Virus record (IMG/VR): IMGVR_UViG_3300044655_001017
Length of the DNA stretch: 64,000 nucleotides
From: a virus
Taxonomy: Duplodnaviria; Caudoviricetes
Direction: 5' to 3' (one strand)
The notes under the pieces were generated by a model. It was not told where the DNA came from, ran no database searches, and saw only the letters and a program-made list of their open reading frames with translations. The position numbers and the translations under genes are program-made. The number at the start of each line of letters is the position of its first letter. The stretch's first letter is position 1. Below are positions 1 to 64,000 of this stretch, one piece after another.

Positions 1-87
1 AAGTGGTATTTAAATCAATTACTCTCCATACTAACATAGCTAATACACCAAGCCATGCGATAAACATAAGAACCGTTAATGCTTTCA

Positions 88-1128
88 TTACATCACCATA
101 TTTAATTTGTAACCACACTCTCTTGCTTTAGCCCTGGCTTTAGATATAGCCTGGGTCTTAGAATCACCTGTAAAGTAGAACTTATCCATACTAACTTGGT
201 TGGGCACAGGTACATATAGTTTAACTGTGTACCCAGATGTTGAGTGTCTAATAACTTCTGCGTCTACTGGAATCATGCGTCAACCTCACTATCTAATTCG
301 TAGTTCAATTCAAACAACTCGTTAGCTAACACTTCCTTAAAGTTTTGATACTTGTCATTTTCACTTGTGTTAATGTGAAAGTCAAAGTAATCTGCACGTC
401 CGGGTTGGCTTTCAATTTTACGATCACCAATCTTAATGCTAAAGATGTTGTAGCTACCTTGGAAGTTAAAGCCCACACGTCCGTACTCTGTTAAGTCATC
501 TGGACGTTGAATGCTCCAATAACCCATGTTGCTAACTGATTTAACAGTTACTGGTTCAAACCCATACTTTTCAAATGTGTTGTGGATGTCAGTAGTGATT
601 TTATCTTGTATTGATGGCATAGTAAGCTCCACAGTTGTTTAAGTAAAAACATATTATAGCAAACTGCTATTGATAACGCAAGCGGTATTTAAATCAATAC
701 TCAATTGAACGTACAATGGTTACTTGATCGTCCATGCCAGTATTAAAGCGTTCTTCTTCGTTGTCATCCATATCTTCACCTATTCTAACATACTCGCCAT
801 ACAGTATAGAATCTTCATCGTCTGTATTTTCAGTATCCTCTTCTCCAATCTCTTTAGCTTTCTTAAAGATGGCCTTAAAGTAATCTACTAATGGATATCC
901 ATCGTACCATTTAACCCAGTGTGCAAAGAAGAAAAACGATGCTTCATCTTCATCATCTTCCCAAAGGCTACGATCTAAATTCTCTTCGGAATGAGCAATT
1001 AAGTTTCTAACATTTTCTTGTTGCTCATCGTCTAACTTAATCAACTCAGCATCAGCAAAGTCTTTTACCTTTTGTACTTTTTCTTTGTTACCATAGATCT
1101 TAATTGCAATGTCTGAACGATATCCCAT
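88..1128 (-). other. three small hypothetical early phage genes (88-276, 273-632, 694-1128)
   Basis: Co-oriented, tightly packed ORFs with GGAG Shine-Dalgarno sites behind repeated promoters; 694-1128 begins MGYRSDIAI, a start common in phage hypotheticals. Confidence 0.7.
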
Positions 1129-1209
1129 TGTGTACTCCTAGTTGTGTGTTAGTAAGTGCATAGTATAACAAACTATGCACTGGTATGCAAGTAGTTTTTA
1201 TATCAAAGT

Positions 1210-1286
1210 TGGCCTGCCTAACGGGACTTGAACCCATAGCCTTTCCCTTAGGAGGGGAACGCTCTGTCCATTTGAGCTATAGGCAG
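1210..1286 (-). tRNA. tRNA-Arg(CCT)
   Basis: Cloverleaf CTGCCTA/TAGGCAG acceptor, GCTC/GAGC D stem, TTCCC-CTCCTAA-GGGAA anticodon arm, TTCAAGT T loop, encoded CCA. Confidence 0.95.
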
Positions 1287-1919
1287 TTATCGTTTACTTG
1301 ATAAACGACTCATATTCATACTGCTAGATGTTCTAGGAGCAGGGGTACTTGGACGTGGTGCATAACTAGAGGACTGCGATAGCTTGTTCATATCCATTCC
1401 ACTTGCTCTCGGTGCCGCAGGGGCTGGAGCTTGTACTACTGGAGAAGGGGGTGGTGCAAACGATGTAGTAGGTGCTGCAGGGGCTGGATGGTTATTTACA
1501 ATAACTGTCTTATGCTCTACAATACGTTCAGCCGGTGCGCTATTACTGCCGCCATTAAACCCACCTGACAATGCGTGCCCAATCAACGCACCTGTAGCCA
1601 AGTTAGTTAAGGTGTTATCTTGATGTGGGGCTTGTACTACAACAGGAGCTGCAGGCTGTTGAATAACTTGAGGCTGCGGTGCATACTGTTGGGGTTGTTG
1701 GAATTGTTGTTGGATCTGGGCCTGTTGTACTTGTTGGGCCTGGAGCTGTTGGATCTGTGCTTGTTGCTCTTTCATCAGCCTGGCTTGCTTTTCTTCAGCA
1801 CTCTCGCCACAAGCCGTTAATGCCAACGCTGTTATAATAGCTAATGCCAATGTAGTTTGTTTCATAGTGTCTCCGTTATAGTAATGGGAATATAAACGCG
1901 TTGAGCAGTAAGAATACAC
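1287..1919 (-). CDS. putative lipoprotein, Gln/Pro-rich (likely start MKQTT near 1865)
   Basis: Signal peptide with lipobox LALTA-C, then Q-rich coiled coil and P/A-rich tail. Confidence 0.7.
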   Translation of the reverse strand: MYSYCSTRLYSHYYNGDTMKQTTLALAIITALALTACGESAEEKQARLMKEQQAQIQQLQAQQVQQAQIQQQFQQPQQYAPQPQVIQQPAAPVVVQAPHQDNTLTNLATGALIGHALSGGFNGGSNSAPAERIVEHKTVIVNNHPAPAAPTTSFAPPPSPVVQAPAPAAPRASGMDMNKLSQSSSYAPRPSTPAPRTSSSMNMSRLSSKR

Positions 1920-2091
1920 CGCCTACAATTAAGATAAATCCAAATACAATTTGGTTATCTAGTTTACACGTTTTATCTACTGACACTGGTTTAATGCCAG
2001 GCTTCATGTTCTCATGATTGTTACACCCTTGTCCGCAACATACCGGCTCTGCAGGTTTTGTTTTGTTTTTGTTAGTTTCTTTTAAGGCCAT
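1876..2091 (-). CDS. small hypothetical membrane protein
   Basis: C-terminal hydrophobic segment; directly behind a class A promoter cassette. Confidence 0.55.
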   Translation of the reverse strand: MALKETNKNKTKPAEPVCCGQGCNNHENMKPGIKPVSVDKTCKLDNQIVFGFILIVGGVFLLLNAFIFPLL

Positions 2092-2306
2092 GCTACTTGC
2101 TCCTGTGTTGTAAGTAAAAATATATTATAGCAAACTGTTATTGATGTGTAAAGAGTTTATACGCTCTTTTCGTTGAGTATTTAGCGCGTGTTGTGTTGTG
2201 TATAGTGTAGCATTAAACACAAAAATACCCGCGTTAAAACGCAGGTATCCTATGCTTTTTTTTGGAGTTTTTTGTTGTATGCTATGTTTTACACAGCATT
2301 GTAAGA

Positions 2307-2458
2307 GGTACTTGAGGCCGGACTCGAACCGTGCGTCTCCCCGGGCATGCAGGGCAGTTTGATTGTACCTGACTATATCGCGATTATAGTGTTAACAGCA
2401 CAATGGTTACTGGGTGCGTGCAAATAGCACCAACTCTAGCCAACTGAGTTACTCAAGT
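2307..2458 (-). ncRNA. tRNA-like RNA with a large internal insertion (152 nt)
   Basis: Acceptor ACTTGAG/CTCAAGT, D arm ACTC-AGTTGGCTA-GAGT, T loop TTCGAGT; two anticodon-like arms separated by about 58 nt. Confidence 0.6.
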
Positions 2459-2514
2459 ATAATTTGTGAACTAACGCCTCACGGTTTGATAAATAACATG
2501 AGGGAAATAAAAAT

Positions 2515-3210
2515 ATGAAATTATGTAAAGAATGTTCAACACCTGTTACAAAACGAGATAATATATTTTGTAACCGATCCTGTGCCGCAAAGTATAACAA
2601 CCGTTCAAAAGATTATTCAACATTTAAATCAGGACCACAAACATTAGAATCAAAATTAAAAACATCGTTGGTTAGACGTGCTATCAATAAACAGAAACGT
2701 TCATTAACAGGACCATCAAAAAATTATCTATATGTCACTTCACAAACTGCAATCAAAGAGGCCATTGCTAATAATATACCATACACTAAAGTTTATCTAT
2801 GTAACTGCAAAAAGACAAACATTACTTGGTATTCAACTTCATGGAAATGTGTACATCCTTCTGTAATACAATCAAAAAGTGAATATAGATATCAATGTCG
2901 TTTTAACTTTTCATTATCTCAATTTAAAGATTGGTTTGATTACTCATCTACACTAATTGAAACATATGGTTGGTATTCTGCATCCAACAAACATAATAAT
3001 CTATCCGGATGCTCTCGAGACCATATGTACTCAGTTAGTGATGGATATGCAAACAATGTCAGTCCTGCTATTATTTCACATCCTGCTAATTGCGAAATAA
3101 AACCACATCGTTTAAATCAATCAAAACATTCAATCTCCTCTATTACCTTAGAGGAGTTACATACTCGTATTGCCAAATTTGATAAACAATACGCTAATTG
3201 GAGGAACTAG
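2515..3210 (+). CDS. HNH homing endonuclease inserted in the tRNA cluster
   Basis: N-terminal Cys-rich CKEC...CNRSC; C-terminal SRDH...HPANC...NQSK HNH-like core; opposite strand to flanking tRNAs; late promoter ATAAATA at 2489-2495. Confidence 0.75.
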   Translation: MKLCKECSTPVTKRDNIFCNRSCAAKYNNRSKDYSTFKSGPQTLESKLKTSLVRRAINKQKRSLTGPSKNYLYVTSQTAIKEAIANNIPYTKVYLCNCKKTNITWYSTSWKCVHPSVIQSKSEYRYQCRFNFSLSQFKDWFDYSSTLIETYGWYSASNKHNNLSGCSRDHMYSVSDGYANNVSPAIISHPANCEIKPHRLNQSKHSISSITLEELHTRIAKFDKQYANWRN

Positions 3211-3273
3211 CCGAAGTTGCATCGGCACCGCAAGGTTTTGCAGACCTGCATACTGCTGTTATACTATAGTTCC
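3199..3273 (-). tRNA. tRNA-Cys(GCA)
   Basis: GGAACTA/TAGTTCC acceptor, CTGCAAA anticodon loop, encoded CCA; atypical T loop TGCAACT and D loop without GG. Confidence 0.8.
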
Positions 3274-3317
3274 ATTAAAAATGGCATGTCGCTGCCGACG
3301 ACATATAAAATGTATTA

Positions 3318-3393
3318 GGGGTGACTAGTGGGACTTGAACCCACAAAATCTCGAATCACAATCGAGGACGTCTACCAATTCCGTCATAGTCAC
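3318..3393 (-). tRNA. tRNA-His(GTG)
   Basis: GTGACTA/TAGTCAC acceptor, CTCGA-TTGTGAT-TCGAG anticodon arm, TTCAAGT T loop; ends CCT, so CCA not fully encoded. Confidence 0.92.
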
Positions 3394-3435
3394 ACCTAAT
3401 ACATCTTTAAAATTGTTATGTGATAAAACATTCTG

Positions 3436-3507
3436 TGCCTCCCCTCAGGATCGAACTGAGATAGTAGAAATTATGAGTTTCCTGCATTACCTTTATGCTA
3501 AAGAGGC
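3436..3507 (-). tRNA. tRNA with CAT anticodon (elongator Met or Ile2)
   Basis: GCCTCTT/GGGAGGC acceptor, GGAAA-CTCATAA-TTTCT anticodon arm, TTCGATC T loop; no encoded CCA. Confidence 0.9.
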
Positions 3508-3648
3508 ACAGAATGTTCTAAAATAATCTTTGTAATCTATTTAGTTTTAAAAATAATGACGCCTACTTGATTAGAGTAGTTTAAAAGATGCAGTTCAATT
3601 CAATCAGGTATCACCTGCACTGCACCCTTACGTCATTTGTACTACTTT

Positions 3649-6600
3649 TTAGAAAGGTTGATCTTCTGTATCAACTTCTTCTTCAGCAACTGCATCTTCA
3701 TATACAGTTGGAGGAACAAGCCCTACTGACTCATACAAGTCAGTTAAGTCAACTGGAGTCTCTACAAGATCCTCAACTACCTCAGCTACTGCTTTTTTAA
3801 CTTTGGGCTCTTTAGGAGCTTTAGCTGGTTTTGGTGGCTTAGGAGATTTAGCTGATAAGAAGTCATCAAACGCTCGTTGTGCATCAATGTCCTCGTACTC
3901 TGCTAAGTCCTTAATAGCCTCAATTGCTTGTGCTTTTGTCATCGCAGACCCTAACTCCATTAAGCGGATGTCTGTGTGATGATTTTGCACTAATGTTTTC
4001 ACACGATCAATGTTGTTAGCAAAGCGAGCCTTGTACTCACCTTTTAAGCAAGATACCCCTGCAACAGTAAATGTTTTTTCCGCAGTTGTAGTAGCAGGAA
4101 CTGTAGATTCAATAGTTGTAGTCATTTTGTACACTCCTAAATAAAATTAAAAAAGTAAAGCAATTTAAAAAAACATATTATAGCAAATTAAAACTGACTT
4201 GTAAAGAACTATTTACATCAGCTACCCCAACAAATAGTTGTTACAGGGTCATCGCTAACAAATTCAAACTCTGTGTCAAACCCAAGTTCTTCATAATGAC
4301 GATCGATGTTTTCTATAACATAGTCTAATATTTCTTGTGTCTGTGCTTCAACGTACACTGTATCTTTACCTTTAGTGTGCCGCCATACGCCAACATGGTG
4401 AACAACATCAACTTCACCGGATGTGTGGCCGTTTTCAGCTTTTAGTTTAATTACTCCGTTTATACGAGCAATCACAGACTCTGTTAGTTTCTCTATCATA
4501 ATAGCTTGAACCTCGCGGCCGAGTTCGATTGCTTGTATTGCAGTAAGTTCATTTAACATATTACGCTCCGCAGTTTGTGTAAGTAAAAACATATTATAGC
4601 AAACTTATTTTGGTGTTGCAAGTAGTAATTACTTCACTATTACTCTCCTAGTTTAAGTTCGTTATCATAGTCGTCATACCAACAGGTGTTACTGCTGTAT
4701 GGAGTATCCTTGGCTGGTATGATTAGGTCTTGCCAATCTCTACTGCCTTCTGTCGGAACGGTTACGCTTGCATCAGCAGGAAGAGTTTGTAGGTATTCAA
4801 TTAGTTGGGCCACAGTTGTCATATCGCGCTCCTAGTGTGTTAAGTTGTGCATAGTATCACAAACTATGCGCAGGTAATTACATCTCAACCCATCCAAATG
4901 AGTCACATAAGTAATCAGTACCATCAACTTCTACTACATCGCCCACTGACACTGAACGATGTCTTCCATAAAATCTATTACGATCTTCTTCGCGACTTGG
5001 ATTGTTAGTTAAGTCAAACGCCTCTTCAGCTGCTTCAATGCCAGCTTCAGTCAATGTGATTGGGTAGTGTTGAGTGTATAATGGCAACCAGGCTTTAGCA
5101 TACTTAACTTTATTTTCCGCAAAGTAGAGTTCTGCGAGTAGTTTAGTTGGGGCAAGTTTAATAATAACTTTTGACATTGTGCGCTCCGCATTGCTTGTTA
5201 GTAAGCGCATAGTATAACAAACTATGCGCTGGTTTGCAAGTGATTTTTAATTAGTAATAGAACCGTCTCGTGCAATCTGTATCTTTAAAACGTTCTTCGT
5301 AATCATCCGGAACACCATGCGTTGTGCCCGGTATATTGCGTATTCCTGGACGTACACCTTCTGGGCAATCAACACTAAACAAGTAATTGAATCCTCTGTA
5401 ATTACCTGAGTCATGTAATACACGTTCAATCATTAAAATGATGCCATTGCGCCATGGTTCGTTGCCATGATCTGCTTTGAGCATTTCATTTGCATAGAGT
5501 CTTAATTCCTCTACGTTTACTGTTTTTCTTGACTTTGGCATAGTGCGCTCCGCATTGCTTGTTAGTAAGCGCATAGTATAACAAACTATGCGCTGAATTG
5601 CAACTGTTTATTAATCGCAACGTTTCCGAGCACTCTGTTTACAAAGTCTTGAGCGTCTTCGTCTACTTTTGTCAAGATGTAGCCGGAGCCGTCAACTAAG
5701 TCTATATAACATACTTGAGCGTTGATGCCTGCAATTTTTAATGCTTCATTCATCTTGCTAAAAGCATACTCTGCACCGGCTGTAAAGGCGTCTATCTCTT
5801 CTTCTGTTACGTCTTCATAGCCGTAAACTGCCATGTCTTCTTCAACAGTTTCAAAGTCATATACAATTGACTTGTTGATTTCATCCCAGACTGCACGATC
5901 CTCTGGATCAAAGTAATCGCCATCGCTAAGATCAAGTTCAGGGAAGTTATAAGTAGTAGACATTTTGTAAGCTCCGTAATTGTTTAACTAAAAACATATT
6001 ATAGCAAAGTGCTTGCTGGATTGCAAGTGATTTTTAAATCTTATTTCAAAATTGTTTTGAGATTATCAAAGTCAATATCTCTAAATCGAATTGCGTATTG
6101 ATCGTGAGTTTCTTCATTGTAGCAATAGACCATTTCTTCATCAAATGGTACTGCTTCAATAATACACCAATCACCATTTATCTTAGCTTTGGCTGCGGCT
6201 TGCAATAGTTGTCTAAGTTCTTTATTCTTGTTAACCAACCCTTGAAAGTGTTCTTTGTGAATGTTAAGTGGCATACTATTCGTCCTCTTCGTTGTCGTCT
6301 TCATCTTCATCTGGAGGTAAGTCAGCTAATGTTAGCACACCCTCTGAATACCAATCATACATCCAACTGTATTGTTGCTGTTTGATAAACAACTTAGCAG
6401 CTTCAGGTGAATCAAATATTCCACAGCTACGATCACCTTCGCCGGAACCATCATTGTAGTAAACTGGAAAAACTTTCATGCTATCTCCTCTAACATCATC
6501 TCAACTTCTTCTGCGTAAGCGTTTGGACGCTCTTCTTTCAACTCGTTACATCTTGGACATTCTTGTATAGCAACGTGATGTATCCAGTTAGTTAATTCGC

Positions 6601-6709
6601 CAGGGCAACTACATTCCCAGTAGCTAAAATTTAGTGTTATACCGTAGCAATGTTCTAATACTTCGCCACGGTTATTGAAACTGTAAGTTAAAGACATTGT
6701 GCGCTCCAA
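3649..6709 (-). other. run of nine hypothetical early genes (3649-4134, 4218-4592, 4640-4822, 4878-5210, 5251-5574, 5586-5963, 6041-6310, 6276-6479, 6476-6709)
   Basis: Co-oriented acidic small ORFs, most with their own promoter-leader repeat; several called N-termini wrongly extend into the promoter repeat. Confidence 0.7.
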
Positions 6710-6763
6710 ACTTTATTAAGTAAAAACATATTATAGCATTTACAGCGGGGTGTGTAAAGAAGT

Positions 6764-7012
6764 TTATATATCACGTACTGGAAGTGCAACATAAAAGGTA
6801 TCTATCATATGTAAATAGTCTTCGTTATCACCTAACGCCCACGGACTAATATCTGGAGCATAGCGTTGCCACTCAATATCTGTCGGCATTCGCCATCCTG
6901 TACTTCCCTCTTGATTATAAAAGAAACAGTACAAAACGGCTTCGTCATATGTCATTGGGTTTTCACTCGGAATACCAAGTTGAATAGTACATGGCGCATT
7001 AACTTCGATCAT
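6764..7012 (-). CDS. WRLPT/DUF1566-like mini protein
   Basis: YDEAVLYC...GWRMPT...LPVRDI. Confidence 0.75.
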   Translation of the reverse strand: MIEVNAPCTIQLGIPSENPMTYDEAVLYCFFYNQEGSTGWRMPTDIEWQRYAPDISPWALGDNEDYLHMIDTFYVALPVRDI

Positions 7013-7039
7013 AATTCCTCCTACGCGTACAGCGGGGCC

Positions 7040-7252
7040 TTAGCAATCTTTCACTAATTTAAGATAGCCGTTTCTTATGTTTGGATTTGACTGTTCTACA
7101 TCTGATTGATCCCAACAAAACTTTAAGCTCTCGTAATGGTCAATGTACTCTTGTTCTGTAGGAAGCCGCCATCCTGGGGTCATAAAGGCAATCATAACGG
7201 CTTCATCAATCGTTACTAGATTTGGAAATTGTTTACCAATCTCAACTGCCAT
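7040..7252 (-). CDS. WRLPT/DUF1566-like mini protein
   Basis: IDEAVM...GWRLPTEQE...LVKDC. Confidence 0.7.
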   Translation of the reverse strand: MAVEIGKQFPNLVTIDEAVMIAFMTPGWRLPTEQEYIDHYESLKFCWDQSDVEQSNPNIRNGYLKLVKDC

Positions 7253-7310
7253 TAATAGATCTCACAGGGATTGTAGTAAACTGATCATCACAAAAACTAA
7301 ATGTTTCATA

Positions 7311-7748
7311 TTAAACCTCATCTTCTTCAGTTTCCCATTCCTCCCACCAATCGTATGTAACGTCGTATCCCTGCTGGCGTAATGCTTTGTAAATGCCAGT
7401 AGGTGGACACCATGCAGTTTCAAACTCTAATACAATCTCGCCATCATCATCTGTGTACAATGGTGCTTGTTCATTTGTAATGGCTTCCCATTTTGTACCC
7501 CAATTTTCTACACGCCATTCATAAGATGTGCTGTAACCATATTGCTTACGATTTTCTGCTTGTTCTTTTTCCATAGCAGCTTGCTTTACTGGGTCAGCAT
7601 AACGACCAGACGGTGTGTTAAGTAATCCTGCCGGACATGGTAGAATAGTGTTGAACAAGTTGCGTTCTTGATATGCAGTATCAAGTAGTGCAAGTTTAGC
7701 TGGATCAGAGTGTCTAATGATGGCTCTGTTGTTTACATAATTTGGCAT
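7311..7748 (-). CDS. DUF1281/YubB-like ferredoxin-fold phage protein
   Basis: MPNYVNN...WRVENWGTKWEA...FETAWCPP motifs. Confidence 0.65.
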   Translation of the reverse strand: MPNYVNNRAIIRHSDPAKLALLDTAYQERNLFNTILPCPAGLLNTPSGRYADPVKQAAMEKEQAENRKQYGYSTSYEWRVENWGTKWEAITNEQAPLYTDDDGEIVLEFETAWCPPTGIYKALRQQGYDVTYDWWEEWETEEDEV

Positions 7749-7815
7749 AGTGCGCTCCGCGTGTGTTTAAGTAAAAAACATATTATAGCAAAGTTGCATT
7801 TGGTTGTAAAGAAGT

Positions 7816-8034
7816 TTATATATCTCGTACCGAAATTATCAACCATGTTTCATCAGGATCGTCTTTTAAGGTATCATCTTGATACCAGCTGCTGGTAAGT
7901 TCATAATATTCATCGTACTCATCCCCTGTTGGCATACGCCATCCCTTCTTGCTATCTTGAGAATAGAAGAAGCAGTACATGACTGCTTCATCATATGACA
8001 TCATTCTGTTGGATTCATAGCCAAGTTCAATCAT
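7816..8034 (-). CDS. WRLPT/DUF1566-like mini protein
   Basis: YDEAVMYC...GWRMPT...SVRDI. Confidence 0.75.
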   Translation of the reverse strand: MIELGYESNRMMSYDEAVMYCFFYSQDSKKGWRMPTGDEYDEYYELTSSWYQDDTLKDDPDETWLIISVRDI

Positions 8035-10530
8035 TTCTTGTATAACAATCCGTCAACATGTCCTACATCATACAGTTCAACTCGTGTTACTGTATGAAAC
8101 CCATATTCAGTAGATGGTACATAATCAATAAATGTGTCAATCGCAATATCTTGATCAACTAATCCGTATTCATTTATCTCTGCATACAAATCGTAAACCT
8201 GAGTATCATCATGCTCGTATGGGAAGTTATGACGATTAGGATTTTCTTTAATCTTTTCAATTAGTAACTTAACGTTCTCTAACGCGGTGTCACTGATTGG
8301 ATTAAATGCAGTTACATAGTCGCCGTCGTTAGTGTCTACTTCTACTAAAAGATAGTTTGCCATTGTTGTTGCTCCGCAGTTGTTGTAAATAAAAACATAT
8401 TATAGCAAGTTGCTAATTGGATTGCAAATGGTTTTATTACCAAGATGAGTTGTAGTATACCATATTGCCAAGTGATAGTTGCATTCTTGCTTCAGCAACA
8501 AATCGTAAATCCTGTTCTACTGCATCATCATCGTCGCTACTTTCTCCAAAGAAGAACCCAGAGGTATTTGGAAGTGTACGTTCCTTAATCTCCTTTTCCA
8601 GTCGCATTAGATCGCGTTCAGTGAGCTTTACTGGAACACCATTAAACTCCTCAATAGTTCCACCTTTACGTTGATACATGTTTTCCATCCACCCGTGTAA
8701 ATTTGGGTGTTTTCTCCAATACCAAATTTCAGTATGACCTTCTTCGTAATATGGGCTAAAATCTACTTCTTTATCTTTATCTTCGTCGCGTACTTGATTT
8801 GCTGAAACAGCGTACACAGACATATCTAATCCCAAAATAACCTCCCAAATATTATTAAAATAGCGCGTTTTTGTTTTTGTATAGTGTAGCATTAAAAACA
8901 TTTTAAAACGCTGTAGTCCGCAAAAACTGCTTGGAAAGCAAACTAAAGTTTTGTTATTGCTTGCAATGCTACGCATTAACAGCGGGGCCTATGCTGGCAT
9001 TACGCTTGCAATGTTACCAATTAAGTTCTGTGCAAACTCTATAGTAAAGTTGTATCGTGTGTCGCGTAATGGTTCAATAGGGATAGGTACATCAATAAAA
9101 TATGTAGTGTCTGATAGCTTACGAAGTTGTGATGGTAAAACGCCGGCATGTTTGGCTAAGGCTCTTTCTAAAGTAATGTTTGACATTGTGGTCTCCAAAG
9201 TTTAAAAGGAAAAAGGTGTATGTTGTCATACACCTTTATGTTGTTTATCGTACTACGGTCCAACGTGGGCTGAATGTTTTTCCTGCGTCACGACGCTTAA
9301 TGATTTTTTTAAACTCTTTAAGTTTGAGTTCAAGTATCTTAGCTTCGTCGTTTACAAGACATGCCGCATACATCTCTGTTACTAATGTTTTCTGTTTCAT
9401 GTGTTCACTCCTTGAATAGTATTTATAGGAACTATTGTTGTCCCTTTTTCTCGTATCCTTCTAATCGTGTGTTAAGGATGTTTAATTGTTTTTGTGTAAG
9501 TGAAAGTGACTCAAGCATATAACGAATGTCAGACTGTGTGTACCCATATATGAATGCCCAATTTTCTTCATTATTGAATGTTACAGAAGCTTTCCTTGCT
9601 AAGTTGTCTAAGGTTGCAATATGGTTTTCAATTACTGCGATTCTGTCTAATTTCATGCGATACTCCTAAAAAGAGAAAGCGCGTATTGCTACGCGCTGTT
9701 GAGTGTATTAATCTTCAAATCTTAATTCGTCATACTCGAGATCAGCAAGCACGTCATCTGTTTCCCATGAGTAGTCATCGTCGTCAAAATCGTATGTATC
9801 ATCGTCATCAGTTGCATCTGGATCAGCATAGTCAAACAAGTTGTCACCACTTTCAGTGTACAAGCCGTCTTTGCTAATCACATACTCAATTACTACGTCA
9901 GCAATCGTTTCTAATGGGCCTGCTAACGGCAAATTAGTGTAGTGTGGTGTGTTGCATTCAGGTTCAACAATCTCTAACTCTTCAGCAATATCTAAGTTAA
10001 ATAGTTCATCGCAACGTGTAAGATAGTTCACAGCACCCGAGGTGTTGTTACAGAATCCGTTATTGTAATAGTCATAATATAATCGTGTTACAGCTCTTAA
10101 CATTTCGCCTTCAACTGTACCTGCAGGACCACTTGACGGAACTAGTTTAGATAGTTCTTGGTAAGCTGCTTGATGTTTTCCATTGCTGTTCCAGTAAGTG
10201 TTGTTGCTCATATTATACTCTCCATTTGTTGTGTAAATAAAAACATATTATAGCAAACTGCTAGTGAATTGTAAAGAATTGTGTTAATCAATGTCCTTAA
10301 CTGGACGTACTTAATTATTTGTTGAGTAACACTAAACCGTATACTAAGTCATGTTCAAGATCAATGTCGTCATACGTTAAAATAAACTCTTCACCAGTGT
10401 CTTCGTGGTGTACATGGATCTCTTCAGCATCTGCAAAATCAATTACATAAGAATCATCACCTTGTACAAGGATTTTAGCTTCGCTAAACATTTCAATTAA
10501 CTTTTCATCAGTAACAGTAACAGTAGACAT
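8031..10530 (-). other. run of hypothetical early genes (8031-8363, 8437-8976, 8989-9198, 9245-9400, 9432-9656, 9708-10211, 10315-10530)
   Basis: Co-oriented ORFs with SD sites; 9245-9400 (51 aa, MKQKTLVTEMY) read by hand; 8437-8976 has the GLDM...YWRKHPNLHGW pattern seen in phage hypotheticals. Confidence 0.65.
10284..10310 (-). pseudogene. orphan 3' end of a WRLPT-family gene (VRPVKDID*)
   Basis: GTA CGT CCA GTT AAG GAC ATT GAT TAA right after the stop of an unrelated gene. Confidence 0.6.
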
Positions 10531-10614
10531 TGTGTACTCCTTTGTTGTTTAAGTAAAAATATATTATAGCAAACTACTTGCTGGTTTGCAAGTAGTTTGT
10601 ATATCAACTTCTAA

Positions 10615-11013
10615 TTAGTCGTTTGACCGATCACGAACGAATACAACCCCAAGATCTGTATACGCTTCACATTGATCTTTTTTACCTGTTTTCAAATCAA
10701 CAGCCCATATATCAAAGTCATCATACACATCTTCATCAATTGTCTCTGACGTCCATACTTGTCCGTATACTCTTACTCCTACATCAACAAATTCCCCTAG
10801 CATCTCTGCTTCTTTGCAAGTTGGTAATCTCCAACCGTCACCTAAGAACTTAGCAAAGTCATCTGCATTCCACCAACGATTATAATGTTGTGTACATTCA
10901 GGGGAAATTTCAAACGGTAGTTTACCTTTTTCAAGGTCAATCATTTCAAACAGACTCGTTGCGCTTGCTTGCAAATCATTAAGTTGAGACATAATTTGTT
11001 CTTGATTAGACAT
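10615..11013 (-). CDS. DUF1566-like protein with N-terminal extension
   Basis: GWRLPTCKEAE...VWTSE...IWAVDLKTG...VFVRD. Confidence 0.75.
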   Translation of the reverse strand: MSNQEQIMSQLNDLQASATSLFEMIDLEKGKLPFEISPECTQHYNRWWNADDFAKFLGDGWRLPTCKEAEMLGEFVDVGVRVYGQVWTSETIDEDVYDDFDIWAVDLKTGKKDQCEAYTDLGVVFVRDRSND

Positions 11014-11077
11014 AGTGTACTCCTTTGTTGTGTAAGTAAAAATATATTATAGCAAAATGCTATTGATTTGTAAAGAA

Positions 11078-11301
11078 CTAATTACGTCGTTTAGCTTTCG
11101 CTTGCCATGTTATTTCATTCTTACGATCTTTGTCCATACGTTTTAGTACTCGTTTCTCATCCTTAGCATACTTAATAACATTTGTACGGAGTTGGAGATA
11201 GCGATCTGCTCTCACATTATTCGCTCTAACACTTTGTCAGTTAGGCGATACAAACCATACAAAATTAGTAATGCCGATACTGATATAATCAGTTCGTGCA
11301 T
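11078..11301 (-). pseudogene. possible frameshifted small membrane-protein gene
   Basis: MHELIISVSALLILYGLYRLTDKV in one frame; a basic helical stretch continues in the -1 frame to TAG at 11078; span 224 nt. Confidence 0.35.
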
Positions 11302-11326
11302 TATTTGAAAAAGTTGTGGGCCAATT

Positions 11327-13593
11327 TCAATCATCATTTGCTACCTCAATAATCCTAACTTTACGATGCTTTGCAACCTTTCTTGCTTTGTGAGCTTTTA
11401 TTGTCTCACGAGCAGTATTTTCAAAATATGACGAAGCATGACCGGTATCATTATCTATGCCTACCCAAAACAATCCCCACAATTTATACTGTGGAAAATA
11501 TTCCACAGAAAGCTCGCCGGAATAATCATATGTTGGTTTTTCTAAGATTCTATATCTGCTCATCTGTTAACTCTCCAAACACTTCTAACTTAGAAGCAAT
11601 ACCATCTTCAACTGCCGCGTCTTGGATAGCATCTAAGAAATGAGCAAGTCCTATTGCTTCATCGGATCCCTGATTACACAACCATTCTTTTTGATTGCGT
11701 AACAATTCCCAGTTAGTGTCACTAATAACTTTTGATAACATAATGTGCTCCACAGTTGTTTAAGTAAAAACATATTATAGCAAGTTGCTAATGGATTGTA
11801 AAGATATTTATTGCTCAACTTCAGTAAGTGCTAACCAAGTGTCTTCTTTTGATGTATAGATTAACTCACACTCTTCTAAAATAGTTCTGCGCTCATCTTC
11901 CGATAGCTTTAACCAATTGTCTACTTTCTCGTAACTACCAACTGCTATAGGTGGCATACGATGAGATATCCAAATAGATGCATACTTGAGATGTACAATT
12001 TGATTACTTGGATGGCTAGACATCATTGCGCCTAAAAAATCATTAGCTAACACACTTTCCCAAAAACTGCCAGGTTTGAGTCCATGTATCAGATAGTTAA
12101 GCAATGGAAGCGAGTACTCTTCCGATACATGCTCAGTCTTAAATAATGTTTCTAATCGTTGTTTGCTAAATCGTGAGATGTTCATATACCAAAGTTTTCT
12201 CTAATCATTTCAGCACAAACAATCGCACCTTTTACCATAGGGTCGTCTTCATCAACTGGTTCTGATACTTCATCGCAAATACGCAATGCTTCACTAATAA
12301 TCAATTTAGCAAATTTCTCAATGCTAAATTCGTTAAACGCCTCTGCAGTTGGTTCATTTGGCATGTAACCAGCTTGCTCTGCAAAATCTCTAATTTGTTT
12401 GTTCATTATTTGGTCCTCAGGTTAACTTGTTAATCCAACTTTTGGGAAGTAGTATTTTCTCACCCAGTCAATAGTGCCTTGGTCGCATTGAAAATCCATT
12501 GGTTCGTTTTCTTTACCGTTACGATTTTTACACCATGTATCAATATTATAGTACCAAAAGCTAGTACGAGTTTCGGTAAAAGAATGAAGTCGTTCAATGA
12601 CAGTAAGAACAGAGCCGATTAATTTAAATTCTAACATCGTGTTAGTTCTCACATTCAGGATATTGACAAAATAGATTATGTAATGGACAAACGCCATTTA
12701 CTTTTTGATCGCAAACTTTTTTTACAACATGTTCGTTGTCCTCATTTAACCATTTATCAAATGCCTCAAAACTCTCTAAGGCTTCTTTAGGAATTGACGC
12801 GCGTCCGGACTCAACAGCCGCTTTCATCTTGTCTAAATCAAAATTAAAATCGTTCATAAGATCTCATTAGATAATGTTACAGTGCCATGGTAAGGCACCC
12901 AGGTATTGGGCATATAACGGTTTTTTTGGAGATTCCAATCAAGACCTATATAGTCTTTTGATTCTCCTTTCAAGATAGTGCTAGACGTTTCAGAAGAAAA
13001 CAAAACAATAGTACCATTTGGAAAAATTCCGAGTATTGGATACTTAATTTTTTCAATGGACTCTGTTTGATTTGTTGTTACTATAATTGCCATTGTCTAA
13101 TCTCCTCTTAAGCTGTAACGGTATAGGGCCGATCCCATTTTCCAATGTTGATGTCGCAATACCAGCCTACGTCAAAGTAGTCTGTCATAATATCACTGTT
13201 ATCATGATTGCCTTCAAACATGATCTCAAAAGCTTTATCTAAAAACTCTTTAGCTTTGCCATCAAAGTGATCAGTCCAGTGATGCGACACTTGCATATAC
13301 TTGCGATCTTTATTTTGATTGTAGTCTTTTTCTTTGTCAGCTGACCAATGATTAAGTTCTGCTACACGATCTGCATGATTAGTAATGAAATCAATTTTAC
13401 CTTTTGATACATTCAACTGCAAGGTGCTGTGATGGCGCACTGCTACTGTAGCAGTCAAACCATACTGTTTAGCTAATGCTCTTAAGCGTGGTGCTTTTGA
13501 GTCTTTATCTTCTTTTGATACATAAGCCATTTTTGCTACTCCGTTGTTGTGTAAGTAAAAATATATTATAACAAAGTGTAAGCTGGATTGCAA
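11327..13593 (-). other. run of hypothetical early genes (11327-11563, 11550-11753, 11808-12185, 12182-12406, 12422-12697, 12642-12857, 12854-13093, 13108-13593)
   Basis: Overlapping start/stop junctions; 13108-13593 ends DNSDIMTDYFDVGWY, resembling LPD29-type polyvalent-protein domains. Confidence 0.65.
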
Positions 13594-13600
13594 ATGGTTT

Positions 13601-13837
13601 TTAAACCGTTCTTACTGGGATCGCATAATATTGATGGTCAGTATCTTTAAAAATATCTTCATTACACCAAATGAGTAAAGTTATTAAGTCTCCAGTTTCG
13701 TGTTCAAATGGTAACCGCCAATCTTTGTATCCATTCTCGTTAGATGTCATACAATAAAGAACTGCTTCATCATATGGCATCCGTTGAGGTGATTTAATAC
13801 CTACTGCCATATTAAGTTTAGTCAATTTGCACATCAA
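13601..13837 (-). CDS. WRLPT/DUF1566-like mini protein (likely start MAVGIK at 13810)
   Basis: YDEAVLYC...DWRLPF...IPVRTV. Confidence 0.75.
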   Translation of the reverse strand: MMCKLTKLNMAVGIKSPQRMPYDEAVLYCMTSNENGYKDWRLPFEHETGDLITLLIWCNEDIFKDTDHQYYAIPVRTV

Positions 13838-13991
13838 CTAATTTCTCATCGCGAAAAATGTAGTAAGCATCTACTCTGCCATACGACACCCAAACACAGT
13901 TGTTACCACGTTTCATTGTGAAATTAGTAACGCCTTGAGCTGCAAGACTTGCTGTGATTTGGTCTACTTCAAATTGTTGTATTTGGTCCAT
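13818..13991 (-). CDS. 57-aa hypothetical protein not in ORF track
   Basis: MDQIQQFEVDQ...VQID* behind a class A promoter with GGAG SD. Confidence 0.65.
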   Translation of the reverse strand: MDQIQQFEVDQITASLAAQGVTNFTMKRGNNCVWVSYGRVDAYYIFRDEKLVDVQID

Positions 13992-14064
13992 AATGTGCTC
14001 CGCAGTTGTTTAACTAAAAATATATTATAGCAAATTACTTACTGGTGTGCAAATGGTTTGTTAC

Positions 14065-14849
14065 TCATGTTTTAAATTGTTCCCAAAAGTTAATCTTCGC
14101 TAAGTCTTTTTCAAACTCAGGATATACATCAGCTAAGTTCTCAGCTCTAACTGGACGGTAACCGGCTTTTAGCTTTTTGTGAATACGTTGTATTGCTTCA
14201 CCGCAATACCCAGTTCTTACAATCCAACTAGCCCGAGTTGGAATACCTTTCTCTTTGATTTCGTATGCACGGTCGCTTACTGTTGACACATAATCATTCA
14301 TTACTCTAATAGATCTTAGCTTGCCACCACGCTTACCCCACACAATGATATAGTCAGTAAACTTAATTGAGGAAAATCGTGTTAATAATGATTTGTCAGA
14401 TGGCTGTCCCATACTAATTACTGCCCATACTGTTTCAACTTTTCCAGTTGTCTTTAAACTTGCAAATGTTATGTTCATAGTTTCAATGTTTCCCAAAATG
14501 CAAGTTTATCTAAATCTTTTTCGAACTCTGGATATACTTCAGCTAACCGATCTGCAGAGATACTTTCATACTCTTTGTTAAGTTTCTTATTGATTAGTTT
14601 GCCAATAGTACTAAACCTACTGTAACGATCAGAGTTATAGTCTAACGATGGTGGATAATATCCTAATCGAGTCATCGATTGCAACTTGCCACCTCTTCTG
14701 CCCCAAGCAATTACATAATCAGAATACCATTCTTGTTGTTGATGTTTACCTAACTCAAGTACAACCCAAACGGTTTCTACTTTACCAGTTGTCTTTAAAC
14801 CTGCAAATGTAATTTTCATGTTAGTCCTATAAAACTTGATAGGTGGCAC
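14065..14849 (-). other. tandem pair of paralogous WGR-like genes (14065-14496, 14475-14849)
   Basis: Both have ITFA(S/G)LKTTGKVETVW, WG(K/R)RGGKL and YPEFEKDL. Confidence 0.7.
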
Positions 14850-16124
14850 GACCTCGATTAATAAATAGCTGCCGATTTGAACCTACACATCTGCAACAAT
14901 TCTTGTTACCAAGTTGAGAATGATCATTTGGCTGGAGACTACCTAAGTTAAAATCAGGAAATCTTGCCGACACTAATTCTTTTATCTTGGCATACGATAG
15001 TTCTTGGCCTTTATATGGTTGTAAGGCAACTAAAATCATATCATGATTTGTTAGCTTCATTCTGTAACTCCTGTGCTTTTTGTTTCAATGCTTCAATTCT
15101 ATGAAAGAAATCCTCACTAAGAGGAGTTATCTGATTGTTGTAATTTATGTAATCTTCAAGTGCCTTGATTACATTGTTTTCAAATACTTCGCTCTTGAGC
15201 ACAGGGCCTCCTAATTGATTGTAAAATATCCAGTGCGTTTACCTTTTAGTGTATAGAAACACGCATATCGCCTACCTGGTTCATACGTGTCACTGTTAGC
15301 AGTTGCGTATACGATAAGTTCTAAGTTAGGACCACGTTCTTGCATATGAGGTCCATCTAATGTTACTTTACCATTGTGAGGTAAGTCTGTTTCAGCAATA
15401 CGAATCTTGTAGTTGTCAACTTCTACGATACGTTTCTTTACAACTGGCTTTTTAACTTTAGCGTCTGCCATTATTCGTTCTCCTCAAAGTAACATTCTGG
15501 AATCATATCGTCAATGTTGAATTCTTCTTTCAACAGTTCTTCTAATGTTTCTGGATCAATGCGATCAAGTAACAACTTAATCATATACACTGGTTCAACT
15601 ACACCATCAGCTACCATTGCTACTACTGCATCTCTTGCACTGTAGGATGTTGTTGTTTCATCTGGGCGAATATAATCAGTATACTCAACTTTTGTAGCTT
15701 TTAAACGATCTGCAAGTAACAAGAATTCTGCGCAATGTTCTGACACATACCATGTGTCATCTTTTATTAAATAGAAAAACTCAGAATCATCATACCAATC
15801 TACAAACTCATGTTCAGATGCAAACTCATGTGCTTCAATATCATCTTCGTTGCGATCGCGTCCGTAAAACTCAGTATCTTCAATTGTTTCGCCTAATGAG
15901 CTTATGTCACCTAGATCACATAAATCGCCTACACCAATTAAGTCATAGTTCTCAATAAGTGTTTTACCAACATGTGATAAGTATCCGTCCCAATGACAAT
16001 ATACTGCACGGACAGTACCATCGTTTCTCATATAACCAATTGCGCTACGTGTTGCCATGTTATGCTCCTGTATATACAGCAGGGCCTTGCTTGCTGTAGT
16101 GTTTAAAAAAATATAGTATAACAA
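14827..16124 (-). other. hypothetical genes 14827-15060, 15211-15471, 15471-16124
   Basis: 15471-16124 carries MATRSAIG...VYCHWDGY, a widespread phage motif. Confidence 0.65.
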
Positions 16125-16145
16125 CTATTTGTTGATTTGTAAAGA

Positions 16146-16418
16146 CTATTTTACTTCACGTACCGGAACTGCCTTATTCTGCATAGCCGGTTCAACTTTA
16201 AAGAAATAATTGTTTTCATAATAAGCTTCTAAAGGCATTGTAGTTGTAGACGAATATTGCCATTCGTCTACCGTAGGTAACCTCCAATCATTATGCCCAT
16301 TATGATTACAGGTAAGGCAATACAGCCAAGCCTCTTCATAGTTGTTTACTATACGTGGCGGAGCACGATCAATCTTATAATCAATAATCATATGTCCCTT
16401 ACTGGTTGGCAGAACCAC
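16146..16418 (-). CDS. WRLPT/DUF1566-like mini protein
   Basis: YEEAWLYC...DWRLPT...VPVREVK. Confidence 0.78.
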   Translation of the reverse strand: MVLPTSKGHMIIDYKIDRAPPRIVNNYEEAWLYCLTCNHNGHNDWRLPTVDEWQYSSTTTMPLEAYYENNYFFKVEPAMQNKAVPVREVK

Positions 16419-16597
16419 TCTAGTTCCAGTTCTGGAAATCTATCTTCAAACCAACTCATTGTTATTTTAGAAGTTTCATATTCTCGATAAGTTGGCAATC
16501 GCCAATCTTTATGCCCATTATAGTCAAGTGTTAGGCAGTGCAGCCAAGCTTGGTCATGACTCATATCTTTTTCTATTTTTGGTGCATATTCAATCAT
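16388..16597 (-). CDS. WRLPT/DUF1566-like mini protein
   Basis: HDQAWLHC...DWRLPT...QPVRDI. Confidence 0.78.
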   Translation of the reverse strand: MIEYAPKIEKDMSHDQAWLHCLTLDYNGHKDWRLPTYREYETSKITMSWFEDRFPELELEWFCQPVRDI

Positions 16598-17106
16598 TTT
16601 ATATCCCTTACTGGTCTAACGTATAGGCCACCGTGGAACTTAAAGTTAGGGTATCTGCTACCATTTTCAAAACTCTGACTCCAAGCAGTATCTACACTTT
16701 GTTCATTAGAAGCCCAGTATCGACCACTACGAAAATCATTATCTGATTCATAGATTTGATTTAGTTCTTCTTTTGTTGGAAGTCGCCAATCAGTTTTTCC
16801 ATCAAAGTTAAGAAATAAACAATATGTTCGTGCAGTATCCCAACTACATGACTCCTCGGCAGATTTTGGTGCTATTTCAATATTCATATTATTCTCTTCT
16901 ACCGACCATTCTACATAGTCAATCAAATTTTGAATATCGCTGCGTAGGACTGTTGCACGGCATTGCCATTGATTATTCTCGGTTACGAGTTTGTCTTCGA
17001 GTGATTCAGAAGTAGCTAAAAGATTATTGAGTTTTAGTATTAGGATTTCTTTATGTGATAGGGATTTTCTCATCGTAGTTCTCCAGTTAAGTTTTGCATA
17101 TGGCAA
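16594..17106 (-). CDS. full-length DUF1566 domain fused to an unrelated N-terminal segment
   Basis: WDTARTYC...DWRLPTKEEL...YWASNE...AWSQSFENG...YVRPVRD. Confidence 0.85.
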   Translation of the reverse strand: MPYAKLNWRTTMRKSLSHKEILILKLNNLLATSESLEDKLVTENNQWQCRATVLRSDIQNLIDYVEWSVEENNMNIEIAPKSAEESCSWDTARTYCLFLNFDGKTDWRLPTKEELNQIYESDNDFRSGRYWASNEQSVDTAWSQSFENGSRYPNFKFHGGLYVRPVRDIK

Positions 17107-17114
17107 TTATCAGT

Positions 17115-17147
17115 TCAAGCACCGTTAGGTGCGACTTCAAAGTTCAT
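17115..17147 (-). pseudogene. 5' stub of a WRLPT-family gene (MNFEVAPNGA*)
   Basis: Matches the MNFEIAPRDKW start of the paralog at 17751; TGA sits at the Trp11 position. Confidence 0.6.
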
Positions 17148-17437
17148 ATTATGTCCCTTATTGCTCTAACGTAGTAGCTGCCGCCGTTCTTACTGGAGCT
17201 GAACTGGGTGCCACTGGTGAAAACCTGACCCCAGGCGCTGCTGCCATTGTACTCAGTAGAGGACCAGTAGTAGGCATCAATGAAATCATTTTTTGAATGG
17301 TAGATATAATCTAATTCCTCTTTAGTAGGCAGTCTCCATCCTTTCTTTCCATCTATTTCAAGAAAAAAACAATACATAACTGCTTCATCCCACGTGGCTT
17401 GTATCTCCGTTGTTTTTGGTGCTATTTCAATATTCAT
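17144..17437 (-). CDS. DUF1566 (C-type lectin fold) protein with DGR variable-repeat-like 3' end
   Basis: WDEAVMYC...WRLPTKEEL...YYWSSTEY...AWGQVFTSG...K...YVRAIRD; 35 consecutive codons (17171-17275) with no A in third position. Confidence 0.9.
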   Translation of the reverse strand: MNIEIAPKTTEIQATWDEAVMYCFFLEIDGKKGWRLPTKEELDYIYHSKNDFIDAYYWSSTEYNGSSAWGQVFTSGTQFSSSKNGGSYYVRAIRDII

Positions 17438-17781
17438 GTTATGTCCCTTACTGGAATCGCAGTAAACAGTTCGTCAAGATCAAAGTCGTCAACGGTATCT
17501 TCGTGTGTCCAAAACCCCCAATGATCAGCATCAAACCAATAGGAATTAAACTCCTCTAACTCTGGAAGGACTTCGGGATTCTCAAAATCATTACCCGGAT
17601 CTACTGTGTTTACTAACATGTCAGCTTCTTCATTAGTTGGCAATCGCCATCCTTTCTTTCCATCAATTTCAAGGAATAGGCAATACATTGCTCCTTGGTC
17701 GTAAGGAGTGTCTGCTAACCATTTGTCGCGTGGTGCTATTTCAAAGTTCATTTTATGTCCCTCACAGGTTTTACATACCAC
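17434..17781 (-). CDS. WRLPT/DUF1566-like mini protein (likely start MNFEIAP at 17751)
   Basis: YDQGAMYC...GWRLPT...IPVRDIT. Confidence 0.8.
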   Translation of the reverse strand: MVCKTCEGHKMNFEIAPRDKWLADTPYDQGAMYCLFLEIDGKKGWRLPTNEEADMLVNTVDPGNDFENPEVLPELEEFNSYWFDADHWGFWTHEDTVDDFDLDELFTAIPVRDIT

Positions 17782-17990
17782 TTGCGTTTAGTAATCTCAG
17801 CATCTTTATACCAAGAGTTCCCATCTACAAATTCATGAAAGGTCGGAAGTCGCCATCCTTTCTTACCATTGTAAGTAAACCAGAAGCAATACATTATTGC
17901 TTCATCATAAGTCATTTTGTTTTCGGATCTTGGTCCATGTTCTACGTGTGCCATAGTTATGTACTCCGTAAGGTTTGTAAATAAAAACAT
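17748..17990 (-). CDS. WRLPT/DUF1566-like mini protein
   Basis: YDEAIMYC...GWRLPT...KPVRDIK. Confidence 0.8.
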   Translation of the reverse strand: MFLFTNLTEYITMAHVEHGPRSENKMTYDEAIMYCFWFTYNGKKGWRLPTFHEFVDGNSWYKDAEITKRKWYVKPVRDIK

Positions 17991-18027
17991 ATTATAGCAA
18001 AATATTTATTAGTAAGCAAATGGTAAT

Positions 18028-18246
18028 TTAGTCAGAGTCCCGCACTGGGGTTACTTTGAAAAGATCAGATGTTGATGATCTAACATCATCTTGATGCCAT
18101 CCCCATATTTTGACAGAAGAATTATATTCTTCTCTTGTAGGTAGTCTCCATCCTTTTTTGCCGTCTACAATAAGAAAAAAGCAGTACATCATTGCTTCAT
18201 CGTATGTAAATTGTTTATCAATTGTTGGTAATATTTCTATGCTCAT
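18028..18246 (-). CDS. WRLPT/DUF1566-like mini protein
   Basis: YDEAMMYC...GWRLPT...TPVRDSD. Confidence 0.8.
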   Translation of the reverse strand: MSIEILPTIDKQFTYDEAMMYCFFLIVDGKKGWRLPTREEYNSSVKIWGWHQDDVRSSTSDLFKVTPVRDSD

Positions 18247-26831: not shown

Positions 26832-26987
26832 TTACGCATGCCACCAGACTGGAGGTGTTATAATGTATCCGCAGAACATTACCCATACTAGTGTTGCAAA
26901 GCATACTACGCTTGCAACATGCAATACGTCAATTAAGATGTCGTTTGTACTTCGTGAAGCAGCGTAAGTTGTAATAGTGTTAATCAT
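26832..26987 (-). CDS. 51-aa hydrophobic (membrane) peptide not in ORF track
   Basis: MINTITT...VLHVASVVCFATLVWVMFCGYII...WWHA*; AGGAG SD; followed by a terminator. Confidence 0.6.
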   Translation of the reverse strand: MINTITTYAASRSTNDILIDVLHVASVVCFATLVWVMFCGYIITPPVWWHA

Positions 26988-27312
26988 AGTGTAGTCTCCT
27001 TTGTTAATGTCTACATAGTATTTTATGCTATTTTAACATGAAAAACAAGTAGCTAAACAGTAAAATGACTATCTACATTTAGTAAACAATCAAGCTAACA
27101 TTATTACATTATCGTAATCATTGTTTATAATAATGTATTAAGTCGTCTGAAATAACAACTTTACACTTATTATATAGTGTGTAAAAGTTTGTGTAAGCGC
27201 GTTTAGGTGATTGGCCTTGACCTAGGGTTTGTCCTAGTTTGCAGTACCAGGTGTTGTTTTGTTTAAAGAGTTTTGGTTTCATATGTCCTCGTAGTGTAAC
27301 AACTGTATTTAT

Positions 27313-28170
27313 TTGCTTGACACACTGTATATAATAGTTTATAATATGCAAACATTTTTAACTACAGGAGCAACAATGCTTGAAATAAGTATAGGAGTAA
27401 CTAATCCATTTGTAACACACAATGGATTTCGTGATCTGTTTAACTTGCATGGATCATTTACTAAACACAAACACTGGGAAATAGAAGGTATATTTAATAA
27501 AGATATTATAGCAGGGTTTGAACTAGGCACACACTTATGGGGTTCTGATCACGCAGGTCCATGTTTACGCATTGGATTATTATGTTTTGAATTAAACATA
27601 AACATGTACGATAGTAGACATTGGAGTTACAAAAATAACACATGGACTGAATACGATTATGAGTAAGAAAGAGCCAATAGAACATAGAGACTTACTTAAT
27701 AAAAAAATAGCAGTAGGTGACATTGTTGCGTTTGCAGAAAGCGGATCGCAGTATGTTGGTAAGATAACTAAGTTAACACCAAGACGTGTTAAGATTAATC
27801 GTATTACTGCACATGATCCAAACCGATGGTTTAAGCAAACTGCATATCAACGTCCACCGGATGATGTTGTTATTATAGAAGGCGCACATGTTACTGCGTA
27901 TATTATGGCAAATTCAAATTAGGAGATATAATGAAAAATTGTTTAGTCGGAATGTTCAAATTACCTGGCCTTACATTTGAAAGAGGACAACTTAGTGAAG
28001 AACTAATTAAAGAAATGGAAGACTGGTGTAAAGAAAACAATTGCGGAACTAAGATGACAGATACTCTTTGGAGCTTTAAAAGCGAAAAGAAACGTAACTG
28101 GTTTATTTTACGTTGGTGTGATAGTTTACCAAAACAAACTGAAGATGGATCAACTTACTTAGTCCACTGA
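27313..28170 (+). other. three hypothetical genes (27313-27666, 27659-27922, 27931-28170)
   Basis: Coupled ORFs with SD sites behind the consensus promoter. Confidence 0.65.
27317..27345 (+). promoter_or_regulatory. consensus sigma70 promoter at the strand switch
   Basis: TTGACA-17 bp-TATAAT. Confidence 0.85.
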
Positions 28171-28875
28171 TAACGCAATTGCTAACGGATCATTAAACAC
28201 TAGATGTCCATTAGGGCGTGACATCATGTTAGCAAGATGGACATCTGCATAAAACCCTGTATGCGCAAACAATGGTTCAAGCAATCTCATTGCATCTTTA
28301 AAATGTTTATCAGTAGCAAGGTTTCGTATATCACGACGGAACTTTGGAGTATCCATCATGTGCGCCCATGCAAATTCTGTTGTAATAGGGTGTCTTGCGA
28401 TAGGTTTTAGTCCTGCTTGGTAACGTGTAATATACTCGAGTAATCCAAGCTGTTTTAACACTGCTTCAAACTGATCAGCGTCAGTTTCTTGTAGTCGCTC
28501 AGTTACTATTAAGATTTGCAATTTTCTATTATCGTGTATTGGAAGATATTCAAACTCAGGGTGTGTTTCTAAATAATCTTCTTCTTCAGGTGTTATATTT
28601 TTTAAGTTAAACACTTTATGATTAAATACTTTTGGGAAATATGGGTTGTTAGGATGATTGATACATACACGTAAGAACTGCCATATTGGATCATCCTCTC
28701 CCGATACTGCAGCTACTTTAACTACTGTATTAGGATGTGTTTTATGATAGTATGCGATTGCTTGACATCCAGCTGCAATAAATTGCAACTTAGGTGACTG
28801 TATTACACCACTAGTAGATTTATTTGATATACGTGGTTTAAATTTTATTTCACTTAATAATTCTTTAATTTTCAT
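28159..28875 (-). CDS. protein-kinase-like (PKL fold) protein
   Basis: AAGCQAIAY glycine-loop-like segment, VVKV lysine, ADVHLANMM catalytic loop, VFNDP; late promoter upstream. Confidence 0.65.
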   Translation of the reverse strand: MKIKELLSEIKFKPRISNKSTSGVIQSPKLQFIAAGCQAIAYYHKTHPNTVVKVAAVSGEDDPIWQFLRVCINHPNNPYFPKVFNHKVFNLKNITPEEEDYLETHPEFEYLPIHDNRKLQILIVTERLQETDADQFEAVLKQLGLLEYITRYQAGLKPIARHPITTEFAWAHMMDTPKFRRDIRNLATDKHFKDAMRLLEPLFAHTGFYADVHLANMMSRPNGHLVFNDPLAIALSVD

Positions 28876-28908
28876 GTTGTGCCCAATTTAATATATTTAT
28901 AGGAATTT

Positions 28909-29268
28909 ATGAAACACCACAAATTAGTTCTAACCAGTCATCTTAATCATTACGGATTTTTATTCGGGGGGCAAATGCTCCATTGGATTGACTCAGTTGG
29001 CTATGTATCTGCAAACTACGAGTTTCCGGGATATGAGTTTGTTACCCGAGGATTAGACAGTGTATCATTTACTAAACGTGTACCTGCAGGGTCTATATTA
29101 GAATTTGATGCGGTACTTACACGTAAAGGTAAATCATCGGTTACATTTAAAATTGATGTATACTGCGATGATAGATCAAACCCACGTGAGCATGCATTTA
29201 GCACTAATATTACATTTGTAAGTATTGATAAAAATGGTAACAAACGTGAGTTAAATGAGCCGGTTTGA
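28909..29268 (+). CDS. acyl-CoA thioesterase (hotdog fold, YciA-like)
   Basis: HLNHYGFLFGGQMLHWID...VT...VSFTKRV...TFVSIDKNG. Confidence 0.85.
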   Translation: MKHHKLVLTSHLNHYGFLFGGQMLHWIDSVGYVSANYEFPGYEFVTRGLDSVSFTKRVPAGSILEFDAVLTRKGKSSVTFKIDVYCDDRSNPREHAFSTNITFVSIDKNGNKRELNEPV

Positions 29269-29465
29269 ACACGTTGCTAACATAGTAATTCCATTAACTG
29301 AAACTTTAGAAGTTATACGTGACTTACGTTCAAAGGGGTTACAGAGTGGGGAAGACTTTGATTTTAAATATGTAGCAGTTGCGGAGTACGATGACTTTAA
29401 TACTCCGCAATACGATCATATTAGATTTTCATTTAAAGAAGGGAAGTGGACTACGTATGTAATTC

Positions 29466-30782
29466 TTAAGTTTGGGTAAATGGTTGCAAGACACCATTTA
29501 TGTTTTGACCTTTAACAAATTGTAAATCTCTAGGATTAGTTGCTTTTATATATTCAATTGTTTCTGGTCTAAGGTACCCTAGCATATGCATGTTATACGG
29601 GAATGCTTTTGCAAGTTTCATCTCAACACTCGGATCAAGTGTTTGGGGATTTAATGCGTTAAATAAAGTTTGTACTCCATTTTTTGATGATATTACCATA
29701 TCAGCATAAACATCTTGTGCAATAGGATTTTCACTAATATCATAAAATATTTTAGGATATGTCCATATTGCCATTTCAATTTGCTCTCTCGATGGATTTG
29801 GTATTTTTTTAATAAGTCTTGGGTTACCTCTAACTGCAGCCTTGATCTGTTGATCTGTTGGATTACTAATATGCTTTATAAAATCAGGATGCACTTGCAA
29901 GTAATCTGTTTGAAATAGAATATCCATCTCTTTCATATCTGCTGGTTTAATATCTGCAGTATACGTTCTAAGTAATCTCTTAAAACTTCTTCCTGAATAT
30001 TCATCATTTATAGAATATGCATTATGATTTCTATCAAAGAAATTAAGCAACGCATATTCAATTTCTGGATTACGTTTACCACGATAGTTATGTTGATTAA
30101 TTGTCAACATATCAGCAATTGTATCAAGATATGTTGTTGGTTTTTGTTCTTTAGGCGGTTCTGATTCAACATTATCAATATTAGGATTAGCAAGCGCAGC
30201 ACGAATGATATCAGTTGCTGCTACTCCAGTTTCTTCTAAAAACTGCTCGTTGGACATTTTATCATCAGCGCCAGTAAACAATTCAAAACTATTTGGTTGA
30301 TTTCTGTAAAATGCAATTGCCCACATGTCATCACCGTCACCGTCGCCTTGATAATTAAGGAAACAATAAATTAGAACTACACCTTTTCCGGTGTATTCTT
30401 CCCAATGCTGCTGTTCTGCTTTAGTAGTACACCAATCACTATGTCTACCAATGTTAACGCTAGCATTTTTGTTTAGTGGCATAACTCCAGTAATGTTATT
30501 ATGATCATACACAGTTACCGAATCTTGTTCTTTTTTTACTAATTTCTTTTTCTGTGTTTTACTTTGCTCTTGTGATTTATCAAATACAAATCTTTGAAAT
30601 TCAAACCAGCCTTTTTTACGCCATGCATCAATATTACGTTGTTCACCTTGTACTTGATTGCGATCAACAAGCTGTCTAAACTTGCTAATTATATCTTTTA
30701 TACGTTCTGGATTTCCATATTTTGAAAACTCTGACTGGGCTTCTTTGTACCCATCAATTAAAAATAATTCTCTTAGTAACAT
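29466..30782 (-). CDS. large hypothetical late protein with DUF4116-like helical repeats (likely start MLLREL at 30782)
   Basis: Repeats PDFIKHISNPTDQQIKAAV / PRLIKKIPNPSREQIEMAI; ASVNIGRHSDWCTT segment. Confidence 0.6.
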   Translation of the reverse strand: MLLRELFLIDGYKEAQSEFSKYGNPERIKDIISKFRQLVDRNQVQGEQRNIDAWRKKGWFEFQRFVFDKSQEQSKTQKKKLVKKEQDSVTVYDHNNITGVMPLNKNASVNIGRHSDWCTTKAEQQHWEEYTGKGVVLIYCFLNYQGDGDGDDMWAIAFYRNQPNSFELFTGADDKMSNEQFLEETGVAATDIIRAALANPNIDNVESEPPKEQKPTTYLDTIADMLTINQHNYRGKRNPEIEYALLNFFDRNHNAYSINDEYSGRSFKRLLRTYTADIKPADMKEMDILFQTDYLQVHPDFIKHISNPTDQQIKAAVRGNPRLIKKIPNPSREQIEMAIWTYPKIFYDISENPIAQDVYADMVISSKNGVQTLFNALNPQTLDPSVEMKLAKAFPYNMHMLGYLRPETIEYIKATNPRDLQFVKGQNINGVLQPFTQT

Positions 30783-30783
30783 T

Positions 30784-32298
30784 TTAAATATCTTCCGGTT
30801 GCACAGGCTGCGGTTTGACTTCTTGATGAGCAGCAGGTTTGTTGTACACAGGTAATGGTTTCTTAGCAATAGGTCTTGCAGGATCTACTGTAGGCTCTAC
30901 ATATTGTTTTTCTATTTCTTTTACCTTTTTTAAATCTTTTAATAATGATTTTAATTCTGGTTTACTTAAATCATTAGCAGCTGACTTAACAAATAGTTCA
31001 ACAGCACTTGTACCTAATGACGGATTAACTAATGTGTAAAGTTTTCTAAGATACTCTTTTCTGTATAAGTCTTCATTACATGCAATTTGCAATGCCATTG
31101 CTGTACGCAACGCAACACTAATCAATGATCTAATATCATGATTTAAATAATCACCCCCTGGTCCACGAAATTCTACCCATTTATCTTTAGCGTTGATAGA
31201 AACATACTTGTCAGTAATACTATCATGGAAGAATCTACTAACACGAGTAGTCATGTTCTGACGCATTTGATTTAACAACATTGATCCATTTTCGTCTGAC
31301 ACATCAAATCGGTCTGAATCATTTTTTAATGATTGTAATGTACTTGCACAGTAAGAATTGTACAACCGATTGAACTGCCCTAATATATGTTCATCGCCTA
31401 AGAACAACGCTAGTTTAATATAGTCTAATCTACTACGATCATAATCCGGAATAGACACATTAATATGTAGCCCAGTTGACTCATTAGTAAAACATCCGTA
31501 ATTTTTAGCCCAGGTTATTAACTTTTCAAAATTAGCTAATGTTTCAGGTAATTCTTTAGCTGGACTAATAAATTCTAACCCGGATGCTAGTTCATCACCT
31601 ACTTGTATAGTAACATCGGGTTCAATAATCCAGTCTTGATAATTTTCATCAGTACGTTTAACACCGCCATGAATTAAATTACTATGCACTGTACTTGTTC
31701 CAACTGCTGCTTTAAAACCGTCAAGCAATTGAGTTAATGGATTATATTCATCAGGCAATTCTAATTCTTGTTTACCTCCAATGTTTAATCCTGCAACATC
31801 TATCATAGTAGTAACATCTAATGCACCTAACCAAGCTACTGTAGAGTTTGCTTTCATTCTACCATAAAATGCTCGATGGTCTTTTATAATTTTATCATAC
31901 ATTGCAGTGTATTCATCGGTTTCGTAATCAATCATTTGATATGCTTCTTCTTCACCGTAATCCTTTTCTAAGTCCTTAAACACGCGTTCATCTATATCAT
32001 ATTTAAAATCCGGATTACCTTCAACATATTTTTTATATCTTTCATCAACCCAAAGTTTGTATGCAGTTGTAAGAGCTTTACCTATTTTAATTTCGAGGCG
32101 CATATCTCCTCGACCAAAGAATTCAATAATACTTTCAATGTCATCTACTACTGGTGGTAATTCTTGACATGGTACGCACATTTCTGCTTCAAATCCCATA
32201 GTCATACCTGCAGATGCAGGACCTTGTAACCAATTTTGTAGAGAACCTGGACTCATGTTTACTTCATTGAGTAAAGGTTTGAATTCTGTATAACGCAT
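30784..32298 (-). CDS. putative amidoligase (COOH-NH2 ligase, Amidoligase_2-like)
   Basis: GFEAEM, EPDVTI, GLEFISP, NESTGLHINVS, KYVSIN, VEFRGPGG motifs; exact TATAAATA late promoter at 32334-32327. Confidence 0.8.
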   Translation of the reverse strand: MRYTEFKPLLNEVNMSPGSLQNWLQGPASAGMTMGFEAEMCVPCQELPPVVDDIESIIEFFGRGDMRLEIKIGKALTTAYKLWVDERYKKYVEGNPDFKYDIDERVFKDLEKDYGEEEAYQMIDYETDEYTAMYDKIIKDHRAFYGRMKANSTVAWLGALDVTTMIDVAGLNIGGKQELELPDEYNPLTQLLDGFKAAVGTSTVHSNLIHGGVKRTDENYQDWIIEPDVTIQVGDELASGLEFISPAKELPETLANFEKLITWAKNYGCFTNESTGLHINVSIPDYDRSRLDYIKLALFLGDEHILGQFNRLYNSYCASTLQSLKNDSDRFDVSDENGSMLLNQMRQNMTTRVSRFFHDSITDKYVSINAKDKWVEFRGPGGDYLNHDIRSLISVALRTAMALQIACNEDLYRKEYLRKLYTLVNPSLGTSAVELFVKSAANDLSKPELKSLLKDLKKVKEIEKQYVEPTVDPARPIAKKPLPVYNKPAAHQEVKPQPVQPEDI

Positions 32299-32367
32299 AA
32301 CAATTCCTTTAGTTTATATAATAGTGTATTTATATGATGAAATTGTCTTTGACTTTTATTTAAATAC

Positions 32368-33475
32368 GTGTATAATATACACATAACTTATGTATATAGG
32401 AGTTATATGCAAACAACTAATAACATTATTAATGACGTAATGTTACAATTTTCACCATGTTTCCAACTATTAGGAGAATATATGGAACAGTCAGAACTAA
32501 AGTGTAAAGATTGTATTCATTCACATGCTAGTTGGTTTTCAAAACTAATTAGAAACCAATATGGATATAATTGTACAAAATATATCACACCAGCAAAGTA
32601 TGATCCGGTATTAGGTAACACTACTCCAGAAAAGTTAGGAGCATGTACTGTTGCTCGTCTTGATAGATCGTTCTGTGGACCACAAGCATTATTATGGTAT
32701 CCTAAATACAAACGTGGTTTGTTTGATTATATAAAACATGTTGACACACTACCAAAGGAGTAATATGACAGGATTAATAAAGAACATAACACGATTTTTT
32801 CAAAAGCCTAAGTTAATTATATCGCCAAGAGAGCGATTATTAAATAAAGTACTAGAGGCAGTAATTGAACGACGTAAACACAATGAACATTGTATTTTAC
32901 TAGTAACACCTATTGGTGTAACAAGTCAACCTTCAGCAACACAACCTGCATCAGTTGCACTTATTGGTCATGATAAAATAAGCGACTTTCAGGAAACTCT
33001 ACTGTATATTGAAGAACAACTAATAAAAGACGGACATTACTGCATAGTCAAGCTAGCAGAAGATAAGTCATACGCAAACATGTTCATCTATATAGATGAA
33101 TCAATTTTAGTTTAATAGGAGAAATGTATGATTGGTATTATTATCGGAACTTTTGTAGTTGGTGTATTATCAGGTTTATGGTTAAACATTACGATGTATA
33201 GAAGTGCAATGCGGCATGCTCCGGACGCATTAATTGATGGTATTCGACAATTCCATGCATCATATCAAGATGATCTCGATAATGACGACGAAGACATTGA
33301 TGGCAAAGATACAATTGTAGTTTCTTTTGAAAAAGTTAACACACATTGGTATTTGTATGATGTATCAACTAATATATTTGCAGGACAAGGTACTAGTTTA
33401 GACGAAGCAATTGCAGCAGTCGAAGCACGATTTCCAAGTAAAGAAGTAATCGTACAACAAGTAGAGGCATCATGA
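32368..33475 (+). other. three hypothetical genes (32368-32763, 32738-33115, 33128-33475)
   Basis: Coupled ORFs behind a TTGACT...TATAAT promoter near 32349. Confidence 0.6.
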
Positions 33476-33966
33476 ATATATACGTAGATATGGATGAGGT
33501 AGTAGCAGATTTTAAAGGGTTTGCTGAAGAATTCTTTCAAAGAAATCTAGATAATAGAGAACGACTTCCACCTGAAGAATGGGAGCGATTAGCAAGTTGT
33601 GAAAGATTATATCGTGATCTTAAAGTAAGAGAGGGTGGCTACTCACTTATTAATTGGCTAAGAGTGTATTGTCATGAACATAACGTTGGACTGTTTTTTC
33701 TAACAGCTATTCCTAGAAACAATGACATACCGTATGCAATCATGGATAAGGTTGAATGGTGCCAGAAGTATTTTCCAGGTATTCCAGTGTTTATTGGACC
33801 GCGTAGTCATGAAAAAGTTAAACGTTGCAAGTTTGGAGATATATTAATTGATGATCGGTTAAGCAACATTACTGAATGGAATGAAGCTGGAGGTGTTGGC
33901 TATCAATATAAAAACTGGGCTGATTGCAAATTATGGCTTGAGGCAATTTTGTTACCTAAGACTTAA
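33472..33966 (+). CDS. 5'(3')-deoxyribonucleotidase, HAD family
   Basis: IYVDMDEVVADF motif I; ILIDD motif IV. Confidence 0.85.
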   Translation: MNIYVDMDEVVADFKGFAEEFFQRNLDNRERLPPEEWERLASCERLYRDLKVREGGYSLINWLRVYCHEHNVGLFFLTAIPRNNDIPYAIMDKVEWCQKYFPGIPVFIGPRSHEKVKRCKFGDILIDDRLSNITEWNEAGGVGYQYKNWADCKLWLEAILLPKT

Positions 33967-34214
33967 CTTAATACATAAATATTATAATAAAGGAGCGGTT
34001 CGATGACTAGTGTATGCACAATTCAATTTAATACTCACACAGTATCTGTTAACTTAGACGACTATGGAACATATCATGTGTTTAAATGTACCACCGACCG
34101 TTGCGAATTAGAGTCTTTTGAGAATAGAGAAGACGCTGAAGAATATATTTTATACCCAATGCCAAGTATACAGTATTCGTTAATCATTCATGAAGACGAC
34201 GAATAAATACTACT

Positions 34215-35024
34215 ATGAAGATTCTTGTGACAGGACACAATGGATTTATTGGTCGTAATATGGTCGAATGGTTGTCGGCTGAAGGATGGCAAGTAGAAGG
34301 ATGGGATTATGATCCTGAGAACTTACCTGATGTTAAAAAGTATCAATGGGTTATACATTTAGGTGCATTAACTGATAAATCTAACACCGATATTGATAAA
34401 TTTATGATTCAAAATTATGAATTTAGTCAATGGCTATTTAACGAATGCCAACTAAACGAAGTACATCTACAATATGCTAGTACTAGTGCTGTATACGGAT
34501 ATGGTAAGGACTTTAGTGAAACTGCTGAATGCAAGCCATTGACGCCGTATGCAATTAGTAAATATGTGTTTGACAGATGGGCATTCAGGCAACCTGCACA
34601 TTCTGCATTCGTACATGGTTTTAGATATTTTAATGTATATGGGAAATACATGCATTTACGAGGAAATCAAGCTAACATTATATATAAATGGCAAGAAGAA
34701 GCTCGTAAGACAGGCCAACTCTCAGTATGGCACACTGCAGATCAAGTTAAACGTGATTGGGTATGGGTGGGTGATGTATGTAAAGTACATATTGATTTTA
34801 TTAAAAATGTACACGGATCTGGTATTTGGAACGTAGGTTCTGGGCTAGCGCATAGTTATTTAGATATAGCAGAAGCTATTGCAGAACAAGAAGATGCAGT
34901 AATAACCGTAGTTGAATCAAAAGGAAATGATATACGCTACAAGACGTGTGCCGATTTAACGCTTTTAAAAGCTACAATTGGAAAACGTCAATGGCTTAAT
35001 GTATTTGAATACATTAACAGATGA
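34215..35024 (+). CDS. rfaD: NAD-dependent epimerase, ADP-glyceromanno-heptose 6-epimerase-like
   Basis: ILVTGHNGFIG Rossmann motif, YASTSAVYG, YAISK (YxxxK), GFRYFNVYG, RDWVWVGD. Confidence 0.75.
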   Translation: MKILVTGHNGFIGRNMVEWLSAEGWQVEGWDYDPENLPDVKKYQWVIHLGALTDKSNTDIDKFMIQNYEFSQWLFNECQLNEVHLQYASTSAVYGYGKDFSETAECKPLTPYAISKYVFDRWAFRQPAHSAFVHGFRYFNVYGKYMHLRGNQANIIYKWQEEARKTGQLSVWHTADQVKRDWVWVGDVCKVHIDFIKNVHGSGIWNVGSGLAHSYLDIAEAIAEQEDAVITVVESKGNDIRYKTCADLTLLKATIGKRQWLNVFEYINR

Positions 35025-35401
35025 CAGGAATAAAAATGAGAGCTCAAGAGTTTATTAAAGAAGAGAAAATTGGTGTTAAGGCTAAACGTGCCGGAAGAAC
35101 TAGTGATCGCCCAGCTCGCGGTCATAACACTGAACCGAGATACAAAACTAAATCAGTTGAACTTGACGAAACACAACTTGACGAACGTGGTAAAGCTAGT
35201 ACAAAACTATGCAAAAGTTCTAGACCAGATAAAGATTTAGGTGCTAGTAACTTAGCTAGTTGCAAAAGCCAAGGACTACGAGCACGCGATGGTGAAAAAA
35301 GTCACAAACTTGGTAAAAGTAAAAAAAGCCGTGTTAAGGTAGATGGTAAAAAGATTAAAGGTGCTAAGTACGGCGGTCCACTCCCTGACTGGTCAGAATA
35401 G
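35021..35401 (+). CDS. basic hypothetical late protein (MRAQEFIKEE start)
   Basis: Lys/Arg-rich, CKS...SCKSQG. Confidence 0.6.
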   Translation: MTGIKMRAQEFIKEEKIGVKAKRAGRTSDRPARGHNTEPRYKTKSVELDETQLDERGKASTKLCKSSRPDKDLGASNLASCKSQGLRARDGEKSHKLGKSKKSRVKVDGKKIKGAKYGGPLPDWSE

Positions 35402-35410
35402 GGGATAATT

Positions 35411-36319
35411 ATGAGATTACGTGAATTTAGTCCAGTAATGGAGGAATTGACATTTACATTGTCAGTTCCATCTACACCAAATGACATTTCAAATTTGCAA
35501 CGTGCATTACAAGCATTTGAATACAATGTAGAACCAACTGGTACAATTGATGAGTTAACAACTAATGCAATTAAACGTGCTCAACATGATGTTGGATTAC
35601 CAGTAACTGGTAAGGCCGATGACGCTACTGTTACTGCAATTAATCAAGCAATGACTGCAGTGCCTGGTATGATGGATTATATGAAAAAATCTAGTCTATC
35701 ACAATTTACAACTCCTAGTGTATCAGCTGATCCTACTAGTAATGCTACTGACTCAAAGACTTCTAAAGTATCTAGTAAGCGTAAACCAACTGGACCTAGA
35801 GTTCGAGGATATGCTTTAGAAAACGACAGAGAATTTATGAATAAAGTACAAGAAGTTGCTAACAAGTTAGGTGTTCAACCAAACGCACTATTAGCAATTA
35901 TGAAAAAAGAATCAGGATTAGATCCTTCTATTAGAAATAAAATAGCTTTAAAGATGGGTAAACCTGCAGCAGTTGGATTAATTCAATTTATGCCAGCTAC
36001 TGCTAGACAACTTGGAACTACTACTGAAGAACTAGCATCAATGTCTGCAGTTGAACAGATGGATTATGTTTACAAATATTATAAAATCAACAAAGCTAAA
36101 CCAGGAATGGATGCAGGTGATTTATATATGTTAACATTCTTACCTGCGTATGCAGGTAAAGATCCTAAAATTGTACTTGGACAAAAAGGTGGCGGTGAAT
36201 TAGGAACTACTAATATATCAAAACATTCTATATATAAAATGAATCCAAGTTTTGATACATCAGGAAAAGGTTACTTTACTATCGCTGACGTAAAACAATC
36301 AATTAACGCATTTGCATAA
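35411..36319 (+). CDS. peptidoglycan-binding domain plus lytic transglycosylase (SLT)
   Basis: LQRALQ...TG..D..T..AI PG-binding pattern; IMKKESG catalytic Glu, AVGLIQFMPATA. Confidence 0.85.
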   Translation: MRLREFSPVMEELTFTLSVPSTPNDISNLQRALQAFEYNVEPTGTIDELTTNAIKRAQHDVGLPVTGKADDATVTAINQAMTAVPGMMDYMKKSSLSQFTTPSVSADPTSNATDSKTSKVSSKRKPTGPRVRGYALENDREFMNKVQEVANKLGVQPNALLAIMKKESGLDPSIRNKIALKMGKPAAVGLIQFMPATARQLGTTTEELASMSAVEQMDYVYKYYKINKAKPGMDAGDLYMLTFLPAYAGKDPKIVLGQKGGGELGTTNISKHSIYKMNPSFDTSGKGYFTIADVKQSINAFA

Positions 36320-36325
36320 CAATAC

Positions 36326-36877
36326 ATGAATATACCAGGAACAATATTAATAGCACCACCGCATGTGCAACATCAATTATGGGGTTCGGCAACTATTTTA
36401 GTTACTGAAGATACCGGATCCGGAACAACCGGCATAATATTAAATAGAGAAAGTCGAATGACAATTGCTGAATTTGGAGATAGACTTGGTTTTGATATGA
36501 GTCATATCCCTGGTATGCTCCATATTGGAGGACCGGATAGACAAACTAGTTTTAGCATATTGCATTCCTCGGAATGGAGCAGTAAGAATACATTTAAAGT
36601 AAACAATTATTTTTCAGTTAGCTCAGATAACGATGTCCTTAAACGTTTTGAAAATGGTGATGAGCCATTACACTGGAGAATGTTTCTCGGAATGTGTACC
36701 TGGAATCCAGGACAACTTGATAACGAAATAAACGGATTAGGCTCGCCTAAAGCTAGCATTAACTGGTGTACAACATCGTGTGATCTTGAGTTAGTATTTG
36801 AAACAGATCTTGAAGACGTATGGGATGTTGCATTAGAAAGATGTAGTCTTGAATTTGCACGGAATTTTATGCTATGA
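36326..36877 (+). CDS. YqgE/AlgH (DUF179) family protein
   Basis: ILIAPP...GIILNR...GGP...RMFLG..TWNPGQLDNEI. Confidence 0.85.
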   Translation: MNIPGTILIAPPHVQHQLWGSATILVTEDTGSGTTGIILNRESRMTIAEFGDRLGFDMSHIPGMLHIGGPDRQTSFSILHSSEWSSKNTFKVNNYFSVSSDNDVLKRFENGDEPLHWRMFLGMCTWNPGQLDNEINGLGSPKASINWCTTSCDLELVFETDLEDVWDVALERCSLEFARNFML

Positions 36878-37290
36878 AATTAAAACAAGCACTTTGGAAA
36901 ATATTAGGATTTATATTACTAGGAATAGCGTATATCGGTGTAGTTACTCCTGGACTGCCGTTTAGTCCGTTCCTAGTAGGTGCTGCTTTTAGTTTTAGTA
37001 AAGGAAGCCCAACAATGCACGCATGGATCTACAATCATAAGTATTTTGGTCCATTCTTAACAAATTGGGTGGGCAAACAAGTTTTCCCAACTAAAATGAA
37101 ATATATGATGTTACTTGTAATGAGCAGTTCATTAGTAGCATTATGGTTTACAACACATAACTTACACGCTATTATTGGTTCAGGCAGCTTTATGGCACTT
37201 GTTGCTATTTGGGCATGGCGCTTTCCAGGAAGTGTGGAAGTTTATGAATATCGTATTAACAACAACAAACGAATAGGCTGGCTTAAATGA
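36874..37290 (+). CDS. YbaN/DUF454 inner membrane protein
   Basis: LLGIAYIGVVTPGLPFSPF...FSKGSP..H.W..NH.YFGP. Confidence 0.85.
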   Translation: MKLKQALWKILGFILLGIAYIGVVTPGLPFSPFLVGAAFSFSKGSPTMHAWIYNHKYFGPFLTNWVGKQVFPTKMKYMMLLVMSSSLVALWFTTHNLHAIIGSGSFMALVAIWAWRFPGSVEVYEYRINNNKRIGWLK

Positions 37291-38042
37291 AGAAATTTTT
37301 ATTATTACTACTGTTACCTTTTACGGTAGCAGCAAATCCCATTGATGACAAATGTCCACAGTTTTCTATACACGGTGCTCCAGTGTCGCAACTTACTGCT
37401 TCACAATACTTGTGTAAACAAAACTATGCTATTCATTATCGATACGATACAAAAACTGCAGAGTATGTAGTTGAACATGTTTCTCCTGAAGATATGAGTG
37501 GAGTAGTTCATCGTCAAGACGACTTTCGTCCAGACTTAGATGTACCAGAACAATTTAGAGCAACACTACACGACTATGCAGGTCATCCATATGACAGAGG
37601 ACACCTAGTTCCTGCAGGTGACAGTACTCAAACTAAAGAAATTATGAGTGAAAGTTTTGCACTTACTAATATGGTTCCACAAGTACCTGCCAACAACAGA
37701 GGTATTTGGAATAAGTTAGAATCAACTGTTCGTAACTGGGCAGGGGAAGGGCGTGACATTTATGTAACTTCTGGAACTTATTATCAACCTGGTAAACAAA
37801 TTAAAACAATTGGTAAAGGTGTAGCTATTCCTGATTACTTATGGAAGGCAATTTATGATGCAACTAATAATCAAACAATTGCATTCTTAATACCAAATGA
37901 CGGAATTTCTGCTAGAGAGTTACCTAAGTTTATTTTAACTGTTGAACAGTTACAAAATGTAGTAAACATTAACTTCTTTCCGGCACTTGGGACTAGTCCA
38001 ATTGAACAAGCTATTAATCGCGACTTGTGGAAAGGTTTATAA
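37287..38042 (+). CDS. secreted DNA/RNA non-specific endonuclease
   Basis: Signal peptide; YDRGHLVPA, SESF..TNMVPQ...N.GIW motifs. Confidence 0.92.
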   Translation: MKKFLLLLLLPFTVAANPIDDKCPQFSIHGAPVSQLTASQYLCKQNYAIHYRYDTKTAEYVVEHVSPEDMSGVVHRQDDFRPDLDVPEQFRATLHDYAGHPYDRGHLVPAGDSTQTKEIMSESFALTNMVPQVPANNRGIWNKLESTVRNWAGEGRDIYVTSGTYYQPGKQIKTIGKGVAIPDYLWKAIYDATNNQTIAFLIPNDGISARELPKFILTVEQLQNVVNINFFPALGTSPIEQAINRDLWKGL

Positions 38043-38774
38043 CCTTCCTAAGTTTTTAATGTAATTTCCAATATCGTGATTAACAAAGAAATTAATCTTA
38101 CCTTTTTTAAGTCCGATATAAAAACCTTTTACTCTATCTTTGATTGTCTGCCATCTTGTAAAAACTCTTACATTGCCATGATGATCAAAGTAGTGTAGCT
38201 GACCATGATGCTTATATGGAAAAATTGGATTCCGTGTAACTGCATCTGCATTGTTTACCCATCTATGATGTTCAATGTTTAAGCTATTCATGTGTTTAAT
38301 AAATGTCATATCACCAACACGCGGACTACCGTATGTATATAAAAACGGCGTAGTTAATTTTTCTGTACGCGCACATCTTGCAGTTATAAGGGTTGCCATT
38401 GCTGCACCTAAACTATGACCTGTACACCATACTTTACGATTAGCACCGTATTTTTGTAACATCTTTAATAAGTCAACCCAAATAAGATCTACACTTGTTC
38501 TAAATCCATGATGCACTAACCCGTGTCCTGATCTACTTGGTACTAGTGCAAATTCTATGTCATGTGCAACATCATTAAAGTGAGTTGGTTGTGTTCCACG
38601 ACACACTACTATTAAATCATCGTTGTCCCATAATACATACAAGTCTGACCCACCATGGCTTATAAATTTACTGTCATATCCTAATTCTTTAAATTCTTGA
38701 TCGTCATTATATGCAAGACTGCTCAATGTTGCCATTGTTAATGATTTTTGTTCAAAGGTTAAATCTGATATCAT
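38037..38774 (-). CDS. lipase class 3
   Basis: RGT, VHHGF, TGHSLGAA nucleophile elbow, TYGSPRVGD, RWVNNAD. Confidence 0.9.
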   Translation of the reverse strand: MISDLTFEQKSLTMATLSSLAYNDDQEFKELGYDSKFISHGGSDLYVLWDNDDLIVVCRGTQPTHFNDVAHDIEFALVPSRSGHGLVHHGFRTSVDLIWVDLLKMLQKYGANRKVWCTGHSLGAAMATLITARCARTEKLTTPFLYTYGSPRVGDMTFIKHMNSLNIEHHRWVNNADAVTRNPIFPYKHHGQLHYFDHHGNVRVFTRWQTIKDRVKGFYIGLKKGKINFFVNHDIGNYIKNLGRL

Positions 38775-38783
38775 ATCAAGCTC

Positions 38784-38927
38784 CTAGTCTAATCCGTTAA
38801 ACGGACCTTCTTTTCCGTACGCCCACAGCGCATTCTTTTCATGTATGGTTCTTGCTAGTCTACGAGGTAGGAATGGTAGAATAGGATGCACTAATACATT
38901 ATGAATAATACTTTTAATTAAATCCAT
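38784..38927 (-). CDS. 47-aa hypothetical protein not in ORF track
   Basis: MDLIKSIIHNVLVHPILPFLP...GLD* with GAGG SD. Confidence 0.55.
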   Translation of the reverse strand: MDLIKSIIHNVLVHPILPFLPRRLARTIHEKNALWAYGKEGPFNGLD

Positions 38928-39004
38928 AGTTGTCCTCTCACTTTACTTTACATCTTATTGTATTTATTGTATAATATATACATATTAACTAGCAAGGAGT
39001 ATGT

Positions 39005-39424
39005 ATGACAAGAATTAATTCAAATGTAGACCCTAAACAATTAATGGATCAACACCTTATGGCAGAATACAGAGAATTACCTATGGTGCTTGCATCGCTT
39101 CGTCGGTCGTTGAAGACACAATCAGAAAGAGAAGTTCTTAAAAAAATTCCTCCTAAATTTACACTTAATACCGGGCACGTAACATTTTTCTATAACAAGC
39201 TAACATTCCTTAGGAATAGATATGATCGGTTAGTTAGCGAATTACACAACAGAGGATACAACTTAGATCAAGGTCGTGTACTTGATCTAAATGGTATACC
39301 TTCTACGTTTTTTAATGATTGGTCTGCAACACCTGCAGATGATGCTGTATTAGAACAGCGTATTAAGGAAAAGATAGCTATGAAGCCATCTTGGTACAAA
39401 TATTATGGTAAATCTGTGTTATGA
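39005..39424 (+). CDS. denV: pyrimidine-dimer DNA glycosylase / endonuclease V
   Basis: MTRIN...[38 protein letters not shown]. Confidence 0.95.
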
Positions 39425-40623
39425 CAAGTACACAGATCAAACACGATAACAAGTGCATTAACTAAATCGTCAATCATCCCATCAGTATGCAATGGAGTAG
39501 GTGCAAATCGCAAACGCTCTGTTCCTACTGGGACAGTTGGTGAATTTATTGCTTGTGAATAGATATTAAAATCATTTAATAGCATGTCACTCATTGTTTT
39601 GCATCTTCTAGCATCTCCTACTAGAACTGGAACAATGTGTGTGTCACTTTGCATAACAGGTAACCCTGCTTCTATTAATCTTGCTTTTAATTTGTTTGCT
39701 TGTTGCTGATGTTTTAATCTTAACTCATTATGATCTTTAAGATACTTAACTGCTGCTAATGCTCCGGCACATGTTACCGGACTCATTGATGTTGTGAATA
39801 TAAAACCGGCTGCTACTGATCTAATTGCATCAATTACATCAGAACTTGCTGCGATATATCCGCCCTGGACTCCAAACGCCTTACCGAGAGTACCGTTGAC
39901 TATGTCGACTCTCCCTTGTAACTGTAGTTCTTCTAGCTTACCCGCTCCACATGTGCCATAAAGTCCAACGGCGTGTACTTCGTCTATATAGGTTATAGCG
40001 TGGTATTTATCTGCTAAATCACAAATATCCGCTATTAGACTAATATCACCATCCATCGAATATACACTTTCAAAAACAATACAAGGTGTGTGATTATTAT
40101 CTATTGCTCTAATTAAACATTCTTCTAAATCAATTAAATCATTATGTTTAAATATTTGTTTTGGCGCTCTGCTGTGCGACATGCCAACAATTAAACTATT
40201 GTGATTTTTACTGTCGCTTATAAATTCAATGTCTTTTACAATTTTAGATAATGCAATTAAACTCCATTCATTAGCAACATATGCAGAGCTGAATAACAAC
40301 GCTCTATCTTTCTTATGTAATAATGCTAGTTCATATTCTAATGCAACATGATAATGGCTAGTTCCAGAAATGTTTCTAGTACCACCACTGCCTGCACCAG
40401 TCATGTCTAATGCAGTTCGCATTGCATCAAGTACAACTTTATGCTGCCCCATACCTAGGTAATCGTTACTACACCAGTTTATAATATTTTTAATATTATA
40501 CGGACCGTACCAAATTGCAGTTGGGAACTTACCGTTTTCTCGTAATATATCGTTAAACACACGGTAGTTACCAGAGTCTTTTAAGTTTTGAATAGTTTGT
40601 TTGAAAGGTTCATTGTTTATCAT
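39403..40623 (-). CDS. hemA: 5-aminolevulinate synthase (Shemin pathway)
   Basis: [50 protein letters not shown] (PLP Lys), ERLRFAPTP. Confidence 0.9.
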
Positions 40624-40664
40624 AGTACACTATTTAAACATAAATATGATAAGAGGACACAAAA

Positions 40665-41299
40665 ATGAGAGTTCAAGATATTATTAGAAACATGTTAAAC
40701 TTGATCGATGGTGGAGAACAGGAACCTATTGAGCCAGAGTTTATACTTAAACCTGATCACAAAGTAACAGCAGGTGATGACATTAACAGATTTAGGCAAA
40801 TTGTTGATTTGGCAGATAGTCCAGAACGACACAGATTTATTAATGAACCTAATCCGGCGTATGCAGGTGTAGATTCAGTTACAATACATGCAGGTGGCGG
40901 AATGAATGGTCCAAAACATCCTGCTGATATAAGAGTTAAAGATCCAAGTGCGTATCCGCATTTAATTGATACAGAATTTGAACCAACAGACGATCATCCT
41001 GAACATATTGTAATGATTAAAGCAATGAGGGGGCAATAATGTCAGCTAACGGAATCGCATGGTTATCAACCAAAGAAGCAAAACAAGCAGCTAAACTTGC
41101 GTTAGCAAAAGCTAAACGTCAAGGTAAAATTGTAGCAGCTGATGGTACAGTTACAGGAAGTGTAGATCCTACTAAACAATACTATCGTGATAGAAACAAT
41201 TATGATATTACGCAATTACCAACAAAATATAACGGTGACGGAATTACAGACAATCCTAATGCAGGCGGACTAGTATTAGGTCGTCCTTGGATTACATAA
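40665..41299 (+). other. two hypothetical late genes (40665-41039, 41039-41299)
   Basis: ATAAATA upstream near 40640; coupled ORFs. Confidence 0.6.
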
Positions 41300-43332
41300 T
41301 GGCGTACGAACACGACAATAAAAATCCTAATTTAAATAATTTACATCATGCAATGGAACTTGTTGACGAAATACCACATGTTCGCGTTACGTTAGGATCT
41401 GATAATATTACAGTAACTGGCAGTGTTAACATTGCATCTGAAATTAAAATTAATAACACCGAATTACAAAGTATTCCAGTTCATTTAACAAGTGATATTG
41501 ATGTAGGTAACTTCCCAGCATTTCCAACTAGTATTGATGTAGGTAACTTCCCAGCATTTCCAACTAGTATTGATGTAGGTAACTTCCCAGCATTTCCAAC
41601 ATTAATCAAAGTATCTAAAGATAGTAATGACAACACTGTAAATAATCGTATATATGTTGATGCTAATGTTTCTAATACTAATCCAATTGCAGTAACTGGA
41701 ACATTTTGGCAAACTACACAACCAGTTAGCGGAACTGTAACAGCTAATGTAACATTCCCAACTACCCAACAAGTAAGTGGCACAGTTACGTTAGACAGCG
41801 GAAGTTTGTCAGCACTTGAAAACATCAATGCTATAGTAAGCGGTACAGTTGAGTTAGGTAGTACAACATTAACAGCATTAGAAAATGTAGGTGTTACTGG
41901 CACAGTTACAGTACAAGATGGCGGTGGTAGCATAACAGTAGACGGTACAGTATCAGCAACTGTGAGTGGCACAGTAGAACTAGGTGCTAGTACATTATCA
42001 GCCTTAGAGAATACTACAGTTACTATTAGTGGAACACCTACAGTTAACATCGGTACTATACCTGAAGTAGAGATTAAGAACGACAGTGGCAATCCAGTTC
42101 CTATTAGTGGGAATGTCAATGCTACGATTACAGGTACACCTGTTGTATCGTTTGGTGGAGCAAATCTAGATGCGTTTGGCAGATTACGAGTTAGTAATCC
42201 GTTTACTTTGTTTGATGGTGCTCAACGATACAGAGATGACCCATTCAAATGGAATCAAGTAGATACTGGTGCGGCTACAAGTGTATTTCTACCTAATGAA
42301 AGTTCAGTATTAATGTCGGTGTTAGGCAACGGCGATGAAAGTTTGAGACAAACTAAATCAGTGTTTGCTTATCAGCCTGGTAAGAGTTTGCTGACGTTGG
42401 CTACTTTTGTTATGACCACACCTACCGCAGGCTTGCGTCAGCGGGTAGGATTGTTTGGAGCACAGAACGGTGTATACTTTGAAGTAGATGGTAATACATT
42501 AAATCTTGTGATTAGAAAATATACATCAGGGTCTGTAGACAATACTACAGAAAAGTTTGCTCAAGCAAATTGGAATGGTGATAAACTTAATGGAACCGGG
42601 CCAAGCGGCATCACGTTAGTTGTAAGTAGAGCACAGATTTTTTGGTGTGATATTGAATGGCTGGGCGTAGGATCAGTTCGTTGCGGATTTGTTATCGATG
42701 GGCAGTTTATACTCTGTCATACATTCCATCACGCTAACCAAGTCAGCTTTAACAAAGTTTACATGACTACTGCTTCATTACCTGTTAGATATGAACTAAC
42801 AAGCACCGGAGCTGCGGGCACCATGCGAGCCATATGTTCAACTGTGATATCCGAAGGTGGCTACATGAATCGTAGTGTTAGTCGAAGTATTGGAACTAGT
42901 CTAACAGGCAAGGATCTCAGCAACACAGTATATAGACCTCTAGTATGTATCAGACTCAAAGGAGCTAATCTTGATTCAGTTGTTGTCCCTGTTAAGTTTG
43001 ATCTGTTTGGTCTACAACAGGCTGCATTTGTCTATCAGATAATTATAAATCCAACATTGACTGCTGCTAGCTGGACCAGTGCCGGAACAGACAGTTCAGT
43101 AGAGTATGACCTTTCTGCTACCGGATTGTCAGGTGGAACTGTGATTGATCAAGGAATATTTGTGGGATCAAACAAAGGAGGATCAGCCTCTATTACTTCG
43201 AATGACGTAGACTTTAGTCAACAACTAGGACGCACTATTGCCGGAGTATCAGATATATGGTGTTTGGCTGCTATTGCTACTACTAATAACGATGATGCTG
43301 TAGGAGTAGTTACTTGGCAAGAGCATATATAA
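41287..43332 (+). CDS. putative tail/virion fibre or adhesin-like protein
   Basis: Thr/Val/Gly-rich VSGTV repeats; C-terminal domain starting LDAFGRLRVSNPFTLFD. Confidence 0.6.
   Translation: MDYIMAYEHDNKNPNLNNLHHAMELVDEIPHVRVTLGSDNITVTGSVNIASEIKINNTELQSIPVHLTSDIDVGNFPAFPTSIDVGNFPAFPTSIDVGNFPAFPTLIKVSKDSNDNTVNNRIYVDANVSNTNPIAVTGTFWQTTQPVSGTVTANVTFPTTQQVSGTVTLDSGSLSALENINAIVSGTVELGSTTLTALENVGVTGTVTVQDGGGSITVDGTVSATVSGTVELGASTLSALENTTVTISGTPTVNIGTIPEVEIKNDSGNPVPISGNVNATITGTPVVSFGGANLDAFGRLRVSNPFTLFDGAQRYRDDPFKWNQVDTGAATSVFLPNESSVLMSVLGNGDESLRQTKSVFAYQPGKSLLTLATFVMTTPTAGLRQRVGLFGAQNGVYFEVDGNTLNLVIRKYTSGSVDNTTEKFAQANWNGDKLNGTGPSGITLVVSRAQIFWCDIEWLGVGSVRCGFVIDGQFILCHTFHHANQVSFNKVYMTTASLPVRYELTSTGAAGTMRAICSTVISEGGYMNRSVSRSIGTSLTGKDLSNTVYRPLVCIRLKGANLDSVVVPVKFDLFGLQQAAFVYQIIINPTLTAASWTSAGTDSSVEYDLSATGLSGGTVIDQGIFVGSNKGGSASITSNDVDFSQQLGRTIAGVSDIWCLAAIATTNNDDAVGVVTWQEHI
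41496..41600 (+). repeat. 36-nt tandem repeat, about 3 copies (IDVGNFPAFPTS)
   Basis: tattgatgtaggtaacttcccagcatttccaactag repeated perfectly. Confidence 0.95.
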
Positions 43333-43648
43333 AAGATAAGTATAGTATAGCTAAAGGATTTATAATGAGAGCAAAAGAATTTACAATCAATGTGCCAATA
43401 AACATCAAGATAAACGGCGACGGTGATCCCGAAATTGACGTAGCAGGCAACGATTCAGAAGAACCTGATGAAAACCCAGTGTTTGTATCGCCATTGCAGC
43501 AAGAATTAGAACTTAAAAAAGCTGATGCTGGCAAAGACAGCGCAGTAATTGATAAATTGACTGAACCTGAAGATGTAGGTGAAGAACCACCTGATGAAAC
43601 AGACGAACTTTCTCGTATACTTCAACTGTTAAAACGATAAGTACTATT

Positions 43649-44050
43649 ATGAAAGTACAAGAAATATTAACAGAAGGTTTACAGTACAATAAAGCTACAC
43701 GCATTATTGATAAGTTTATTGAGTTTGCAGCGAGCGAGTTGCAACTAGATGAACTGCCTGACATTAATTTACAGGACGGTAATGAAGTTAGTGTAAAGCA
43801 TAAATCATTTGGCGGATATGGTAATAAACATATTACTGTTACATTATCTAATAGACATATCATGGACGTATGCAGAACACTTGCACACGAGTTGGTCCAT
43901 TATAGACAAGACATGAATAACGAATTAACACAAGACAGTGGTAAAGATGGAAGTCCCCACGAAAATGAAGCTAACGCACAAGCTGCGGTTATTATGCGAA
44001 AGTGGGGTAAAATGCATCCTAATCTGTTTAAACAGCCAGCAGTGGAATAA
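43649..44050 (+). CDS. HExxH metallopeptidase-like late protein
   Basis: RTLAHELVHYRQ...ENEANA; MKVQEILTE start. Confidence 0.7.
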   Translation: MKVQEILTEGLQYNKATRIIDKFIEFAASELQLDELPDINLQDGNEVSVKHKSFGGYGNKHITVTLSNRHIMDVCRTLAHELVHYRQDMNNELTQDSGKDGSPHENEANAQAAVIMRKWGKMHPNLFKQPAVE

Positions 44051-44877
44051 CTATGAGAAAAAGCACTCGATCAATATTACAAGAACTTAGTGACATTGGA
44101 ATTAGCCGTGATACCAACTTAGTTATAGAAAGTCGGGGGTCTAACCTAATAGAAAGCGCAATTAATTTATTAGAATTAATAAAAGAAAATTATGATTTAG
44201 AAACTGCTGCTGAATTAGAGCGCCGGTTTATTAATAGTATTAAATCAGGCGACGCTAACAAGTTTAAACGTAGTATTAAACGTATTCAAGAAAATAAGCA
44301 ATAACACAAGCATTTTTAATTTAGATGCTAAATAATTATAACACTTACAGAGTAGTAAGTTATGGTAATAGAGGAGAAATATCATGCCATCATTAATTGG
44401 AACAAACGTTACAACTAACTATTTAAAAATGCCTGCTCAACACACATACGGTGTTGGCGAAATCTACAGCAACTTTGGTACACGTCAATTACGTTTATTA
44501 AGAGTAACTGCAGTTACTGGTGCAACAGGTTCTACAACAGCTGTTGACTTTTCAGCTAACTATACAGCGTCTGCTAGCAAATTTGCATTAGCAGTTCGTG
44601 CATTGCAAACAGGTGCAGAAATTTATCAAATTTGGGTTCCTGGTACATCAGGTTTCTTAGTTGCAGTATCAGAAGATACACTTAACGATTCTGACACATC
44701 AGGTAACACTGCAGGTGGCCCAGTTTCTACCGCTACATATGGCGATTTAGAAGCTGCAATCACAGCAGCAGTTGCAACTGGTACAGGTGCAGCTACTGTA
44801 ATTACTGCATTAACTGTTGATTCAACAGGTATTGCATTAGGCGCAGTTGCTTAATTAAGTCTCTTAGGGATGGGATT

Positions 44878-44909
44878 AAAAGGGTTCACTTTTTGTGAAC
44901 CCTTTTTTT
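44878..44909 (+). terminator. intrinsic terminator
   Basis: AGGGTTCAC-TTTTT-GTGAACCCT followed by a T run. Confidence 0.9.
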
Positions 44910-45623
44910 ATGACTGTTAAATAGCATATGGAAGAATATAAACTTTATACATTTGTTGACATAACACATACTGGCCAATACAGAGCAGAACCAGGTAAAG
45001 AATCTGCACGATGGAAGGAACAAAACTTCAATACTATTGTACAAACATTAGGTATCCGTAGTAACATTATATATTATCAAAGTCCACAAGCTACCGAAGT
45101 AAGAGGTAGTTTAGTAGGGTTTGATACTGACGAAATTGTTAGACTGTGGCGTTTTGATTTTGCTACTGAACGTGAGTTAGTATATGAAGAAGACGGCGAT
45201 CCTATTGCATTTCTTAGAGATGATTTTGAATTAGTGCCATACATACAAGGGTTGGATGAACGGTTGCATCAAACACACGCAGTATTCTTAACTGAAGGTA
45301 AAAATAAGAATATTGTTTTTTATAAAAAGCAATAAATATAAATGTTACACAATGTAACTCAACGAACGACCGAGAGAGCGATGAGATGTCATTAAAACCA
45401 ACTGATATAGAAAAAAATAACTTAGAAAGCCATGTAGAATTATGCGCATTACGTTATCAAAACTTAGAAACACGCTTAACAACAATTGAATCAAAAGTAG
45501 TTTCACTTGCTGACAAGATCCAAGAAAGCCAATCAAGTATGAGTAAAGTAGTAATTGGTGCAACTGCAACAATTATAGCTGGCTTATTATCAACTGTGGT
45601 AACAATCTTAATAAAATTTTAAT

Positions 45624-46331
45624 ATGCGATTTAACGAATTATCTGTCCAATCAATACCGTATCAAGAAACACTTAATACATTGCTTTGGAAAAATAATCA
45701 ATTAAAAACTGAAATACGTTACCAACTACTGCTTATTGCTAGGAATTTTACAGAATTTTTAAAAGTAAAGTCAATACATTTAAAAGATATTACTATTAGT
45801 GGGAGCAACGCAAGTTACGGATATTCTGAGTTTTCAGATATTGATTTGCACCTGGTAGTAGATATTCCTAGCGATAAACCAGAACTTGTTGAATTATATG
45901 ATGCTAAGAAAAATCAATATAATTTCACATACAATATAAAAATTAAAAACATTGATGTTGAACTATATGTACAAGATAGTAAACAACATCATGAATCTGC
46001 AGGCATTTATAGTATCATAAATGACAACTGGATTAAAGAACCAACACATCAAACACCTAGAGTAAGCGAACAAGAAGTAAACGATAAAGCTCGTAATTAC
46101 GTAGGGCAAATTAATCAAGCATTAAAATCATCTAAATTAAAGTTAGCTAACGATACAATGGATAACATTAAACGATTACGAAAATCAGGTTTAGATGATG
46201 TGGGCGAGTTTAGTGTAGAAAATCTAGCATTTAAGGTATTACGCGCACATGGCAAGATTGATAAATTACGCAACCATATAAACAAATTACAAAGTTCGGC
46301 ACTTAGCCTAGGAGAACAGAATGAAGATTAA
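45624..46331 (+). CDS. pol-beta-superfamily nucleotidyltransferase
   Basis: ITISGSNASY...SDIDLHL (GS-x-DxD), DVELYVQD third acid. Confidence 0.8.
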   Translation: MRFNELSVQSIPYQETLNTLLWKNNQLKTEIRYQLLLIARNFTEFLKVKSIHLKDITISGSNASYGYSEFSDIDLHLVVDIPSDKPELVELYDAKKNQYNFTYNIKIKNIDVELYVQDSKQHHESAGIYSIINDNWIKEPTHQTPRVSEQEVNDKARNYVGQINQALKSSKLKLANDTMDNIKRLRKSGLDDVGEFSVENLAFKVLRAHGKIDKLRNHINKLQSSALSLGEQNED

Positions 46332-47546
46332 TGAAATTACAGATAAATTTAAAGTAATGCAAAGTAGTCCGCAAGGAATTAAACTTGCAGCACAAAACGG
46401 TACTGAAATAAATTTACCACCTGAACAGGCAAATTCAATTATTCCAGATCCACAAAATCCAAAATCTTCAGTATTAAATCTTAATACTCCTCAACAGGTA
46501 CAACCTACGTTAGGACAACCTGAACAAGGCCAACCTGTACCTACCGGTACTGATCAATCAGCAGGTCAACCTGTACCTACAGGGGAACCTGCACAAGGCC
46601 AACCTGTACCTACAGGACAACAACCTCAATTACCACAAGTTGGATCAGAAGTTGAACTTGCAGATAACGTAGGGTCAACTATGCAAACTGAAAAATTTAA
46701 TAATACCGATCTAGTTGATTCTGGAAAGAATGCAGACATTAGCGGTGATAAAACTGACGATTATATTAACGACATAACTAATGACGACGATACATATACG
46801 TCAGGTAGAAGTAAGCGCACTAGTAATCCTATAAAAGAATCAGCTGAATTAATTGCTATGTTAACTATTGCAGGGTTAAGATGAAAATAAACGAGCTTAT
46901 TTCAAACTTTGAAATATTCATTACTAATGAAGAAAGAACGTTATTAAATAAATTATCCGGTCCAGTTAGATTATCACATTTATCTGACCGAGAACAATGT
47001 TTAGCAGAGAACATGATCCGAAAAAGTCTATTAAAAAAAATTGGCTTTGAAACACCATACGTACTTGTAAATGAAAAAACAACAGACTAGAATAATTAAA
47101 GAGTTTGCTGGTTATTTTGACCAAGAATTACAAACTACTTTACCAATTTCTGTATTACCAGACGGATCATTATTATATAAAGATTTTTTAGTTAAACAAC
47201 TTGACAATACATTTTGGGGCGTGTATAATATACTGTCAAAAGATTTAATTAATGAATACTTTCTTAAAAGTTGTGCGTTAATTGCTGCAAAGGAATATAA
47301 CAATAGACATTATGAAAAATATCAGTCAGTTAAATTGTTAGATAGCAAATATGCGTCAGCTACTAATGATACTACTATATTTAACCACAATATTGATCTA
47401 GTAACTGACAGTGAAAAATATTATGTAATGTTAACACGATTGGAAGAAAGTACAGCACTATCTCAGTACTACAAGCAACTGATTTTAAGATTGTTTCGTC
47501 AGTCTTTTATATAAATACGTAATAAGAAATAACCTAGGAACCAATT

Positions 47547-48518
47547 ATGCAAATAACCGATTTAAATCAACGTATGACTAGTTTAAAACTAAACGAAAGT
47601 TTAGCTAAAAACTTTGGTTATAAAATACAGTTAGAAAACTTTACAGATGCTCAACTTGAAGATGCACGTAACAAATTACGCACTAAACTTAGCCAATTTG
47701 AAATGAACGAAAGCTACAACACTGTAGTTGAAAATACCGAGTATCAAAAAACTCGTATGTTCCTTGATGTGGTTAATCAAGAAATATTTGAACGTGAAGA
47801 AACTCCAGAAAAATGCATCGATGAAAAAGATGTTAAAAAGAAAAAACAAAAAACAGACGAAGGATACGCGCAACGTACTTTACGATCACGTGCTGAAAGA
47901 CTTTCAGTCCCTAATACCTGGATTAATAGTGCAATCCAAAGAATTTCATTAGGCGAGTCAGATCGTCGTGAATTAACTGCAGAATTGAAACTAAGATACG
48001 ATTTAAATGAATCACAAGCTAGTTGGATTTTGTTAGAAAACGAAGAAGGCAAAGCTGATATCATTATTAAAACCCGCGATATCGTTGATCGAATCACCGG
48101 CTGGTTAGAAGATGTAGCTGCTATGAGATCAGAACAATTTTTAGAATTAGTTGATGATATTAAACATGTTTCAGGTAGTGATGTTGCTCAAAAATATTCT
48201 AGTACAGTTAAACCTGCACTAGATGGAATTTACGATTCATTAGAACAAGCACGTTCAGGGTTGACTACAGGGCTTGCGGTTGTATCAGGTGACGAACCAG
48301 AAATGTTAGGTGAACCAACTCCGGGTAGTATGCCAAATCCCAATGCAGGCGTAGCTCCGGGACAAGAAGATTTAAATATGGGTGGTGCTCCTGCTCCGAC
48401 CGGCGCTCCAGAGGAAGCTGGGTTAGGTGCTCCTCCGGCAGATGCAGGACGTATGAAACGCGAAAGTGTAGAATATAGCCGTAAGTTAGGTATGATGTTA
48501 AGCTCAAAAAAAAAGTAA
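47547..48518 (+). CDS. conserved late hypothetical protein ending SKKK* at a slippery site
   Basis: 323-aa ORF behind TATAAATA; last codons TCA AAA AAA AAG TAA. Confidence 0.75.
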   Translation: MQITDLNQRMTSLKLNESLAKNFGYKIQLENFTDAQLEDARNKLRTKLSQFEMNESYNTVVENTEYQKTRMFLDVVNQEIFEREETPEKCIDEKDVKKKKQKTDEGYAQRTLRSRAERLSVPNTWINSAIQRISLGESDRRELTAELKLRYDLNESQASWILLENEEGKADIIIKTRDIVDRITGWLEDVAAMRSEQFLELVDDIKHVSGSDVAQKYSSTVKPALDGIYDSLEQARSGLTTGLAVVSGDEPEMLGEPTPGSMPNPNAGVAPGQEDLNMGGAPAPTGAPEEAGLGAPPADAGRMKRESVEYSRKLGMMLSSKKK

Positions 48519-48841
48519 ATGAAACCGTTGAGCCGTTAGAAATTGCGTTAAAAACACTGCAAGCAGCAGCAAATAATCGTAACTGCTCGGCTCAAGTAAC
48601 TTGGAAAACAGCATCAAAAATAAGTAAAATGCATATTGATCAACCAACATTTGCACTTAGATATGAAGCAGAAGGCCCAGAGGGCGTGTTGCATCAATAT
48701 GTTGATCATTACGATGATGCAGGGCTTGTTCTTAAAACCAATCAGTTACAACAACACCCAGTAACACAGCATACTGAACCAGAAAGTTCTAGAGATAAAT
48801 GGACTAAGGATGCAGTAAAGAGAATGAAACAAAAAAAGTAG
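48485..48841 (+). CDS. -1-frame ORF probably expressed as a frameshift fusion with 47547-48518
   Basis: Frame open from 48485 with no ATG/GTG/TTG until 48629; overlaps the A9G run at 48506-48515. Confidence 0.55.
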   Translation, partial: VRYDVKLKKKVNETVEPLEIALKTLQAAANNRNCSAQVTWKTASKISKMHIDQPTFALRYEAEGPEGVLHQYVDHYDDAGLVLKTNQLQQHPVTQHTEPESSRDKWTKDAVKRMKQKK

Positions 48842-48858
48842 TTGACATTGACAGTTAA

Positions 48859-49596
48859 ATGTATTATAATTATGTTATGAAACTACTAACTGAAAAATAT
48901 CAATACACACCAATAAACAGACAATCCGTTGAGGGCAAGCGTTTATATTCTTGCCCTGATGGATCTAAAGTTCCTTCCGTAACTACAATCCTATCAGCAA
49001 CTAAACCAGAAGAAGATAAAGCTGCACTGCAAGCGTGGCGTAAAGCTGTTGGCTATGAAAAAGCACAACAAATTACGACTGAAGCTGCTAGTCGTGGAAC
49101 TCGTATGCACAAATTTTTGGAAGATTTTGTCGCACAAGGATATATAAACGAAGCAGGTACTAATCCATATAGTCAGCAAAGTCATAAAATGGCTCAACAC
49201 ATTATAGATCACGGATTAAAAAACGTCAACGAAGTATGGGGTAATGAAGTTGCGCTTTACTATCCAGGTTTATATGCGGGTACTACAGATGCTGTAGGGT
49301 TACATAACGGTGAACCTGCTATCCTTGATTATAAACAATCTAATAAACCTAAAAAACGTGAGTACATTGAAGATTACTATCTTCAACTAGCTGCATATTC
49401 TATTGCACATAATAAGATACACGAAACTAATATACAAAAAGGGGTAGTACTTATGTGTGTTAAACCGCCCGAACTTTCTCCGTGGGTATGGGGTGAACCT
49501 CAATATCAAGAGTTTATACTAGAAGGATCTGAATTTAACAAATACGTTAATAAATGGTGGGATCGGGTGGATGCATATTACAGTATGAACGGATAA
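48859..49596 (+). CDS. PD-(D/E)xK exonuclease (Cas4/MGME1-like); true start probably near 48878
   Basis: VPSVTTIL, RGTRMH, YAGTTD, ILDYK, YYLQLAAY; TTGACA-17-TATAAT at 48842-48870. Confidence 0.85.
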   Translation: MYYNYVMKLLTEKYQYTPINRQSVEGKRLYSCPDGSKVPSVTTILSATKPEEDKAALQAWRKAVGYEKAQQITTEAASRGTRMHKFLEDFVAQGYINEAGTNPYSQQSHKMAQHIIDHGLKNVNEVWGNEVALYYPGLYAGTTDAVGLHNGEPAILDYKQSNKPKKREYIEDYYLQLAAYSIAHNKIHETNIQKGVVLMCVKPPELSPWVWGEPQYQEFILEGSEFNKYVNKWWDRVDAYYSMNG

Positions 49597-49617
49597 ATAC
49601 AACAAACGGAGATTATT

Positions 49618-50175
49618 ATGGCAACAGTTACAAGAATAAACGGTTCACTTGCAAAAACAGGAACCCTTTATAACACAAATGCAAACGCATATTTAATTAC
49701 AGTAAAAATTGCAGGCGGTACTGTAATCGATTTACAAGCTGAAGATAGTTATATTGATGCATCAACCCAAATGGCCGATGGCATATACGAAGCTATTATT
49801 AAAGAGATTAACCCATTAGCATATTATGCACCTGCTGCATCAACTGGGTTAATTCATGTAATCATGGATAAATCAATTAACGATGCTACTGAATTGCAAA
49901 CACGTATTCGTAGAGTGTTAGGCGACCGTGATATTACTGGTACAACTAACGCAACTGTTACGTTAACCACTACAGCTGCAATTGCTACTATGGTAGGTGC
50001 AAGAGTTTACGGTCCGGGAATTGTTGGTGGTACTACAGTAGCGTCAGTTAGTGCCGGCACTAGCATTACACTTTCTACTGCTGCAATTAGTTCAGTAACA
50101 GGCGGAACTTTTACTATTGCATTTGATTTAACTGGAACTACAGTTACATTGGCTACAACACTCACAATCGCTTAA
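49618..50175 (+). CDS. putative virion structural protein
   Basis: Thr/Ala/Gly-rich; late promoter, SD and terminator. Confidence 0.55.
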   Translation: MATVTRINGSLAKTGTLYNTNANAYLITVKIAGGTVIDLQAEDSYIDASTQMADGIYEAIIKEINPLAYYAPAASTGLIHVIMDKSINDATELQTRIRRVLGDRDITGTTNATVTLTTTAAIATMVGARVYGPGIVGGTTVASVSAGTSITLSTAAISSVTGGTFTIAFDLTGTTVTLATTLTIA

Positions 50176-50181
50176 TTAACT

Positions 50182-50209
50182 AGCCCTAGTAAAAAACTAG
50201 GGCTTTTTT
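50182..50209 (+). terminator. intrinsic terminator
   Basis: AGCCCTAGT-AAAAA-ACTAGGGCT-TTTTT. Confidence 0.9.
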
Positions 50210-50251
50210 ATGACTAAAATATCATAAATATAGAATAAGAGGATATTTTAC

Positions 50252-51814
50252 ATGGCAGTTTATCAAATTTCAAAAATTCAAATACGTAGAGGAAAGTCTA
50301 GAACTGGGCCTGGATTCCCGCAATTAGCATCGGGTGAATTAGGTTGGTCGCTTGATACTCAGGAACTGTACATCGGTAATGGATCAATATCAGAAGGTGC
50401 CCCAATTGTTGGAAATACTAAGATCTTAACCTCTAAAGATATTATTGGGGGTGGTTCTGGGTTAGTTAATAGCATAGAGCATATTTATAAATCACAAACT
50501 GGTAATATCGTTACCGGGCCTACTCCTGTAGTACGAAAACTGCAAGCATTACTTGATGACAATGTATATGTTACTAGTTTTGGTGCAGTTGGTGACGGTG
50601 TAATTGACGATTTATTTGCAATGCAACGGTCAGTTAATCAACTATTTGCAAACGTAAATGGTAGATCGTATATGGACGACGGTACTGGTACTGCACAACG
50701 TGCTACCCTTAAAATACCACCTGGTATTTTTGTTATTTCAGATACATTAATATTACCAAGTTATACAACGATAGTTGGTGCAGGCATTGATAAATCGTTT
50801 ATTTACTATACTGGAACTAATTCTGCATTAAAATTTGTAGCTGATGTCGAATCGCCATACGACGTTACTAGACCACGTTATATAAATGTATCAGGAGTTA
50901 CTATAAGACAAGCAAGTGAAAATATTGCAACTATTGGTTTAGAGATTAATAACCTTAGCAATTCATCATTCCGCGATGTTAAACTAGTAGGTAACTGGAC
51001 GCTTGGCACATCATTAGATAACAAAGGCATTAGCATTACTAATACTGAAAATGTTATATTTAACAATGTAATTATTACTAATTTCTACTACGGTTTGTAC
51101 ATTGGAGATGCAGTTACTAACATTGAATATAATACAGGATCTATATCAAACACTACATATGGCGTTGCATTAGGTACCGATTTAACTATTGCAGATTTAG
51201 GTGCATCAAATGTTCATCTTTCAAATTTAAAATTCGAGAATATTAATGCTAATGGATTTGTAAGCAATATCGGATCGTCAAACTCTGTTACTAACTGTAC
51301 ACTAATAAATGTTGGCGGGAGTAACGATACTGCTCCTACTTATCCACAAATATTCTTTACATCTGCAAATTCTTCTTGTTCTAATATTAGATCTGATAGA
51401 GTTGCGTTATTAGCACCATCGTCGTTGTTGCCTAGATATGTTCCGGAAGTATCAGGAGTTGGTACATACACTAGCTCTACATATACTGCTGATTTATTGT
51501 TTACTGTACTAAGCTCAGATATTTTAAGATTACCGTTGCGAACAGCAGTTAACGGTTTAATACAAGGGTCAATTTCATATGAAATTAACTATGCATTTAG
51601 CGGGTTATTTACTAGACAAGGTATAATATCAATTACTGCTAATGCTCCTGCTATCGTATCATCTGAAGAATTTACGTGTGATGCTACAAGTGCTGACGGA
51701 ATAAAGTTAGATTTTACAGTAGCAATTGAAAGTAATTCAATTGTTATTTCATACACAAACAGTTTAGCTGACAATGTCGGTATGTTAACTTACTCATATA
51801 CATCTAAATTTTAA
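50252..51814 (+). CDS. tail spike/fibre with Mtd_N-like N-terminus and pectate-lyase-like beta helix
   Basis: KIQIRRG...PQLASGELGWSLDTQELYIGNG; FGAVGDGVIDD; Asn/Ile-rich beta-helix repeats. Confidence 0.75.
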   Translation: MAVYQISKIQIRRGKSRTGPGFPQLASGELGWSLDTQELYIGNGSISEGAPIVGNTKILTSKDIIGGGSGLVNSIEHIYKSQTGNIVTGPTPVVRKLQALLDDNVYVTSFGAVGDGVIDDLFAMQRSVNQLFANVNGRSYMDDGTGTAQRATLKIPPGIFVISDTLILPSYTTIVGAGIDKSFIYYTGTNSALKFVADVESPYDVTRPRYINVSGVTIRQASENIATIGLEINNLSNSSFRDVKLVGNWTLGTSLDNKGISITNTENVIFNNVIITNFYYGLYIGDAVTNIEYNTGSISNTTYGVALGTDLTIADLGASNVHLSNLKFENINANGFVSNIGSSNSVTNCTLINVGGSNDTAPTYPQIFFTSANSSCSNIRSDRVALLAPSSLLPRYVPEVSGVGTYTSSTYTADLLFTVLSSDILRLPLRTAVNGLIQGSISYEINYAFSGLFTRQGIISITANAPAIVSSEEFTCDATSADGIKLDFTVAIESNSIVISYTNSLADNVGMLTYSYTSKF

Positions 51815-51991
51815 CCATAACTGTAGACTTATCAGGAAAAAGAACGTATAATTACGTTAAATGATAAGAGATAAGTCTACTTTTTTACACCTTATATCTC
51901 ATTGTTTTATATAGTATTTCTTTTCAATCTAATTCTATTTTTAGAGAATAGTCTGCCAAATAAATACTAACCTAACCAGAAGTGAAATTAT

Positions 51992-54307
51992 ATGAATAAA
52001 ATAACAGTAACAAAAAGAAATGGCACTCAAGTAGAGCTTACGATTGATAAATGGCAGGCACAAATTGCAAAGATTTGTAGCGGAATTGCCGATGTAAGTC
52101 AGTCTATGATTGAAATTAAAAGTCAGCCACAATTTTACGATAATATTACTACATCCGAAATTGACGAAATTACACTACGGGCAATCGTTAACTTAATTGA
52201 TGTTGATGCTAACCCAGATGTAGGTCATACTAATTACCAATACGTTGCAGGCAAACAACGGTTGTCTATGCTACGTAAAGATGTATACGGCCAATACGAG
52301 CCGCCACATCTATATACAATAGTTCAAAAGAACATTGAAGTTGGTCTATACACTCCAGAATTACTAGAATGGTATACTGTAGACGAATGGACCAAAATGA
52401 ATGACATGCTTGATCATTCAAAAGACGAAACTTATTCATTTGCTGCTATTGAGCAGTTAATTGAAAAATACTTAGTACGTAATCGTTCTACTAAAGACAT
52501 TTACGAAACACCACAGATTAGATATATGATTGCAGCTGCAACTGTGTTCCATAGGGAAGAACCAACTGCAGCTAGAATGAAATTTATAAAGGAATATTAC
52601 AATGCGGCGTCTGATGGTTTATTTACTCTTGCTACTCCTGTTCTTGCTGGGCTCGGAACTCCAACTAAACAATTTAGCAGCTGTGTTCTCATACGCAGTG
52701 ATGACGATTTGGATTCTATATTTGCTAGTGGCGAGATGATGGCAAAATATGCTAGCAAACGCGCTGGCATAGGTTTAGAAATTGGACGTGTACGCGCATT
52801 AGGAAGTCCTATACGCGGTGGTGAAATTATGCACACAGGTATGATTCCATTTTTAAAGAAATGGTTTGGTGACTTACGTTGCTGTTCACAAGGTGGAATT
52901 AGAAATGCTAGTGCTACTGTGACATATCCAATTTGGCATTATCAGTTTGATGACTTAATTGTACTTAAGAACAATCAAGGCACAGACGAAACACGGGTAC
53001 GCCATTTAGACTACAGTGTAGTATTAAGTGCATTCTTTTGGCGTAGATTTAAAAACAAAGAAAACATAACATTTTTTGATCCTAATGAAGTACCAGACTT
53101 ATACGAAGCGTTTTACACTGATACAGCTCTCTTTGAAAAACTGTACCTACAGTATGAAAAAAATACAGGAGTTCGGAAGAAGACCATGTCTGCGGAAGAA
53201 GTATTCAAAGGAGGACTCCTAAAAGAACGAACTGACACCGGGCGCATCTACTTAGTCTTCATTGATAACGTAATTAAGCAAGGACCATTTGATCCGTTAT
53301 GGCATACAATTTATCAAAGTAATTTATGTCAAGAGATTTTACTTCCAACTAAAGCATTTAAGCGTTTAGATGATCCAGCTGGACGAATTGCATTATGTAC
53401 ACTAGGTAGTATCAATTGGGGAGCGTTCCGTAACCCAGAAGATATGCGTAGAGCTTGCCGTATCTTACATCGTAGTTTAAACAACATACTAGACTACCAA
53501 GATTTCTTATCTGTACACAGTAGTGAAAGTAATCAAGAAATACGTCCATTAGGTATTGGTGTTACTAACTTAGCATATTGGCATGCAAAACGCAACTTTA
53601 AATACGGCGATGCAGATGCATTAACTGAAGTTAAAAGTTGGATGGAACATCAAACATTTTTCTTAACAGAAATGTCAGTTGAATTAGCTAAAGAACGTGG
53701 TGCATGTAGAGACAGTGCCAAAACACGGTACGGACAAGGTATCTTTCCATGGGAATTACGTGCAGACGGAGTTAATGAATTAACTGACTTTACTCCGGAA
53801 CTTGATTGGGAACCATTGCGTTCTGATATGAAAGAGTACGGTGTACGTAATGCTACAGTAGGTGCTATTGCTCCAGTTGAAAGTTCTAGTGTAGTGATTA
53901 ACTCAACTAACGGCATTGCAATGCCAATGCATTTAATACAAACTAAAGAATCAAAATCAGGTTCACTTACACAAGTAGTTCCGGAATATCATAAGTTGAA
54001 AAACAAATATCAGCTTATGTGGGATCAAACTGATTGCGTAGGTTATTTAAAAACTGCTGCAGTATTAGCTGCATACATTGATCAATCTATTAGTACTGAT
54101 ACTTTTTACAACCCTGCACACTTTGAAGGTAGAAAAGTACCAACTACACTAATTGCTAAAAACTTAATGTTAGGACTTAAATGGGGGATCAAAACCTTTT
54201 ATTACAGCCTAGTGAATAAACAAGGTAGTAAAGAAGAAGCTGAAGTTGATTTACCTAGTGCAATTATTGAGGACGATGAAGAAGGTTGTGAATCTTGTAA
54301 GTTGTAG
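51992..54307 (+). CDS. nrdA: ribonucleotide reductase class Ia alpha subunit with ATP cone
   Basis: ITVTKRNG ATP cone, TKQFSSC, QSNLCQEI, CTLGSIN, APVESSS, KTFYY, C-terminal CESC. Confidence 0.98.
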   Translation: MNKITVTKRNGTQVELTIDKWQAQIAKICSGIADVSQSMIEIKSQPQFYDNITTSEIDEITLRAIVNLIDVDANPDVGHTNYQYVAGKQRLSMLRKDVYGQYEPPHLYTIVQKNIEVGLYTPELLEWYTVDEWTKMNDMLDHSKDETYSFAAIEQLIEKYLVRNRSTKDIYETPQIRYMIAAATVFHREEPTAARMKFIKEYYNAASDGLFTLATPVLAGLGTPTKQFSSCVLIRSDDDLDSIFASGEMMAKYASKRAGIGLEIGRVRALGSPIRGGEIMHTGMIPFLKKWFGDLRCCSQGGIRNASATVTYPIWHYQFDDLIVLKNNQGTDETRVRHLDYSVVLSAFFWRRFKNKENITFFDPNEVPDLYEAFYTDTALFEKLYLQYEKNTGVRKKTMSAEEVFKGGLLKERTDTGRIYLVFIDNVIKQGPFDPLWHTIYQSNLCQEILLPTKAFKRLDDPAGRIALCTLGSINWGAFRNPEDMRRACRILHRSLNNILDYQDFLSVHSSESNQEIRPLGIGVTNLAYWHAKRNFKYGDADALTEVKSWMEHQTFFLTEMSVELAKERGACRDSAKTRYGQGIFPWELRADGVNELTDFTPELDWEPLRSDMKEYGVRNATVGAIAPVESSSVVINSTNGIAMPMHLIQTKESKSGSLTQVVPEYHKLKNKYQLMWDQTDCVGYLKTAAVLAAYIDQSISTDTFYNPAHFEGRKVPTTLIAKNLMLGLKWGIKTFYYSLVNKQGSKEEAEVDLPSAIIEDDEEGCESCKL

Positions 54308-54362
54308 CCTGTAAATTATAAGTTTTCTGTAAACTATAATAAATAAGTGTACAGGAGATTAT

Positions 54363-55061
54363 ATGAATTATCAAAAAATATACAATGATATAATAATTAG
54401 GGGACAAACTAGATTGTTAGAGGGATACAAAGAAAAACATCATATTATTCCAAGATGTATGGGAGGAACTGATGATACAAATAACTTAGTATTCCTAACT
54501 CCAGAAGAGCATTATTTGTGCCATCTGTTGTTAGTTAAAATATATCCTAAAAATATTAGATTAGTTAAGGCTGCTATATTTATGGCATCGTCAAACAGCA
54601 ATCATCAACGCAATAATAAAGCATACGGGTGGTTAAAACGACAATTTTCCGATTATATGCGCGGCCCTAACAATCCACAAAAACTAAACCCTATTAAAGG
54701 AGAACAGCATTATGCATTTGGAAAACCTCTTTCTCCTAACCATTTTACAAAAGAAGGTAAAAAAGTGTTATCAGATAAAATGATAGGAGAACATAATCCG
54801 TGTGCCGGAATTAAACCGTGGAAACATCCAAGAACAACCGATGTTACACTAGCACTATGGAAAAGAGCTGATGCAATTTATGATACATGGGTAGCACATA
54901 ATATGCCATCTTACTGTAAACTATTTGGATTAGTCATGGACAAGAAGTATGATTGGCAAAATAAGAATCACGGTAAGGAAATAGGTCCATTTATGAATAT
55001 GGTAAAATATTTTAGGAATGGTTGGATACCTACTCAAGATATAGAATGGAATAAATTATGA
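54363..55061 (+). CDS. HNH homing endonuclease (mobE-like position after nrdA)
   Basis: EKHHIIPRCMGGTDDTNNLVFLTPEEHYLCH. Confidence 0.9.
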   Translation: MNYQKIYNDIIIRGQTRLLEGYKEKHHIIPRCMGGTDDTNNLVFLTPEEHYLCHLLLVKIYPKNIRLVKAAIFMASSNSNHQRNNKAYGWLKRQFSDYMRGPNNPQKLNPIKGEQHYAFGKPLSPNHFTKEGKKVLSDKMIGEHNPCAGIKPWKHPRTTDVTLALWKRADAIYDTWVAHNMPSYCKLFGLVMDKKYDWQNKNHGKEIGPFMNMVKYFRNGWIPTQDIEWNKL

Positions 55062-55609
55062 GCTATAGTTTCATTAAACAATTTATTACTGAAGGTAAGC
55101 CAGCATCTTTAAAAATAGATGCGTTACCGTACAGTATGGACGATTTAAGCCCTGCTATCTCAAAAGCAACATTAGAATATCATTACGAACATCTTGCTAA
55201 AACATACGCAAAGCGTTATAATGCAGGAGAAGGTGATCCTGTGTTTAACGAAGCAGGCGTATTTTTACACAACATCTTATTCCAACAGTATCAAGAGTCA
55301 ACTGGCAACCTAAACAAGCCAGTTGGCAACGTGTTAGAGTTAATTGAAACACATTATAAAACTTTTGATAAGTTTAAAGAAGAGTTTTTAAAAGTAGCAA
55401 TGGGCATACAAGGCAGTGGTTGGGTTTATCTTGCTAAAAATGGTAAGATTAAAACAATAACTAATCATGCTATTAAAAAAGACATTGTACTGTTAGTTGA
55501 CTGGTGGGAACATGCATGGGCGTTAGACTATCAATCAGATAAGAAAAAGTATTTAGAAAACCAATGGAAAATAATAAACTGGAACTACATAAATGAAACA
55601 GTTAGTTAA
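55058..55609 (+). CDS. Fe/Mn superoxide dismutase
   Basis: LPY...L.PAIS.ATLEYH, FLHNILF, IQGSGWVYL, DWWEHAW. Confidence 0.9.
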   Translation: MSYSFIKQFITEGKPASLKIDALPYSMDDLSPAISKATLEYHYEHLAKTYAKRYNAGEGDPVFNEAGVFLHNILFQQYQESTGNLNKPVGNVLELIETHYKTFDKFKEEFLKVAMGIQGSGWVYLAKNGKIKTITNHAIKKDIVLLVDWWEHAWALDYQSDKKKYLENQWKIINWNYINETVS

Positions 55610-55759
55610 TTTACACGCAATAGAAAACGGAGGCCTTCCGTATTATAAGTGGAAGGCTGCTTATTTAACAAGACACGCAGTTAAGCACATTCAAACGCAA
55701 TCTGAAATGATTCTAATTGCAGTATGCTTACTGTTGGTATCATTAGGGATACTTAAAAA

Positions 55760-56551
55760 ATGAAAAAAACAATTATAATTAGTTTTGTACTATCGATGGT
55801 ATTATTAGCAACGTATGTAATGTACGATTATTATACTCCTATTACACAAATACAATCAATTAATAACAGTAGTTTAGTAGATGAAGCAAAAGTTAGTGGT
55901 ACTCGAGAGCCTGCAAATGTGTTAGAAGACGGGGCTACTCCGCCTAGCGATAATAATAGAGTTGAAATTAAATTACCATTTATGATAGCCGAGGTAGCAT
56001 TTAACGAGGATATTCCTTGGGAAACTGTTGCAAAGTTACTAACAATTTTACTTGGCACAGTGTTGGGTGTTAAACTTATTAACAAATATATTGATTAGGA
56101 TATATAATGGACAAAAAATTAGTAATATCAATGAGGCATAATTTAAAAGTTGAATTACCACTTAAACACGATGTTAACACTAACGAATGGGTAATGCGTC
56201 TTCCAGAAGAAACATTAACTGACATAACTAAGTATCTTGAAAGTGCGTGGTATGCACTAGACGAAAAAAGCACAATAAGGATTGTAAACAATGAATGAAC
56301 TTGTAACAAGAGAAGTAACAAATGACGAATTGTTAGATGAAAGACTTAAAGAAAAATTAAAATTTTGGGGTGTACCTGACAATTTTATAATTGAAGACGA
56401 AGCTAAAGGTCCTATACTTGCTGCATTATCTGAGGATGATGTATTAAGTGTTTACATTGATAAAGAAAATGGGTTATGCATAAACTACTCAGGTGACGGA
56501 TTTGACGGATTCGACGGACATCATGATTTTATACCTAACGTATCGGTGTAG
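55760..56551 (+). other. small hypothetical genes (55760-56098 two-TM protein, 56107-56298, 56291-56551)
   Basis: Coupled ORFs between sod and nrdB. Confidence 0.6.
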
Positions 56552-56553
56552 CT

Positions 56554-57648
56554 ATGAGTGAAGAACAATATAATTTAGGTGAACACACTAACTACTTGTC
56601 TAGAAAGTTATTTCTAGACGGTACCGTTACAATTCAACGATTTGAAGAAGTACGGTATCCGCGTATTCAAAAATATGAAGCTACTGCTAGAGGTTTCTTT
56701 TGGACACCAGAAGAAATATCATTAAGTAAAGATGCTAACGATTTTAAAGATGCGAGTGATGCAGTTAAGCATATATTCACTAGTAACTTACTAAGACAAA
56801 CTGCATTAGATAGTTTGCAAGGCCGCGGACCTACACAAGTGTTTACACCTGTAGTAAGTGTACCTGAAGCAGAACTGCTAATGCTTAACTGGGGCTTCTA
56901 TGAGTCAAATATTCATAGTCGCAGTTATAGCCATATTATTCGTAATATCTATAACATTCCAAAAGAGATATTTAACACTATACATGATACTAAAGAAATT
57001 GTTGACATGGCAAGTAGTGTTGGCAAATACTACAATAGATTGCATAAACTTAACTGTCAAAAAGAACTTGGTATTGAAGTTCTTGAAAGAGACCACATTA
57101 AAGCTATTTGGCTTGCACTACACGCAAGTTATGCATTAGAAGCATTCCGATTTATGGTATCATTTGCTACTAGTTTAGCAATGGTCGAAAACAGGCTGTT
57201 TATTGGTAACGGTAATATTATTGCATTAATTTTACAAGACGAGCTGTTACACAAAGAGTGGACTGCTTATATGATCAATTTGGTAATAAAAGATGATCCG
57301 CGTTTTACCGAAATTAAAGCAGAGTGCGAAGAAATAGTGTATAATATGTACTTAGATGTGATTAGAGAAGAAAAAGAATGGGCAGATTACTTATTCTTAA
57401 AAGGTCCAGTAATTGGACTTAATGCTAACATCTTAAAAGAATTTGTTGACTATACTGCAGTACACGCTTTAAAAGAAGTTGGTATTAAGTATCGCGAAAC
57501 AGCTCCTAAATCAACACCTATACCGTGGTTTAACAAACATTCCGACCCGAGTAAAAAGCAAACTGCTTTACAAGAATCTGAAAGTGTTAACTACGTTATT
57601 GGCGTTATGAGTGACGAATTAGATTATGACGAATTACCAACATTGTAA
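56554..57648 (+). CDS. nrdB: ribonucleotide reductase class Ia beta subunit
   Basis: FFWTPEEI, QTALDSLQGR, ESNIHSRSY, LEAFRF, DELLH, QESESVNY. Confidence 0.97.
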   Translation: MSEEQYNLGEHTNYLSRKLFLDGTVTIQRFEEVRYPRIQKYEATARGFFWTPEEISLSKDANDFKDASDAVKHIFTSNLLRQTALDSLQGRGPTQVFTPVVSVPEAELLMLNWGFYESNIHSRSYSHIIRNIYNIPKEIFNTIHDTKEIVDMASSVGKYYNRLHKLNCQKELGIEVLERDHIKAIWLALHASYALEAFRFMVSFATSLAMVENRLFIGNGNIIALILQDELLHKEWTAYMINLVIKDDPRFTEIKAECEEIVYNMYLDVIREEKEWADYLFLKGPVIGLNANILKEFVDYTAVHALKEVGIKYRETAPKSTPIPWFNKHSDPSKKQTALQESESVNYVIGVMSDELDYDELPTL

Positions 57649-57928
57649 CGACATTTGTGCATGCATGGGACCGCAGGGCGATGATCCTGTATGTCCATGC
57701 GAAATGCTTAGAGAAGGAAAACAACCATCATATGAATTATGGACTAAGACAGACGTAGAGGCTATGAACAATGCGGTCGGACAGATATTTAAAAAAATCT
57801 CGCAAGGGTAACGGCGCTGCAGGAAATGCAAATCAAGCAATAGCACTAAATTCACCAGCGAGAGTAAAAGCTATGATGGCCAATATAGCAAAAATTGATT
57901 GGTCAAACCCGTACAAGGATTTTATTAA

Positions 57929-58171
57929 ATGACAGCAATTATATGGTCAAAGGACCAGTGCAGTTACTGTGTGCAAGCTAAGAGCTTGTTACAAATGAAA
58001 AACATCAACTTTGAAGAACGAAACATTTCAAATGGTGGATGGACTAAAGAACAACTATTAGAAGAAGTACCAACAGCAAGAACACTACCACAGATTCAAA
58101 TTGATGGCAATTACATTGGTGGTTTTTCAGAATTACAACAATACTTAAAGGCAAATTATGATTATAGATAA
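57929..58171 (+). CDS. glutaredoxin
   Basis: CSYC redox motif, TLPQI, IGGFSEL. Confidence 0.93.
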   Translation: MTAIIWSKDQCSYCVQAKSLLQMKNINFEERNISNGGWTKEQLLEEVPTARTLPQIQIDGNYIGGFSELQQYLKANYDYR

Positions 58172-58962
58172 AGGCGTATCACCAGGCGAAGTAGTAACTC
58201 TTAAATTAACTTCAGGTGAAGAACTTATTGCATCGCTAGTTGAAGAAACAGAAAAATACATTAAAGTTTCAAAACCACGTGTATTAACAGCAGCACAAGG
58301 CGGTATTGGAATGGCTCCTTACTTGTTTACAGTTGACCCAGATAAAACAATTAAAATTGCAGCATCAACTGTAGTAGTATTAGAAGCAACCGAGAGAGAA
58401 TCAGCTAAATCATATACAGAAGCGACTTCTAGTCTTATTGTATTATAAATACAGTATGAGCATATCTCCTAATAATTTTGAGTTTGTATACGACGGGTTT
58501 GATTTTTCAGTGTTTGCTACGTGTGGAGAGAACGAAGTTGTACTTTCTGCAGAGACTTCATTACCAAATATTGGTGTTAGTTTATCATGGTCAGGTCGCA
58601 CGTTTACTGTATCAGGAACGTTTTATAAAGTATTTGCAGAATCTACATGGTCATACATACCTGTTGGAAGTACTAGTACTACTTCAGTAACTACAAATAA
58701 CATTGGAACTATAACGGAAGTACCGTCAACTATCTCAGCATTAATTAGTGGAACACATGATCCTAGAATTGAAATACCAATTACATATACAGTTAGTACA
58801 AAGAAAACTATAACAATTGATGTTCCTGGTACAGAAGAAAGTCCTGGATACTCATATGATGAATACGAGTACCATACACACGTAATTGATCATAAAGTAT
58901 GTAATCATTGGGATGTATTTAAAAACCAATTAACAGATGTTGTATCAAGAGGAACATTATAA
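58158..58962 (+). other. two hypothetical genes (58158-58448 Sm-like fold candidate; 58438-58962)
   Basis: VVTLKLTSGEELIA start typical of T4-like phage Sm-like proteins; TATAAATA before the second. Confidence 0.55.
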
Positions 58963-59252
58963 TGCCACCAGTATCAAGATTAGGTGATAAATGTACAGGA
59001 CACGCTGGCTGGCCTGCAAGACCAAACGACGAAGCCAGTCCTGATGTATTTGCAAATAATATCAAAGTGCATCGGCAAGGTGATCATTGGATAATACACT
59101 GTGATCCATCTCCGTCATGTCATGATTCAACATTAGCTGCAGGTAGCGGAACTGTATTTGTAAATAATAAACAGTGTAGTAGGATAGGAGATCCAGTAGC
59201 ATGCGGATCTAAAATTGCACAAGGCAGCGGAAACGTATTTGCAGGTGGATAA
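58962..59252 (+). CDS. PAAR spike-tip protein (T4 gp5.4-like)
   Basis: SRLGDKCTGH, VHRQGD, SRIGDPVACG...GSGNVFAG. Confidence 0.93.
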   Translation: MPPVSRLGDKCTGHAGWPARPNDEASPDVFANNIKVHRQGDHWIIHCDPSPSCHDSTLAAGSGTVFVNNKQCSRIGDPVACGSKIAQGSGNVFAGG

Positions 59253-59267
59253 AAGGAGGTAATAGAT

Positions 59268-59342
59268 ATGAAATGGGAAACACCAACATATGTTGATTTA
59301 CGTTTTGGCTTTGAAGTCACTATGTATATTTACAATCGTTAA
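59268..59342 (+). CDS. pqqA: PQQ precursor peptide PqqA (24 aa), not in ORF track
   Basis: MKWETPTYVDLRFGFEVTMYIYNR with the conserved E-V-T-M-Y (ExxxY) core; AGGAGGT SD at 59254-59260; terminator directly after. Confidence 0.92.
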   Translation: MKWETPTYVDLRFGFEVTMYIYNR

Positions 59343-59368
59343 GAAAAGGGCTTTTTAGCCCTTTTCTT
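59341..59368. terminator. bidirectional intrinsic terminator
   Basis: AAGAAAAGGGCT-TTTT-AGCCCTTTTCTT between convergent genes. Confidence 0.9.
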
Positions 59369-59379
59369 ATGAGTACGTA

Positions 59380-60252
59380 TTAGTACATTGATTCCATTTG
59401 AATGCCACGTTTACTTAACTCAGCACCTAATGCTTGTAATTGGTTATCACCGGCTCTAGCAATAGCAGTTCTAACTTCATGTGCAATTTTTGGATCAAGT
59501 TGAGAAAGTACATGTTGTATAATACCTTGTACCTGCAAGTTTTGTTGACCTCTGTTATCTTCCGGTTTAGGTTCAGGTTTTTTAACTAAATCACTATTTC
59601 TATGATAGTCTTTTTTCTGTGTAGAAATATATGCATCACCTTGTTTTTTTAATTTAATGCCGGTTGACATATCTTTACTATAATTAGTTGCGTTGGATTT
59701 TTTAGTTGCCCATTGTCTAATGTAACGCGCTAATGAAGATCCTGCATTTTGCAAATCCATATCTTCAATAAGTTTACCAAGTTGAATCATAACACTTGGT
59801 AATTTTTCATCAATTGCATCCATTAGTTTACCGTATGTTTGCTTTTCTTTTTGACGTACTGCAGCGTCCATGTTTACTGGTAAATTTGCTAACTCGTGCA
59901 AGCCGTCAATACGTTTAAATTGAGGTACTTGCGATAATGCAATAAGTGGTGACTTTAAACCAACTACTGCCTTTTCTGATCCTCGGCCTAAGCTACGCGT
60001 TCCAACTGACATATAGTTTTCAGTAAACCATTTTGATCTAACTGATGCTAGTCTAAGAGTAGCAGCTGCAATATGTTTTTCTACAAGTGCTACTTCCATT
60101 TCATTTGATGGATCTTCAACATTTAAATCATATTCAGATAAAATGTCAGGTAACGTAATGCTATATAACGTAGATAAGCTTCTTGCTTTTCTAATCAATT
60201 CGTCTGTAAGATCTGAAGCACTTCTAGCTTCCATTAATTCTTGTATTCTCAT
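59380..60252 (-). CDS. helical hypothetical late protein (MRIQELME start)
   Basis: 290-aa ORF; TAAATA late promoter near 60286. Confidence 0.7.
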   Translation of the reverse strand: MRIQELMEARSASDLTDELIRKARSLSTLYSITLPDILSEYDLNVEDPSNEMEVALVEKHIAAATLRLASVRSKWFTENYMSVGTRSLGRGSEKAVVGLKSPLIALSQVPQFKRIDGLHELANLPVNMDAAVRQKEKQTYGKLMDAIDEKLPSVMIQLGKLIEDMDLQNAGSSLARYIRQWATKKSNATNYSKDMSTGIKLKKQGDAYISTQKKDYHRNSDLVKKPEPKPEDNRGQQNLQVQGIIQHVLSQLDPKIAHEVRTAIARAGDNQLQALGAELSKRGIQMESMY

Positions 60253-60329
60253 GGATAATCCTTTTTGTAATAATATAGTGTATTTAGCAGTTTTTAGTTG
60301 ACTTTTAACAATATTACTGTATAATGTGT

Positions 60330-60640
60330 TAATAGTATACGTTATCTATGCAAAAATCCATATTTTAAATGGGATTTTGTAGTTCTGTACTATATATTAT
60401 ATGTTTCGAGAGAAACTGAGATAGTTGGATTGAGAGATGTAATCAATCCTGCGAGTCTTGGCCAAATTAGAAACCCGCGAAATTCGGGAAGCCAGGCTTG
60501 CCAAAGGTGCAACATGCAGTTTATGTTGTGGCTGATGGAGAAGACGTCACGAACAAAATGGGTTCAAAGAACCTCGTGCAGTTTACTCCCTTAATGTAAT
60601 GTGCAGTTATTTTAATGCACACCAAGTGAAAGGAGAAAAA
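60330..60640 (+). ncRNA. candidate structured 5' leader of rlpA
   Basis: About 300 nt between the promoter near 60297-60325 and the SD-supported ATG at 60641; several hairpins. Confidence 0.4.
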
Positions 60641-61147
60641 ATGAAAAATTCACTAATAACAGGGCTTCTTGCCCTTTCAATAATTACCACCGTAGCTCCA
60701 GTAAATGCAGCTACTAAACATTCAACTGACAATCATTCAATACAACACAGTATACATAAAAAAACTAAACACCTGCATTATAAGCATAGACTTAGATCAG
60801 CACATACATCTAACGAAATGCAAGGTATAGCTAGTTGGTATGGTTACGAGTCCGGCCCGAGATATCGTCGCAGACCTAAAACTGCAAACGGAGAATATTT
60901 TAGTCCAAAAGAACTAACTGCAGCACATAAGTTTTTACCATTTGGAACTATAGTTGAAGTAACTAATTTAGCTAATAACCAAACAGTATTAGTTAGAATA
61001 AATGATAGAGGTCCCTTTTCTAAAGGTAGAATTATTGATTTATCAAAGGCTGCTGCAAAAGCAATTGGAATATCTGGAGTTCAAAAAGTATCTTTAGCTA
61101 TCAAGTCCTTCTCTGATAAATACAAGGCAAAACTAATTACCACATAG
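60641..61147 (+). CDS. rlpA: RlpA-family lytic transglycosylase (DPBB domain)
   Basis: Signal peptide; [42 protein letters not shown]; AAGGAG SD supports start 60641 rather than 60599. Confidence 0.9.
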
Positions 61148-61155
61148 AAGGTCAC

Positions 61156-61566
61156 ATGAATCCATTAGGAAAAATTACGGTTATTACACCTCCGGATAAA
61201 TTTTTTAATTTAGATGTTGGTTATTTGTTAGTAAAACCATCAACGCACGTATTAGAACAATTTCATGCAATTATTGGTGAAAGTGATGAAGATATTAATA
61301 TTTTCATATATGATACCGATGAAGCAGACATTGATTGGTTACTAAGTGTTACACACCAAGTAGCAGTAGTAATTATTGATGTTGATAATTGTGATCCGAT
61401 TACTAAATCTTTTGTCACATTTATGCTTACCCATCCTAATGCATACTATATAACTAACGACGAACTAACACCTTACCATCTAATCTCTAAAAATAGAATA
61501 TATGATTTAGATTGGATTGTAGAACAAATTAACAATGAGGAAGATGATGATAACAATGCAGAATAG
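61156..61566 (+). CDS. hypothetical protein
   Basis: 136-aa ORF coupled to bS21. Confidence 0.6.
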   Translation: MNPLGKITVITPPDKFFNLDVGYLLVKPSTHVLEQFHAIIGESDEDINIFIYDTDEADIDWLLSVTHQVAVVIIDVDNCDPITKSFVTFMLTHPNAYYITNDELTPYHLISKNRIYDLDWIVEQINNEEDDDNNAE

Positions 61567-61792
61567 AGTTAAAGTAACAATGCGCGAAAATGAAAACATT
61601 ACACAATCGTTAAGACGATTTAAGCGCAAAGTTGAAGACTCTGGAAAATTAGAAACGTTACGTAAAAAAGAGTTTTACGAAAAACCAACTACGAAACGTA
61701 AACGAGAAGCAGGTGCAGCAAAGGCACGGTATCGTAAAAAACTGCAAAAAGAAGCAAACCCAGTAGCTGTAAATCGCAAACGTATGTACTAA
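61556..61792 (+). CDS. rpsU: ribosomal protein bS21
   Basis: VTMRENENITQSLRRFKRKVEDSGKLETLRKKEFYEKPTTKRKR. Confidence 0.93.
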   Translation: MQNRVKVTMRENENITQSLRRFKRKVEDSGKLETLRKKEFYEKPTTKRKREAGAAKARYRKKLQKEANPVAVNRKRMY

Positions 61793-61841
61793 TCAAACAA
61801 ACTTCTGATTAATCTTTTGTTTAGCATACAATAAATACAGT

Positions 61842-63143
<1,302 letters not shown>

Positions 63144-63199
63144 CAACTAAATACACATATCGGAATGACATATCATTCTATTATTTAGGAGAATAACAA

Positions 63200-64000
63200 A
63201 TGGCAGTACTTAACGAACTCGGTAGAAACAGTGCCGCAATTACATACGGAGCGGTAACAACCGGTGCGGATTTATGGCCTACCTTTGCAACAGTTGATAA
63301 ATGGTTACGTAACGACACACTACAAGGAACCGCAACTGCATCAGATGTAACTGTAACAGGCGTAGGATCATTGTTTATTACACAACTTCGTGTAAACGAT
63401 ATTATCATGCTTGCAGGCCAAAAACGCACAGTAGCATCAATTATTTCAGATTCAAGTTTTACAGTAACAGTTGCTTTTAGTCCATCAATTACACTAGCAT
63501 CGTCTATTAAAATTTTAAATCCAAGTAATTTAGGAACACAACTACTTGGAACGGTTAGCAACACAATCGCAGGATATCCTAATATTACTACTGGTAAAGT
63601 TTCAGTAGTTACAGGTTCGGCTACAGTAACAGGAGTTGGAACTTATTTCTTAAGCGAATGTACAAATGCAGTTGATGCAGTTTCTATAACCGGTACTGTT
63701 GCAATTGGTACTAACGGCACAATTACAGGAACTGGAACTTCATTCTTAACTACGTTGCAACCTGGTGATAGCTTAACAATTAACGATACTGCATATTTTA
63801 CAGTAGCAACAGTTAGTGACGATCTTACTGCAACTGTAAGAGTTGCTCCGGGATCTGCAATTTCTGCAGGTGCTACAATTAAAAAAGCAACTAACGGCGT
63901 TGCAGGTAGATCTATCGCAATTAACGGACGGTTAAGAGTTATTTCTGCAATTATAAGTAATACCGAATTAACTGTAACTGCTACTACACCATTTGATTTT
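63200..64000 (+). CDS. Thr/Gly/Val-rich tail/virion protein, truncated by the window end
   Basis: ATG at 63200 after TAAATA and AGGAG; frame open to 64000 with repeated VTG.G..F motifs; missing from the ORF track. Confidence 0.8.
   Translation, partial: MAVLNELGRNSAAITYGAVTTGADLWPTFATVDKWLRNDTLQGTATASDVTVTGVGSLFITQLRVNDIIMLAGQKRTVASIISDSSFTVTVAFSPSITLASSIKILNPSNLGTQLLGTVSNTIAGYPNITTGKVSVVTGSATVTGVGTYFLSECTNAVDAVSITGTVAIGTNGTITGTGTSFLTTLQPGDSLTINDTAYFTVATVSDDLTATVRVAPGSAISAGATIKKATNGVAGRSIAINGRLRVISAIISNTELTVTATTPFDF

What the first reader, a model, noticed from the sequence alone, without database searches (positions are those of the whole stretch)
2307..2458. 152-nt tRNA-like RNA with two anticodon-like arms
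Seen (minus strand): acceptor ACTTGAG/CTCAAGT, canonical D arm and TTCGAGT T loop. After the D arm comes GGTGC-TATTTGCAC-GCACC (9-nt loop resembling the tRNA-Ala TTTGCAC loop). Then about 58 nt with an ACTATA/TATAGT hairpin, and a second arm CCCTG-CATGCC-CGGGG placed right before a normal AGAC variable loop and T arm. Both loops contain TGC. It keeps a D stem, lacks G3:U70 and is too short for tmRNA; the insert is too short for a group I intron. Inference: a tRNA mimic (for example a decoy for host anticodon nucleases or synthetases), a processed precursor, or a decayed duplication.
Basis: partly seen in the sequence, partly recalled or inferred. Interest (0 to 1): 0.65.

Follow-up and report, generated by a model that had tools for sequence, protein, structure and literature searches.

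The report
Phage tRNA mimic with locked anticodon
A giant lake phage and its relatives keep an unannotated 152-base RNA gene that folds like a transfer RNA but carries two extra arms, one of which appears to cap its own anticodon with a matching codon, so it is most likely a tRNA look-alike that does not read genes, and its job is untested.

Summary
Real and conserved; not a decayed tRNA and not an intron-containing tRNA. Window 2307-2458 (-) is the last gene of a phage tRNA operon. I found it on 29 further contigs of related freshwater jumbo phages (12 alignment rows, 11 distinct RNAs, 63-100% identical). Of 44 predicted pairs, 14 show compensatory changes, spread over 7 of 8 helices. The tRNA tertiary pair 15:48 covaries as well. 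Order: acceptor, D arm, anticodon-derived arm A (9-10-nt loop), a 58-nt long arm B with a nearly invariant tip, short arm C, T arm. TGC is not conserved in either loop; their complementarity is. Arm A's anticodon varies (UGC, UGU, GGU, AGU, GAU) and loop C carries the matching codon (GCC, ACC, AUC) in 11 of 12 rows. No single excision yields a normal tRNA. No Rfam, cultured-phage or literature match was found. Closest known kind: the unexplained tRNA-like stable RNAs of T4 and T5, which are not homologous. This scan has reported analogous self-locked tRNA-like RNAs on other DNA, but not this family. Function is inferred only: most likely a stable tRNA-shaped decoy or scaffold. A tmRNA-like rescue role is a long shot.

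The parts
2307..2458 (-). Whole tRNA-like RNA gene (149 nt acceptor to acceptor plus discriminator A and CC; final A of CCA not encoded)
   Evidence: single copy in the window
2452..2458 (-). Acceptor stem 5' strand (A1, C2; no G3:U70)
   Evidence: 7 of 7 pairs kept in all rows, 2 compensatory
2433..2449 (-). Canonical D arm with A14, G18, G19; position 15 covaries with position 48
   Evidence: 97.9% paired, one compensatory pair; 15:48 is G-C in 5 rows, A-U in 7
2413..2431 (-). Arm A: anticodon-derived 5-bp arm, 9-nt loop (10 in some relatives) = UA plus a tRNA-Thr-like loop
   Evidence: 100% paired, 3 of 5 pairs compensatory; best ordinary-tRNA hits of the models are tRNA-Thr(UGU)
2420..2422 (-). 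Anticodon-equivalent triplet (UGC here; UGU, GGU, AGU, GAU in relatives)
2355..2412 (-). Arm B: 58-nt long arm of three helices with two internal loops
   Evidence: helices 87.5%, 96.9% and 100% paired, 4 compensatory pairs
2372..2390 (-). Tip of arm B: 6-bp hairpin with loop A-N-CGCGA, identical in 11 of 12 rows; resembles the tmRNA resume motif
2339..2354 (-). Arm C: 5-bp hairpin, 6-nt loop
   Evidence: 100% paired, one compensatory and one one-sided change
2344..2346 (-). Codon-like triplet in loop C (GCC here; ACC, AUC in relatives) predicted to pair with arm A
2317..2334 (-). T arm with canonical T loop and a one-base stem bulge (present in 6 of 12 rows)
2310..2316 (-). Acceptor stem 3' strand
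2222..2251 (-). Intrinsic-terminator-like hairpin ending the operon just after the RNA
   Evidence: consensus match only
4177..4205 (-). Sigma-70-type promoter-like site (11 of 12, extended -10) upstream of the 161-aa gene and the tRNA cluster
   Evidence: consensus match only

Best explanation
It is a purpose-kept, non-decoding tRNA-like RNA, probably derived from a tRNA-Thr(UGU) gene by insertion of two arms at the variable position. SHOWN by comparison: the cloverleaf core, the 15:48 tertiary pair and three arms (A, B, C) are under selection, and the gene stays while neighbouring tRNAs and endonuclease genes come and go. INFERRED: (1) it is co-transcribed with the tRNA cluster and matured like a tRNA (RNase P, 3' trimming, CCA completion), which makes it stable; (2) arm C folds back along arm A so that its loop pairs with the former anticodon (3-5 bp), keeping it from reading mRNA; (3) the exposed elbow and acceptor make it look like tRNA to a host tRNA-binding or tRNA-sensing protein, and the conserved tip of arm B is the sequence-specific contact. 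Most likely job: a decoy or scaffold that ties up a host factor acting on tRNA (anti-phage tRNA nuclease, stress sensor or translation factor) during infection. My odds by step: functional tRNA-shaped RNA 0.9; non-decoding 0.85; loop A-loop C lock 0.7; decoy/scaffold function about 0.45.
For: Present on every contig that spans the syntenic site and, relocated, in a complete 372-kb relative at 65% identity. tRNA-His, -Cys, -Trp and HNH-type genes vary at the site, the RNA does not. 14 of 44 pairs compensatory. Pair 15:48 is G-C or A-U in all 12 rows. Of 315 loop-loop registers only arm A x arm C keeps at least 3 pairs in all rows with two compensatory columns; of 470 variable column pairs it gives the only stacked covarying doublet. 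The triplet specifies three amino acids on a nearly constant acceptor, and the loop is 9-10 nt, which argues against decoding. The complete relative has its own normal tRNA-Thr(UGU) and its own tmRNA. Promoter and terminator bracket the cluster.
Against: No expression, processing or binding data. The lock rests on three changes (two compensatory, one G-U) on a tree with few well-supported branches; a stacked covarying doublet is expected 0.22 times anywhere by chance, 0.01 within these two loops. The wobble-side pair is a standard pair in only 4 of 12 rows. A competing D-loop/arm-B pairing of 4-6 mostly G-U pairs is also possible. In 9 of 12 rows the proposed fold is 1.1-4.6 kcal/mol above the minimum-energy fold. 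No partner protein was identified. A masked anticodon is a poor bait for anticodon nucleases specifically.
Confidence: 0.5

Rival explanations
1. Self-decoding ribosome ligand: the in-cis anticodon-codon helix mimics a decoded A-site duplex (as pseudoknot I of dicistrovirus IRESs does; own knowledge), so the RNA enters stalled or empty ribosomes without SmpB, to rescue or to park them, possibly resuming on the tmRNA-like motif at the tip of arm B.
For: Triplet and loop C read as anticodon and cognate codon with wobble at the third place in 11 of 12 rows; U33- and A37-equivalents are invariant even where A37 cannot pair. The arm B tip matches the tmRNA frame-setting motif U85-A86-R-N-Y-GC described in PMC2481249 in all 12 rows; the one loop change hits the N position; about 1% (strict) to 7% (relaxed) of shuffled inserts contain it. 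No SmpB in the complete relative; a Pth2 gene lies near the RNA there.
Against: The Ala-Ile-stop frame loses its stop in the most distant copy through a change that keeps the hairpin, and no frame has a stop in all rows. The motif sits in a selected helix. A D stem is present and G3:U70 absent. The insert (74 nt) is far shorter than a tmRNA message ring (own knowledge). The relative already has a two-piece tmRNA. The motif was found after the fact.
Confidence: 0.1
2. The tRNA frame is only a stable carrier; arm B is a regulatory or guide RNA, or an oligomerising tip, acting on another RNA or on a phage protein such as the DUF2828 (Ro60/TROVE-like) RNA-repair platform.
For: The 19-nt tip is the most conserved part of the insert; its loop holds the self-complementary CGCG. 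The complete relative carries DUF2828 and RNA ligase genes within about 5 kb; jumbo-phage TROVE proteins are said to work with a tRNA-like partner (PMC7824862).
Against: A separate YrlA-like RNA lies about 180 nt upstream in that genome and is the better TROVE partner. The RNA lacks YrlA's permuted order and GNCGAA motif. The 6-nt palindrome is cut to 4 nt in the distant copy. No target was identified.
Confidence: 0.22
3. An unusual but working tRNA with a giant variable region and an expanded loop (frameshift suppressor or misacylated tRNA), perhaps charged by the phage's stand-alone GlyRS-like domain.
For: Canonical acceptor, D and T arms, discriminator mostly A, U33 and A37 equivalents kept. 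A 218-aa class II synthetase core gene lies about 280 nt downstream in the complete relative.
Against: The triplet changes among Ala, Thr and Ile while the acceptor barely changes; loop of 9-10 nt; T-stem bulge in half the rows; 74-nt insert. The synthetase-like gene occurs in 28 other loci and 20 viral records without this RNA and sits next to tRNA-Gly in one.
Confidence: 0.1
4. A tRNA with a short intron of the kind reported in Lak megaphages, spliced to a normal tRNA.
For: Such inserts exist in large phages (10.1101/356790; examples); RNA ligase genes are present in relatives; ARAGORN at relaxed score calls it an intron-tRNA.
Against: No single excision gives at least 4 of 5 stem pairs, a 7-nt loop, U33 and R37 in any row. 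ARAGORN's calls disagree among homologs (Thr, Ala, Phe, Val, Asn). The insert lies outside the anticodon loop and covaries with it.
Confidence: 0.05
5. A decayed tRNA duplication or neutral insertion.
For: Folding energy is not better than shuffles.
Against: Compensatory changes in 7 of 8 helices including the insert; kept after relocation in a distant relative.
Confidence: 0.02

Closest known systems
Phage T5 RNA1 (144 nt) and RNA2 (125 nt), annotated 'tRNA-like stable RNA with unknown functions' in NC_005859
   Same: In a phage tRNA cluster; similar size; RNA1 folds as acceptor, D arm, long interrupted arm, short hairpin, T arm.
   Different: No match to my model at E up to 1 with filters off; RNA1's predicted fold has no separate anticodon-derived arm A, hence no anticodon-codon lock of this form.
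Phage T4 RNA C and RNA D (species 1 and 2)
   Same: Stable RNAs at the end of a phage tRNA operon, function unknown (PMC9697503); RNA C has a long arm, a hairpin and a T arm.
   Different: No model match; no D arm in RNA C's predicted fold; different sequence.
Canonical and class II tRNA (Rfam RF00005), nearest tRNA-Thr(UGU)
   Same: Acceptor, D and T arms, G18-G19, 15:48 pair; arm A loop consensus resembles the Thr(UGU) loop.
   Different: 9-10-nt loop, variable triplet, two extra arms totalling 74 nt; missed by Rfam and by default ARAGORN.
tmRNA (RF00023)
   Same: tRNA-like ends around an insert that contains a resume-like motif followed by an Ala codon.
   Different: D stem present, no G3:U70, no conserved tag or stop, no pseudoknot ring, 152 nt.
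Bacterial Y RNA YrlA (RF02553; PMC4201824)
   Same: tRNA-like domain; found in phages that carry Ro60-like genes.
   Different: YrlA has T before D with a closed acceptor loop and a GNCGAA motif; this RNA has normal tRNA order and open ends.
Lak megaphage tRNA introns (10.1101/356790)
   Same: Oversized, conserved tRNA-like genes of very large phages.
   Different: There intron-free versions exist and excision gives a tRNA; here no insert-free version or valid excision was found.

Membership tests
Decoding tRNA (RF00005) | 7-bp acceptor, D arm, T arm and tertiary core | tested here: met
Decoding tRNA (RF00005) | 7-nt anticodon loop with a conserved anticodon | tested here: not met
   9-10-nt loop; five different triplets
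Decoding tRNA (RF00005) | Variable region of about 4-24 nt; scores against RF00005 | tested here: not met
   74-nt insert plus 4 nt; no hit at E up to 1-2
Decoding tRNA (RF00005) | Aminoacylated and bound by EF-Tu | not testable with these tools
   needs biochemistry
Intron-containing tRNA | One excision restores a canonical anticodon arm | tested here: not met
   none in 12 rows
tmRNA | G3:U70 alanine acceptor | tested here: not met
   U3-A70 or C3-G70
tmRNA | D loop without a D stem | tested here: not met
   4-bp D stem with a compensatory change
tmRNA | Resume motif U85-A86-R-N-Y-GCN | tested here: met
   all 12 rows; 1-7% by chance; lies in a hairpin
tmRNA | Conserved tag frame ending in a stop codon | tested here: not met
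   stop lost in L127; no frame closed in all rows
Y RNA (YrlA) | Permuted T-acceptor-D order and 5' GNCGAA motif | tested here: not met
   normal order; no RF02553 hit on this RNA while a neighbour does hit weakly
T4/T5-type tRNA-like stable RNA (as a kind) | tRNA-like ends with non-canonical arms, inside a phage tRNA operon | tested here: met
T4/T5-type tRNA-like stable RNA (as a kind) | Homology to T5 RNA1/RNA2 or T4 RNA C/D | tested here: not met
T4/T5-type tRNA-like stable RNA (as a kind) | Accumulates as a stable processed RNA in infected cells | not testable with these tools
   needs RNA from infected cells

The most novel reading that the evidence does not exclude
A natural self-decoding tRNA: it carries its own cognate codon in cis, so it can occupy the decoding centre of a ribosome that lacks mRNA in the A site and rescue or park it without SmpB, a protein-free counterpart of tmRNA-SmpB, perhaps resuming on the motif at the tip of arm B.
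Probability: 0.08. Interest if true: 0.92.

Novelty: new variant of a known kind. Interest (0 to 1): 0.58.

Why it matters
Phage tRNA-like stable RNAs have been known for decades in T4 and T5 and still have no function. This family offers sharp handles for a test: a core that provably keeps tRNA geometry, an anticodon whose evolution is coupled to a codon elsewhere in the same molecule, and a short invariant tip. If the lock is real it shows how a tRNA gene is turned into a non-coding mimic by masking its anticodon. If the RNA engages ribosomes or tRNA-targeting defences, it is a new RNA-based phage tool against the host. Annotation programs either miss these genes or mislabel them as intron tRNAs of five different amino acids.

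Tried and rejected
Rfam at E up to 1-2: nothing on the RNA. blastn against 50,697 cultured-phage records with two variants: only short D-arm or T-arm matches. The D-arm scan returned ordinary tRNAs. Sequencing runs: no RNA holder listed; this says nothing on expression. Link to the stand-alone GlyRS-like gene: rejected as not obligate; many of those records are fragments. Link to DUF2828: not testable for the window's phage because its genome is not held; tblastn found none in the window. Reading the tip as a third anticodon (CGC): rejected, U33 equivalent becomes A in L127. Reading it as a -10 promoter box: no matching -35, not called by the scan. Ala-Ile-stop mini-tag: not conserved. Literature searches found no description; the 10,006-motif virus RNA catalogue PMC10690425 could not be checked because its supplements are not held.

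Full report
Setting. The window is part of a large freshwater phage: many short unknown genes, ribonucleotide reductase, tail and endolysin domains, held in lake-water metagenomes; near-identical neighbours lie on contigs of 358-372 kb. The host is unknown. The feature is the last gene of a minus-strand unit that starts at a strong promoter-like site (4205-4177), passes a 161-aa gene, tRNA-Met, -His, -Cys and an antisense 231-aa gene, and ends at a terminator-like hairpin (2251-2222).

Observation. The minimum-energy fold is a six-arm cloverleaf: acceptor, D arm, arm A (2413-2431), a 58-nt arm B (2355-2412), arm C (2339-2354) and a T arm with one bulged base. Energy alone is unremarkable (z -0.96). 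Rfam and default ARAGORN miss it. An independent run has a contig across 2249-3343 without a differing letter, and the same runs also hold the second variant.

Homologs. Using flanking proteins I fetched syntenic loci and found the RNA in each one that spans the site. A covariance model then found a 65%-identical copy at another position, again in a tRNA cluster, in a complete 372-kb relative and a 172-kb fragment. In all: 29 contigs besides the window, many from the same populations, 12 alignment rows, 11 distinct RNAs, minimum identity 63%. At the syntenic site tRNA-His is present in the window, L090, L096 and L099 only, tRNA-Cys is missing in L086, L099 and L113, and different HNH-type genes come and go; the RNA is as constant as tRNA-Met. 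No copy was found in 46 other viral records or in cultured phages, so the family looks narrow; my scans were limited.

Structure. On the model-fitted alignment 96.7% of cells pair; 14 of 44 pairs have two-sided changes (shuffles 6.5 +/- 1.4; slid controls 0-2), in acceptor, D stem, arm A, two helices of arm B, arm C and T stem. An independent RNAalifold run on the plain alignment recovered the same helices except the base of arm B. The alignment was fitted to the structure and rows are related, so the counts overstate the number of events. Positions 15 and 48 are G-C in five rows and A-U in seven, as expected if the tRNA L shape is kept.

The lock. Arm A's loop reads UA, then U-U-triplet-A-Y. 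The triplet is UGC, UGU, GGU, AGU or GAU; loop C positions 4-6 are GCC, ACC or AUC, the same amino acid in 11 of 12 rows and a G-U variant in the twelfth. The two core pairs are standard in all rows, with C-G to U-A in the window's clade and G-C to A-U in L127. Among 315 registers between unpaired segments, six keep three or more pairs in all rows and only this one has two compensatory columns. Chance gives such a doublet 0.22 times anywhere and 0.01 times in these loops, and it rests on three events, so I put it at about 0.7. The best ordinary-tRNA matches of both models are tRNA-Thr(UGU), most rows carry Thr triplets and C2-G71 is invariant (a threonine identity pair; own knowledge), so a Thr origin is likely (inference).

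What it is not. Not an intron tRNA: no single excision gives a canonical anticodon arm, unlike the Lak inserts (10.1101/356790). Not a decayed copy. Probably not a decoder: enlarged loop, drifting triplet, constant acceptor, and a normal tRNA-Thr(UGU) in the complete relative. Not a tmRNA: D stem, no G3:U70, and that relative has its own two-piece tmRNA. One tmRNA-like trait remains: the arm B tip matches the frame-setting motif of PMC2481249 in all rows, followed by Ala-Ile-stop in 11; the twelfth loses the stop by a change that preserves the hairpin, so the helix, not the stop, is selected. The motif arises in 1-7% of shuffles. Not a Y RNA: a separate YrlA-like sequence lies next to it in the relative that has a DUF2828 gene (features from PMC4201824). 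A stand-alone GlyRS-like core gene beside it there is widespread without the RNA.

Mechanism. Shown: selection on fold, core and tip. Inferred: tRNA-like maturation gives a stable RNA; arm C docks on arm A and masks the anticodon; elbow, acceptor and the arm B tip engage a partner. I commit to a decoy or scaffold for a host tRNA-handling or tRNA-sensing factor (0.5 overall), then carrier of a regulatory tip (0.22), self-decoding ribosome ligand (0.1), odd working tRNA (0.1), intron (0.05), decay (0.02). No experiment on function exists.

Comparison and novelty. It works like the T4 RNA C/D and T5 RNA1/RNA2 kind: tRNA-shaped RNAs of phage tRNA operons whose function is unknown. It is not homologous to them and has an extra anticodon-derived arm. 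Earlier notes of this scan describe analogous self-locked tRNA-like RNAs in other phages; they are unchecked leads, share no sequence words with this RNA, and one gave me the T5/T4 comparison. I rate it a new variant of a known kind, with interest 0.58.

Noticed in passing
window 3555-3637 (-); also L061:2978-3057, L090, L099, L113: A second conserved structured RNA of about 80 nt between the 161-aa gene and tRNA-Met: a closing stem with a compensatory change, a long hairpin and a short hairpin; no Rfam hit; stays at this site in the relative where the tRNA cluster has moved.
   Followed up: partly
window 2515-3210 (+): 231-aa gene antisense to the tRNA operon, phrog_23051, with Cys-rich N terminus and an HNH-like C-terminal motif by eye; no Pfam or PDB hit; absent or replaced by other HNH/NUMOD3 genes in relatives, with the tRNA order rearranged around it.
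   Followed up: partly
window 3202-3273 (-): tRNA-Cys(GCA) with non-canonical D and T loops, found by Rfam but not by default ARAGORN; several diverged alleles in relatives.
   Followed up: no
L125:11026-11682 (-): Stand-alone 218-aa GlyRS-like class II catalytic core without anticodon-binding domain; 431 homologs, many at 65-90% identity, also in Caulobacter and Brevundimonas jumbo phages.
   Followed up: partly
L122:1833-1940 (-): YrlA-like RNA (26.9 bits, below the family cut-off) in the tRNA cluster of the phage that has a DUF2828 gene; similar short modules with a CAGCA motif appear between tRNAs in L190.
   Followed up: partly
L182:1172-1593 (-): Two-piece (permuted) tmRNA with an unusually long tag in the complete 372-kb relative, which has no SmpB.
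   Followed up: no
L045:3660-3797 (-), L026:8152-8295 (+), L039:6502-6659 (+): Phage tRNA genes with a second T-arm-bearing or tRNA-like piece nested in the anticodon loop, like the Lak tRNA-Thr intron.
   Followed up: no
L005:1663-1869 (-), L032:2650-2775 (+), L003: Other oversized tRNA-shaped genes (207, 126, 130 nt) unrelated in their inserts.
   Followed up: no
alignment A5 columns 15-20 with 65-70 (window about 2439-2444 with 2391-2396): Possible alternative pairing of the D loop with the internal loop of arm B, 4-6 pairs rich in G-U, one compensatory change; would compete with the tRNA elbow.
   Followed up: partly

Follow-up and report, generated by a model that had tools for sequence, protein, structure and literature searches.

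How does a phage gene come to end in what looks like the variable repeat (VR) of a diversity-generating retroelement (DGR), when neither a reverse transcriptase (RT) nor a template repeat (TR) is seen in the surrounding DNA? An earlier note, made from the letters alone, raised this question for a stretch of 64,000 nucleotides from a virus of the Caudoviricetes (IMG/VR record IMGVR_UViG_3300044655_001017; hereafter the window). The 35 codons that it had singled out read directly as the exact reverse complement of window positions 17171-17275, and they are in frame with a minus-strand gene of 97 aa (Table 1). Their third positions comprise 22 C, 7 T, 6 G and no A, as had been stated, and the tract has a GC content of 57% over its 105 nt (64 of 114 nt when three further codons are counted); the window as a whole has 36.5%. 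The GC-poor 5' half is likewise real, with 34% GC in the first 150 nt of the gene versus 50% in the remainder, and in bins of 100 nt the GC content reaches 55% at 17150-17249 versus 31-45% in the surrounding bins.

The codon signal of the tract exceeds chance by a wide margin. Sliding a 35-codon frame along all open reading frames of at least 60 aa in the window gave 17,813 frames, with a mean of 4.8 third-position C per frame (standard deviation 2.9); 22 third-position C were found in 25 of these frames and a complete lack of third-position A in 125. Outside the 97-aa gene, such frames are almost all antisense, at 21.1-21.4 kb and 62.4-62.7 kb, to a pair of genes rich in repeats, with a single stray frame at 1704. 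Neither region is a further VR: 21108-21404 (+) is an antisense frame of an Ala/Glu-rich gene of 359 aa, and 62373-62771 (-) is an antisense frame of a collagen-like GDTG-repeat gene (61842-63143).

The protein that carries the tract matches the Pfam family Lcl_C (PF07603) with 49.9 bits, over a cut-off of 34.9 (E 4.7e-13). The AlphaFold2 model, for which 30 homologues were used, reaches a pLDDT of 92.7, and its top match in the PDB is the C-terminal domain of Legionella Lcl (8q4e; TM 0.85, 27% identity), followed by C-type lectin-like domains. The GC-rich tract makes up the final five strands of the modeled lectin fold, and the VR occupies codons 55-92 of 97, at the 3' end of the reading frame and within the C-type-lectin-fold domain. 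About 60 homologues, 95-105 aa long, came up in a protein search. Their N-terminal half is conserved and the C-terminal part follows the scaffold YYWSSTE..G..AW.Q....G.Q....K.....VRAIR, at whose variable positions N, Y, S, G and D abound. Since the fold is that of a lectin and neither a signal peptide nor an anchor is evident in the sequence, the 97-aa binders are predicted to act as soluble ligand-binding modules.

The gene belongs to a minus-strand tandem array of many small paralogues with a common GWRLPT motif, most of the others being shorter and without the C-terminal half. Its order differs between relatives: the window has genes of 97, 170 and 69 aa where the 158-kb ENA scaffold that carries the positional orthologue (L023) has 168, 96 and 69 aa, and the order in a further locus, L125, is also unlike that of the window, which indicates that the array is being reshuffled. 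The short remnant of another array member that adjoins the gene (Table 1) is probably a scar of such rearrangement; a hairpin with a 5-bp stem, GCACC-TAAC-GGTGC, lies inside it at 17119-17132.

Table 1. Features of the VR-bearing gene and its immediate surroundings in the window.
Feature	Coordinates	Strand	Basis or remark
Lcl_C/DUF1566 minimal C-type-lectin-fold gene, 97 aa	17144..17437	-	Open reading frame, Pfam and predicted structure
TR-derived variable repeat, 113 nt, codon 55 to second base of codon 92	17163..17275	-	Comparison with TR
Upstream end of the patch, codons 50-54, AAT GAT TTC ATT GAT	17276..17290	-	Codon-by-codon comparison
The gene's own 3' end, ..A ATA AGG GAC ATA ATA TGA	17144..17162	-	L023-like, without AGATCAA
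10-codon remnant of another array member, MNFEVAPNGA and stop	17115..17147	-	Overlaps the stop of the VR gene via ATGA
Neighboring Lcl_C paralogue, 170 aa	16594..17106	-	Pfam Lcl_C, 57.2 bits

Within the 64-kb window the claim that there is no RT or template was borne out. When both strands were scanned with mismatches allowed at adenines, and with an nhmmer profile, the only returns for the TR were the VR itself and a tract of the 170-aa paralogue (16594-16750 in the adenine-tolerant scan, 59% identity). The latter was rejected as a TR on its poor fit; the VR-like tract of this gene (16601-16740, GC 0.41) has 19 non-adenine mismatches to the TR described below and fits no known TR allele. Searches by tblastn with the Brt and Avd proteins of BPP-1 gave no true match in the window, in G001 or in G002. 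A weak, spurious match to the BPP-1 RT at window positions 57211-57300 falls within a gene of 364 aa (56554-57648, +) which, from its sequence, we take to encode a ribonucleotide reductase small subunit.

The same holds for the relatives of the window's phage. The nearest record, G001 (88.6 kb), is 91-94% identical to the window at the nucleotide level; it carries this gene too, with a VR that does not differ, and lacks an RT. G003, a complete genome of 372 kb with terminal repeats and no RT, is collinear with the window at 73-84% nucleotide identity. Searches with PF00078 found no RT in G001, G002, G003, G004 or G005, and in G001, G003, G004 and G005 neither a TR nor an RT was found. The phage GenBank collection held no near match to window positions 16000-19500.

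A template came to light in metagenome assemblies. We derived a TR-specific pattern from the VRs of relatives by placing adenine at each varying site; it had no match in IMG/VR and matched exactly one contig, L054, in the JGI metagenomes. On its minus strand this contig carries, in order, the 3' end of a target gene with its VR, an Avd-like gene (116 aa), a TR and an RT. The TR translates as FVGNNYWSSTENNGNNAWNQNFNNGNQNNNNKNNGNNYVRAT, with its core at L054:835-947. The gene between target and TR matches PF22296 (bAvd); an identical Avd protein is indexed in 30 collection blocks, and an RVT_1 gene adjoins it in all 23 contigs read. The RT begins about 3 nt past the end of the TR homology, matches PF00078 (RVT_1) and carries the motifs IGNLSSQ and YVDD. 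The form [LIV]GxxxSQ is a mark of DGR RTs.

The earlier note had written out part of the template it expected from the window's codons and proposed a metagenome search for it next to an RT and avd. That search succeeded with L054, and over the part written out the real TR differs from the prediction in a single codon (GGC in place of AAC). The note had also placed the template elsewhere, in the phage, its host or a co-infecting element; it is found in the Avd-TR-RT cassette of another element, a related jumbo phage from the same lakes. TR alleles of two kinds occur, an F-type (..QNFNNG..) and an M-type (..QNMNNG.. or ..QNMSNG..). The cognate VR of L054 (L054:1671-1822, -) is one codon shorter than its TR (L054:825-956, -), between AAG and GTT AGA, and the TR of L117 has one additional AAC codon, so length varies within this DGR family.

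Beyond this cassette, both specific and general scans of IMG/VR for the scaffold returned coding VRs only and no TR, and patterns for F-, M- and L-type TRs (the last for a VR type described below) had no match in 185,579 species genomes, which leaves the host-encoded option of the earlier note unsupported. A protein search with the TR reading frame returned generic DUF1566-class TR frames, none of which is tied to the window's phage.

Comparison of the window with the L054 template reveals the relationship expected of a DGR product. Between window 17163-17275 and the TR core, 23 of the 113 bases differ, all at TR adenines in codon positions 1 and 2 (12 changed to G, 7 to T and 4 to C); the other 25 of the 48 TR adenines are kept, and non-adenine mismatches are zero over the 113 nt. 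The approximate hypergeometric probability of such an adenine-only pattern is P = 5e-11. Two control pairs behave in the same way, the target gene of L115 against its own TR and the L010 VR against an M-type TR each having 22 adenine mismatches and no others. Third positions tell the two parts of the gene apart: compared with the L010 gene, codons 1-54 of the window gene have 22 third-position and 17 first- or second-position differences, and codons 50-91 have 2 and 21, respectively, with all scaffold codons identical. The F- and M-type TR alleles account for the only third-position differences between these two VRs.

These observations bear on the proposal that the tract owes nothing to a DGR and was acquired from a GC-rich donor as an ordinary fragment, or reflects a codon bias that arose as selection diversified the lectin loops. 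A local jump in GC content, taken alone, is compatible with horizontal acquisition, but the mismatches are confined to the adenines of a TR that lies beside an RT and an Avd gene, the synonymous sites of the scaffold codons are identical despite the 22 third-position differences in codons 1-54, and the cassette and the donor-type phages are themselves AT-rich, at 37-39% GC. The adenine-only fit and the control VRs refute this reading, which we regard as extremely improbable. The VR signature that had been read from the gene is thus upheld, and a DGR origin of 17163-17275 is very likely, close to certain.

To which phage, then, does the cassette belong? In L115, the genes that lie upstream of the cassette share 88% protein identity with G002:19619-20689, and the gene past the island in L114 matches a tail-fiber-like gene of G002 (1482 aa). 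In G002 itself (327 kb, 92% complete) the two genes that flank the island abut at 19610/19613 and the island is absent. Because the flanks match G002 genes that abut at this point, the cassette is, as judged from gene content and order, an accessory island of G002-like freshwater jumbo phages beside a tail-fiber gene. The island is about 9 kb long and holds the target with its VR, Avd, TR and RT together with genes for a sulfotransferase, a glycosyl/methyltransferase, a 2OG-Fe(II) oxygenase and others; one G002-like scaffold, L113, opens with the cassette and spans 271,688 bp. In L113:1-10752, L114 and L115 the island encodes a glycosyl/methyltransferase fusion of 905 aa, and in L113 also a protein of 330 aa with two Lcl_C domains, each of which has a VR-like end.

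The window's phage, itself a freshwater jumbo phage, is a distant relative of this group, with about 46% amino-acid identity to G002 and a nucleotide match over 6% of the window. In samples that contain both, contig depth, a crude measure, is 6-40 times lower for cassette contigs than for window contigs: 33 versus 190 in run X3, which is a possible source sample, 3-5 versus 155 in run X20, and 2-4 versus 21 in run X10. This is moderate evidence that the cassette lies on a genome other than the window's, and no second full-length TR-like contig at the window's depth was seen among the assembled contigs of the shared samples. Given the depth contrast, and since the window, G001 and the complete G003 yielded neither a TR nor an RT, we provisionally conclude that both are absent from the window's own genome. 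VR-like genes number about 20 in G002, and all of them are coding; their non-adenine mismatches to known TR alleles range from 3 to 21. Each was considered as a possible TR and rejected, all being open frames and none A-rich enough.

If the DGR resides elsewhere, the window VR might nonetheless be under continuing diversification. Its sequence is identical across at least 12 assemblies in which the flanks differ by up to about 8%, and 51 collection blocks index a protein of exactly this 97-aa sequence, on contigs of up to 372 kb. Seven more contigs have 0-3 base differences from the window gene (positions 42, 45 and 282), none of them in the VR, with flanks 91.6-99.8% identical. In four more runs, SNPs are present in the flanks and none at 17163-17275, and no contig in these runs joins the window flanks to a different VR; the variation was judged on assembled contigs, which drop rare variants. 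Minor contigs of low depth that match 17219-17274 were rejected as variants, as their match stops at the 5' edge of the VR and they represent the VRs of other genes. The homologue search turned up a single protein with a window-type backbone, which has 98% identity and an unchanged VR.

The L022-type backbone, represented by L010, L021 and L022, has at least three VR versions. L021 and L022, from two metagenomes, are alike in their flanks to the base; their 13 differences all fall in codon positions 1 and 2 and in the 3' half of the VR, which is the footprint of mutagenic retrohoming from a common template. The two backbones also differ downstream of the VR. The cognate VR of the cassette is followed by AGATCAA and a 7-bp GC hairpin. 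AGATCAA also comes after the L022-type VRs and after most of the VRs with a close fit to a known TR, which suggests that it is part of the initiation-of-mutagenic-homing (IMH) signal. The window VR has neither element on its 3' side, where the 5-bp hairpin of the gene remnant is the only one present. A different conserved hairpin, GCGAGYRCCGNTAGGYRCGAGCC, occurs in 23 copies in G002 (L031-L047; e.g. 240264-240290 and 324724-324750), often after the final gene of a paralogue array, with compensatory changes in its stem (GCTCC/GGAGC, GCACC/GGTGC and GTGCC/GGCAC); it is absent from the window and was rejected as a feature of the window VR.

This contrast weighs on the reading that the window VR is a live target, diversified by a DGR elsewhere in its own genome or in trans from a co-infecting G002-like cassette. 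In its favor is the exact fit to the TR, without the 3-21 non-adenine mismatches seen in the VRs of the DGR-less G002; DGR-positive relatives are present in the same samples, and rare variants are invisible in contigs. There are also VRs on a third scaffold, the L-type (TGG TCG TCT .. GGT .. TTA/TTG TCG/TCC .. GGG), at L023:10148-10270 and L127:123-812, both within the lineage of the window and among related small genes; an L-type TR was not found in IMG/VR or in the species genomes. Because such VRs occur there and no matching TR was found, an unseen DGR in the window's lineage is possible. Against a live target stand the constancy of the consensus VR on diverged backgrounds, contigs in which the window flanks are never joined to a different VR, the missing AGATCAA that marks cognate and L022-type VRs, the lack of an RT in the complete relative G003, and the lack of any TR-like contig at the window's depth. 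We consider continuing diversification of the window gene unlikely. The suggestion that the segment is a current or recent DGR target therefore stands as to a DGR product and is unsupported as to 'current', given the identity of the VR in at least 12 assemblies, the missing AGATCAA and the failure of the searches to find a TR or RT in this lineage.

The bases around the VR suggest how it arrived. Codons 1-49 and the last five codons of the window gene follow L023. The segment between, which opens at codon 50 and runs into the first bases of codon 92, matches L022 without a difference. Over codons 50-54 the window has the L022-type sequence given in Table 1 where L023 reads AAT GAT TTT GTT GTT; at the site of ATT GAT the TR reads GTT GGT and L023 reads GTT GTT. 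ATT GAT is common to all three VR versions on the L022 backbone and absent from L023 and the L-type relatives. As it lies beyond the reach of adenine mutagenesis, and as the same 23 substitutions are implausible twice, these data argue that the patch moved between genes as DNA. L022 is collinear with G002 at 89% nucleotide identity, and G001 matches L022 across this one gene only, which places the donor type in the DGR-bearing lineage. The missing AGATCAA in the window's 3' flank fits arrival by recombination rather than homing at the site. The recombination boundaries rest on few diagnostic bases, four on the 5' side, with the 3' side ambiguous; these four upstream bases, which match another paralogue and not the TR, point to gene conversion, and the window gene itself may never have been retrohomed.

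An opposite history would have mutagenic retrohoming strike the window gene directly, in trans or in a DGR-bearing ancestor, with a later transfer of the product to the G002-like lineage. The TR-derived tract does end very near the boundaries of the patch, and DGRs with several or remote targets exist. Such a history is nevertheless hard to reconcile with ATT GAT, which is native to the donor type and consists of non-TR bases that cannot come by homing, and two independent events could not reach the same 23 substitutions; we judge it quite improbable.

Our preferred reading, which we hold to be likely, is that a DGR wrote the cassette which the window VR represents, that gene conversion brought it in, and that it is now static. 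In G002-like phages, error-prone cDNA made from the TR evidently rewrote the lectin-fold binding face of the cognate target, and small paralogues of 97 aa were evidently rewritten too, such as the last array gene upstream of a ClpA-like gene (L010, L021, L022). A version identical to that of L022 would then have been transferred, as a patch that spans codons 50-92 (about 125 nt), into a different paralogue at the orthologous position in the lineage of the window, by homologous recombination or gene conversion, presumably during co-infection, replacing a VR on an L-type scaffold like that of L023. The patch would now be a fixed allele that gives one minimal C-type-lectin member of the array a new ligand-binding surface and is not re-diversified. 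The fallback offered in the earlier note, a fragment acquired from a high-GC donor, is right about the borrowed fragment and wrong about a GC-rich genome, as the cassette contig has 37.5% GC; the GC content of the patch stems from the DGR scaffold and from mutated AAC codons.

Taken together, these results indicate that DGR-written sequence can outlive and outtravel its retroelement. A DGR signature could be read from a single gene, and the template predicted from that gene was then found elsewhere. Surveys that demand an RT on the same contig miss such VRs and count G002-like genomes, with their ~20 VR-like genes, as DGR-free. As a side result, DGR-made sequence appears to circulate among RT-less jumbo phages; a limited literature search found no paper on such circulation in this group. 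The data point to a two-layer repertoire in large lake phages, in which dozens of germline copies of a lectin-fold binder are kept and some are refreshed by a DGR and then exchanged among phages. More tentatively, a DGR borne by a minority of phages could serve as a shared source of diversity, from which adenine-mutagenized cassettes of about 125 nt spread to the lectin arrays of RT-less relatives; this spread may reach phages of about 46% identity, by gene conversion or by homing in trans during co-infection. If so, most carriers of DGR-written binding surfaces would never encode an RT.

Among known proteins the closest parallel to the window gene is Lcl of Legionella pneumophila (8q4e; PF07603), which is its top structural match and whose Pfam family it matches above the cut-off. 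Lcl is a bacterial surface adhesin with a collagen-like region, whereas the phage protein is a 97-aa domain with no evident signal peptide or anchor. The system as a whole resembles the DGR of phage BPP-1 (mtd VR1, bbp7/avd, TR, brt) in the order of the L054 cassette, a target with a 3'-terminal VR followed by Avd, TR and RT, as well as in the adenine-only differences between TR and VR, the AAY-based variable codons and the C-type-lectin fold of the target. It differs from BPP-1 in that no TR or RT was found for the window VR in its own lineage (window, G001 and G003), that the window gene is a stand-alone domain in an array of small genes and not a tail-fiber protein, and that this gene is without variation between assemblies.

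Examples of multi-target DGRs whose remote VRs lie in DUF1566 or CLec proteins are known from Treponema (TvpA), Legionella (LdtA) and cyanobacteria. As in these, one TR family here matches the VRs of several paralogous genes, and the scaffold is of the DUF1566 class (YWSSTE..AW.Q.F..G.Q....K), for which many TR reading frames occur in metagenomes. The targets of those systems lie in the genome of the RT, whereas here near-perfect VRs are found in genomes without a cassette, namely G002 (at least three non-adenine mismatches) and the window (none), and at least one VR appears to have passed from one phage to another despite an amino-acid identity between them of only about 46%.
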